This document shows positions 1 to 64,000 of a DNA stretch of 64,000 nt, one piece after another (position 1 is the stretch's first letter; each line of letters begins with the position of its first letter). This stretch comes from Trichodelitschia bisporula (taxonomy: Eukaryota). The notes under the pieces are model-generated. The model saw nothing but the letters and a program-made list of their open reading frames with translations, was not told the DNA's origin and made no database searches. The stretch covers positions 1,506,691-1,570,690 of the forward strand of contig ML996689.1 of NCBI GenBank assembly GCA_010356995.1. Direction: 5' to 3'. Made by a program: the position numbers and the translations under genes.

Positions 1-837
1 TCCTCCATAACCCAGGTTGTCGGTAAGTCGTATCTTCTCGTCTTACTCTTTCTTTCCAAGACAGTTGTTGTCTTCTTGTCTCTCACCTCGTGCCTCAATC
101 TTATTTCCTCTCATCTATCCCTCCCCTCCACCAGCACCCCCCGCCACACTTCCATATACCCCGAGGTCCCTCATTCGCACCTCCTCTTCCGTTTGCTAAG
201 GTTTATCATATTCTTTTCATCTCCTCTCCCCGCCGAAAGAAGATTTGTCCCATTGTAGCCGCGGCTGGCTTTTACCGCAATATAGCCGACTGTCCCATCC
301 CCCACAGTCCTCGACCTCCAAACCACCCCAAACCCAGCAACCCGGACACTCTTGAGCTCCCGCCCCCACCCCCGGCAAGCGGCAGACAAGGCCAAAGGTC
401 AAAGCTTCAGCCCTCCCACTCAAAGTTGTTCCCATCCTATGCTGCATGCCCGGACTCGTCCCCGCGAACTGAACCCCGCCCCCCCGCGGACGAATCCTAC
501 TAGGGAAACCGGCTACATCCTCAACCGCCAGTCATGATTATGTGCTAGCAGCTTGCGCCGCCTACTGGAGTATTATGGCTGTTAACTGCTCGACTCTTTC
601 TCGTCCTCGCCGACCGCCTTTGCGCCTGAATCGGGATTCTACGTATCTCGAAACTACTTTGGAGAGATCGCCTGCAGTGACATCAGTCGCCAACGCTGCA
701 CGAGCCATTTATTCTATCCACGCCGGCTTTTGAACAACCACACCACCCTTTTCCCCCAAAACATATCCAGCAAATCAATACTAGATACACCTGTCGCGTG
801 TAATGCACCATTTACGACGACGACCGTGCCGTCCGCC

Positions 838-2615
838 ATGCTGCTCCCTCGAGCAATGTACTCCGCCCCGCCCGTCGAACACGACTTGCGCCGCGAGAAC
901 AACCCCACGCTGCTGTTTAGCTGGTGGACCACCTCATTTTCCCTCCTCATCATCATCTTCCGGCTCATCGGGCGCAAAGTGCGGAATAATGTCTTGTTCC
1001 CTGAGGACAAGGTCATGTTCCTCAGCACCATCCCGCTCGTCATCCGAATGGTGCTCGTCCACTTCGTGCTTATCTGGGGCACGAATAACACCGACCTTGC
1101 GACTGAGCACTTGACTGAATTGCAGATTTGGCACCGGTCATTAGGCTCGCGGTTTGTACTGGGTGCGCGCATCTTTTATGCGCTCTAGTGAGTTTTGAAG
1201 GTAGTCGTTTAATCATGCCGTTTCTGACGGGACGCAGCATCTGGATCGCCAAGTTCACAATCAGCGAATTCCTGAAGCGATTAACCCAGAACCACTGGAA
1301 GCAGTCGTACAACTACACCCTGCATTTCATCCGCTACTTCCTCGTAGCAACTTTCATCGCCGTCGTCATCGCCACCCTCGCCGAATGCCAACCCATCACG
1401 CACTACTGGCAAGTAGTCCCCGACCCAGGCGCCCAATGCCGACAAGGCTACGCCCAACTGATCACCATGGGCACGGCGGACATAATAACCGACGTCCTGC
1501 TCATCATCTTCCCCATCCCCATCGTCCTCCAATCGTCATCCTTCCCCGCCTCCCGCAAAATAACCCTCACCCTCGCCTTCTCCCTCTCCGGCATCCTAAT
1601 AGGAATAACCGCCTACCGCGTCCCCTCCGTTATCGCGAGGCACGGCAAGCAGCAATACCGCACCGTCTTCGCCAGCGGCGAAATTCTCGCCGCCGCCGCC
1701 GTCTCCAATGTAATCGTGCTGGGCTCCTTCCTGCGCGACCGCGGCGTCAAGCGCCACCGCTACGCCTACAGGACAACCTCGTCTGGCGCCGACTCCTTCG
1801 ACCGCACCTCCTCCTCCCGCCGCATGACGCTCAACGCCTGGCTCGGCGCCGAATACGGCGACCTAGTCGAGGACATGTGTTTCCGCACCGAGGAAATGGG
1901 GCCCCGCCGCGCGCCCCGCCCCTCCGTCAGCACCGAGCTGAAAACGGACCTCGAGAACGAGGCGGAGAAAAGGGATAACCCGCCTGCCGCGGACCGTGCG
2001 AGCGAGGGCTCGAGCCGCGACACGGGGGCTACGCTTGTGCCCGACGCTGACGCTGTGCATGACGCTGAGATGGATGCCGTGCCCGAGCCGCACCCGTCTG
2101 CGACGCCGGATACCCGCGACGCGCCGCGGAAGCGCGCGGTTAGCTTCTGCGATGTTGGTGGGCTGCTCGGCGACCCTGTCCCCGAAGCGCCCGTGCCTGC
2201 GCACGCGAGGCCCAGTATCGCAAGGCGGATTAGTAATGTGACGCTGGGGAGGCCGGCGCCGGTGCCGGTTGTGGCGGGGGCGAGGAGGGGGAGTCGGAAT
2301 GTGCTTTCCGACATCGGAGGACTAGTCATGGGGCGACAACACCACGGGCGTCACGGCGAGGGCGGAAGTGGAAGCGGAAGTGGGGCGGGGATGGAGATAC
2401 GGGATCCCGGGGGGCTACTCGGGGATGGGGATGAATCTGTGTCGAGGGTGGGGGCGGGGACGCCGGGGGGTAGTGTGTTCCGCACGGCGAGTGTGTTTGC
2501 GGGGTCGGCGCGGAGTTCGACTAGACGGTTGGAGGAGGGGGTTAGTCCGACGAGTGGTGGGATGGGGCCGTTGGGGGAGGTGCATGGGGTGGGGAAGGGG
2601 GATGAGATGGTTTAG
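838..2615 (+). CDS. PTH11-like / rhodopsin-domain integral membrane protein (2 exons: 838-1187, 1238-2615)
   Basis: ATG at 838. Intron 1188-1237 (GTGAGT..CTGAC..CAG) joins YAL-Y-IWIAKF in frame. About 7 hydrophobic segments, plus ECQPITHYWQVVPDPGAQC and DIITDVLLIIFPIP motifs typical of fungal PTH11-type proteins. Disordered C-terminal tail. Confidence 0.8.
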
Positions 2616-2989
2616 GTCTTTTTTTGGTCGAATTGGAGGAGTGGGAGGGTTGGATTTTTGATCTGGTTGCGTTCAGCGTTATACCCCTTTTCTTCCTTTT
2701 CGGGGCTGGTGGTGCATGGTGTGGGTTGATGTATCTGGATGGATACCCGGTGATGGGCGGTTGGGTTTGGTTCTGGTTCGGTGGTTGGGTAACGGGTAAT
2801 CATGACGGGCTACGATGGACATGAAGCATAGAACAGCATATATAGATCAGACGGGCGGGGGGATACTCATCGCATCGGTGCATGGCCATGGATCAATGAA
2901 CATACACGCCGCATTCGCGCTATGGTATCAATTCACGCTCTACTTCCACGTCAAGTGAAATCGCGGTCTCTCCTCTATGTACCCAACCC

Positions 2990-4600
2990 CTACTTCCCCT
3001 GCCGTCCCTTCTCTCTCTTCTCCCGCATATACCGCATACTCCTCCCCCACCCCGCCGTAAAAAAACTCTTCACACTCTGCACTGTCGCCGGCCACATAAC
3101 CGTCTGATACACGGCCCTCCTAACCACATCCGGTAAATCCGCCTCCGCGGCCACCCTTCTATCAACCTCGCCGGCCTCCCTCCTCCGGAAACCAGCTGGA
3201 TCCTCGTCGCGCGTCTCCGCGAGGAGCGCTTCGTACTCTGCGCGGCCCATGCGCCATTTAGCCTGGTACGCGGCGTACACACGCTCGCGCAAGCAGCGCG
3301 GCAAACGGCGGACCATATTCGCGCGGCGGTTTGGGTCGAGGTCCTGCGCAAGTCGGACATCGGGCGCGTCAGCCGCGCCGCCGGCGACCGCCTCCTGGGC
3401 TAAGACGTCGTCGGGCGGCGGCCAGAGGCCCTCACCCGTCCAGGTCAGATTCGGCAGGTCGCGGATGAGCGGGGCGTAGAGCTGGCGGAAGTTGGGGAGC
3501 TGGCGGGTGACGATGTTGCGCACCTTGGAGGGGTGCTCAGCGGCGAGAGCGGGGCTCATGCGGGGGTCGCCGGTGTAGCTGAGGCTCGCAATCGCGGTGT
3601 AAAGGTCTGCTTCGGTGAAGGACTCGGGGAGGAGCAGGAGTGCGGTTCGGACGGCGCCGAGGAGGTTGATTTGATTGGCGAGGCGGACGCGCGGGTCGTC
3701 GCGGAGGATTTTGACGGGTTTGTGCAGGCGCCCCGCTAGGTAGAGGGTGGACCAGGTGGAGAGGTCGTCGGTTAGGGTGTCTAGATTTACGACGCCGTAT
3801 TTAACGAGGGTGCCGTTGAGGGTTATGTAGGGGTTGAAGTAGACGCCGGCGCCAAATTTGTCTTGCACGCGGGAGACGGCGCCGGAGCCGAGGGAGCCGA
3901 GGAAGGAGTAGTGGTCCCGGTGCTGATGGAGGTTTAGCGAGTGCCAGTGTTGCGTGTGAGATACGCCGAAAATGAAGTCTATCATCTTGCCCCCGCCCTT
4001 CTGCCACTTGACGATGGCCTCCGGCGGGTTCGGATGCGGGGAGAGATTCGGCGGCGTCGGAGGCGCGTTGGGATCCGTCTGCGCGAACACGCCGGAGCCA
4101 TACGCAATGGCATAGCGGATTGGCGCACGGAACTGCCACAGCATCTGGCGCAGGCTCTCCTTGAAGTCCGCATTGATGCGCATGTGCTGGTTGTACCCGA
4201 AGGTCGCGTACGGGAGCTGGCTGAACGCCGTGATGTTCCAGTCCGGATCATCCTCCCAGCGCTTCTGCTCCTCGTCCTTCACATTGTCCGGCGACGTGGG
4301 CTTGGGCTTCGGGGACGGGGATGACGCGCTCGCGGCGGCGGACGCGGCTTCTTCGGCTTGGGTAGCGTCGGGCGGCGACGGCTGTTCCTTCAAGCGGGGG
4401 GGGGAGGACGAGAGGGCGCGGGGGTGGTCGATGCGCGCGCGCTGCAGCCATGCGATGTTGCTCTGGAGCTGGCGGTGGGTGGCCATGACGGCGTTGAGGC
4501 GCACGACGGGCTTTGATAGTCAGGTACGAGAAAACAGGGCGGGAATGACGACAATGGATGTGGGGAGGGGGGAGCTTACGGGTAAACGCAGCAAAGCCAT
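2990..4600 (-). CDS. TAM41: Mitochondrial phosphatidate cytidylyltransferase Tam41/Mmp37 (exons 4600-4580, 4510-2990)
   Basis: Motifs YAIAYGSGVF, MIDFIFGV, GAGVYFNPY, LYLAGRLHKPV, SYTGDPRM. A 21-nt first exon MALLRLP followed by a GTAAGC..CTGAC..AAG intron gives an Arg-rich presequence-like N-terminus. Confidence 0.93.
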
Positions 4601-5397
4601 GATTGGAATGTGACACGCGGGCTATCGGTGCATTGAAGGATCTGGAGTGAAGACACGCTGGTGAAGTTGACGGATGTATAAGTTGTTGTGCGGGTGGGAT
4701 GTCGTGGCCGGCGCAATTGTGTTGCGCGTTTGCTGGTGATGCCGAAGGAGAAGGAACTGACGCAGCTGTTGGCACCCCTGTCGGCTCGGAGCTTCGGGCA
4801 GCCTTACATTACGCCGAGACATCCGGGGAGTCGATCGCAATCGCTGAAGGGCAAGAGTGCCTGGTTTTCACAAGCCGGGTGATCTTGTTTCGGCAGTGGA
4901 ATGCACAAAGATCGTCTTCTGCTTAGCTCTATATGAAGTTATAACCGACACGCCTGCTCATTAGCGAACACACACACGTTAGTTGTGTAGATTAAGCGGT
5001 AGCGGAGTAATAAGAGGCTCTTCTTGTCCGGCTGTGGCGCCGACGAGGCATCAGCCACGATGACGCCACTGTTCATTTGTGTGGAGTCGTCTTGGCCAGT
5101 TACCCGCCTTGGCTACCTTCCCGGATCAACTTTAAGCCGAGAAAGTGAAGATCACATGATCCGTAGGTGGCCCCTGCTTGTGTGTTTTGATTCGTGTTGT
5201 GGAAGTCGCGCTGGTCCTGCGACTTCCTCGCGCACCACTTCCCCACATCACTGCACCTCAGCCTCTCCCACACCCCAACCGCCTCAACACCTGCCTGCAT
5301 CTAGTTTGCGCGTTAAGCACAGATCTCTGCAACGCCCTTCACGCTTGAACGCGTTCCCTTTCCTCTGAATCCCTTCATCGCTTGCGATATCTTCACC

Positions 5398-8300
5398 ATG
5401 GCCCTTCCTGAAGGGGTCCACACCCTCGCGGGGCGCACCGCGACTTTCGAAACACCCTTCCAGCTTCCCAAGCAACGCGCTTCAGGCACGAAGAAGGGAG
5501 CCAAGACCACAGTCTCATGGCCGCACGCAGAGTTATCTCCAGAAGAGGTATGCAGCGCATTGTGGATGCTGGGAACGCGCTAACGCGGCGCAGCTTGCTC
5601 GCGCTGGCTTCTTCTACAGACCCGAACATGACAAGCTCGACAACACCCAGTGCTTCATGTGTTTTGTCCAAATTGTCGATTGGGAGCCAACGGACATCCC
5701 TAGCGTAGAGCATCTCAAGTGCCAACCGGCCTGCGGCTGGGCCATCAACAGCGATATTGGCAATCGTCTGGCACTGGGAGAAGAAGTTGACCATGACCCT
5801 ATGGCCGAAGAGTTTCTCGAAGCGCGCAAGGATACCTTTACCGATGCTTGGCCGCACGAACAAAAGAAAGGATGGAAATGCAAAATCGCAAAGGTCGGTA
5901 CCAGCGCGTCACCGCTCTTGGTCTGTTGACGTGTCGCTAACGCATCTAGATGGCGTCGGCCGGGTGGTGCTACGATCCGAGCCCCGAGTACGAGGACGGA
6001 GCAACCTGTTTTTACTGCGGCCTTTCCCTTGACGGTTGGGAGCCCAAAGATGACCCAGTGTACGTTCCCTATGATGTATTACGGTCCCAGACTTACCTCT
6101 AGCAGAAAAGAACATAAGCAGCGCCGTCCGGACTGTGTCTTCTTCGAGCTCACCGAGAAATACCGGAACCAGAAGCGTACCAAAGGCCGCAAAGGTAGCA
6201 TTTCGCGGACAGCTCGCCAGTCCTCTCAGAGCGTCACATTCGCTGAAGCGCCATCTTACATTTCAATAGGTGATTCTTCCGTTGCCGCAGACGATAGCAT
6301 CATGACGACTGCCACAACGGCCTCTGGCACAAAGCGCAAGGCTAAAGCTGCCGCGAAGCCGCGTGCCAAACGTGCCAAGAAGGCTACTGCTGAAGAATCA
6401 TCCATTGCGAACTTCTCCCAAGACGAGGAAATGAACGAAGCCCCCGAGCCAAAGAAGCGAACCCGCCGTGGAAAGGCCACGGTCGATGACTCTGTGATGG
6501 ATGATGAGGCATCCATTATCGAGCCGAAGAAGACGACGCGCCGTGGAAAGGCCATGATCGATGACTCTGCGGTGAATGTTGAGGCATCCATTATCGAGCC
6601 GAAGAAGTCAGTACGCCGCGGAAAGGCCACGATCGATGACTCTGCAATGGACGTTGAGGCCTCCGTCATCATTACGCAAGAAAAGCCTAAAAGACAAACT
6701 CGTCGTGGAAAGACTACGATTGACGACTCTGTCATGGACGGCGTTGAATCTGTCCAGGGCGACATCGAACCTCCCAAGAAGCAGATACGCCGCGGGAAGG
6801 CTGCGGCCGACAATTCCGTCATGACCATCGAAGAGCCTGTGGAAGCTCCGAAGAAGCAGACGCGCCGCAAGAAGGGTGCATTGGACGATTCGGTCGCTGA
6901 CAATGGCTACGCGATGGAAGAAGTCATTGCACCTCCCAAGAAGCAGACGCGTGGCAAGAAGCAGATTGACGATTCCGTTATGGCCGATGCCGACGTGGTT
7001 CAGGAGACCACTGAACTCCCGAAGAAGCAGACACGCAAGGCTAGTCGCACCCAGAAGCCGTCGGCACTTGAAGACTGGGTCATGGACCAGGAACCTCAGG
7101 AGCCTCCCTCGAACGGAGCGCGGAACCGGTTGAGCGAGGACGAGAGCCAGTTGCATCTGGAGCTCCAGAGGGCCGTCGAAAACTCGCTCGTGTCGGCCAG
7201 CACGCCTACCATGACTCCAGCTAAGCGCGGTACGAAGCGTACCAGCGATGGTGCTACGAAGCTTCAGTCGGTCGAACAGTCCGTTATTATCATCGAGAAC
7301 TCGCATGTTCAGGTCGAGGTTGAGGTCGAAGAACCGAAGCCCAAGCGCGCCCGCAAGACGAAGAAAGCCGCAGAAGAGGCCTCCACCGCGCAGGAAGGGG
7401 CTGGCCATCCAATTGTGGAGGTTGCTAAACCCGCGCCTAAAGGTCGGAAGGCCAAGAAGCCGGCGAAAGCTCCGTCTCCCGAACCCGTGCCCGAACCCGA
7501 ATTTGAGCCGGAGCCTGTGCTCGCTACGCCGGAACAGTACCATGAACCGCTCATTTCTTCCGTTCGCATGCCGCTCTCGGAGCTCTCGGCGCCTGAGCGC
7601 GAGTCAACCCCGTCCCAGGTTCTTCAAGGCCAGGACGAAAACGAGATTCCTGAGCATTACATGGTCGCTGCGCCTACCCCCCCCAATCATGCTACTCCTG
7701 TCCCTAGCGACACCGACTCTCCTCTCCCTGAGGAACTGGCCACTCCGACGCCAATTCGCCGTCGTGACGCTCCTGGCACAAGTGCAAGCTATGCCGAAAG
7801 CTTGCGCAGCCTTGGAAATCGCTTGTTCACCCCCGGAAAGGGCTTCAGACCCGGTACACAACTCACGCCTGGAGAGAGGTTCACGCCAATTAATCAGGAC
7901 TCTCTTTCTATCTCGCCACAAAGCTCGAACGCCGAAAACCGCCCACCTCCAGAGGTTTATTCGTCACCGGGCAAAGACTCGCCTACGGCGAACCGCGGTC
8001 TGGGCGCGATTCCTGACCTCATGCCAGGGACGGTCACCCGGGTGCCACTCAGGTCTACTACGCCGCAGCAGTCCCCGTCCCGCCGCAATGTCGCGAAGTC
8101 GGTAGTCCCTTGGTCGCCCGCGGACATCGAGACTGTCCTTGCCGCTGGAGGAAGCCCTCTGAAGATGCGTCTTTTAGGCGACCACGCGGCAGAGGATCAT
8201 GAACAGAACGAGGAAGGCGCTGTCTACGGAGTGCCGGATGATGTGGAACTCGATGATATGGAGCCCGAGGAATTGGAAGACGTGGTTGAGAGGATTCTGG

Positions 8301-8473
8301 AAGAAATGGGCCCCGACCAACATGACATGACCGTTGCTGAGTGGCTTCGGTACAATGCCAGCCACAGCGCTGGCAATCTGCGCTCGAGGTGTGAGGCCAT
8401 GGTGAGGGTGTTCAGGGCGGAGGGTGAGCGTGCGAAAGCTAGCCTTGAGGGAATTCAGACTGGAGACGAGTAG
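5398..8473 (+). CDS. BIR1: BIR-domain chromosomal passenger protein Bir1 (survivin-like); introns 5548-5593, 5894-5949, 6060-6105
   Basis: Two spliced BIR zinc fingers (LARAGFFY..CFMC..WEPTD.P..EH....C; MASAGWCY..CFYC..LDGWEPKDDPVKEH....C). Long disordered middle. C-terminal MTVAEWL..CEAMV..F..EG.RA..LEGI helix typical of fungal Bir1. Confidence 0.9.
6440..7040 (+). repeat. Coding tandem repeat in bir1, about 8 degenerate copies of (E/A)PKKxTRRGKAxxDDSxM
   Basis: Recurrent aagaag..cgccg(t/c)ggaaaggcc..gatgactc units at ~70-85 nt spacing. Confidence 0.85.
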
Positions 8474-9781
8474 GCTGGCATGCTGGAGGATGGAAGTGGA
8501 ATGACTTTTATGACTGCGGATCTGGAGACAACGGTGTTTTGGTGTTCCCGGCTGGGGTTACGAGTGTGGGTCTGGCAGGCGATTGGTGTTGGGTGATGGC
8601 GTTGGGAAGTTGTGGCCAACTGCCTCTGGATTGATTTGCTGGCATGACTCCTTTGCTGTAACTCAATGAAATGATGGCACTTACAGGCAATATGAGTGAG
8701 AACCTGGTTGATGATGTCGGTTTCTGATAACAATGCGGCTCGTGAGCCTGCCCGGCTTGGTGTCCACAGTGGCCGAGACCAGTTCATCTATGCCGATCAG
8801 CTGCGGCTAGTGACCTTGCGCAGCCTTGATCCCCGGGGTTCAACCCGGTTACTTGCCCGTCGTGGCATACAAGGGTGAAACCGAAAGGCAAGGTGTCAAA
8901 TCCGACAGCACTCTCAATTACAACAGCGGAGCCACGAGGGTTTGACAGGTAGGACAAGTGATAGGCTCATGGCTGCGGCTATTTACTTTTGCAAAGCATA
9001 CTGAGGTCCAACAGTGATGCCCTGGACAATAAGACACAATACATGTCTATCAGAGGCAAGCCCGCTCGCCGTTTTAGAAACATGAAAGCAGAGAAAAGAC
9101 TCGAACCAACATATTCGGTATATATTTATTCACCGTAGGATTGTGATGGCATCTAGGGCTGCGTTTTCTTGGCTCTATGGCCAGAAGCTGCATTGATTGA
9201 GGATTGATTATTGATTGAGGGAGGAGCGGTTCAGAAGCATATACGTGGAGGTTTTCGGTGATCGGATGGGACCCTTGCGTCGGAGGATAATCGGTAAGCG
9301 ATGCTCTCACGGCTCTCTCTGGCGGACGTTGTGAGCTGCTACGCAGACGAACGTACACAATTCAAAATAGCAACCAACGCACATAGCAGTGAAGGTGTAG
9401 CCAGCGCCCATGCATGAATTAACAGCCTTCACAGAAATAGAGAAGTGGCTGATGCAGAGGGGCGCTTTCTAACGGTCGCAGCAGAGTGCTAGTTGCATGC
9501 ACGTGCTGGGGTGGTACGTTTCGGAGAAAGGATTGTTCCAGAAGCGCTGGAGCATCGGTCTTCCCAAGAGAACACGGTTTCGATTCGCGCAACCTCTCCA
9601 CGGCTTTATTAGCCTCACCCTCCAACTCCATTCCCAAGTCCTCCTCAACAGGAACCTCTCTGTACCCAAACTTCCATTAACTTCACCGCACACCATCGGA
9701 CCAATTGTCTTTGGTCTCTGTTGCTGCTGCCACTGCTCTGTCCTCACCCGTCGAAGCTGAGCAAGCTACGCTGAGCTAAAG

Positions 9782-11694
9782 ATGCGCATCACACAACTCG
9801 CTGCCGCGGCGGCACTGTGTGCTACCGCGTATGCCGATGTCACGGATGACATCAAGGAGGCTGCTTCCGAAATCGTCTCATCGGCGACCTCGATCGTGAA
9901 GCCTACCTTCACTGTGAGTTGACCGCGCCCTCACTGTCACATGGTCGTAACAGCTGCTGACATTCCACAGCCCACCTCCCTCAAGGCTCCGTTCCTTGAG
10001 CAGTTCACCGACGACTGGGAATCGAGGTGGAAGGCTTCCCATGCGAAGAAGCAGAATGACAAGTCGTCTGAGGAGGAGTGGGCCTACATTGGCAATTGGG
10101 CCGTCGAGGAGCCGACCGTTCTGGCCGGCACCGTCGGTGACAAGGGTCTCGTTGTCAAGGACAAGGCTGCCCACCACGCCATCTCGGCCAAGTTCCCCAA
10201 GCCCATCAACCCGAAGGGCAAGCCATTGGTGGTCCAGTACGAAGTCAAGCTTCAAGGTACATTCGCCGTTGTGACCAAAAGTGTCGTGCTAACAAATCAG
10301 ATGGTCTCGAGTGCGGTGGCGCCTATCTGAAGCTCCTCCAGGAGAACAAGAAGCTCCATCTGGATGAGTTCTCCAACGCCTCGCCTTACATCATCATGTT
10401 TGGCCCTGACAAGTGTGGTGCTACCAACAAGGCATGCTTACTTTGAGTCTGCTTCCAAACTTCAGCTAATAGCCCAGGTCCATTTCATCTTCCGCCACAA
10501 GAACCCCAAGACTGGCGAATATGAGGAGAAGCACCTCAACAACCCGCCCATGGCTCGCACCGTCAAGACCACGACACTGTACACGCTCATTGTCCACCCC
10601 AACAACACCTTCGCCATCAACATTGATGGTGAGGAGGCCAAGTCCGGCAGCCTCCTCGAGGACTTCACACCGTCTGTCAACCCCGAGAAGGAGATTGACG
10701 ACCCCAAGGACAAGAAGCCCGAGGACTGGGTTGATGAGGCCCGCATTGCGGACCCCGACGCGAAGAAGCCTGAGGACTGGGATGAGGATGCGCCCTTCGA
10801 GATCGTCGACGAGGAGGCCACCAAGCCCGCTGACTGGCTCGATGATGAGCCCACTATGATCCCTGATCCGGAGGCTGAGAAGCCCGAGGACTGGGATGAT
10901 GAGGAGGATGGTGACTGGGTCGCGCCCCAGGTGCCCAACCCCAAGTGCAGCGAGGCGTCTGGTTGCGGCAAGTGGGAGCCGCCGATGAAGAGCAACCCGG
11001 CCTACAAGGGCAAGTGGACTGCGCCGTTCATCGACAACCCCAAGTACAAAGGAGTCTGGAAGCCGCGCAAGATTGCGAACCCTGACTACTACGAGGACAA
11101 GCACCCCGCCAACTTCGAGCCCATGGGCGCTGTAAGTTACTCACCTCTTACGCCAGTGACCATTTCTAACGTGAGCAGATTGGCTTTGAGCTGTGGACGA
11201 TGCAGAACAACATGCTCTTCGACAACATCTACGTCGGCCACTCGTTTGAGGATGCCAACAAGCTCCGTGAGGAGACGTTCGAGCCGAAGGTCAAGGCTGA
11301 GAAGGCTGAGGAGGATGCCACCAAGCCCAAGGAAGAGGACCCGAAGGCCGATACTCCCGAGACCCCGGTTACCCTGAAGGAAGACCCGATCAAGTTCATC
11401 ACCCAAAAGGTTGAGAAGTTCATGGCGATCGCCAAGGTCGACGTTCTGGAGGCATTCAAGACTGTTCCTGAGGTCGGTGGCACCATCTTCACCGTTGCCC
11501 TGGTCTTCGTTTCCATTCTCCTGACCATGCTCACGGGCGGCGGCGCTCCGGCTCCGGCTCAGGTCAAGGCCAAGGCCAAGGAGATTGCGGACAAGGTCGC
11601 GGACAAGACCAAGGATGCAAAGGACAAGGCTGCCGAGGCGGTGGCCACTGGTGCGCAGAATGCCAAGGGCGAGGCCCAGAAGCGGAAGGCTTGA
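9782..11694 (+). CDS. CNE1: Calnexin (exons 9782-9913, 9971-10256, 10301-10431, 10478-11131, 11179-11694)
   Basis: Signal peptide [13 protein letters not shown]. Motifs [30 protein letters not shown]-domain KPEDWD repeats, [10 protein letters not shown]-terminal TM helix and Lys-rich tail. Confidence 0.96.
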
Positions 11695-12308
11695 ATGTAG
11701 CAGTAGTGGAATGGGTGTCGTTTCCAACTTAACTTTGAAGTATGGATGATGTAGGAAGGATCAGTTGTATCGAGGCGAGAATAACGGTACATGGGGACGC
11801 AAAAAGGGCTCCGAGACGGGCCACCCAAGGGAGCTGCTGTGATCTGGTTGTATCTTTACGCTATGGAGTTTGCGGGGGATGCTACTTGATCTGGCCTTGC
11901 TGGAATATTATGAGTTTCACTTGATGTCTCCGCGTGATTGCAGTGCAAGCGGCGTAAGGCTGAGGTGAATGGTGTGCCTTCACTGATATTTGAAGACCTT
12001 TTGCGCCTCCTAAACTGTGAGCAAGCACTGCGACCTGAGGGTCCGCTTCAGATAAACACATACTCGTATAGTACACTCTCGACGTATGTCATTCGTATAG
12101 TGAGGACCCCACAATATAGTCGTGTAGCGCGTTGCATACCCGCGAGTTCGCAGGCGGTAGCGTGGGCAAGTGGCGCATGATTGGCCAAGAAAAGTTGTGG
12201 GGCAGAAATTAGGTTGCGAAGCTCCAAAACTTCTGCGGGGCCCTGTTGAAATTCCAGTCGGCGTCTCCTCCAACACTTTTCTCTCCACAACAATACCCAA
12301 CAGCAATC

Positions 12309-15268
12309 ATGGGCAAGAATTTCCGTGGAGGCGTGAGTTCTCGATTGGTCTTCAGTGTCCAATGCTCCGCTAACTTACAGTAGAAGCGTGGTCGTGGTGG
12401 TGGTCGAGGCGGCGGGGGAAGAGGTGCTCCCCGGAGCGACACCTGGAACAACACGCGTACCGACGCCGCTGTTATAGACAAGCACAATGACAGCTTTGAG
12501 AAGTACTATAACGAGCTGGCGATTGTGCCGGATAACGAGAAGGAGGAGTTCTGGGCTGCCTTGCGTCGGGAACTTCCTAACAGCTTCCGCTTCTGTGGCT
12601 CCAAGGGGTACGTCGGACTGAAGACTAATCACTTCAAGCCGAGCACCGAGGCTCACGCCCCGCATATTTTCGTATAGCTAATACCCCGCAGCCATGCTCT
12701 CGCTGTCCAGCAGCGCCTCGTCGATCACTACGTCCCAGAAATCACGTCGGTGAAGTACAATGGCGAGACGGTGGAGCCGCCGCGGCCGGTGGAGTGGTTT
12801 CCGGAGAAACTGGCGTGGGCCATGACTACACCTAAGAATGTCATTCGCAAGTTTCCGCCGTTTTCATCCTTCCAAAAGTTCCTGGTCTCCGAGACCAGCG
12901 TGGGCAACATCTCCCGCCAGGAGATCGTGAGCATGATCCCGCCTCTGCTCATGGACATCAAGCCCGGCATGACGGTACTGGATCTCTGTGCTGCACCGGG
13001 CTCTAAGTCGGCCCAGCTTATTGAGATGGTGCACCGCGGGGAGGAGGCTCGCATTCGGCACGTTCTGCAGCAGATTGGCCGCGGCGACGGCCGTGAAGTT
13101 ACACCCGGCGGGATTGAGACGCTGGACAAGGAGCAAGCCCTCAATGAGGGAGACTGGAGCGATGATGGGCGATCGACGGGCCTGTTGATTGCGAACGACG
13201 TCGACTATCGGCGCGCACAGATGCTGGTGCACCAGGTCAAGCGTCTCAACTCGCCGAACCTGATCGTCACAAACCACGACGCCACCCAGTTCCCGTCCAT
13301 ACGTATCCCCAGCACCGGGCCTACAGCCAAGTACCTGAAGTTCGACCGGATCCTGGCTGATGTCCCCTGTTCCGGCGACGGCACGACACGCAAGAACCCC
13401 AACATCTGGAAGGATTGGATTCCTGGCAACGGATTAGGACTGTATATCATGCAAGTGCGCATCCTGGTCCGTGCGCTTCAAATGCTCAAGGTCGGCGGCC
13501 GCGTCGTCTACTCGACGTGCAGCTTAAACCCGGTGGAGAACGAAGCCGTGATCGCCACTGCGATTGACCGATGCGGCGGTCTGGAGAAGGTCAACGTCAT
13601 CGACTGCAGCAAGGAGCTCCCTGGCCTGCGACGCGCACCCGGCCTGAAGCAGTGGAAGGTCATGGACAAGCAGGGCCGGATATGGAGTTCGTGGAAGGAT
13701 GTTGAAACTGCTATGGCGGAGGCGGAGTCGGAAGAAGGCTTTGCCCGGCTTCAGGAGGGCATGTTCCCGCCCGAGATGGCAGACGGCGAGGAGACTATTC
13801 CGTACGAGCGGTGCATCAGGGTGTACCCTCACTACCAGGACACGGGAGGCTTCTTCATCACGGTGCTCGAGAAGCGCTCGGAGATCAAGGCGAGGCCGGA
13901 GAGCGCGCCTAAGCCCAAGCCGGAATGGAAGAGTGCACAGCGGAGTGCTGCTAGCTCGGCGCCGGGGAGCCCGAAGAAGCGCGCCTTTGACGAGGATATT
14001 TCGCCCACGGCCAAGAAGGTCAAGGTGGATGAACCTGTTAAGGAGGAGGCGGTGGAAACTCAGGCGGACGTCAAGATGGAGGAAGAAGCAACAGGTGGAC
14101 CCGTTCAGGAAGCCCCCTCTGCTGCGACCCCGATGGATGGTGTCGAAACACCTGTCGTCAAAAACGAGCCTGCCGACATCCCCATCAAGAGCGAACCCGC
14201 CGACTTCCCCGTCAAGAAGAAGAATAACCAGATGCACGAGGAGCCGTACAAGTACCTTGACCCCGAGCACCCAGAGCTGCAACGAATATACGCCTTCTAC
14301 GAAATCTCACCCCGCTTCCCCCGCGACCGCTTCATGGTGCGCAACGCGACGGGCGAGCCCGTCAAGGCCGTATACTACACCTCGACCCTAGCGCGCGACA
14401 TCCTGGTTATGAACGAGGGCAAGGGCATGAAGTTCGTGCAGTGCGGCGTCAAGATGTTCATGAAGCAAGACTCCCAGGGGCACGATATATGCCGGTGGCG
14501 GATCCAGTCCGAAGGCATGCCCATCATCGAGCCCTGGGTCGGCGAGGGCCGCGTGGTGCGCCTGACCAAGCGGCCCACGCTGCGCAAGCTGCTGATCGAG
14601 ATGTTCCCCAAGATGAGCGGGGAGGGCTGGAAGAAGATGGGTGAGATCGCGGAGCGCGTACGGGATATAAGCATGGGGTGCTGCGTGCTGCGGGTCGAGC
14701 CGTCGGACGACGAGGATGGTTTTCAGTATGTAATCGCCAGCGTTGATGATGGTTTGCTGACTTGTGTAGGGAGCGTATTGTCCTCCCGCTGTGGCGCGGT
14801 ATTTCCTCGTTGAATCTCATGCTGCCGAAGGAGGAGCGGAAGTGAGTGTCCTCTTCGTTCTTCGAGGGACTGTCTAACATAACCAGAGCCATGCTCCTCC
14901 GTCTTTACAACGACGACTCGCCGCTAATCGACCACTCCCGCGGCGGCGACAACAACAATAATAACAACCAGGGCAACGCCGCTCCCACCCCCGTCCTCAC
15001 CCCCGCGCCAGGTAGCCTGACCACGCAAGTCGATGCTCTGATCGAAACTGCCGCCGCCGAGGCAGCAGGCGACCAAGCCGAGCCCATAGCGCCGAGTCTA
15101 GCGGCGGACATCAGGCCTGGCGATAATATCACGGCTATCGTCACGGAGGACCAAGACATCGAGGCTGAGTCTAGATTGCGCGGCGAGGACCAAGCGCGCC
15201 GCGATGCGATTCACGAGATGGCGCCTGGTGTGACGGATGAGGAGGATGTGTTCAATAAGACTGTGTAG
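12309..15268 (+). CDS. NCL1: tRNA (cytosine-5)-methyltransferase Trm4/Ncl1 (NSUN2-like); introns 12333-12383, 12609-12691, ~14727-14769, ~14842-14886
   Basis: Motifs RQEIVSMIPP, VLDLCAAPGSK, FDRILADVPCSGDGT, VYSTCSLNPVENE, DTGGFF. N-terminal exons give RG-rich leader and FEKYY..FW..LRRELPNSFRF. Confidence 0.95.
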
Positions 15269-15284
15269 GTGGCACGGGTTCTAG

Positions 15285-15322
15285 AGCGGGTTGTGGGGCG
15301 GGTTGTGGGGCGGGTTGTGGGG
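15285..15322 (+). repeat. 12-bp tandem repeat (CGGGTTGTGGGG)x3 just after the ncl1 stop
   Basis: Read directly from the sequence. Confidence 0.85.
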
Positions 15323-18300
15323 TTGTGGCGCGATCTAGTGACGTTGAGGGGGTGCCGAGGTTCGCGTCGTGGGTGGGCGAGGAGGACTGGAGCTGGGGTG
15401 GAGTAGGTTGATACGATAATGCGATATGGTCCGTGATGGTTTGCCATACCTCGCTGCGACGTTGACGATGGCGGCTGTGAGGCGTGAGGCGTGACTCGGA
15501 TGAAGGCTTAGTGAAGCGCCCAAGAAACGGTAACTTGGCAGGCAAATGGGGAATTGGCGCTGGGAGTTCGAAGTAGCATAATGGTATACGTAAAGGAACA
15601 TACTCAAGTACGTGATCTCATGGGTGCCCGTGTGTAACATTATCATTAACGACGAGCAGCAGTTCGGGTCTACGTTCCCAACTCAGAGCGCCCATCAAAC
15701 AATACAAACTCGGAGGTACCTCCCATCCTTAGATCTCCTCGATCGATATCCTCCCAAAATCCTGCTGGACGACATCTCACCTCCAGTACGGTAGAAGCCG
15801 GGGATAGCGGGGCCGGGACTCGATGCGTCTCCGCACCAGTGTCGCCACATCCGATATCAAATGTGGAGCTCATCCAAGCCGGGGAAGTGGATCCTGGGGT
15901 GAGCACGTCCGCCATCATCTCGATTCTATCACGATTCATCCTCTCAAACCACCACCAACAACAACACACGGGGGAGGAAAACCCCGCCTCCGCCTCGATC
16001 CAGCATCGCCGACTCACGTCCATCAGTATTAAGAACGCCTACCTATCGCTCTAGACCTTAGCCAGCCTTGGAGTCCAGCCTTGGAGCGGCATAGCTTCGG
16101 CCTCCCGCCGTGCCTCGGTACTTTCCCTTGCTCCAAGACGGCTTCCCCTCCCCACGACAGCGGCGCGGGGCACCGTGAAATGTGTTCCGCGCGCGGGGCG
16201 GGGAGCGTGGTATGTCTTGGGCTGCAGCACGACGTGCATAAAAGGGCCGCGGGATGCAGGTGCGGGACTGAGCGCGGCGAGGGGGCAGCGGTGGCGTCGC
16301 GGGGAAGCGAGATGGTGGTGCGGGGAGATGGGAGACGTGAGATGTAGCTGTGTGTGAGATGCTATTTCGGTGGGATGAAACGCGCGGGTAATTTCACGAT
16401 GATCGGTTGTGAGTTAGGGTCGCAGAGCGAACCTTCCGCTTTCGCTCGCCCGCCAAGTGGGTGCGGTCAACCTCATCCCGGTATCCCAACCTCCGGCACT
16501 GAAGCCCTTCCCCGACCACAACACAGGCCCCTCACCCTGCGCTTTCCGAAGTGCTCGTCCTTTCTTCCCTTACCAGCTTCCACCACAGCGACAACCGCCG
16601 AAAAGCCCGCCGCCCCACCCCGGCGCTCGTACGGCCGATCGCGCCGTAAGCGGCATCGTGCGCGCGGGGTCGGATGGGCCCGGGAGTGTGCGACGGCAAG
16701 TCTAGTGCCCTGTGTGGCATCGCTGCCGGACTACAACGCCAGGCCGCAGAATGCTACTGCGTAGACTACTGTGCTGTACGGCCGGGCTGGTGTGCCCATT
16801 TGGCGGCGATTAGGGACGACTTCGCATGGCGATGAACGGGTGCTCGTCTGACTGACGAACATCTGCATCCCGGTATGTGCGCACGGTGCGCTCAAGCGAG
16901 CGCCAGGACGTGACGCGGGTCTGGGCCACTAGTCTTGTTACCCGGGTTGGAGACGGGATGGGGAGTTTTGGTCCCTGTCGCTCAAATGAACGGAGAATAC
17001 TACGCTGCGCAGCGTGTGGTGAAGCGAAATATTGAGTTCCCTGAGACAGTAAGCTCGAGCGTCGCAGCGAGGGATTGCCCGCCCGCGAGGCTGGATGCTA
17101 GATGCAACCTGAAAAACCCATGCGACCAGGGGATCCACAGGCCCCGCCCCTCGTTGCGCACGCGGGCAGACTACGGACGTTAGTTACTCGATGCGGGACG
17201 TGGCCGGCTTGGGAGGGGATTGCCCCCGGGGGGTTGGGATTGGGTAGGTGCGCATATTGGAGGTTCGGGAAGGGATTATGTGGTGCATGGCAGACTGAGG
17301 TGAGATTATGGCTATAGGTTTGGTATATCCGTAGACGAACTGACAGCAATCCACGTGCAAGCCACACGACGAACCATGCAACGGCCCTTTTCCACGCGGA
17401 GATTTGCGGCCTTGTGCTCGCCTTTCTCCTCACGACATCGCGAAGCCTTAGCCTTCTCCAAGCCTCCCACGCGACCAACCGCCGCACGTCGGGCAGAGCC
17501 GAGACCGAGGCCCCGCTCTTAGTCTTCAACCAAGCAAAACACGCACCGTGCCTTACTCGATATCGTCGTGGGCGACCAGCCTCGCCGTGGCGCGAAACAG
17601 ACGATATCATTGGTATCTTGGCGCGCGCTTTCCCCAGGTTTGCGGGGAAAAGGCGCGGGCGCTGCTGGGCGGCTGGGGTAGCAAGCAGAACAGTCTGGGC
17701 AACTGACGTCGTTAGCAGCAACTCAGCTTCCATATCTCGCGTGTCCATTTCCTAGCCTGGCACATTACAGCTGCTTGGCGTGCTTGGATGCTCGCTGGTT
17801 CCGGTCGTGCGTGCGGGCGATTCCCTGGTCTTTCGTATGCTCGACTTCACACCTTGCATCGCCGCTTGCCCGGGGCGGCATGGTTAGGCCTTGCTGACTT
17901 TCACTCGTCGTCTTGTCAAGGCGGGGAAAAGTGCTGACCTGAGGAACTAACACCAGTCCACCGTCGTTATCCACGAACCGCGGCGTGTAGGAGCAGGGAA
18001 AGGATCGTAGCGCTCTTCAGAAGTGGAGAAATCGAGTTAGTCGCATCTCGCTCGTGGAGTCGTTAGCGTTTGAGGGGCGTGATCGGCGGGCTCCCCGGAG
18101 GGCGGTGGCCAAAGCGAGGCATGAAGGCAACTTGGCGCCGCTGGGCTGCATCGTGACTGGCCGTCAATTTTGACAGCAGGCGAAGCGATGGTGAGGGGTT
18201 ACCGTGGTCGTGGGAGTGCTATGATGCCAGTTGGGGATCAGGCCTGGACCTTGGGTGAAGGGTTGCCCGGTTTGGAAGGGGATAAAGATGGTCGGTCCCC

Positions 18301-18409
18301 GTGGGTGTCTTTTCCACACATCAGACTCCCTCATCTTCTTCGCATATTTGGGTCGAGGAGCCCCTCAGCTGGGTTACATTCTTCCAAACCTCAGCTTCCA
18401 TCCACCACC

Positions 18410-20033
18410 ATGGCCACCACGGCGGACGTCCCTTTTGAGAAGCCCTCGACGGTGCGAGATGACGGAGGAGTGTACGTTGAGAAGGGCGCCCACACGTCGC
18501 CTAGCAGCGCCGACGATAACTCCATCCTGCACGAGTTCTCGCCCGAAGAGCAGAAGAAGATCATCCACCGCGTCGACCGGCGCCTGGTGACAACTGTGGG
18601 CATCATGTACTGCATCTCGTTGATGGACCGGACCAACTTGGGTGCCACCATGATCGCAGGGTATGTCGTCTTTTGGTAATGCCGGACCATGTCTAACCTC
18701 TCAAGGATGGCCATTGACCTCAAGCTCGTTGGCATGCGCTACTCCATCATCACACTCGTCTTCTTCGCCAGCTATGTCGTCTTCCAGTTTCCCTCGACCG
18801 TCGTCATTCGGTACCTGGGTCCACGTCTGCATCTCTCGGTTATCACCTTGCTGTGGGGCATCTGCACAATCGGCATGGGTTTCTCCAAAACTTGGGATAC
18901 GCTCGCCGCCCTGCGTGTCATCCTCGGGATTTTAGAAGCTGGTTTCTTCCCGGGATGCGTGTATCTGCTCAGGTTGGTCAGCCTTGCGTTTCCATAGTGT
19001 TTCTCCTAACCTCCCTAGCACGTGGTATGTCCGTTACGACATGCACAAGCGGTACTCCTTCTTCTACATCATCGGATGTGTCGCATCTGGCTGCTCCGGC
19101 ATTCTCGCTTTCGGCCTGATGCAAATGCAAGGTCTCCGCGGATACAAGGGCTGGCGCTGGATCTTCATCATGGAGGGCATCATCACGTGCCTCGTCGCCG
19201 TCTACGGCTGGTTCGGCCTCGTCGGTTTCCCAGACGACAAGCGGAGGAACAAGGGCTTCCTCACTGACCGCGAGCGGCGCTTTATTGTGGCGCGTGTCAA
19301 CGCTGACCGCGGCGATGCCGACACCGAACCCTTCGACATCAGGAAGTTCCTGGGCGCGGGTCTCGATCTCAAGATCTGGGGTTTCGCCATGCTTTTCGGC
19401 ATGACTACGACGGTGACCTACGCTATTGCCTACTTCCTGCCTGTTATTCTGCGCCGCGGGATGGGCTTCGGTATTGGCGCGTCGCAGTGTCTGGTCGCTC
19501 CGCCCTACGCACTGGCCGGGCTGAATATGTGGTTGACGGGATGGCTCGGCGACAAGTATCGTCTCCGTGGGCCGATCATCCTTTTCAATGCCCTCCTTTG
19601 CATCATCGGCCTGCCACTCATCGGATGGGTTCACAACGTTGGCGTGCGGTACTTCGGCGTGTTCCTCGTGACGGCCGGTGCAAACGCCAACGTGCCGGCG
19701 ATTATGACGTACCAGGCGAACAACATCCGCGGACACTGGAAGCGCGCTTTCTGCAGCGCGACTCTCGTTGGTTTTGTAAGTTGTACACTCCATTTGAAAC
19801 CACTTTAGCTAATTCTTCAGGGTGGTATTGGTGGCATCATCGGTTCGCTCGTGTTCCGCGACCAAGACGCGCCGACCTATCTTCCCGGACTGTGGGCTGC
19901 GCTTGCGAGCCAGCTGATTGTGATTGCCATCGTATTGATGTTGACGCCCGTCTTCATCCGCAGAAACCGTCAGGCCGAACGGGGAGAGAGGAGGATTGAG
20001 GGAGGCGACGCGAACTTCAGATATACCCTCTAG
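18410..20033 (+). CDS. MFS transporter, anion:cation symporter (Dal5/Tna1 allantoate/nicotinate permease-like); introns 18661-18705, 18973-19018, 19776-19820
   Basis: Motifs RVDRRL, LMDRTNLG, GILEAGFFPG, WY.R....KR, GWRWIFIMEG; C-terminal FRYTL. About 12 TM segments. Confidence 0.92.
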
Positions 20034-20632
20034 TTGGATTTAGCGGGATTTGCGGAGATATGACTGCAATGGGTGGCTGATCTGCTGATATTCGGCTTAG
20101 TATAGGGGCCTTCTAATGACGAAGAGTGAAGAATGCGTCTTGAAATGATGAATTGGTGATGTGATGAGGTTGGACTGCGACCCTGGGCTTAGATCCTAGG
20201 CCAAGCTTACGAAATAAGCACAAAGCATCGGCCAAGCGCGTATTCATGCTGACACAGTTGTTGGCAGTGGGATATAAGGAAGGTGCATCCCCTCTCTGGC
20301 AAATAATGGATTTCATTATGCTGGAAGCCACGATGGGACGATTGGAATTCGGTATCTGCTTTAACTCCTGACGGAAGCGTCGTAACTTCATCAGAATTGA
20401 ACGAAGTATCTTCTATCAACGCATATCAGATGAAACGGTAATCGGTGTTTGAATGACCTCAAAATTTGGTCAAGACATGAGCGACCGTGTTGACACATTT
20501 GATAGTGAAGAAAAACCGGGCCCTGCCGAAGTAAGTCGAAAAACGAGGGTATTTGAAAAGAGAACAAAGACCGCTTCGCTCCGATCCACCCGAGTACCAA
20601 TTACATTTCCAGTACAGCACAACGGAAGACAA

Positions 20633-21720
20633 CTATGAAGATGAAGTCGAAACGTCCCTGAAGGGCGCCGTAGTCCTCTCACACCACTCCCAGAACTCAT
20701 CCGCCCGCCCATTTCCACCATCCTCCTTGCTCCGCATAGAAGGAACAATATCCATCCTCGGCGTCGCCAGCTGGCCCCAAGGAGCAACATACGACCCATT
20801 CTTCTCCTCCGGTACATCACCCAGCGCTGCCCAAAGCTCGGTGCACCCACCATACCGCACGGGGAACAGGAGCCACCATCCAGTTATCAGCTTCTGCCAC
20901 ATCGGCACATGACGCTGAAGCTCGGAATCCAGGTTTCCAGGGTTGAAGCTCAACGATATGATCCCATCCTTCGAGACCCGCTGTGCCAGCGCTGCCGCCA
21001 GCAAGATGTTCGCCGCTTTGCTCATTGCGTAGGCGACGTGCTTGACGTCTGGAACCACAGGCTCGGGATCCGGGCCCGATGTAAAGGTCACGCCGCCCGG
21101 GGGACTGAACAGCTGCGTCAAGCTAGCGGCCCAGGTGACGCGAACGGTACCCTTAGGACTCTTCGCCGCAGTGTGTTTGAGAGTAGGCAGCAGCAGCTCC
21201 GTGAGGAGGAAGGGGCCCAGGCAGTTGGTTTGCAGTTGCAGTTCTTTGCCTTGGGCACCAACGCTGCCCTTTGGAGGCACCATGACGCCGGCATTGTTGG
21301 TCAAGACGTGGAGGTCTGATTCTTGATCGGTGAAGGATTTGACCGCGGGCGCAATGGTGCGCAGGTCGGAAAGGTCAACGGAGATGAAGGTCAGAGTGCC
21401 CTTTGAGTCGGGGTGTGCGGCGCGCAGCTCGGATATGGCCTTGTTGGCTTTGGCTTCGGAACGGCCTGCGATGTAGATCTTCGCATTCGCGGCGTAGAGC
21501 ATGTGGCAGAGGGCCAGACCGACGCCAGTATACCCTCCGGTTACGAAGTGGACGCGCCCTGAATCAACGTAAGTCGGAAGTCCTTGATAGAGAGTGGAGG
21601 AAGATACTGACCAGTCTGATCAGGTGTATTCTTCTCCGAAATCTCCGGTTCTGGCATGTTGAAGCTCTCGCGAAACATTGCAGGCACAACGCCGCCCATT
21701 TTGCTTGCTCCACTGCCCAT
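20633..21720 (-). CDS. Short-chain dehydrogenase/reductase (retinol-DH/WWOX-like); intron 21611-21559
   Basis: TGGYTGVG NAD(P) motif after splicing, NNAGVM, catalytic YAMSK, NPGNLDSEL. Confidence 0.92.
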
Positions 21721-23109
21721 GATGTGTATCCGATTGGTTTCTCTGTCAGCGTTGAGATATTTGGTTGTGAGGTGGCTGATGTTGTTACTTTAACAGTCGC
21801 ACCGCTGCATAATCAAGGCGTCTTTCGAGGGCGGCCCGCCCCGGCCACGAGTATCTCCGGGGCAGGTTCAGCTCGCTAGGGCCACCGCAGCCTTGCAGGG
21901 TCGAACATTTTAGAACTAATCCGCCACCAAGACATGCTAATCTGGGCCCGCACGATGTGGGACAGCGGATATTGGACGTATAAAATCTCCAGTCTGTCAT
22001 GTCAATTCCTCATTGATCTTCGATTAAAGAACATGAGTTTCTCAAACCGACCATTTGCATTCCGTTGATGTCTGGATGACGTCACAACTTGTCCCGAGAT
22101 ACTCGCTGAACTTCTGTTTACAAGAGGGCTGATGATGACTGACGCTTCCGTCTTAGAGTATACCGCCAAGGCGAACATGAAGCCACGAAGCTACTGTTCT
22201 CGAGCTAGTTAACATGCAGTACACCAGTATATCTTGGGCTGATAAGAGCTGAAGAAATGTTGACGTCCAGCGTTCGTTTCTATTTTTTCATCAGATTCGA
22301 CATGTGCGAGGTATCAGACTGATAGCAATGGGATTCTCGAAAGTTGCGCATTGACGGTATCCTCATTTAGAACACTTGGATCTGCAGGCACTCGAGGCGC
22401 ATCACCTACAGGGCATCCTGTAGAGAAGGGATGCCGCTATTTCGGAGACCCATAGAACTACGGATGCAGAAGGGATACCGAGAGTTCGGAGACCCACAAT
22501 TGGATGCGTGCACATCCCTCGAGGAGCGCAGACGATCGGAGATAAGCTTCAAACACCGTGATGTCTCTCCCTAGATCCCATTGCTTCCTGTCCTCGGTAT
22601 CCATCCCAATGAACCCGCCCATCCGACATCACCTCACGGTACTTCAACGACAATCGCGCGCGTTATCTCCCACATGACGTCACTATGCCACAGACGATCG
22701 GACAATGCCGTTACCGTAGTACGGATGTACAGCCTGTCCTTTCCGCTCGGTAAGGCTGCCCCGAATCATCGGCCCCCAGTGGCGAACGGCGAGCGGACGA
22801 GGCTCGGCTGGATGGCACGGAATAAATTAGTTCTAGAACTACTCCAACCGGACATAGCGATCGTGTTCAGGGCTACGACCGCAGGGCAGCTGTTGCATTG
22901 AGCCTGGCCCGTCCCCGTCGGGCCGGGATTGGAGATAGCTTTCGGGCACGAGCTGATAGATGGACATACTGTAGAAAGTTAAATTAGACTCAGGAAATAA
23001 CCTCTTGCCGAGTAAGATCCAGATCCGGGTAGCACCATGTCACATCGACATCAGCAGAGAAGTAGTATACAGCTTTTATTTCGACTACACAGAAGCATTC
23101 ATCTCGTAC

Positions 23110-23168
23110 CTAAACACACTCCTCACGTCTCTGCCCACTCGAAGCCGTCTAAACACACTCCTCACGTC
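23110..23168. repeat. Direct repeat CTAAACACACTCCTCACGTC (20 bp, two copies at 23110 and 23149)
   Basis: Read directly from the sequence. Confidence 0.8.
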
Positions 23169-23838
23169 CCTGTCTAGGTGAAAGGGCTACCTGAACAACC
23201 GTCCCACTGCTGTTCCGAGTCCTAGGCGAAGGCCGTCTGTACAACCGCGCTGTTCCAGTCTGCAGCCGAGCCCAATCGTAGTTCGTCGCAGGATCGAAGC
23301 GTGCATTCTGCAACTCAACCCACTGTTCGTTGCTCATGGGGTGAAGGCGACCTTCGTTGGCACTATATGGAGTTAGCAACATGACAAGCGAGCATGCTGA
23401 AAATTTCACGACAGGAGCATCATCTACGGGGACAGCATGGCCATGTTAGTGCACGCAAATCGTGATTGCAAGGTAGAGCACTTGGTTCACCCCTCAGTCT
23501 AACTAACGAGGCATGATACAGCGAGAACACAGCCACTTGTTCAAGGAGACCACCGGAGCAACCTCACAATGCGGTAAAAGCCCACCCTAGGAGGGCCCCC
23601 AGCCCACGACGTGACGTTTACTCAAAGCCTTGAATCAGCGCATATAAATGTCAGCAAAAAATCGCCCACACATTGACGCCAAGTTCACGAAGAATCAGTC
23701 CTGCTCAGACTACGAAACAGGCCATATCCAGTCCCAAAAGATGCGCAGAGGAATGGCTCCAAGACAACAGAATTTTCGACCACCTGACTCTCAGGTGGTT
23801 TGGTATCGTTACGAAATACAATTTCACCACATATGCGC

Positions 23839-26724
23839 TTACCGCTTGCGAGTCAGACGGAGCGCACCAGTCTTGAACAGGAAGAAGAGACAGCCGGAAA
23901 AGCGCAGCAGCGACAAGCCGGCCGTGACCCACAGGAGGGCAGCGAAGTAGCGGGCGGTACGCGTCTTCGATTGCATGTTACGCTATTCGAGTTAGCAAGC
24001 GCCTTGAAACAGGTTTTGTTACAACTTACCGGGAAGATGAAGTCAAACTTTTCACTGGTGATCACGATGATCAGGATGATGTTCGAGAAGATCCACGACG
24101 TGACAAGCTTGGTGCGGAAAGACTTGTACGAATCCTCGAGCGTCTTTTCCGTGCTCTCGACCGGTGGAACATAAGGCGACAGAGCGCGCTTCACCGTGGT
24201 TTCGAACTGGCTGTCAATATCTGCCTGAGCCAGATCGACTTCCTCGATAACCGTGTTCTTGCCATCCTCAGACTTCTCAGTCTTGGCCGAGGGAAGCGCA
24301 TCAGCCTTGTCGGAACCCTTGGTACCCCACGAGACATCGTGCCAATTGCAGAAGGCGTACACGTTCAGGATGTTGACAAATGACGGCATCAAGACGAGGT
24401 ACTGAGGGAAGGACGTGAACATGTGCCACGGGTCCATGTACAGGAACGAGGCAAGGAAGTACAGGCCGAACGTAGCGACGACGGCGATGAGGATAACACC
24501 GACACCATCCGCAGAGAAGAACTGCGCGAGATCGTCGATGTTCGACAGGCCCTGACCGCTGAGGGCACGCGCCAGCAGGTAGAAGGACAGGACGATGAGG
24601 TAGAGCTGAATGATACCGAAGACAACGAACGACACCGTGTACGTCCAGCGGGAACCCTTGGGACGATTGCCAAGCGCCAGGATAAACTGAAGAACCAAGA
24701 AGGCCAAGTAAATGTACTTGAGCACCGAGTTGACGTGCGGCGAGTAGCGGATCCCGAAAGGCCAACCCTTGTTCCCAATCTCAGACGCCGGCTGGGAAAT
24801 GTCATCGATGGTGCCACCGACGAGGTCCATGATGACTGACGTAGTCAGCCAGAAGGACGCCAACATGAACCAGGAGAGAATGGTCATGGCAACGTTGTAC
24901 AGCATCTGGATGACGAAGAACAGCTTCCGGATCGGATTGTGGCCGCTCTTGAACATGCGCCCGAAGTGGATCAGCGAGTAGATACCCGCAGCGAACGAAC
25001 CGTTGAGCCAACGGCGACGCTGACCGATGAACTCAGCAGCGCCCTCGGGCACGTCAGTCTCACCCTTCGAGGCCTTGACGTAAGTAAGATGCCACTTGGA
25101 ACCAGCTTTGGCGACCAATTCGAAACAGAGGATACGATCCTCGGCCAAGAACATGTTCTTCTTGAAAATGTTCATGCCGTCGATACCCTTCTTTCCAAGA
25201 ATTTTGGACAGAGTGTGGTCACCGTGGAAGTACTGCTCCAGAGGACGGCCCATGATAGCGCGATACCGGTAAGCGGAGAAAGCACCCGGCAAGACGCTGA
25301 CGTAGCCAAAGGAGCTCTCCAGAGGCTTGTCCAAGATGTTACTGATCTTGTACTCGAAATTCTGGCCGGCAATCAACGGGTTCAGGAGGTTCTTCCAGCC
25401 CTTGCCCAACATGGCGTGGATCTCACCGCAGGCGCCGCCCAAGTTCTTATCGTTGTAGAAAGCCTCCCACAGCGACAGAAGCGACTTCGGACCGGGCTTG
25501 GTGCCAGCATCGAGAAGAATACAGACTTCCGGGTTCAAGATACGACCAAAGGCGGTGAAGAGCCAGCGATGCGAGTTGATCTTCTTGCTGTTCCGCTGCT
25601 TCAAACAGAACATCATCTGAACGGGAGGAAGCGTCGAGCTGGAATCATCCAGCGGCCGAATGAGCTGCTGATTAGGGGAGACTGAAAGCTGAGTGGTGTA
25701 CTCGAAGATATGCGCCGTCGTTTCCTTGCCGTCAATGTCGCGCTTCATGATACCGTCTTGGTAGATGCCAATGGTAGCCAAAACATCCAGAGTGCCCTTG
25801 TCGCAGGGGTCGATACCGTCAAAGACGAGGCAAACCACAATCTTCTGCCAGGCAGGGCCGCCCTTGTTCCAGAACTCGGACTTCTTCAGGTTGACGATGT
25901 CACGGATGTTCTGCATCACACCGTGGAGCGTGCGAGAAGTCAGGACCTTGTCCTCGTTGTAGTACGTGATGGCGATAAGCAGCTCAGTGTGACGGTTGTA
26001 AATGGCAGGGCGGAGGTTGTACCCGTTCTTCAGGGTGAAGTCGTTCGGGTCGCATGTGGCAGCGGTGTCTAATGGTCAGTTGTGGTCAAAATCGCTCAGG
26101 AAATTAACTTACAGCGCAGATGCGTGAATTCCTCGCTACCAGCTTCGAGGTCATTGCGATACTTCGCCTGGATCGCGTTCTGGATGGCGCTCGGCACAGG
26201 ATAGTCGGCACTAAGAACGGCACCTTGGACAAGCTTGACTTTGCGAGTCGCATTGCGCTTCAGACCGCCAGCACCGCCGCCGGGCTGTTGACGCTGACGC
26301 CAGGCCTCCGTGGAGCTCGTCTCGCTCCGGCTGTAGGGGGAGGGGGCGCGACCAGGAATCTCGTAGCCAGTAGGCTGTTCCATGTAGCCACCGTTGTAAC
26401 CGGGAGCATTGAATGAGTTATCGGGAGCGTATGTCTCTGTTAAGCTGTACGTCGACGCGGGCCGCACGTTCGGGGTGTGCAAGCGCTCCGGGCCCTCAGC
26501 GTACGCGTTGCCAAAGGGGCCGGCACGCGTGCCCGTCGGATCATCGTGGAGCAGCGACTGCCCCACCTCTTCCTCATCGGAATGGCGCGAACCCGGATGG
26601 TATTGCTGATGATGATGTTAGCCTGGATCGCGAAAGCAAAGTAGTGATCACTTACACCCGGGGGAAGGTCATTCATCCGGTGGTCGCCATAGCCGCCGCT
26701 GCCACCAGCACCCTGATACGCCAT
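23839..26724 (-). CDS. Chitin synthase, class III (ChsB/ChsG-like); introns 26655-26606, 26112-26069, 24029-23983
   Basis: RYTAATCDP across a splice junction, [51 protein letters not shown]-terminal [21 protein letters not shown] typical of class III. Confidence 0.95.
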
Positions 26725-28327
26725 GGCTAATGGTCGTTAGGGAGAGGAGTAAGAAGTTGAGAATACGACGCTTAAAGGATGCTTCAACGCGATGTAAACC
26801 CAAGAACGAGGGGAAGTGGTGATGAAGGGAGTGCGGTTTGAGGGTGAGATAGAGAGTAGTTGAAGGCAAAGGGAGTTGGCAACTCTTGATCAAGGGCCTT
26901 GCTCAGCTCGCCAACGGCCTGGCGGGACGGACCCGCTTAGCAACGCCAAGGGCCAGCTGCAAGCGGTTAGGGGGGGGGTGCCTTTGGGAAGGAACGACCG
27001 GGGGGGTTGTGCGAATGTGCGTGGAAGGTGTGCGGGCCCTAGGGGGCGGTGGATAGTGGGGCGAAGCTCTTGCCTCCACAGCAAAGGCGCAGTGAGAGTG
27101 GAATGCAGGGCCCTTATGGAGGGTCCAGCAGACCCTTCTTCGGAGTATCCGCCACAAGGGTTCAAGACCCCCGCCCCACTGTGTTTTTCCCCGTGGCTGA
27201 AGTGTGAATGGATTGGAGAGGGGAAAGTGAACGCATACGAAGTACCGTTCCAAGAAGATCGAGAGGAGAATAGACGTCCAAAGCATTTGGCTCGTCTCCT
27301 CTCCGCTCAACTGCTTTGCCTCCCAAGGGGTTGATTACTGCGGAGTACGGAGAAGGGAAGAATGGGAAAGGGTAAGTGGGGAACGCACCAGTCGGAACAA
27401 GAATGTACCTATTCGATGCCTGCCAAAAGAGCCCCCTGTTTCAGAACTTTCGACCGCGCAACTCCTTCAATTCACTCGATGCACCTAAAACGCGTCTCTC
27501 TTCGTTCGTCTGGCTTGCGAAGCTGCAACTTTCTTGGATGTTTGATATAATGTGCAGACTGCAGCAGAAGCAGATCGGGCGGGTAAACGGTCAAACAAAG
27601 CGGCAAAGGCGTGTGTGTTGGTGGAGGCGCGGGCAAAAAGGGCCTATATAGTGTCGATCTCACACCGAGATACCAGCCATGTGCTTATGCCACGCAGAAG
27701 AATATGGTGTCTCGCAGACCCAAGCGGCTATCCTAGATGCGAGTCTGACTGCACCACGACGGCACACTCAAATCTCTTCGCAGCAACAGACTTCTTCGGA
27801 GTAACCAGACCTCACAGCCTCTCACCGCGTCTCTCTCAGCGCTTCCCCCCCAAAAATAGCCCCGCTTGCCCAGATCCGCTGGCTGCGCCACAGCTGGGCA
27901 TTCAACCCTGGCTCGGATCAGCCACGAAGCGCCACTAGCAAACCGATCTCACCGGTGCCGCAGTGAGCTGGGCAACTATCAAGCCATTCCATTTTCCTCG
28001 CCAAAGCCGCATAATTAACCCTCATCGTGGTTGAAGATTTTGCTGACTTGCTGAGCTTCATCAAAACATACCCAGATCAATTGGCTCAGCGCCACTACAT
28101 AGTCCTCGCTCGTCTCCGCGCCTGTCTCCCATCCCAGCACGGGGCTGAGCAACGACACCTCACCATTCGCGCTTTGTTCATGCACTCGCCCATCGCTGCT
28201 GTCCGACGCTCTGCAGCCCAATCGCGCTCCCCGCAGCCTTGCACAGCACCCACGCCGACCCATCGAGCCTCGCAGCGTGTTCCCACCCGCATCGAAACAC
28301 AACCTCACCGGGGCATCACCGGATATC

Positions 28328-29492
28328 ATGGCCCAATATGCTACCCCCCACACATTGGTTATCGTCTGTTGCCATGCTGTATACCACGGCCGTGGGTCCG
28401 GAGCCGAATCTCCCGAGGACGAAGTCTCGTGGGCCCTCGCATCTTTCCAGAAGGGCGAGCAGACGACATTCCTTCTTCATGCGGATGCTGCCCTGCGGAT
28501 TGCGCGCCGCGACCCTTCACACACAACCGTGATATTCTCAGGCGGACGGACCGCACGCGCCTACCCCGCACTCAGCGAATCCGAGTCGTATCTGGCAGCA
28601 CAAGCAGCCGTGGGGAGCTCGCTTGCAAATCTTGATGTGGATGTAGAGACATTCGCGACGGACAGTTGGCAGAATATTGTGTTTTCACTTCTACGATTTT
28701 GGTGTGTGCGTGGCGCATTCCCGCACAATATCGTTGTTGTGACGCACGCCTTCAAGACTGAGCGCTTTCTGAAGCTCCATCGTCAAGCGCTCAGGTGGCC
28801 GACAGAACAGTTTAGGGTGCTGGGGATCAATCCGCCGTTCAATGGTAAGCCGCTCGCCTCTGCGATGCTGTATGCTTGCTGCGTTTCCATTTTGCGAGTT
28901 TCCCCTTGTATTCGCCATATATGGCAAATCTCCTCGTCTTCCTACAGTATATGGTGCAGGCATGGCCGAGGCCTTGTGGCGATCCTCAATCCTCAATATC
29001 GAGATACCAGGCACAACCCCACCGCAAATCCTCTTGTTACACACCCATCCCATGCTTCAATATCGCAATGCTGGCGATGACATCACGTTAAGATATTTTC
29101 GTCCGATAAGCCATGTTTTGTAAACATTTGGCCCCTATGACATCACGCTCAACGTCTCACCCTACCTCAAACTTCTCACTGTACCGTTCACAAATTGAAT
29201 ATAATTACCACAGCCTCAACTGATCATACCAGAATCCTCACTTGTCGGCGCTCTGGCTGGCGAAGCTACCGCCTATGCCGCCTGGCAGCACGATCTCTAT
29301 GGGACGGGCACTGTTTTGAGAGCGAAGCGTGAGTCGCGCGGATGGCAACAGGAGGCGTTGGAGGAGATGTGGCGTTCGTATGGCCTCGAAGCTGAGCGGC
29401 AAGACCCAATCGTAGCGGAGCGCTGGAAACTGTTCCTGACCTGGGACGGAAGTAAGGTATACGAGGGAACCCTTCCGTGGATGCAGGGCTAG
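28328..29492 (+). CDS. DUF218-type conserved fungal protein (exons 28328-28844, 29233-29492)
   Basis: LVIVCCHAVY, VIFSGG.T, SESESY, ETFATDSWQN..FS, THAFK..RF..LH. Exon 2, which is not in the ORF track, reads ESSLVGALAGEATAYAAWQHDLYG..LRAKR..RGW...LPWMQG* in the correct phase. Confidence 0.85.
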
Positions 29493-31324
29493 GATGGGAT
29501 GGTTATTGGATATGAGCTCTGATAAGCATTTGCATCGGAGAGTTGACGATGTCTTGTTCACCTCCACGACGCCTAACCCACGCCGTGCCATTGCAGATCC
29601 CGCATCTGATGCAAAGACATCAAATGTCTTAAGCTCAGGCGTATTCAGCTTGCTGCGGGTGGCATCTCCTGGGCTGGCTGGGGCGTTTTGCGTCATGCAC
29701 GCAGAGGCTGAGGCTGAGGTCAGCTTACAGAATAATTCGCACCCTCACCATCATGCGAAATCGCTTCCCGTGTCTGAGCTATCCAGCTGGCTGCGGCTGA
29801 AGTGTGCTTAAACGTGCAGAAGCTGGCGTTCTGTGTGCGGGGGAGCTGAGAGGCCAGTTGCTTAGTAGTGGGGGAGGGAATGCATACCACAGCTAATGTA
29901 GCCTTATCTCATCCAGTAGCGTCGTGGAGAACAACCTCAGAAGCGAAGCGATATGTTGGACTAGACTCCCTCTTCTGTCAACCGATGTAGGCTTTAATGC
30001 TGCGGGTTGCCTGACGTCTAGCAGAGTTTGTCGAGGTAAGGCATCCTAGCTTACCTACGCCTAGCTTCATATGCAATCTGGCTTTGTGAGAATGAGATTT
30101 CGCTTATTGGATGGCCTGAAGGATCAAGGTTGGGCCGAGCCGTGCTCTGCGCTTCAGTACCGTACAGTCCGCTTCCATCAAGAGGATAATGCATGGTTTA
30201 TCTTCCGCTGCACCCGATGCTTCGCGACGCCTGAGTGTCCCCGTGATTTCCAACAACCGGGATAGCCCAATATATAACCGCGCTCGTTCTACAAGACAAC
30301 CTCGGAACGATAGCGAGGGTGCCTAATATCCTGCGAGCGACAGTTGCTAGCCAGAATAGTCAAGACCTCGAAGAGCCCATACGTTGTAGGCTATCAGGTT
30401 ATGCATTATTCAACTTTACCATCAGTTTTCTCAGTTTAGATTCGACGTTGACGGACTCCGTACGGCCCATAACATATCGTCCTTTGTTTGCAAAAGGCTC
30501 AAAGACCGCGAGATTATAGGTCTGTTGCTCTTCATGCCACGCACTCACTTGCAGACCAGAGATGAATGTGGGGGTGGAGCTGTGTTGTTTTCTGGACGAG
30601 GGGGCCTGGAATTCACTTAACGACAGCACAAGTGCGGGGTGCTTTCAGCGTAGAGGTTGTCTTTGATTTCATATCTGCATTCCATCTATCATTTAAACAG
30701 CATTGCCCATCGACATAATCCTCCATTGCGGCGAGTTTGTTGTCCGAACAGAGTTATCCAGGCACCAACCAGCTGTCGACGAATGAGTTCTTTTGGTCAA
30801 GCACGAGTGGTGGAGCTTCAGAGCACAATCAACGAAGACCATAGAGATCTGTATCTGCGCTAAGCTGGAACGGGAAAGGCGCGGGTGCGGCGGAAGTGAA
30901 AGCCGATGTTAAGGCCGATGGTGGATTTACCGTTTGATGGTCCACGCGACAAACTTTGAACCGTGGAACTGAGATGGACGCGTTCCTTCCATTCCTACCG
31001 TCTCTTTGCTTGAAGGCCCTTTCACTGGTTCAGTTGGGTGGTGCGCTAAGCCTTACACCCTCTTGTGACTGCAAAATCGTGGTCATTGTTGCAGTGCACG
31101 GGCCACTATATGGCCAAGCCATCCACCTACGTAAAGGATCCAAACTGCCAAACCACCACGTTCTTCGCTTTCTCTTCCTTAAATACGCCGCACCCTCCAT
31201 CACTTCCAAACCAGAACTCTTGCTACCTCTCCCCGTAGCGAAGCGCTCGAGAAATTTTGCAGCATCAGCTCCCCATTGAGATCTCCACAAACTGCAATCT
31301 CTTCACTGCATCTGCTTCTCCAAA

Positions 31325-31927
31325 GCGTCGCCCTGTGCTCCCTGTCTCCAGAACTACTTCCGTCAAAGGTAACCGCATGTTTATCCTCTTCAGTTCCTTC
31401 ATTAACTCATATTCCCGCAGCTTACGCTTCCCCTGCCCCTTGTACGACTGTCGTAAGGCTTCGACAGTTGTTCTACCTCAAGAGCCACCTTGTACTTTCC
31501 GCCTGCACTTCCGTCAGAGGTACCGTATATTTATCTGCTGGAGCTCCTTCATTAACTCATATACCGCAGCTTACGCTACATCTGCACCTTGTACGAGTAG
31601 CGCAAGACTTCGGCGGCTGTTCTATCCAGAGAGTCACCTCTGCTCTCTGCCCCTACATTCTACCCAAAGGATCACCTCTGCTCTCTACCTCCACATTCTC
31701 CCCAACGAGTCACCTCCGCTCTCTACCTCCACATTCCCCTCAAAGTGTCACCTCTGCTCTCTACCTCCACATTCTCCTCAAAGAGTTGCCCTGTGCTCTT
31801 TGCCTCTACTTCTGTCAAAGGTACCGCATATTTGTCCCCGGAGCTCCTTCAGTAACTTACATTCTCGCAGCTTACGCTACATCTACCCCTTGTACAAGTA
31901 CCGTACGACTTCGTCAGTTGTTCCACC
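31325..31927 (+). repeat. Triplicated ~110-150 bp leader unit (each copy has a 50-52 nt intron-like segment) plus a 38-bp tandem array, directly upstream of the mex67 ATG
   Basis: Three copies of CTTC(C/T)GTCA(A/G)AG|GTA..TCCTTCA.TAACT...CGCAG|CTTACGCT..CCTTGTAC. 38-bp units start at 31634, 31672, 31710, 31748 and (degenerate) 31786. Confidence 0.9.
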
Positions 31928-34084
31928 ATGGCAAAGGGGAGCAAACGCGTTGGCGCCGCCAAGTCGCGCCCCTCCGCCAGCAAAGGCAGCGATGTCGTGA
32001 TGCGGGACATTCGCGAGAAAGCAGCTCAACGCCGCCGCACAGGTCCTAAAGGCTCGGTGAAAATCGCCGTGACTGGCTTCCACTCAACATCCTGGTGGTC
32101 ACATGACCCTGGCCAGATTTCCGCCCTGGTCGAGCAGCGCATCAGCGTGTCTGAAACAGGCCCTGGCACTCGGAATACAAATGGTGGCGTCCGCAAGCGC
32201 AAGATCAAGAAGAACAATGGCTCCAAAATTCGCAAGGTTCGTTAATAATCCTCGGCACACCTGTTTTCTCGTACGGAAAGCTGCGACACTTCGGTGGTTT
32301 CCTTGACAATCCGAGCATTCTCTCTGCTCCCCGCCTATGCACGACCGCTCAAGTTAAACTGCGGCTTTGTTGAAATTCGGCTCCGGTACTTGGACGCTTT
32401 CACATGCCACGTCGGGTTTTATGCGGCGGCACATGGCACACTGAGGTCACTCCAGCAGCTGGGACGAAGCTGTGTTTTGCAAGGTAACCCTTTCATGGAA
32501 GCTAATAGATCATAGCCCGCAATTTCCGGCACTATTGCGTACCTCACGGTCAGTGGCGATCTCGCACCCAAGGTTCTCGCACTTGACGGCCTCCGCATCA
32601 AAGATGCCGTGTTGCACTTCGATACAAACGTTCGGGAGGTGCGTGTGGTGGAGGCGCTCCGCCGGGCTGCTGGATCGAGTGGCTTGAGTGAGGGCGATCT
32701 CAAAGTTCACCTTACGAACACCCTCAGTCGGCGGTTCAAAAAGGAAGCTGCGCTGTTGGATCTTTGCGGAATGGCGTACGATACGGATCTCAGCCCGCTT
32801 GGACTCCAGTTTGCGGAGCCAAGCAGCCCCTTGTTTGTGGCAATGATGGCCATTTGCGACGTGGAGTTGGGGACCGCGATGGATAAGGCCGCTTCTGTCG
32901 TCCACGTTTCTCTCGCCAACAACAATATCGGTGATTTGGAAAGCGTGGCTACGCTTGCGGAAACGTTTCCGGAACTCAAGAGCCTCGACCTCTCTGGGAA
33001 TCCCCGACTTGGCAACCAACCCAAGTTTCCGTCACTCTGGAAGCGGGAATTCAAAAAGCTCGAAACCCTTGTCTTGGACAATGGCCCCCTTCTCAGTACT
33101 GCCGATGTCCGGCATATCATTGGCTCATTCCCCCGCCTTCTCAACATCAACGGCATCAAAATCCCGGACGATTTGCGCAAGAAGGTCAAGGGGTCGTTGG
33201 TTGTTCTTCCCGGACAGTTCAAGGATGATGGCGGTGTCGGTTCCCAGTTCTTGGCCAATTTCTTCGCTGGTTATGACAACGATCGTCAGGGACTGGTGGA
33301 TTACTACTACGACGACGCTTCCATGTTTTCCCTTGTCGTCAACAATGAGGCGGCGAGGGTGTCTGACGGCATAATTCCCAAGGGAGAGTGGGCCGCCTAC
33401 ATCCACGAAAGCCGCAACCTGAAAAAGCTGGACAACCAGTCGGCACGTTTGAAGCGCAAGCACGTTGGCAAGCAATCCATTCGCAGTGTCTTCAAGGCGC
33501 TGCCTGCCACCCAGCATCCATCGCTCGCAGAGGAACCTGGCAAGTGGATGGTCGAATGCGTAATACATCCAGGTGTCCCGGACCCCACTGGACGGGTCCC
33601 AGGCGGTGTCAACGGGCTTCTGATCACCACTCATGGCGAATTCAAGGATGACCATGTTCTCAACGAAGCCCACAACGTCAAGACCCGGAGTTTCGATAGG
33701 ACATTCATCATCGGTCCAGGTAGCGAGCCTGGTAGCATTCGCATCATCAGCGACATGCTCGTCATCCGCGGCTTCGGCGGCGCCGATGCATACAACGTTG
33801 GCATTGCTACTGCTGGCGCTGCCGCCCCTCCTCCGCCCCCACTTGTCGTACAACCGGTACAGCAACTTACGCCGCAGCCGGAAATCCAGCAACCGGTCAT
33901 GCAGCAGTCGGACTCGGATGACGCGCAAAAGCAAGCTATGGTTACCGAACTCTGCAGACTGACGGGTCTGAATGTGGGCTACTCGACGTTGTGTCTCCAG
34001 GAGACTGGTTGGGCTTTTGACGCTGCCCTTCAGGCGTTTCAGTCTGCGAAGGACAGGATCCCCCCCGAAGCGTTTGCTGTTTAA
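31928..34084 (+). CDS. MEX67: mRNA export factor Mex67/NXF1 (exons 31928-32236, 32516-34084)
   Basis: LRR (VSLANNNI..L..LAETFPELKSLDLSGN), NTF2-like domain (FLANFFAGYDNDR..YDD.SMFSL..RSFDRTFIIGPG..IISDML), TAP-C/UBA (LTGLN..YS.LCL.ETGW.F..A...F....IPPEAF). Exon 1 joins in phase 0 through a GTTCGT..GCTAAT..TAG intron. Confidence 0.88.
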
Positions 34085-34123
34085 CTGAAGCGAGCAGTGG
34101 TACAGTGTGGGAGAGGAGGAATT

Positions 34124-34200
34124 GAAGGAACTTGTGTTCGGAAGGAACTGGTGTTACGGAAGGAATTCGTGCTCGGAAGGAAGTGGTGCTCAGGAGGAGC
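34124..34200 (+). repeat. ~17-bp degenerate repeat GGAAGGAA(c/t/g)TNGTG(t/c)T, four copies, downstream of the mex67 stop
   Basis: Read directly from the sequence. Confidence 0.8.
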
Positions 34201-34640
34201 GCTGGTGAAAAGGCATGAATGGGTGGACGGACTGATTTATACTGGGGTTTGTGCATCTTCATGGGATGTGTTTTCAATGGGTTGGAAACAGGGAAGGCGT
34301 TATGATGGCGGCTGTATACCCCACGACATGTTAAGGGTGTTTATGCATATGGTGTGCTATCGAAATGGGTTCTTCGCTGACAAAATGAAAAACGGTGCAA
34401 TCCATTGACAACGTGCCTCTGCCCAACGTGCATAGACTTACCCTCTGCGTTGGCCATCCTGGGCGCGGAGATACCATCCTGGGCCTCGGATGCACCTCGC
34501 GGCACGCCGCACCGCACCCGGCGGCCGAGCTCACCTCCGCCTCCCGCAACGCCTCACCAACCCACCCCCCCCCCCTCACCGCCGCCATTCTGTCGAAGCG
34601 GAATGCCCTTCTCGCCGTCTGTTCGCGGGCTGCATACACC

Positions 34641-35808
34641 ATGGCCAACATGAGACCTCACCACACGGTTCGTCTCCTCCCCAGGCTCAACGACGAGAAG
34701 CCGACGTCGCTGTGTGGACATTGACGCTGATACGCACAGGCCGCCATCGCGCGCCTCCGCGACTATACCCCTCCACCGACGACATATTTCTCCCTCCCGC
34801 TCTCGCGTCGCGCCGCAGTGCTCATATTGCTGTATGCGGACCGCGGCGGCGATTTGCGCGTCGTGCTTACTATGCGCGCGAAGACGCTGAAATCATGTGC
34901 GCCCCTCTTCCCCCCCCATTCTCAACCACCCAACTAACCCACCCCGAATAGACGCAGGCCAAGCCGCGCTCCCAGGCGGCAAAGCCGACACCGTTACCGA
35001 AACACCTTTCACTACGGCCCGCCGCGAGGCAGAGGAAGAAATCGGCCTACCCGCTTCGCCAGGCGGTCTCCCGCAGCCCTGGAGGATTACGCACCTCGCG
35101 CAACTGCCCACGAATCTTGCCCGGACGGAGTTGGGTGTAAGGCCATGCGTCGCGCTCCTCGCGCCGGATCCCGCGTACACACCTCCGCCGGGCCAACCGC
35201 TGCCGCTCGCTGAGGACGTGCTCATCCCTAGGCTCGACGCGCGGGAAGTGGCGGCTGTGTTCTCGGCGCCGCTGAGGGACTTTTTGAGGGTGGGGAGGGA
35301 GACGCGCGGGCAGCCCTGGTACGAGGGCGTGTGGATAGACTGGTATGCGACTGCGTGGCGGATGCATAATTTCTACGTCCCGGTTGAGAGCGGGCCGGTG
35401 GTTTGGGCGCCGGAGCGGGGAAACAAGGGGCGCCCGGTTGTGGCGGGGAGTTCGTTGCCTTATCGCGATATTCCGCAGCAGAGGGCACGGGGCAAGGATG
35501 AGGGGGCGAGGATGGGCGCGGGGGAGAGTGTGCCTGTTGCGGTGGGGCGGGAGGCGGCACGGTTGGTAGGGCAGGAGGAGGAGGGTGGGAGGGCGCTGAG
35601 TGCGTTTCGCGTGTTCGGGATGACGGCACGGATATTGGTTGATTGTGCGCGGGTTGCTTATGGGGAGGAACCGGAGTTTGAGCATAATTCGCATTTTGGG
35701 GATGAGGAGCTTATTGGGAAGTTGATTAAGAGTGGGCGGTTGGCGGCGGAGAGGACGCCTGGGGCGGAGATCACGAGGGAGGATTTGCTTGCTGCGTCGA
35801 AGATATGA
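34641..35808 (+). CDS. PCD1: Peroxisomal Nudix CoA diphosphatase Pcd1-like; introns 34668-34739 and ~34897-34951
   Basis: RRAAVLILL..D..G.LRVVLTMR, YAGQAALPGGKAD..ETPF.TARREAEEEIGL Nudix box, VFGMTARIL. C-terminal SKI is PTS1-like. Confidence 0.9.
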
Positions 35809-36063
35809 GATGGTAGGGCATACGTCACGATGTTGGGAAGAAGATGTAAATGAGACCATCTGTTTCGGCGCCTCCTATGGAGGACTGCCTTCTACGAATG
35901 CTAGTTTACAAGGAAATCAGAGTCTACTGGCGTGTACTGCCTGTACAAACAATGCCCAGTGATTCACGGCGCGAAGCCGCATTAGTTACCCAAAACGCCG
36001 TGCTTCCAAAGCCTCAACACCCCTCAGAGAACCAGAGAAAGTGGAGGTACACAAATCCCAAAA

Positions 36064-38610
36064 CTAGGCACAAGAGAAAGCGCGCCCAAGGAAACTACCA
36101 CCATGAGGTCCTTTACCCGAGCCTGAGCCCGGACCCGTTGACCGCATCGACACCACAAGCAATACCTTGATGAGCACGGAGCCACGCGGCGCGACCACGG
36201 CAAGCAGCAGTAGCGTGAGAAGGCTGACTATGTCACCAGGAGACATGGACACATCAAACGAGGGCCGGACCGCAACCTGCTGGCCAAACTTTTCGTGGCA
36301 AGGGGGATGGTCTTGCTCGGCGGAGTCGATGTCTACAAAGCCGGGTTTGCCCAAGGAAGCACCGCCGGCATTTGCCAGATTGTCTGCGTTGAGTGCAGGA
36401 GTTGAATCGAATTGCGGTTCGGGGAATCCCAGGGCGTATCTCATCACAGTGCTGAAAAGCTTGACGACTGCGGCGAGTGCCAGGAATACCTTCAGTGCAA
36501 GCAGCGAGTGGATCAGGCCGCCCGGGTGAGGAGTGGATAAGCCGTTGTGTTCGTGGCGCTTTAGGTTCGAGGACTTGAAGGCGGAGTTGGCAGGTCCTGC
36601 CGCGACACACTGGCAGCAATACCACAGAATCTTTGTCGCCGAGGCTGGGCGTTGGCGGAGTAGCCAGTGGATGGTGTCGGATGAGGAGCCTGACGGGGTG
36701 AGGGAGGGTGTTGCTGATGCAACATTGCCGCCAGCAGAGCGTAGGCCGTCTGGTGAAGATACCAGGTGCTGTGCACGAGCATGGCCAGTCGCTTGAGTGC
36801 CAGGGCCGGAAGGTATCAGGTCGACGTGGCGTTGGAGGCCAAGTGCCACCGGTCTCAGATCCATGGCACCTGGGATTGCCGTAGCAGCAGCGGCGCCTGC
36901 CAATGACACGGCAGCCTGCGCGGAGTTTGTGGCACGGGCCGGAGCGCGACGCCGAGAGGCTTCGATTACCCGCACTGGGGTTACTTGGTCGTGAAGCGTC
37001 CTGTGTTCGTGCCCAGTTTGCGCAGGCAGGAGTAATCCGGTGCCGATGTTGAGTAGGAGTTGATCCGGAGCGGCAGCGTTGAACCCAATCGAGCCGAAGC
37101 TCTCTAGATCCACGAATGCTGGGGACTGTTCCAATGCTTGACCACCTGAAGTGACCCGATCCGGACGCGAGTCAACAAACCCACCCGAACGGTTCGTATG
37201 GTCCTTGTAAAGCCAAAGAGTATGCGGGGAGCGAGCAGCCTCCTCAGGCGGTGCCACTCCATTCTGTGCATCAAGGCCAACGGACGAAGGTGATGATGAC
37301 GAGCTCTTCACTGGGGATTTCGCACTATCATCTGATACTGCGTAATACAACGGTCGACCGTCAAGGCCGACAACGGGGATTACGTCGTGATTGCCCAATG
37401 GAGCCCCTTGTGATGCTGGCATTGCGAAGTCCATGGTTGGGCCCACGAGAGTGTGGGTGGGTGCGGATGTGTAGGAGAGATCGGGTAGTTGGTGTGTGGA
37501 CACGAATGGATTGTGATTTACGGCTTGAGAGAATGATGCTGCATCGTGGGCCAAAGAGAAGTCAGGTGTAGGTTGAGAGGAGGCGGAAGAGAAATCGAGG
37601 GAGGTCTCAAGAGATGGGATGTGGTTTGTCGAGGTAGGGAATGCTGGGAGGTCGACGAAATCTCCAGGAACGTTGTTGCTCCAGGAGTTGTTGCCAAACC
37701 AGTGGGATGACATGTCCAATTCCACCTCGGGCTGTGGAGGGTCGAAAAGCACAAAGTCGTTCCATGGGATGTCCTGCAAAGCATCGAAAGACAGATTGGA
37801 AGATGCAGTGGGGTCGATTGAATGGTTGGCAGATTCGGAGTTCTGGGAGCTATCGCTTGAGACGGCAACGGTGCTGACGGGAGTAGAGAGCTGAGCCGCA
37901 ACAGGAGCCTTGCTAACTATCCCGGGGACAGCCGCAACAGTCTTCTTGGAGACCCTATACTTCCCGGAGGAAGAAGGAGACGTCTGCTGAGACCCCGAAG
38001 TATCATGGCTGCACTGCGAGGGTATTAGCGGGAGGCAGTGAGTGGAGTTTAGAGTACGCACCTTTCTCCGCTTCCGCTTGCAATCGGCGCAAGCACCGCT
38101 GATCCGCTTCATCTTGTAAGCCTCCTTTTCCTTGCTGGTCATGGCTCGTCTGTGGTGAAGCTTTGGCTGGTTCTTGCTGGGAAGGCTCCACTCATGCATG
38201 CAGTCCTTTAGAGCGGGGAGCTTCGACGATTGTGGTGTCGAGGCCGAAGACTTTGACGACTCAGATGCGGGCTGCGGCGTGTGTGACGACGTGGTAGGTG
38301 AGGGGATGGACCCGGTGGAGGAAACGAAGGTGAGTTCTGGGGAGGGGAGGTATTGGGATTGGGATGGGGGATTGGTGACGGATTGGGCTTGTTCTTGCAG
38401 CCAATTCTCCTCACGTTGCTCGTCCAGAAGAAAGTCGATGACGGCCTGACGCATGCGCGCCGCCTGGTTAGGCAAATGAGGATAAGCCTTCTTCAGTGCC
38501 TCGAAGAGTTCATCGGAACCCTTTGCCGGCCAGAACTCTAGGCTTGCCGTGGGGTCGAGGGCCTCTCCCGGACCTGCCTGGCGCCGGGTGATGGAGAAGT
38601 CACGAGCCAT
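36064..38610 (-). CDS. Putative fungal transcription factor with a basic CxxC-x6-C-x-H (Zn-cluster-like) motif and C-terminal hydrophobic helices; intron 38061-38014
   Basis: Long ORF; first ATG at 38610 after a probable 5'UTR intron (GTATGT..CTAAC..CAG, ~38752-38689). Spliced motif KMKRISGACADCKRKRRKCSH. Ser/Pro-rich middle. The 3' structure is uncertain. Confidence 0.65.
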   Translation of the reverse strand: MARDFSITRRQAGPGEALDPTASLEFWPAKGSDELFEALKKAYPHLPNQAARMRQAVIDFLLDEQREENWLQEQAQSVTNPPSQSQYLPSPELTFVSSTGSIPSPTTSSHTPQPASESSKSSASTPQSSKLPALKDCMHEWSLPSKNQPKLHHRRAMTSKEKEAYKMKRISGACADCKRKRRKVRTLNSTHCLPLIPSQCSHDTSGSQQTSPSSSGKYRVSKKTVAAVPGIVSKAPVAAQLSTPVSTVAVSSDSSQNSESANHSIDPTASSNLSFDALQDIPWNDFVLFDPPQPEVELDMSSHWFGNNSWSNNVPGDFVDLPAFPTSTNHIPSLETSLDFSSASSQPTPDFSLAHDAASFSQAVNHNPFVSTHQLPDLSYTSAPTHTLVGPTMDFAMPASQGAPLGNHDVIPVVGLDGRPLYYAVSDDSAKSPVKSSSSSPSSVGLDAQNGVAPPEEAARSPHTLWLYKDHTNRSGGFVDSRPDRVTSGGQALEQSPAFVDLESFGSIGFNAAAPDQLLLNIGTGLLLPAQTGHEHRTLHDQVTPVRVIEASRRRAPARATNSAQAAVSLAGAAAATAIPGAMDLRPVALGLQRHVDLIPSGPGTQATGHARAQHLVSSPDGLRSAGGNVASATPSLTPSGSSSDTIHWLLRQRPASATKILWYCCQCVAAGPANSAFKSSNLKRHEHNGLSTPHPGGLIHSLLALKVFLALAAVVKLFSTVMRYALGFPEPQFDSTPALNADNLANAGGASLGKPGFVDIDSAEQDHPPCHEKFGQQVAVRPSFDVSMSPGDIVSLLTLLLLAVVAPRGSVLIKVLLVVSMRSTGPGSGSGKGPHGGSFLGRAFSCA

Positions 38611-39827
38611 TGGACGGGATGACAAAGAGGTTACTAGAGATGGAAATGTTTGAGGAGCCACGGTTAAGGCTCTAGAGAACACGGTGATCTGCAATGACTA
38701 GTTAGTGGGGATGCGAGGCTTATATGTCTTGCGGAGGTGAACTTGTACATACTTGGTGGCTGGTGGTTGGTGCTGAAGCGGAAGGTAGGCGGAGCTGGTC
38801 GCTTCACAGCCTCTTGTGGCTGTGTGTACGGAAGGGAGATGAAGACACCGCTACTGAGACGATGTCACAGCTGATATCTCAAGCCAGGAACGCCTTCTTC
38901 GTATGTATTGGATGACTTAGGAAGAGGGATGATTGTGGGAAAGTTTGGGGAGAAGGAGGAGGTTCCTGGAGGTTGTTGAATTGGGACTACCTATATTCCT
39001 ACCTCAGATTGCTCAGCGGTCGGTGTTCCTTCTTGAGTCACCGGAGTCTGGGCACGTAAATACGGGACCTACTGCGTAAATCATCCTCATGGCTATTCTG
39101 AACATGCCACTTGCATTGCTTTGCTCCTCCCGCATTCTGAAGCGATGTGCAGCAGAGACGTTCCTTGCAGGAGAAAAGGAATTTTGTCAAAGTCCGATCT
39201 CTCTCTCCCATTAACCTTAACTGCAGCGCACCTATTTTTCAAATCGTACCGCGTTCCTATCCTCACCATCTTCACCTCGAAGTGCATTGAATTCGCGGAC
39301 AGACTACGAGTAGGGCCCACAGTACGCTTTCCGCAGTCTTCTTTCGTCCAGCGGTGTTGCGGTGTCCCCGTTTCTGCCTAGCTCAGAAGGAATCCCTGGC
39401 TGCGGACGGAAGCTTGGTTGCGCGGCCCGGCCGCTAGAAAATGTGGAGCAGGGCTGAGCTGTGACTGAGGTGGGGAACAGCCTGGGATGCTGGGCAGACA
39501 ACCTCAAGTATCAACTCTGACTACGACGTACAGTAGCCGTTAAAAATGTTGAAGCGGGGTATGCTAACCTTAACTGTGTGCTAACTGATTGAGTATCATG
39601 ATGCTTGAAACGGCTTTCTCAACGACACCGATGGACAGCTAGTATCTTCACTCCCAACGGTAGACGAACTGAATGAGGTCACTCGGATGCCCCGAAGTAC
39701 AGGCGTTCAAGAGGTGCAGAAGCAACGGATTTTGGACTAGCTCCGAATACAACCCTTGCGATCCTGACCTGCATTCCAAATGACTCCCCGCAATGCGACA
39801 ATGCATAGCAACCCCCAATGGACAAGC

Positions 39828-41315
39828 CTACCGAAGTGAGTCACTTGTGAATGCGATCTTCTTCCTGTTGGTCAATTGATCGTCGACAACATTCTTAACC
39901 TCTGTACACAGTCTTTGCGACAGAAATGCCAGGCCCAACTCCTGGCTAGTGTACCAACTGGCCCTGTCCATATTCCCGCTCCCCAGGACCAGCCATTCTC
40001 CATCAATCAGAGTCATCTTCAGATGAGATTGCACCGGCTCATTTGAGTTGTCCGACTCGATAGCTGAGAAGTACTCGATAGTAAGTTGACCGGGATGCTG
40101 AAGACCGGTCTCTTCATCAGCCGCTGAAGCCTCCGCTTTGAGGCGTTTGTATCGCTTAATGAGAATCTTCATGCACTGAGTCGTCGTCTTTCCCGCCGTC
40201 CCCAACTGCTCCAGAATCATTAGTCTCTCGCTGGTGACAATGTGAACGTTGACCCCGCGTCGCAACGCCTTGAGCAACGCTGATAGAACCGGTGGTGATG
40301 TGACATTTGGCGACTGCATGTAGATGGACGAGGTTGCCGAAAGAAACTGAGTGAGGAGGAAGACGTTGAGCGGGGTGGGCGGCGGAGGGTTCGCAGCTTG
40401 CCATGGAAGAGGACGAAATCTTGGATTGACGTGGTGAGGTGACGGCAAGAACATTGTGAATATTGGACCAAGCTCGTCAAACTGGACAACGGAATGCGCG
40501 GGACCGCCGATGCTGTCCACCGGTATATATGCCGGCTCAGACAAGATGCTTAGCTCCTCAAATTGGGGGCTTCTGACCCAAAACTGACGCCAGAATTCGA
40601 CGAAACGCTCAACGATCGGTCCACTGACTGCAATTGCACCCTCAAACCAAGGCTCCCAGCTCACGTTACAGCTGGGTATCCATGCGAACTTTCGGTCGAC
40701 CATAAGGAATTTCGGATGCATGACACTGAATGGTCGGACGAAAATGCTCTTCGCTTGGACTTCGAGGCCTGGAAGCTCAGCCTCGCTGGGAAGCCCCAAT
40801 CTGCGTGACCATTCTGTGGCTGCATACGTTCGTCCCGAGAGAGAGGATGTTTGGAAAAGCTTCTGAAAGACGGATAAAGACGAGAATCCAATGTGGACTC
40901 GAACTCGAGGTCGGTTGTTTTTGACGACATCATTGGACAGCTTTTTCAACGAAGCGGCGAGCTTATCCAATGACGAAGAATTCGCCCAGAAGCAGGTGAT
41001 GAGAACAATTTCAAGCCGTGCATTCTCGATTGACGCCTGCATATGGGAGTATAGGTCGTCTCCGGTACCGACGAGAAACGCGTGCGCTCGAGACTCCGCG
41101 CAGAGGGAGATCGGGTTGTGAGTGAAGTAATTAGGGTCATCGTGTGCATTGAGAGCGCTTTTATCCTGCAATGCTTCCAGCCATCCTTTGGCACCCTCTG
41201 GGATATTGTCGGGTGGAGTCATCACAGGATGTGCGAGGTTGGTGCTGAAGTCGATGATTGACCGCGTTGAGTCCATTATCAAGTGGTCCGTGGTCGGATG
41301 TCGCTGCACGTCCAT
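39828..41315 (-). CDS. Phospholipase D / cardiolipin synthase-like superfamily protein
   Basis: Two HxKxxxxD motifs (HPKFLMVD..SCN; HLKMTLID..GSGNMD). First in-frame ATG at 41315; the start is uncertain. Confidence 0.88.
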   Translation of the reverse strand: MDVQRHPTTDHLIMDSTRSIIDFSTNLAHPVMTPPDNIPEGAKGWLEALQDKSALNAHDDPNYFTHNPISLCAESRAHAFLVGTGDDLYSHMQASIENARLEIVLITCFWANSSSLDKLAASLKKLSNDVVKNNRPRVRVHIGFSSLSVFQKLFQTSSLSGRTYAATEWSRRLGLPSEAELPGLEVQAKSIFVRPFSVMHPKFLMVDRKFAWIPSCNVSWEPWFEGAIAVSGPIVERFVEFWRQFWVRSPQFEELSILSEPAYIPVDSIGGPAHSVVQFDELGPIFTMFLPSPHHVNPRFRPLPWQAANPPPPTPLNVFLLTQFLSATSSIYMQSPNVTSPPVLSALLKALRRGVNVHIVTSERLMILEQLGTAGKTTTQCMKILIKRYKRLKAEASAADEETGLQHPGQLTIEYFSAIESDNSNEPVQSHLKMTLIDGEWLVLGSGNMDRASWYTSQELGLAFLSQRLCTEVKNVVDDQLTNRKKIAFTSDSLR

Positions 41316-41631
41316 TCGCGGCCGTGGCGCCTTCTCGACATCGACATTAGAGCGGTTAAAATCGTTGGTGATGGAACGTTTATAACGGATAGCGTTAGTT
41401 ACGTTTGTTAGTAACGGCACATGGCAAGCGCTTGCAGGGGTCTTCGTCCACTGATATAATGCACAAACTTTTTCACGTGACTAGGCGCTTCTAGTTCGAA
41501 GCAAACTAGTTCTAATTAGGCAAGAGCGTTACTGATGCCCATTGTCTGTCTGTAACGTTGCTGACAGATACCCTATATAACCGTGCTAGCGTCCTATTTA
41601 TGTCCGTCTTCGTCCGTCCGTCTTTCAACAT

Positions 41632-41676
41632 CTTGACAGCTCTAAAACTGCTTGACAGCTCTAAAACTACTTGACA
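41632..41676. repeat. 19-bp tandem repeat CTTGACAGCTCTAAAACT(G/A), ~2.3 copies
   Basis: Read directly from the sequence. Confidence 0.75.
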
Positions 41677-41871
41677 TGCCTGCCGGCATGATACTACTAC
41701 AACGACAATAATCACAACCACCGGATTTCACAGGACCCATGACGCGAAATAGACAACAAGACATCAAAGCGAACTGCATTGAGAGCCGTGAAGCTAATCC
41801 GGTACCTCGATAGGCGATGCCACCCAATGTGTCTTCAACATCATTCTCAGCGACCTCCCGGAAGTCGCGTC

Positions 41872-42588
41872 TCAAGCCTCACTCTTTTGCCGCTTTGTCG
41901 ACTGATCGCCAGCAGCCTCCGGAGCTGGAGTTGCCGCCTCGGTATTTGCATCGATTGCTCGCTTCGCGACTGGCGGAGGCTCGGCAAACTGTTTCCAGTA
42001 ATCCTCCACAAAACCATCCATGAAATGGATGTACTCAGGCCCACCGTTCACCCAGCCTTTGATACCCCCTTCCAGAGTAAAGACCTGAGTTAACTCTGGC
42101 GTCTCTTCCTGTGCAGCGCGAGCCTTCACGTAGTCTGCAAACCATCCGGCACAACGAGGGCCGCGGCCACTTGACGAACCTAGGTACGCATATTAGGAGG
42201 ACATCCAGCTTGACGCAAAGAAAAGAGCCAGGACATCGGTAAACCACAACTTCTCGTCAAGCAAAAGTTGCACAGTAAGAACCAAAGGGAACTATGTAAA
42301 CATACCGCAGTAAAACATGACCCGCGTGATCACCGACGAACCATCCCCCTGACACAGTCGATAAAGAGTCGGCATATTCAGGTAGAAGCTCTGAGCGGGC
42401 ATGTTTAAGCTGCCACGTATGGCTCCACCTTCATAGTCTGTTCGCCGTACATCGATCAGAAGAGTGCCAGCATTCAGAATGTCGCCTATGATGGCATACT
42501 GCCGAAGCAGGTTCTCCTTCTTGTACAAGGGCGCGGTTTGGACTGGAGGAGGCAGCGAGGCCCACCATGGTTGTTCTTCTTGGACCAT
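41872..42588 (-). CDS. Cdc25-like rhodanese phosphatase / arsenate reductase (Ych1/Acr2/Ibp1 family); intron 42305-42180
   Basis: LLIDVRRTDYEGGAIRGSLNMPAQS, spliced active-site loop FYCGSSSGRGPRCAGW, LEGGIKGW. Confidence 0.9.
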
Positions 42589-43209
42589 CACTGGAAGTTG
42601 TTCAATGATATAAAGTTTCGGATCGATGCTGGGAATGCTGCAATGATGTTAAGCTTTGTGGCCAATGCTGAAGGTGGGGGAGCTTGAAGCTCGAAGTTCG
42701 ACTGGCCTGCATGAAGGTACCCCGCAGCACGCTCTCCCCATTGCTGCCCGATCTACCAGGCAGAAGTTTGCCATAGGGCTGAAACCCCCGACGGCATCCG
42801 CTGGCGCATTTGAAGAGGACACCAATGCCAGATGTTGCACGCGGTGACATGATCGCGCTTCTCCCCATTCACTGGATTATATCAGTCAACGCTCCTCTGA
42901 TATGAATCCTCCCTCGTTCTTGTATCTCCTGATCATTCTCTCCTTATTTAGACGTTGACCCGGCCGTCATCTAATCAACTGCCAAATTCATAAGCAGCAC
43001 TTTCTTTCAGACACGCAGCATCCAAGCTCATTGTTTGCCGCACGCATCTGAAAACTGGCCTCTTGAGACGTCCAGCGTCTTATAGTCACAGCTCCCACTA
43101 CTGGTGAGCACCTTTTGTCCTATATAGCTCATCGCTGCTCTCTGCTCAATTTAAATGACACGCAATCCATGCGCTAACATCTGGACCTTGTAGATCCGCA
43201 GCCGCCGCA

Positions 43210-45142
43210 ATGCGAACTGCAGCAAAAGTCTTCTATCTTGCAGTGTTCGCACTGCTTGAGCTTTCGCATGCAGGGACCAGCGGATCGGGTACCTCGAAGC
43301 CTCGGAGTACAAGTCCAGATGTTTGCGCTGTAAGTCCTCCAATATCCCCTATCAACAGGTTGAGTGCTCGACAGCGCGCTCACACAGCCTTCAACCAGTT
43401 CGAACCCAACAGCATAGTTACCGATGCATGCGCCTCATATTCCACCCTCGATACCCTGAACACCGCGCTCCACCCTTATGTGCACTCGCTCACACAGGAC
43501 ACCGACTTCTTCTCCCACTACCGCTTGAACCTATTCAGCAAGAAATGTCCGTTCTGGTCCGATGATAACGGCATGTGCGGGAACATCGCCTGCGCTGTCA
43601 ACACACTTGACAATGAGGAGGACATCCCGCTCGTCTGGAGAGCGGAGGAGCTGGGGAAGCTGGAGGGGCCAAAGGCAAAACATCCAGATAAGAGTCTGCA
43701 GCGAGAGCGACCGGCTCAAAAGCCGCTGCAGGGTCAGCTTGGCGAAGACATTGGGGAAAGCTGCGTTGTCGAGTACGATGACGAGTGCGACGAACGGGAT
43801 TACTGTGTCCCGGACGATGAAGGAGCAAGTGCCAAGGGAGACTACGTGAGCCTGGTGGACAATCCGGAGCGCTTCACTGGGTATTCCGGAGCCGGAGCAC
43901 AACAAGTCTGGGAGGCCATATACCGCGAGAATTGCTTCATCAAGCCGCAGCCTGAGGTGCAACAGTCAGACATATCCTCGCCGTTTGGGAGCAACCCCTT
44001 GCAAGCCAAAGCCGCCCTCGACCTGAAGAACGTGATGAAGGAGCACAACGTGCAACAAGGCGTCCAACAAGCGATTGCTAAAGGATCTGGCAAGACCCCC
44101 GTGGACGAACTTGATTTCGAGGATGAGTGTCTGGAGAAGCGAGTCTTCTATCGGGTTGTCAGTGGAATGCATGCTTCCATCTCAACCCATCTCTGCTGGG
44201 ACTATCTCAACCAAACCACCGGCGAATGGGCACCGAATCTTGAGTGCTATAGATGGCGCTTGCACCCCCATCCCGAGCGCATCTCCAACCTTTATTTCAA
44301 TTACGCATTACTGGTTAGAGCTGTCGGGAAGCTGCGGAACTACTGGAACGATTACACGTTTTGCTCAGCTGACCCCATCCAAAACCGGCACACCAAAACC
44401 CTGGTTAAAACACTGTCCAAGGTTATCAACAGTGGCGACAACGTCTTTGACGAAAGCGTCATGTTCCGCTCCGCGGATGCTGTTGGTCTCAAGGAAGACT
44501 TCCGGAACCGATTCAGGAACGTTAGCCGCGTCATGGATTGCGTTGGTTGCGACAAGTGTCGGCTTTGGGGTAAGCTTCAAACGAACGGCTACGGGACAGC
44601 CCTGAAAGTGCTTTTCGAATTTGATGATGAGTCCCCGGAGGATAACCCTCCTCTGCGTCGAACTGAGCTTGTGGCCCTCCTGAACACTCTTGACCGTGTG
44701 AGCCACAGTTTGACCGCCATCAAGGAATTCAACCGGATGCTAGAAGCAGAGGCTATACGGTCGAGCAAAGTCCCTGGCGTCGAGCGTTCTGAAGCGGCAA
44801 CGGAAACGCTATCCTCTAAAGCGGCCATAGAGACGGAATCCGATGGATGGGAGGATAACACATATCCTTCGGAGCTGAGGCGAAAGCCGGCTCCAACTCT
44901 AGCCGAGGAATTTTGGGCGGAGTTCGGACTCGTTGTACGCGCCTTCCGGTTTATCTTCATCAAGTGGGTAGAACTTCCGAGAAAGCTGTAAGTTTTTGTT
45001 TTTCTCACGCAAGGCATCCGCTAACTTCCCCAGCTGGCATATCTTCCTGTGGGAGGTGGGACGATTGTGGGCTATATTTCTCGGCCTTCCAGCTCCGCCT
45101 AGGAGCTGGCAGATCAGAGTTCCGAACCATGATGAATTTTGA
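43210..45142 (+). CDS. ERO1: ER oxidoreductin Ero1; introns 43330-43398 and ~44988-45033
   Basis: Signal peptide, CPFW..GMCGNIAC, NPERFTGY, SGMHASISTH, MDCVGCDKCRLWGK. The last exon ends PNHDEF*. Confidence 0.96.
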
Positions 45143-45630
45143 TAGCGTTATCTTGTAAAGCAGCTGCGCATTACCATTCTGGTGGAGTCTTTGGTCATTG
45201 CATTTTGAGGAGTTAGGAGGTCTGAGCATTGCACATATAGCTCTCTCGGGATTTTGTTTCCTGTTCTTGACTACTCTGTAGTTGGGTTGATAGTTCCGCC
45301 TCAAGAAGAACGTGAATATATGGGTGGATAGCAGCAATCATGCCATGCAGTTTGGGTGTTGATGCGGCCATGCGGCGTTGTGCTGAGCATGTGGTGGCTG
45401 TGTGGACACAACTGCAGTCCGCGGGGCTATGCTTGCGATACCCACCAGCTCGTATCCAACAAGAAGCTGACAAGACGCTGGATAAGGCCTAATTCTTACA
45501 TCGGAGATATAACAGCCATTTATCCCGTCTCAAACTGAATGGAGCGATGTTGTGCATCCAACATCCCCCGGGGTGATACCTGTCTACGTAGACTCGAAGC
45601 ACTGACGGCTTTGCCCTGCGGGGCCAAATT

Positions 45631-45855
45631 GCTGTAATACGTCTGTTTTTGGGCCTTTTTGCTGTAATCGGAACAATCCCTGCTGTAATCCCACTACTAC
45701 AGACTGCAATTGGCACCCTAAGTTTCTGATTACGCCAATTCAAGTGTAATCCGTACCTAGGGTACCAATTACAGCAACCTGACTGTAATTTGACCTTCCA
45801 CCTCCGTAATCTGACCTTCTACCTCTGTAATCTGACTTATAGGGGACGGATTACA
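45631..45855. repeat. Cluster of about 11 (T)GTAAT/ATTAC(A) motifs, partly in 21-bp register
   Basis: ctgtaat or a variant at 45632, 45662, 45683, 45704, 45783, 45804, 45825. Tandem TGACCTTC(C/T)ACCTC(C/T)GTAATC x2. Confidence 0.7.
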
Positions 45856-47772
45856 ACAAGTTGTTTGTACCCAAGGCACCTCGCCATCTTGTTACCTTGC
45901 CACAACCCCCACAACTCCTCAGCACGAGGGTCCTTTCGCTGTCGCTTGTTGTAACTGCGCAACGGAAAACGGTCCCTAGGGATACCCGAGAAGCTTGTGG
46001 CCGTACCCGTCCGCAAAGATGCCCGAGAAGGGCGGCCGCTGATTTTCGGGTGGCCCTGGGCCAAGGGCTTGGCCTCTGTGTCCCCCACCATATCCTGTTC
46101 TCCGCTCTTCTGCTGTCAACGTCACCCTCAGCTTCGTGTGTAATCATGTCCTTCCAGACCCCAAGGGAGCATCGCGATCGCGCTGCCCCACAATTGTCTA
46201 GCCCCTTACGTAAACCGACCTTCGACACTGCCCATGGACGCCCACGGAATTGTCAGCAAGAGACGGCTGGCCTGAAGATCGCGGCTTCACAATTCGTAGA
46301 GATCGACTCCGTATGGTTTGAGAGGACCCTGATATTGGCATTCAGGACCGTTGCGCTGCGTCTTCGCGCGTAAGGCCCCGGAATTCATGAACCTTTCAGG
46401 GTCTGCGGGCGGATCGCGGTTCATGGGGACATCCGAAACGGCTTCTTTGTCCACATGGCATAGCACTTTGCACGCTGTGTGTAGCCAATAGCCACGATTC
46501 AATTACAGGGACCTCTGAATCCCCACTTCTCACATGACGGCAACATGGGAAAAGTCTCGTAGTGGTTTCTGGAATTGCAAGGTGCTCGATCCGACATTGC
46601 AATATTTGCATAAGCATTCTGGCCTAGAACGGCCCTGCGGCTGAGGCGTGCGGATAGAGTGATTTTACCAGGGAACAGCTCGCGCCATCCCGCACCATGA
46701 TAGCTTACAGTAAGGCTAAATGAAGCAGGACATTCCACGCTTGCACTACACTTCTTCTTACTCTTGGTATGCGGCGATAAACCGTGTTGTATATTATCTG
46801 TTTGAAGCATGGACTTGCCGCAATCCGAGGCCACTGACACTACATATTACACACCTCGGGAATATTCGTGATCGCAGAACTCCATAGTCGTGGCGTTGGC
46901 TTACCATTGTGCATCGCGATCACCATTTCCAATGACCTTTCCCGTTCGAACCTGCATCTCCGAAAACCGGTGGAATGCTAAGCGCGGGCGGCGGGGAAAA
47001 CTGGGGATGCTAGTCCCGGCTGCACATATCGCTCGGGCGTCGGGGCCATCCGAAAAACTTCCTGTGTGCCGGCTGTCGGGACGGATCAGGGACCAGCCTT
47101 GCTTGCTCAATCGGAAACAAGCCCAAGCCACTTCATCTTGGATAAGCTCTCGCGATGTCTACCCCAAAGGCTCAAAGGCGTGTGTGCTGCGCCTAATGCG
47201 CCTGCAAAGGTCGCCTAGCAATGTCGAAGCTGCGCCATTTCCGCTACAGCCTCAGCCTTGTGCGCGCCGTCCCAGCTGATCGCACCGTGTCAGGCTGACC
47301 AACGCGGAGTACTAAGCATCCAAGGTCATGAGAAGCGGGCCCCACTGCTTGGCTACACGTCACTTCTCCACGGACTGTGGGACCATTTAAAATATGGTGC
47401 ACCCTCTTGACTAAACATTTTGGGGTCAGGGATGGTGCGCTAAACTCCTGAACACAATTACGCGTAATAGGGACTCCATGTTAGGCCTCTTGCGTGTGGC
47501 GAGATCGACGGCGATGCTGGACGACACACAGGCCCCTAAACCCGCAAGCTGCTTCCCTGATCCGAACCCTCTACTTCGCTTTCGGCGGACTACAGGGACC
47601 AATTGCACAAGATGCGGGTTGCCGTGCTCATCGGTCCTGAGCATGCAGCCTCGTGTGCCACGGGCTCGGAAGGGGACGCCTGCTCGAAGCCATATCCCAG
47701 CTACAAATACCTCTGGTCCATCCCCGGTGAATTAAACCTTTGTGCGAATTTCTCTCTCCAACAGGCGTCGCA

Positions 47773-50204
47773 ATGCCTTCCCTACGTTCTTTCCTGGCCC
47801 TCACGGCTTCGATCTCTTCAGTCGCCGCGATTGGCTGCCCGTATGGCTATGATAGTCCTGCATTGGAGCGCCGCGATGCGGCTCCTGGCGAACCCCAGGC
47901 GCAGAGCACGGAGAAGTTCTTGAAGCAATTCACTGTCAACGACAATGACACCTACCTCACGACCGATGTCGGTGGCCCCATGGAGGACCAGAACAGCCTG
48001 AGCGTTGGCGAGCGTGGGCCTACTCTGCTTGAGGACTTCATCTTCCGCCAGAAGATCACCCACTTCGACCACGAGCGCGTACGTTATACCCCTTCCCTGG
48101 CTCTGGCATAGCTGACTATGAAGGTACCTGAAAGAGCGGTTCACGCCCGTGGTGCCGGCGCGCACGGCGTCTTCGAGTCGTACGGCGACTGGTCGAACAT
48201 CACTGGTGCCTCGTTCCTCTCCAAGCCGGGCAAGCAGACTCCGGTCTTTGTCCGCTTCTCGACTGTCGCTGGCAGCCGGGGCAGCGCTGACACGGCGCGT
48301 GATGTTCACGGCTTTGCCACGCGGTTCTACACCGACGAAGGCAACTTCGGTACGTAGCCATAACCCCGAGAGAGTGGATTGTAAGCTGACGGCGCAGATA
48401 TCGTTGGCAATAACATTCCGGTCTTCTTCATCCAGGATGCCATTCTCTTCCCAGACCTGATCCACGCCGTCAAGCCGTCCCCTGACAGCGAGATCCCTCA
48501 GGCGGCCACCGCCCACGACTCCGCCTGGGACTTCTTCAGCCAGCAGCCGAGCACGCTCCACACTCTCTTCTGGGCTATGGCCGGGCAGGGCATTGCCCGG
48601 TCGTACCGCCACATTGACGGCTTCGGTGTGCACACCTTCCGCTTCGTCACCGACAGCGGCAAGTCCAAGCTCGTGAAGTTCCACTTCAAGACGCTTCAGG
48701 GCAAGGCCGGGCTTGTCTGGGAGGAAGCTCAGCAGATTGCGGGCAAGAACGCCGACTTCCACCGCGGGGATCTGTTCGAGGCGATTGAGGCTGGCCGCTT
48801 CCCCGAGTGGGAGTTTGGCGTCCAGATCGTTGACGAGGAGGATGTGCTCAAGTATGGCTTCGATCTGATGGACCCGACCAAGTACCTCCGCGAGGAAGAC
48901 GTTCCAATCACCAAGCTCGGCAAGATGACGCTGAACCGCAACCCGACGAACTACTTCGCCGAGACCGAGCAGGTTATGGTAAGTCAATTCTTTGCCGTAG
49001 AGTTAGGCACTTACTAACGACATCAGTTCCAACCCGGCCACATCGTGCGCGGCGTCGACTTCTCCGACGACCCCCTGCTGCAGGGCCGCCTCTTCTCCTA
49101 CCTCGACACGCAAATCAACCGCAACGGCGGGCCGAACTTTGAGCAGCTGCCCATCAACCGGCCGCGTGCGCCCATCCACAACAACAACCGCGACGGCGCT
49201 GGTGCGTATCTCGCCCTCTTTCACCAGAAACAAGCTAACACACGTGCCCTAATTTAGGCCAGATGTTCATCCACGGAAACACGGCGCCCTATACCCCAAA
49301 CACCCTCAACAGCGGCTCCCCTCGGCAAGCCACCCAGCAAAAGGGACGCGGCTTCTTCACCGCGCCGCAGCGCTCGGCTAGCGGCAAGCTCGTGCGCACC
49401 GTCGCCGCTACCTTCTCCGCCGATTACTGGTCGCAGCCCCGTCTTTTCTTCAACTCCCTCCTGCCGCAGGAGCAGCAGTTCCTGATCAACGCCATCCGCT
49501 TCGAGACCGCCCACCTGCAGTCCGAGACCGTGAAGAAGAACGTCCTCACCCAGCTCAACCGCATCCACAACGGCGTCGCACGCCAGGTCGCCCAAGTCCT
49601 CGGCCTCACCCCCCCCGCCGCGGACCCCAAATTCTACCACGAGAACAAGACAATCGGCGTCTCCGTCTTCGAAAAACCCCTCCTCAAACTCGACGGCCTG
49701 AAAGTCGGCTACCTGACCACGCAAAACAACCTAGGCGACGCCGCGGCCCTCAAGGCCTCGCTCGCCAAGGACGGTGTCGACCTCATCGTCGTCGCTGAGA
49801 CGCTCGCCAAGGGCGTCGACCAGACGTACTCCGCTGCTGATTCCACGGGCTTCGACGGCGTGATTGTCGCAAGCGGAACCTCGAAGCTGTTCGGAGATAA
49901 GCCGGCCTCGGCGCTGTATCCTGCGGGCCGCCCCGCGCAGATTGTCTCCGAGAGTTACCGCTTTGGTAAGCCGGTTGGCTTCCTGGGCGATGCATCTGCG
50001 ACGGCCACTTCCATCCCTGGTGTCAAGCCTGGTCCTGGTGTGTATGTGCAGAGCGCGGGGGGCAAGGCTAAGCGCGCTGCGGCCAACGCTACTGCGGCGG
50101 CGAACTCCACGTCGTTCCAGACTACGAGCGATATGGCAGCGAGCTTTAAGGATGGGCTGAAGACGTTCCGCTTCCTGGACCGGTTTGTTGTTGAGAAGGT
50201 TTAA
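47773..50204 (+). CDS. Secreted large-subunit monofunctional catalase (CatB/Cat-3 type); introns 48079-48123, 48350-48397, 48979-49026, 49202-49257
   Basis: Signal peptide plus [38 protein letters not shown], heme ligand [10 protein letters not shown]-terminal DJ-1/flavodoxin-like domain ending FRFLDRF. Confidence 0.96.
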
Positions 50205-50833
50205 GTTAATGGGGATGGAAAGTGAACTGGGAATGGGGCGTTGTAATGGCTGAAATGGAGGAGATTGTACATATATAGATGAGTGTATGTCCTCATAAGC
50301 TTTTGATAACCTTTGGTATGGTGCCGTGAAGCGTAGGATAGACTGTGGAGAGCATGCATGTATGGCATAGCGGTACGAACATTTTATTCTTCTCGACGGC
50401 TCGAATTAAGGTGCAGCACATCGGGGTTCTCCCTTCACCGATGCCACGCTGTGATGAGATACTTTGGTACTCCGTTGGACTACTCACCTAGTTTACCCTT
50501 ACCCACACCCATTGAAGGACAACGTATTCCTCACACTGCGATGAAGTCCTCCCACACCGCGATGAATATGAACGGGCCCTCCAACACCGCAATGAAGAGC
50601 CACGGGTCCTCCTACTCCCACACCGCATTCAAGGGCAATGGGTCCTTTCAGTGGAGCTCTTCATAAAAAGCGCTGCCTCTGTCATCCATCGTGAGCTCCA
50701 TTCATCCAAACCGCACTTCCCCACTTACACGTCCACAACACCTTCCCAACGACACCACCTCCTACTCCAATCCAACCCGACCCTTCATCACCAAGCGAAC
50801 GAACCTCAAGCAACCATCCCGCCAGCATCAACA

Positions 50834-51037
50834 ATGCTCCCCCTCAAACCCGCCCCAACATCCGCCAAAACCGTCGGCCTAGTCCTAATCCCCATCGCCC
50901 TGATCATCCTCACCATCATCGCCATATCCTCCTCCTTCGTCCTATACCGGTACTTCAAGACCCGCCGCCTCCGCAAGCAAGAAGACATCGAACGCGTCAT
51001 CAAGGAAGCAAGCGCCGCAATAGGACCGCTACATTAG
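50834..51037 (+). CDS. Small (67 aa) single-pass membrane protein, hypothetical
   Basis: ACAATG start, TATA-like CATAAAA at ~50662, hydrophobic VGLVLIPIALIILTIIAISSSFVLY followed by basic RYFKTRRLRK. Confidence 0.55.
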   Translation: MLPLKPAPTSAKTVGLVLIPIALIILTIIAISSSFVLYRYFKTRRLRKQEDIERVIKEASAAIGPLH

Positions 51038-51147
51038 CCGGACCACGACATTAGCCAACCTCTCTTATACCTCTCCACAACCCACCATCTATCACCCCCC
51101 GAACCCATCACCCCCCCCGAACCTATCACCACCACCCCGACACCAAC

Positions 51148-53520
51148 ATGCATCTCTTCACGCCCTCCCCCTCCGCCACCCCCCCCTCCACCAAACACCA
51201 AAACCCCCTCACTCCCCTCCCCCCAAACGCCACTCAACCACGGCACTCCTCCCTAAAATCTCACGCCAAAAGCCTCTTCCACCGCCCGCGCCCCTTCGCC
51301 TCCAAACCGCTTAAAACAACACTCTCCTACGGGCCTTACTCCCCGCCCTCAACATCCTCTCCCGGGCGCGATACTTCGCCGTCGCATTCCCCGGCTGGCC
51401 CCCTGCACGTCCGCAAGACGCGCCCGGTGCACAAACCCCAACAGCCTCCTCCCGCAGGCCGCGCCTCACTCGACAACCACGGCCCTCATCAACCCAAACG
51501 CAACCACCACACCGGCCACCCAAGTCCAACCTCCCCCCTCCCCAACGGTAGCGGAGTACACATCCTCCTCCCCCGCCCCCTCAGCGTCGCCAGCACCCAC
51601 CGCTCCACAGTCCGGGCCCACAAACACACATCCCTCCGCCGCACCGCAACCCGCGTCCTGCGGCACCTGCGGCGGGGATCGCGGGACAGCACCCACACAT
51701 GGGCGACCGATTCGCCCACCCTCCTACCCCTCTCCTCCGCCGACGACATCCACAGCCCGCCCTTCGCCCCAGCCCGGCAATTCAGCTTCGACGTCCAGGA
51801 GTCGACTAAGCCAAGCCTCCTCCCACGAACCTCGCCCACCACCCCAACATCCAGCCGGTGGAACCCTCCAGCAGCGCACGTGCGCATCCCGACCACACTC
51901 CGGCTAAGCACGAGCATCGCGCCGCAAATCCCCGCTGTGCCGTTTCACACTGCGCGAGACCTCTGGGTTGCAGTGCAAGTGCACGTACTCCCGGTGTACA
52001 CCGAGGACGAGCCTGGGGCTGAAGCCCTCCTCCCGCCCATCGCCCTGTCCCTCGTGCTCGACAACGGCCCCTGCACCAGCGAGGCCGCGTTGGACGAGGC
52101 GATTGCCCACGCGGAAAGATTTGTGGCGCGGCTGGATAGGGGGGACCGCATCGCCGTATTCGCGACGCGCCCTCCCATGGCGGTGGTGAACATGGGCCCG
52201 CCGAACGCGGTTGCGCTGAGGGATGGATTGCGAAGGATGACTAAGATGCAAGCAGGGGCGGAAGGCTACCCGAGGGCGGCATTCGCCACGGCGGCAGCCA
52301 CCCTGGCTACCCTGAAAGACGAGCCGGGGTATCACCGGGACGTTGTCGTTTTGAGCCCGAATCCGGACTGGTTGCCGCCACGCGGGTATGTCCTGCCCAC
52401 CACGCGGGTCCACCTCTTTAACACGGGGCCTGTGCCGTTCACCTCGGTCCCTGCGGTCGGCGCGGAGGGGAGTTGGATCTGCGACGCACATGTGTGCTTC
52501 GGGTCCTGCTTCCCCGCCTGGCATGCAGAGAGGTTGGTCCGGTATATACGTGCCGGTCCCGTGGCTGAGGCTATTTCGAACGTTGCTGTGGAGGTGGCAT
52601 CGCGGACGGATGGTGTTATTCTCGAGCGACGCGGGGAGCAAGGTCTGACGACTCTGAGGCCGGGGCAGGCGCTTACCGTAATGGTAAGAGTCGGGGTCAG
52701 GCGCATGGGCCGGTACGCGCGGCGCGGCGGGCCGCGACCGAGTGTCGAGGACCTGGTCGGCATAGTCGAAGCCGCGATGGGCGATCACGAGAGCGGGTTA
52801 TTCGATGTGTGTATCCGGTATCAGCATTCGATCCTAGGAGGGGCGAAGGTGAGGGAGGAGAGCGTGGCGTGGGTGAGACGTACGGCTGGGAGGAAGGTTA
52901 GTGGGAGTGGGAGGCAGGCTTTTGAGGAGGGGGAGGAGGATGGCCGGGTTGAGGCGGCGGGGTACCTAGAGGGGATCAGGGGGGCGGGGATGAGGGATGT
53001 GCTGAGGCGGTCGGAGGGGATGGGGGGGAGAGAGGGTGAAGCGGCTGGTTTGGTGGAGAGGGTTAGGGGGGAGGCGCGCGCCGTGCTTATTGCGGTGAGG
53101 AGGGAGGAGATGAGGCGTGATGCTACTGTGCGGCCGGGGACGCAGGCGGGTGTACACCGGCTGAGCATGAGTCCTCGACAGAGCATGAGCTCCAACCAGA
53201 GCATGACTCCCAGCCAGAGCATGAGCCCGGAAGCAGATCTGCGACCCCCGGAGCTTGACCCCGCGCAGCGCGTGTGGCGCACGATGCGGAAGGTGTCCCG
53301 TGAGGCGAGCGGGGAGGTGCCGACCGTAGGACTGCGGAGCGAGGCTGTAGAGAATGAGTTGAGGGAGTTGAGGCGGGTGGCCCTGGGGAATGGGCGGAAT
53401 GTGAGTGAGGAGACGTTGAATAGTTTGGCGAGGGATATGGTGCGGTTGCGGGATGAGGAGGGGAGTGAGGGGGATGAGGGGGGTGAGGGGGGTGAGGGGG
53501 AGGAGGAGCATTGGGAGTGA
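51148..53520 (+). CDS. Hypothetical protein with Pro/Ser-rich N-terminus and a degenerate vWA-like domain
   Basis: 790-aa uninterrupted ORF. LSLVLDNG..LDRGDRIAVF..RDVVVLSP pattern resembles a vWA beta/alpha core. (SMxxxQ)x4 18-bp repeat at ~53164-53230. Confidence 0.7.
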   Translation: MHLFTPSPSATPPSTKHQNPLTPLPPNATQPRHSSLKSHAKSLFHRPRPFASKPLKTTLSYGPYSPPSTSSPGRDTSPSHSPAGPLHVRKTRPVHKPQQPPPAGRASLDNHGPHQPKRNHHTGHPSPTSPLPNGSGVHILLPRPLSVASTHRSTVRAHKHTSLRRTATRVLRHLRRGSRDSTHTWATDSPTLLPLSSADDIHSPPFAPARQFSFDVQESTKPSLLPRTSPTTPTSSRWNPPAAHVRIPTTLRLSTSIAPQIPAVPFHTARDLWVAVQVHVLPVYTEDEPGAEALLPPIALSLVLDNGPCTSEAALDEAIAHAERFVARLDRGDRIAVFATRPPMAVVNMGPPNAVALRDGLRRMTKMQAGAEGYPRAAFATAAATLATLKDEPGYHRDVVVLSPNPDWLPPRGYVLPTTRVHLFNTGPVPFTSVPAVGAEGSWICDAHVCFGSCFPAWHAERLVRYIRAGPVAEAISNVAVEVASRTDGVILERRGEQGLTTLRPGQALTVMVRVGVRRMGRYARRGGPRPSVEDLVGIVEAAMGDHESGLFDVCIRYQHSILGGAKVREESVAWVRRTAGRKVSGSGRQAFEEGEEDGRVEAAGYLEGIRGAGMRDVLRRSEGMGGREGEAAGLVERVRGEARAVLIAVRREEMRRDATVRPGTQAGVHRLSMSPRQSMSSNQSMTPSQSMSPEADLRPPELDPAQRVWRTMRKVSREASGEVPTVGLRSEAVENELRELRRVALGNGRNVSEETLNSLARDMVRLRDEEGSEGDEGGEGGEGEEEHWE

Positions 53521-53899
53521 GTTGGGCGTCTTTGGATTGATAGGTGTTGGACGACATGGTGAGGGGCTTCATCGATTGAGCTTGTTCTTTGTTGTTTGGA
53601 GTATTTGGTTTGGGTTTGCTGGGTGCGCAGGGCGTTATTTCTGGGTGTGTGTGCTAGTTGTTGGTTATTTGCGTATGGTTGGGGCATTGGGGGTTTTTGC
53701 ATTGATGGGATTGAGGGCGCTATTTCATGTCAGCTCTCTATGGGGGGCTTCAGAGCAGGTTTTGTCATGACCAACAGTTTCGTCATTTATATGTTCGAGA
53801 AACGCGGTGTTGATGCCATCCGCCGGGTAACCCAACCCCAACCTCCACCGTCGCCGCCAAACGTTTCTCCGCTTCCGGCCTGACCCCCGCCATCCGGGC

Positions 53900-54376
53900 A
53901 TGGATGTCCTCCGCGCGCCTCCTCCGCCGCCAGAACATCCGCTGATCTTGAACAAACAGGACGAAACAACGACATTTCTTCTCAGCATTCCGGCCTACCA
54001 CCGTTTTTGGACTCGATATATACCCCACGCATCATACGAAGCTATCGTTTCTTGGGATAGAATCTCAGCTCGTCTTCCAGCTCGTCGGTTCGGATTTCTG
54101 AAGTCCGGCCTGACATTCAGCCTCGATATTGTACCCCGCCTCGACAACGGTTGTCCACGTTTATACTGCCACGAGTGGTTGAACGAGGACTCTCGCGTGG
54201 AATTGCCGGTTCTTCTCCGCCTTTCCCTCGCGATCTATCGGCTAGCCACGCAACACCCACGCGGCCGCCTCGTGGCTCTCGATCTCGAAGTCGAAGACCT
54301 TAGCCCCTTCGTCCAAGATATACACCCGGCACAGGCCACAAAGCGCACGGCCTTGCAGCCTCTCAATCACGCATAG
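53900..54376 (+). CDS. Hypothetical 158-aa protein
   Basis: ATG-initiated ORF with globular-like composition and no recognised motif. Confidence 0.35.
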   Translation: MDVLRAPPPPPEHPLILNKQDETTTFLLSIPAYHRFWTRYIPHASYEAIVSWDRISARLPARRFGFLKSGLTFSLDIVPRLDNGCPRLYCHEWLNEDSRVELPVLLRLSLAIYRLATQHPRGRLVALDLEVEDLSPFVQDIHPAQATKRTALQPLNHA

Positions 54377-54478
54377 ACCCGAAGGCATTGATCAGTGTCA
54401 ACTCCCAACACCACATCACCATCTCCATCTTCGCCACCCACACACACACACACACCACCCTTAATCCCCCCCCCCCCC

Positions 54479-54833
54479 NNNNNNNNNNNNNNNNNNNNNN
54501 NNNNNNNNNNNNNNNNNNNNNNNNNNNNNNNNNNNNNNNNNNNNNNNNNNNNNNNNNNNNNNNNNNNNNNNNNNNNNNNNNNNNNNNNNNNNNNNNNNNN
54601 NNNNNNNNNNNNNNNNNNNNNNNNNNNNNNNNNNNNNNNNNNNNNNNNNNNNNNNNNNNNNNNNNNNNNNNNNNNNNNNNNNNNNNNNNNNNNNNNNNNN
54701 NNNNNNNNNNNNNNNNNNNNNNNNNNNNNNNNNNNNNNNNNNNNNNNNNNNNNNNNNNNNNNNNNNNNNNNNNNNNNNNNNNNNNNNNNNNNNNNNNNNN
54801 NNNNNNNNNNNNNNNNNNNNNNNNNNNNNNNNN
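54479..54833. other. Assembly gap (355 N), beginning in a poly-C run
   Basis: Run of N. Confidence 1.
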
Positions 54834-54864
54834 CCTCCCCTACTCAACCTTTCTAATCCCGCAG

Positions 54865-55118
54865 TCTACGAGAACGGCGACGTGTGCATTTCCATCCTGC
54901 ACCCGCCAGTCGAGGACTCAACAGGCTACGAAAGCGCAGCCGAGCGCTGGTCCCCAGTTCAAACACCTGCGACCATTCTGCTGTCCGTGATCAGCATGCT
55001 GAGCAGCCCAAACGACGAGAGTCCCGCGAACGTGGATGCCGCGCGCATGTGGCGTGAGGATATGGCTGCGTTTAAGAAGCGGACGCGGAAGTGTGTGCGG
55101 GATAGTTTGGAGGCGTAG
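54865..55118 (+). CDS. Ubiquitin-conjugating enzyme E2, Ubc7/UBE2G/Cdc34-type with acidic loop; last exon only, 5' part presumably in the gap
   Basis: CTAAT..CAG acceptor, then YENGDVCISILHPPVEDSTGYESAAERWSPVQT..ILLSVISMLSSPNDESPANVDAA. Confidence 0.92.
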
Positions 55119-55231
55119 GGCGTGCTGGTTGGGTGAAGGGGCGTACATAATGGCTTGCATGACTCTTCTCGGTAGAAAACGATCACTATACGTCTACTTT
55201 GTGCTCTATGTCTATCCAAACACCATCTGGA

Positions 55232-56640
55232 TCACGCAACAACGGCATTGGCCTCCACCTCCGCTTTCTCCTCCTCCGCCCCCTCCCCCACCCCCTTCTC
55301 CGCATATATCCCCCTAAGCACATCCTCCAACTCCCTCAAAAACCGCCCCGTCTCCTCCCCCGTCCCAACTGTAACCCGCAAACACCCCTCACACCCCAAC
55401 TCCTTCCCGCGAAACCGCACTACCACACCCCTCCTCTCCGCCAACCGCGCATACACAGCCAGCGCAACCGCATTACACGGCCTCCCCCCCGGAGCATCCA
55501 GCATCTGCACCAGTACAAAATTCGCCCCAAAACCCCCCCTAAACTCCCCCACGCCGGGAATCTTCGGCAACTCGTGCACCAACCTTTCCCGTTGCTCCAC
55601 TATCGCCGCCCTATGCGCAGCCGTGACAGCCAAAGACTCCGGACTCAGCGCCGCGCGTGCGATTGCGGATGACGGGTTGGAAATGTTATACGGCGCCTTG
55701 AGCGCATTGAGCAGCCGCGCGACAGGGGGGGCGCAAAACGCCGCCCCGAGCCTAATCCCCGCCAACCCGAAGGCTTTGGACAAAGTCTGCATAACGACCA
55801 AATTCGGCCACTCAGCAACCCACTCCGCCAGACTGGCCCCCTCAGGCGCAAAATCAATATACGCTTCATCGAGCACCACCAGCCCGTTCCACGAAGGGTG
55901 GGTTAGCAGCGGCTCCAGCGCGGACTTCGGTACCAGCGTGCCGGTAGGGTTCCCGGGCGAGCACAGGTATACGAGTTTTATTTCCGGGTGCTCGGCTAGG
56001 GTGGCTGTGATGGTGGGGACGTCGGGCGCGAAGGAGGGGAGGAGGAGGGGGACGGGGTGGATGCGGATATCGTTTACGGCGGCAGAGACGGCGTACATGC
56101 CGTAGGTTGGGGGGCAGGTTAGGATTGAGGAGTGGCCTGGGACGCAGAAGGCGCGGAGGAGGGCGTCGATTGCTTCGTCGGAGCCGACGCCGACGAATAA
56201 ATGCTCTGGACCTATTGACTTCGGCGTGTGGGCGTGGGTGTTGCGCAGGGTGCAGAGGAGAGTCTTGAGTTCGTTTTGGTGCCTGGGGGAGGTGAGTAAG
56301 GGTATTGGGGGGGGAAATGGTGGGGATGGGTAAGGCCTACGGGTCCGGATACCGGTGCAGGCCGAGGAGGTCGATCCCGATGCCCGCGTCTGACGGCGCG
56401 CCGGGGAGTTTGCCGGAGGCGTCGAGGGCGAGGCCCGGGCCGAAGGCGTTTTCGTTGGCGTCGAGGAGGATGTTGGTTCCGTCGTCTTTGTAATCACTGC
56501 GTGGATTAGAACTAATTGGGTTGATATGAGTATTGGTGGGGCATATACTCGCGGGCACAGCGATACGGCTCGAGGGAGAGGATGTTCGGCCGGGCACAGG
56601 TGGCTAGGTTGAAGGCGGATTTGATGGGTTCGGCCGCCAT
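55232..56640 (-). CDS. HIS5: Histidinol-phosphate aminotransferase; introns 56548-56497, 56340-56283
   Basis: YRCARDDY, LLDANEN, RYPDP, GSDEAID, CSPGNPTG, DEAYIDF, PLP lysine TLSKAFGLAGIRLG. Confidence 0.96.
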
Positions 56641-57267
56641 TGTGGAATTGGAAGGAATTACTAGTTTGGCAAGGAGAAGGATGAGGGGCGTTCGCGAATT
56701 TATGTATTGCGATGCGGGGAAGAGTTTGGGTGGTGACTCGGCGAGGTCTGTACAGTCATTTGATGACGGGATAGCAGTTTTGATATTGGTGCCTGGGGCA
56801 TCTGTGACAGAAGTGGGGGTCTTCCGACATCGCGCTTTACCCCTCCATAACCAGTTAACGTTAACCATGTACATCTCTTGTTGCAAGCATGTGGGCATAC
56901 TAGTGAGAAGAGTATGTCAATTCGGTCTTCGGAGAAATCCCCAAGCTGTTTATGCTTTGCCCCCATCCAATGCTCCCGCCTCATGACTGCATCGGAAGTC
57001 GTGCACGAATGCAGACCAACACGAGTGATATCTCAATCCGTGCGGCGTGGCTGTTGCTTTCATCCTCGTCTTTTATGCCCTGATCAAGGTCGGGGGGCAT
57101 AGAGCCCGATGAACATGCTCGTTGCATTGAGGCCTACCATACTTTAGAACTAGGACAGTTCACGGGCACAGCAGCGTCCTCTCAACCCACACATGCATCA
57201 TCACCAGGGCTACAGCAACTCAGAAATTCATTCCCAACCTCTGCTCCCCTTCCAACACGTAGCCCAC

Positions 57268-60200
57268 CTACAAGATCAGCCTAAAAGTAGCAACCTCAAA
57301 CGGTCTCAACTCAATCTCCACCCCCCCCCCCTCCTTCAAAATCCCCACCTCCTCCCCCTTGTCCTCAAGCACATTCGTCTTCTCTACCCTCTTCACCTCC
57401 ACATCCCCCCACCGCAACACCCCCTTACTCCTCCCCCCCAAGCTATCAAACACCCGACACACCACGCTCCGCCCCTCCCGCGCAGGCAGTTCCCCGCGAC
57501 TCACATCCGCATCGTCGTCGCCGCGCTTCACCGTGTCGAGCACCAGCGCCGGCGCGCCCTCGATCCTGAATCCCGAGAGCACGGACTTGATCCGTGCGGG
57601 ATCCGCGTGCCGGTGCAGGCGCAGCGGGTTGTTGAGGCTGTAGCCTGCGCGGATGGTGCGATGGTCGAGCGGGCCGGCGTGGGGGAGGATCGAGTAGCGG
57701 ATGTGGTGCCGGCCTAGGGGGGTCAGAGGGTCAGTACTTGTCTAGAACCAGCAAAGAAAAGGGAAGGTGCGGACTCACCCATATCAGCATGCGCATCCGG
57801 CGCCTTGGGCGCGCGCAGCAAACTCAAGCGCATCAAATTCCCACACGTCGCGAACCCGTACTTGCTATCATTCAGAATCGACACACCATACCCGGCCTCC
57901 GACAGATCCGCCCACTTGTGGCAGCACACCTCGAACTTGGCCATGTCCCAGCTGGTATTGTAGTGGGTCGGGCGGCGCACGATCCCAAACTGTGTTTCGT
58001 ACGAAGCTTCGGTGTTGAGCACGTCGACGGGGAACTCGACCTTGAGGAACTTCATGCTCTCGCGCCACTCGACCTCGGCTTCGATTTCGACGGCGGATTG
58101 CTCCGCGTCCACGGCCGCGCTGAGGCTAATTGTCGTCTTAGCCCAGGACTCATCGCTGATGCGCGTTTCCGTCACCACGCTCACGCGGTGCGGCCCATGT
58201 TCCGCAATACGCGTCTTGCTAGCGGGGAGTTCCTGCCGACTCTCCAGGTGGTACACTTCCACGTCCCAGGCCTGCCAGTACAGCGGCTTGTCGTCGAAAA
58301 TGACGAGCTGGTTCGCCTTGCCGCCAGGTGCAATCACTTCGCGCTTGGCCGGGATGTCGTACAGGGACGTGATGACGCCGTCGGCGACGTGCACGCGGAA
58401 GCGGGCGTTGGACAGTTCGTACACGCCCTTGCTGACTTCCTTGATCGAGGCGGTGGACTCGGTGGCTGCGGTGAGGGGCGTGACGTCCAGGATGCCGCTG
58501 TCGCCTTGGGCGAGGGCGTACTTGGGCGCTGAGGACTTGACGGGGAGTTGGAGGACCTCGGTCCGTGCCCAGGGGAGCGTGTTGAGCGCGACGAGGCTGT
58601 TTTTCGGGACGTCATCGTCGAAGCCTAGTTCCTTCAGGGCCTTTTTGATGACCTGCTCCCCAGTCGCGAAGATCTCGGCGTACAGCTAGGACGGTCAGCT
58701 TAGCCCCACCTAAAACTGGCCCGCACTTACCTCGTCCGAGTCGTCGTAGCACATCTCAATCGAACTACCCGGCAGGCAGTCATGGAAATGGCACAGCAGC
58801 GTGCCCTCCCACATAAAATCAATCTCCTTCTTCGGGTACTTGTACCCCTTCGACTTCAAACTCGCAAGCGTGGCCAGGTACTCAATATCCCTTAACATAA
58901 ACTCAGCCCGGCGGTTATTGCGCTTATTATTCGCCTGCGTCGTGTACGTGCCACGATGCAGCTCGAAATACAACTCGCCATACCACGTCACGAACTTCGT
59001 CCCATCCTCGACCTTCTTCTCCAACTTCGCAAAGAAGTCATCCACCGAGTCGCCTAGCCGCACGCGCGGCAGCAGGCCCACCGTGTCCGCGATCCCGCGG
59101 CACCGGCGCAGCTTCTCAATGTGCTCCCACGTGGGGCCGCCACCACCATCACCCTTGCCAAACACCAGCAGAGAGGTAGAGTCCTGGTCGAGCGACTTGT
59201 GCTGCGTCACGCTGCGCTTGACATCGCCGAAGTGCGCCTCCGCGGTGTATGTCTCCGACGGCGCCATGTGGCACATGACCTGCGAGCCATCCAGGGCGAC
59301 CCAGTTAAACGTCGTGTGTGGGAACTTGTTGATATTATTCCAGCTCAGCTTTTGGGTAAAGAAGCGGCTCATGCCCGCCAAGCGGCACAACTGCGGCAGC
59401 TGCGCCGAATACCCAAACGTATCCGGCAGCCAGAAGGTGGTGCAGCGCTGGCCGAAGTGGGCCTCGAAGAACCGCTGCCCGTACACGAATTGGCGGATCA
59501 GCGACTCGCCGCTGGGCATGTTGGTGTCGTGCTCGACCCAGCTGCCGCCAATGGGTTGAAAAGTTCCCAGCTTGACTTTTTCCTTGACGCGGTCGAAGAG
59601 CGACGGGTAGTACTCCTTGAGCCACTTGTACTGCTGGGCCTGGGAGCAGCAGAAGCGGAACTCCGGGTAGCGGTCCATGAGATCGCATTGGTTGGCCCAT
59701 GAGCGGGCTACCTTGCGCTTCGTCTCGGCCCACGGCCACAGCCAGCAGGTGTCGATGTGGCAGTGCCCGATGCCGGATACCAGGGCTGGGTTGTCGTTGT
59801 CGTACACCTTGGCCGAGTCGACGTGAGCACCCAGATATTTCTGCGCGATCTTGCGCCCCTCCTTGATCGATTCTTTGCTGCCTTCGCCGGCGATGAAGGC
59901 GTCCATGATGGCATTGCACACCTGCAACGCATCGTGCGACTCCCAACTGTCACCGGGAAACTCCCTCGCCGCGTCGCCAATGATCCAAAAATCAATGGAC
60001 AGCGCCCGAGCGTCCAGGTTGACAGCCACGATCTCCGCCTTGTGCAGCGTGTAGTACCTGTCCTTCGGCGGAGGCTGGATGGTGTCTCCCTCCGCATTGC
60101 CGAACATACCATTGCAGGCCATCTCGACGTAGAAGACATGCTCCTTGCCATCCTTCCACGCCTTGGGCAAGATCCATTCCGTCCGTTCCCCACCACCCGT

Positions 60201-60747
60201 CAAGCCATGTACCGGCTCTCCGTCTTCGGTCCAGATGAGACCCTCATTATTCGCATCCCAGTGGAACTCGAGATGTTCCTTGTCGCACAGCTCCTTGGGG
60301 ACTGTCAAATGGATGCGGAACCAGTGCGTCGCCCAACTCGGCCCAAACGCCTCGCCCACCTTCGTCGGCTTAAACTCGTGGCTCGTGGCCTCTTTGAAGG
60401 TGGGACGGGAGAGGTCCGGCGGGGAGTAAACGTGCAACTTGACGAACTCGGGACTCAGCCCTTTGCCCTCGTACAGCTTTCTTGTTGCGGGGTCAGCCTC
60501 GAGTGGGAACGCGACGAGAACGAGACTTACGATTTCAGGCTCTTGGACTCATACTGCCCGCCGTTGGTGAACTGATGCAGACGGTCCTTGTAAATGTTCG
60601 TAATCTAAGTAAAGGTAACCAGCGACGTCAGCATCCGCAACGCACGCTGCCGTGGAGTAGAAGAGCGGCTACCTGCTTGCCCACCGGCCCCGCGGCGTGG
60701 ATCGGGTACTTGGTAGAAGCCATGAGGGGACGCGTTTCTCCACCCAT
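57268..60747 (-). CDS. AMS1: Vacuolar alpha-mannosidase, GH38; introns ~60672-60604, ~60530-60481, 58730-58686, 57778-57714
   Basis: FGPSWATHWF, GHCHIDTCWLWP, WLPDTFGYS, GDGGGGPT, ELYFELHRGTYT, FHDCLPGSSI, LSLLRAPKAPD; ends LRPFEVATFRL. Confidence 0.96.
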
Positions 60748-61471
60748 GGGTGCTTCGGGATGGCAGCGGCAGCAATGGGCCTTTTAAACGTGCGGGGTGC
60801 AAGGTGGGTGGGATTGGAAGTGGGGTAGGTACTGCGGTACCCGTACAATCCAATGCAACTTTGGTTCTGCAGTGGAGCTTGCTGTGCTGTTGCTGTACTG
60901 TGAGGATTGTCCCTGTTCGATTCGACCTGTCTTGTGTCTGCGTCCGCACTCGCCCACTACTCACTCGTCTCTCACGTCTCACACTCCCTAGCCCCTCCCC
61001 CGCCCCCGCCCCCGCCTCCCGATGCTTCCTCGTGCCTCGTGCCCCCCTGCAGATGCGCCGCGCCAGCTTCCCCGCAGCTACCGAGGAGCCAATGGGAGAG
61101 GGTCTGCGCATATGTGGGATGTGAGACTTGAGGAGATGCCTTGTGCCTTGTCACCATCAGGTGTCTATCAATTTTGTCGTGGCTCACTGGTACTTCTTGG
61201 GTGTGTCCTCGCGGAGCCAAATAGACTGGGTTGTTGGGCAGGTGAGGGCGCGTTGCTCAGAATCTTGAACTGGCACGCACGCTGCGTTGATGTGGGCTCA
61301 CTGCACTCATCGACTCAACGAAACATGAAGCATTGGTCCATTGACTTATACATATGCACAGCACACAGACCAAACCTCGCGGGCGGGAACTTTACCGGCT
61401 ACGTGGAGATTCGTGATCGGCTTTCCGTTGTCTGCTTTGAACCGTGGTGGCCGGACTCGCTCCCCTCCGAG

Positions 61472-61681
61472 CTTCCCACTCAGAATTCCCACCCTGAGAA
61501 TCTTCGCCATCGGACGTGTGGCCTTCATCGGATTCTAAATTCTCCGCATCTTCTTTGGCAACTGGCCATCGTCCGGGAGCGGGAGTCCAGCTGCCAAGGA
61601 AGATGAGGAAAACGTAGAATCCGACGAAGGCTATCTCTCGGATCGGTAGAGATTCTCAGGGTGAGGTTATGAGGTGGGAAG
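61472..61681. repeat. Imperfect inverted repeat, two ~95-bp arms with a ~20-nt loop
   Basis: Left arm 61472-61565 aligns to the reverse complement of 61587-61681. Shared blocks: CTTCCCAC, CACCCTGAGAATCT, GCCTTC(A/G)TCGGATTCTA, CATCTTC(T/C)TTGGCA(A/G)CTGG. Confidence 0.9.
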
Positions 61682-62836
61682 TCGATCCAAGTCTTGATCA
61701 GCTCAGTCTTCCGAAGAAAGCGTAATAGGTTCGGCGTGTCCTTTGCCCTTCGTCAGTATCTGCTGTATACTTGTTGGAGGGTTGAGCAACCCTTTGGCCT
61801 CATCCCGCGAGCGGACGCATACCGAATGAGAAGCGTTCTTCTGTGGGTGGTATGCTAACCGTACGTAATCCGTAGGCATGGTTGTTATTCAGGATGCATG
61901 AGAGCATGATGGCTCAGATGATGGGCGACATGGGCGATGCCGAGTTTCTTAAGCTGCAACTCCGGTGATGTGACGTTGAAGAGAACGAGATGCCACCATC
62001 TTGTCGTTCAGCGAGAAGTAGGCAGTGGTTAGATGCATGCCATGGTCGTCAGGAGGGAAGCGGGAGGAGTGCTGTGGATTTCACCTCATTAAGTAGTCAT
62101 TTCATCAATGTGGACTGATAAAGGGACAAAGTGTCGAGGAAACCCGGTGAGTTAAACAGTGGAAGCTGACGCGTCTCTGCGATATGGGAGCCAAAGTCTA
62201 GTTCTACCGTACTACGTAATCGCCATCTCTCGGCATTTATTAGTACCGATCGCAGTTCCCAGTCCACGTAGCACAGAAGGCTTGAGATTTCGCCCGAGAT
62301 CGACTCAACAGGTTCTCTTAGTACAGTTCCCACACTCTTGTGACAATACTACAACCGTCCAGTCCATCACCATCACCGTAAGGCTTACAATTCCACCAGA
62401 CAACCCACCCTCCAGCCAGTGAGTGGAGAAAACCGGGCACCGAAATGTCACGACCGCAATACGAAGTTACAAAGAGTAGCGGAAGTGGATCTGGCTGAAG
62501 CCTAGGACTCAACCCACTCCCCATAGGTAGGTAAAATCAACAACACCGTTATCCGCCTATTCCCTCATCCGAACCCCTCACCAACTCGCTCCCTCCCATC
62601 CGCGATATCTCACTGCGGCTGAGCAACCCCTCCCCACCGCCAAGCCACGCCAACAGCCTCACCCCCACCCCTGCCCCGCAACCCCACCACAGCCGCACAG
62701 CCGCACTCCAGCGTGTGAGGCAACATCATCACTGCCCTCTTCTCCATCTCCCCCATCACCACTCACCCCATCTCCCACAGAACCCCCATCACCATCATCA
62801 CCATCATCACTACAACCCCCCATCGTCACCACCAAA

Positions 62837-63334
62837 ATGTTCAACCCCGCCCCCACCGTCACCACCACAACAATCCCCCCCCTAAACCCCACCCCCATCG
62901 AACTAGACGGCTCCCCCATCACCACAACCCGCCCCAGCAAACCCACGCACCTCCCTCTCCCCACCGACTCCGCCCCCCAACCCACAGTCAGCACACCCGG
63001 CGCCGAGGAAGAAGCCTGGGGCGCGCTGAGCGGCGAGAAAGGCGCCGTAGAGGAGCGGCGCGAGGTAAGGCTGCCCCCCCGAGTAGTACACTCTTTGGCT
63101 ACAGCAGACTCGCTAACGCTAACGCTCGCGCAGAAACGCATCGAGCTCCTCAACGCGCGCGCCCGCGATCCCGCCGTGCTGGTCGATATCCCCGCCACGC
63201 CCGGGCCGCTGGACTATGCGGTTGCGGAGAGGGTAGACGGGGCGGTGGGCAGGAGGGCGGGGGTCGAAGGCGCTGGCGCCGAGGTTGCGGATGGGGAAGA
63301 AGGTGGCGTACCGCTTGAGCCGGGGGCGCGGTAA
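62837..63334 (+). CDS. Hypothetical Pro/Thr-rich protein
   Basis: 165-aa ORF with a good ATG context (CCAAAATG), C-rich leader, and the C-to-G polarity seen in neighbouring genes. No recognised domain. Confidence 0.4.
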   Translation: MFNPAPTVTTTTIPPLNPTPIELDGSPITTTRPSKPTHLPLPTDSAPQPTVSTPGAEEEAWGALSGEKGAVEERREVRLPPRVVHSLATADSLTLTLAQKRIELLNARARDPAVLVDIPATPGPLDYAVAERVDGAVGRRAGVEGAGAEVADGEEGGVPLEPGAR

Positions 63335-63433
63335 CGCGTGTGATGGGCGGTTAAGCACGGGTAGTTAGGGGCATGCAGGTAGCTTGATTAATGATTTCTG
63401 GCAATTAGTTCTAGGCGCAAGTTTCATGTTTTC

Positions 63434-64000
63434 TTATATCCACCCCACCGCCCGCGGCGCCTTCTTCCGCCGCTCGCCGTTCACATATTCATAATTCGAA
63501 TCCTCGCGCACTTCCACCCTCCCCTCTTCCCCCTCCTTATCCCGTCCCATCTCCGCCACGCTCTCCGCCACGCTCTCCGCCACGCCCAGCCCAACAACCC
63601 GTATACTAGCCTTCATCCGCGCCCTCCTCCTCTCCCTGCCCCACCACACCTTCCCCAGTATCTCGCTCCCGCTCCCGCTCCCCTCCGACCCACCACTGCC
63701 GCCACGCTTATGCCCTTTGCCGCTCCCTGGACTCGAGGTAGTCGGACTTAACGACGCCCGGGCCCGCAGGGCATTCCAAACCCCGGATTTGGGAGGCGGA
63801 GTCGGCGCGGGCAGTGACGATAGCGCAGATTTAGTAGACGGCGCCGGCGAAGTCTCCACGCGGAGTGGGCGGCGGACGGTTGGTGCACGCCCCATGCGTC
63901 GTGGATAACTGGGCGCGGACCCGCTGCGCCGCCGGCTCAGGCTATCTTTTCGTGGTGGAAATGGAGGGGCGGGGGACAGGGGGCCGCGAGGGGGAGAGGA
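63434..64000 (-). CDS. Hypothetical Ser/Pro/Arg-rich protein, 3' part; may start beyond the window
   Basis: ORF ending ...RAVGWI*. The same G-rich 3' polarity as other genes. Low complexity. Confidence 0.4.
   Translation of the reverse strand, partial: SSPPRGPLSPAPPFPPRKDSLSRRRSGSAPSYPRRMGRAPTVRRPLRVETSPAPSTKSALSSLPAPTPPPKSGVWNALRARASLSPTTSSPGSGKGHKRGGSGGSEGSGSGSEILGKVWWGRERRRARMKASIRVVGLGVAESVAESVAEMGRDKEGEEGRVEVREDSNYEYVNGERRKKAPRAVGWI

Follow-up and report, generated by a model that had tools for sequence, protein, structure and literature searches.

Tandem duplication has been reported to raise the number of introns in a gene in different ways. A pre-existing intron may be multiplied by internal tandem duplication, as in the Arabidopsis TOUCH3 gene (Gao and Lynch 2009, in PMC4974935), and an intron may be gained when a stretch of exon containing AGGT is duplicated in tandem (PMC3443670). 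Introns have also been linked to the control of mRNA export factors. Intron 10 of vertebrate NXF1 holds a constitutive transport element and is retained in one mRNA form (PMC4338338), while the intron of yeast YRA1 mediates an autoregulation that involves Mex67 and relies on modular Edc3 and repression elements (PMC2864733). The mex67 gene of Trichodelitschia bisporula, a member of the Dothideomycetes, was studied here in a 64,000-nt stretch of contig ML996689.1 (the window). The reading that we favour, with a probability of about 0.65, takes the triplication of its leader, with three spliced introns, as a by-product of duplication and, together with this, the coding intron as the candidate feedback step.

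The two coding exons (Table 1) join into a 625-aa frame on the plus strand, and exon 2 shows 100% identity to a T. bisporula protein of 625 aa named mRNA export factor MEX67. The domains of a Mex67/NXF1 export receptor were recovered with Pfam (NXF_NTF2, 2e-45; TAP_C, 1e-15), the LRR match being under the cut-off. T. bisporula Mex67 forms the longest branch among the 51 sequences in the tree, and its exon 1, of 103 codons, is shorter than in most relatives. The transcribed 3' UTR contains a purine-rich tandem repeat of 17 bp x 3.9 at 34124-34191. Contigs of the four sequencing runs that contain the stretch were aligned to positions 30000-36000. Runs X1 and X2 are DNA and span the repeat; they may themselves be the source of the assembly, and both show an A>C difference at 34564, at a poly-C run where contigs break. 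Runs X3 and X4 come from one sample (S2) of one study, consist of contigs only and, their record carrying no RNA label, were judged to be RNA because they have six exact GT..AG joints and cover the intergenic DNA hardly at all (depth 0-5 upstream of 31000).

Table 1. Features of the mex67 locus of T. bisporula (positions in the window)
Feature	Position	Strand	Basis
First leader exon; 5' bound set by where the main RNA contig ends	31152..31368	+	X3 contig
Repeat unit 1: exon head, intron and exon tail	31321..31477	+	unit alignment
Leader intron 1, 52 nt, spliced	31369..31420	+	GT..AG joint skipping 52, X3 and X4
Upstream ATG in intron 1, in a weak context; copies 2 and 3 have ATA	31377..31379	+	unit alignment
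Repeat unit 2	31478..31626	+	unit alignment
Leader intron 2, 50 nt, spliced	31520..31569	+	GT..AG joint skipping 50
Four pyrimidine-rich 38-bp copies of the unit head, CAAAG-like words at bounds, exonic	31627..31778	+	TRF; within RNA piece 31568-31818
Repeat unit 3, reaching the start codon	31779..31927	+	unit alignment
Leader intron 3, 50 nt, spliced	31821..31870	+	GT..AG joint skipping 50
mex67 coding exon 1, 103 codons, strong-context start	31928..32236	+	frame, protein match
Coding intron, 279 nt, GTTCGT donor, CAAGGT at 32480-32485	32237..32515	+	RNA joint, frame
mex67 coding exon 2: LRR, NTF2-like and TAP_C domains	32516..34084	+	domain matches, protein match

The mex67 leader is built of three exon-intron-exon units of about 150 bp that are pairwise 77-81% alike, the intron parts alone being 80-84% alike. 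Across the three, 102 of 157 aligned columns are invariant, which is far beyond chance, as are all nine splice-signal columns, an outcome with a chance of about 0.02 at the overall column rate. A GT donor, a TAAC branch-like site and a CGCAG acceptor are present in every copy, as the first-pass annotation had described. The units carry 13, 19 and 12 private sites, differences that leave the order of duplication unresolved. The 38-bp array is a copy of the unit head, which itself starts and ends with CAAAG-like words; the array had been recognized before, but the count of five copies given then is to be lowered to 4.2 (TRF), the fifth being the head of unit 3. The unit is found at a single locus, which rules out an introner family; a search for similar intron copies at unrelated loci gave one two-mismatch match elsewhere against two control matches.

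A whole intron with flanking exon is repeated head to tail in the leader, as expected of intron multiplication by tandem duplication. Similarly to TOUCH3, as outlined in PMC4974935, two further tandem copies have been made of the intron and the exon on both sides of it, and splicing takes place in every copy; unlike that case, the unit is confined to the 5' UTR and includes a nested 38-bp expansion. The likeness to the AGGT type described in PMC3443670 is confined to the rise in intron number by tandem duplication, since each T. bisporula copy has its own donor, branch site and acceptor, and no intron lies across duplicates; the joints lie inside each unit and none spans two leader duplicates, so that creation of the AGGT type is rejected. 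The leader arose by a known process, of the TOUCH3 type, in which an intron already present is multiplied, and the earlier description of the locus as intron gain by tandem duplication is right as to the duplication, while "gain" is more exactly the multiplication of an existing intron (PMC4974935). An ancestral single-intron leader was not found among the relatives fetched (75 loci, no close relative).

Transcription of the leader can be followed in a single 933-nt contig of X3 (sample S2), which runs from 31152 through the three leader junctions to 32236 and crosses the whole repeat, its listed pieces, the array-crossing one included, having zero other letters. The mex67 transcript extends upstream to at least 31152, and the spliced leader measures 624 nt and is devoid of ATG. 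All three introns are skipped as GT..AG joints in both X3 and X4, so that each copy is spliced, as had been predicted. The contigs thus contain the junctions, begin upstream of a start site at about 31790 that would have left the upstream copies untranscribed, and show the repeat to be no artefact of assembly; on these three counts the leader anatomy stands. A further RNA contig (30982-31159, depth 3.6) lies upstream of the main 5' end and suggests minor upstream starts. No retained leader-intron form was seen in the contigs of X3 or X4, in which short minority forms may vanish during assembly, and 8 of 8 depth bins in each run were reproduced without any retained leader piece by a back-calculation in which some pieces were inferred from the joint table instead of listed contigs. 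The spliced form is the main form of the leader introns, and minor retention is compatible with the contig data.

At the coding intron, contig depths of the retained and the spliced form were 65.1 and 71.4 in X3 (48% retained) and 170.9 and 166.6 in X4 (51%); about half of steady-state mex67 RNA keeps this intron in the one biological sample. Translation of the retained form would stop at 32243-32245, giving a 105-aa product that ends ahead of the LRR, NTF2 and TAP_C domains, and an abundant mRNA that retains one coding intron with an early stop, as is the case for NXF1, was thus found in one sample. Assemblers that simplify graphs lose short minority bubbles, and the loss depends on their size. 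Logan contigs are made by Minia3 graph simplification (10.1101/2024.07.30.605881), which may drop retained forms of 50 nt and keep those of 279 nt, so the contrast between leader and coding introns may be overstated. The first intron of the downstream gene (34668-34739, 72 nt) has the same GTTCGT donor, and only its spliced joint was seen.

In its retention this locus resembles the two export-factor systems. Similarly to NXF1 intron 10 (PMC4338338), the mRNA of the export receptor itself retains one coding intron with an early end of the frame, and in related fungi the mex67 intron has conserved blocks. In mex67, unlike NXF1, the intron follows codon 103, upstream of the LRR, and has no Rfam match; moreover, the short NXF1 product is described as keeping most RNA-binding regions, whereas the predicted fungal short product is without the LRR. 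With YRA1 (PMC2864733) it shares a large intron in an export-factor gene and a retained form that is a candidate control point involving Mex67, although YRA1 is a different gene from mex67. Among the matches listed in a literature search that most subscription journals lie outside, no paper dealt with the retention or conservation of a mex67 intron in filamentous fungi. The main texts of two fungal structured-RNA screens (PMC8216456 and PMC2467506) leave mex67 unmentioned and the text of a third (PMC5640933) has 0 occurrences of it, while the supplements of all three may list it.

A metagenome scan provided 75 related mex67 loci, none from a close relative of T. bisporula, of which 11 were without an anchor and 64 scorable. 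A phase-0 intron was found at the same codon in 57 of the 64, with the acceptor set by hand to the second-best site in 7 of the 57 (176 instead of 149 nt). The remaining seven comprise three loci without the intron (L008, perhaps a cDNA, L023 and L024), two that begin too near the junction (L053 and L067) and two that were counted among the 64 but not assigned either way and were dropped (L009 and L019). All but one of the 39 distinct relatives' copies measure 165-224 nt, the exception being 53 nt (L028); C-terminal introns, for comparison, are of 49-88 nt (10 recovered from 34 loci). All 40 distinct introns, that of T. bisporula included, contain a stop or shift the frame. At least two lineages are without the long intron (L023 and L024 with none, L028 with 53 nt) and would be useful natural controls. 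L070 had been considered as a cDNA with retained intron, which was rejected on account of its colinearity with genomic L027, to which it is 99.6% alike.

The related loci group in clades with Dothideomycete, Aspergillus and Sordariomycete references and in two clades without a named reference, which we guess to be Lecanoromycetes and Leotiomycetes. Between one Dothideomycete clade and the presumed Lecanoromycete clade the intron cores align with a mean z of 14.4 (25 of 25 pairs above 3), whereas at these loci z is about 0 both for the leaders and for the downstream DNA; leaders of distant relatives, unlike the intron cores, fail to align with each other (0.0). Intron-core pairs with Sordariomycetes gave no alignment signal. 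The word CAAGGT, complementary to the bases just ahead of the branch site, stands 31-35 nt from the intron 3' end in every locus (18 of 18) from three clades and in none of the other 16 non-T. bisporula loci. Pairing of aligned cells reaches 91-92%, far above slid controls, with 0 double-sided base-pair changes in 11 and 21 pairs of the relatives' introns, so that compensatory structure of the NXF1/CTE type was not found in the fungal mex67 intron. The relatives' introns fold with a mean z of -0.96 (10 of 34 below -2), and their own halves pair better than swapped ones (mean z of -1.0, where each of three controls has about 0, the T. bisporula value being a length artefact); no single consensus structure was found across 30 introns. 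These values make secondary structure in the relatives' coding intron plausible. In some relatives (L012:3656-3823, L048:3802-3994 and kin) the 5' splice site is predicted to pair with branch-site bases, in columns that are invariant. No known RNA family was matched in Rfam at E<=1 in 29000-35000, nor at the gathering score in 5 related loci.

The T. bisporula intron stands apart from this group. Its donor is GTTCGT, weaker than the GTATGT of 29 of 34 relatives, and the relatives' conserved core was matched in it by neither covariance model R1 nor 14 nhmmer profiles. The model found 17 introns in 39 sources, 15 of them its training rows, and missed whole clades, so that its miss on the T. bisporula intron weighs little. 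Folding of the intron was no better than that of shuffles (z +1.26). Compared in sequence with its relatives, the intron appears to have lost most of their conserved blocks. CAAGGT occurs in it at -36; of the window's 119 other branch-acceptor patterns, 3 have this word. Two candidate elements were set aside: a conserved hairpin at 32341-32370, which no profile supports, and CAAGGT as a conserved alternative acceptor, which has no fixed frame among relatives and no such RNA joint.

When both strands of the window are searched in full, the core is matched best at 30277-30310 (+), a site that lies 1.65 kb upstream of the ATG and has an nhmmer E of 0.12 and a tile score of 27.9, against 22.7 at the next site and at most 24.3 in 14,942 other-locus tiles; 2 of 12 introns align colinearly with this region at z >3, with loose gaps. 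The match was noticed post hoc and may be due to chance. It lies inside a depth-5 contig of X4 (30250-30638), just past a TATA-like word. A relic gene duplicate at 30200-30600 was discarded for want of protein-level support (best tblastn E 0.14 among the matches listed). It has been considered that T. bisporula was rewired, export factors loaded by the splicing of the leader introns standing in for the lost element, with this site as the displaced core, which we regard as very unlikely.

The triplicated leader introns are probably a by-product of duplication. An intron-bearing piece of about 150 bp of the mex67 5' UTR was triplicated in tandem in the T. bisporula lineage, after which the first 37-38 bp of the unit were added another four times, slippage between a pair of CAAAG words being the probable cause. 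A half-broken intron would be a costly thing for an essential export gene to carry, which may be why the splice signals persist, and ATGs would survive only where splicing removes them; no special sensor would be needed. The first-pass annotation had instead viewed the leader introns as a splicing-versus-export sensor, in which early-exported, leader-retaining RNA is blocked by the ATG at 31377, giving negative feedback on Mex67, a proposal that we now consider quite improbable. As that annotation observed, this ATG is the sole one within 31300-31927, it lies in a genuine intron, and on fully unspliced RNA it opens 207 codons to 32000, crossing 31928 out of frame; more ATGs are found at 30906-31110, upstream of the main contig 5' end. 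The out-of-frame overlap requires retention of introns 1-3 together, though: if intron 1 is kept and intron 2 spliced, the ATG heads a 57-codon uORF with a stop at 31600, and if introns 1 and 2 are kept and intron 3 spliced, its frame is that of Mex67 and yields an N-terminal extension. It is present in one of the three copies, with no conservation found among copies or species, and its context is weak (C at -3 and T at +4, where the main start has A and G); with copies 2 and 3 free of ATG, triplication adds no block unless all introns are kept. An ATG confined to an intron is expected from selection against exonic ATGs, and in relatives an ATG is present in 9 of 10 C-terminal introns and, mostly via the GTATGT donor, in 30 of 34 first introns. 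If retained, intron 1 would create an NMD target, EJC-dependent NMD being reported in Neurospora (PMC6173133), and could escape view through this route or through assembly, but neither RNA run contains a retained leader form. In the upstream regions of relatives, proposed earlier as a check, nothing resembling an intron was matched in the 300 nt next to the ATG in any of 23 loci, with a pattern that recovers 2 of the 3 T. bisporula leader introns and gives 5 matches in 4 loci farther upstream. In favour of a sensor, two of the three leader frames exceed the openness expected under a repeat-aware null. Where this null gives 18-19 stop triplets, 6 occur in the leader (P 0.001-0.005), which is only partly explained and places it at the low end of the relatives' leaders, with their 1-9 stops per 250 nt; a frame open for 184 codons has a P of 0.01-0.02. 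The spliced leader is also open for 179 codons in frame with the main ATG and offers a TTG with A at -3 at 31257, from which a non-AUG N-terminal extension of Mex67 might be encoded. This is extremely unlikely, as the repeat copies are read in different frames, the 38-bp units shift the frame, and relatives' leaders are often open too (4-129 codons in 23 loci); Pfam gave no match for the 207-aa unspliced frame, a frame other than the extension. Splicing near the cap could, alternatively, load export factors and raise expression, possibly replacing a lost intronic element, so that the leader introns would be kept for their benefit. The splice signals are intact in all three copies at about 20% divergence and T. 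bisporula has leader introns without a detectable conserved core where most relatives show the reverse, but purifying selection against broken introns accounts equally for the intact signals and the pattern comes from one species, and such a benefit seems to us unlikely.

With the leader introns taken as a by-product, the regulated step, if there is any, would be the 279-nt coding intron, which was absent from the first-pass annotation; its general idea of control by retention fits this intron instead of those in the leader. More Mex67 would export or shield the pre-mRNA before the slow coding intron is spliced, resulting in less full-length mRNA. By analogy to YRA1 and NXF1 intron 10, feedback of Mex67 through the coding intron is the likeliest mechanism, at about even odds. 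A serious contender, although one to which we give somewhat less than an even chance, is that the intron, with its weak donor and its length, is merely slow to splice and that the retained RNA is a nuclear precursor without feedback. The divergent donor, a conserved core that is undetectable in T. bisporula, the long Mex67 protein branch and the lack of a structure signal all speak for slow splicing. Against it, the position and the long length of the intron have been kept despite sequence turnover, CAAGGT stands at -36, close to its place in the three clades, and the neighbouring intron with the same donor was seen only in spliced form, though it is just 72 nt long and subject to the same assembly caveat. 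A broader claim, that Mex67 of filamentous ascomycetes is controlled by way of a coding intron that bears an element and is retained, and that the loop is active in T. bisporula despite turnover of the element's sequence, is tentative and, in our estimate, rather doubtful.

Taken together, the leader is a clean example, confirmed by RNA, of how an intron has been multiplied within a 5' UTR, which is of modest interest by itself. The coding intron matters more, offering a defined target for the question of whether a fungal Mex67 regulates its own pre-mRNA as NXF1 and Yra1 do. Relatives of the Aspergillus clade have this intron and are genetically tractable, and T. bisporula, in which the retention is seen and the core sequence is not detected, makes a natural comparison. 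If the broader claim is true, the element-bearing coding intron would parallel NXF1 intron 10 from another place in the gene.
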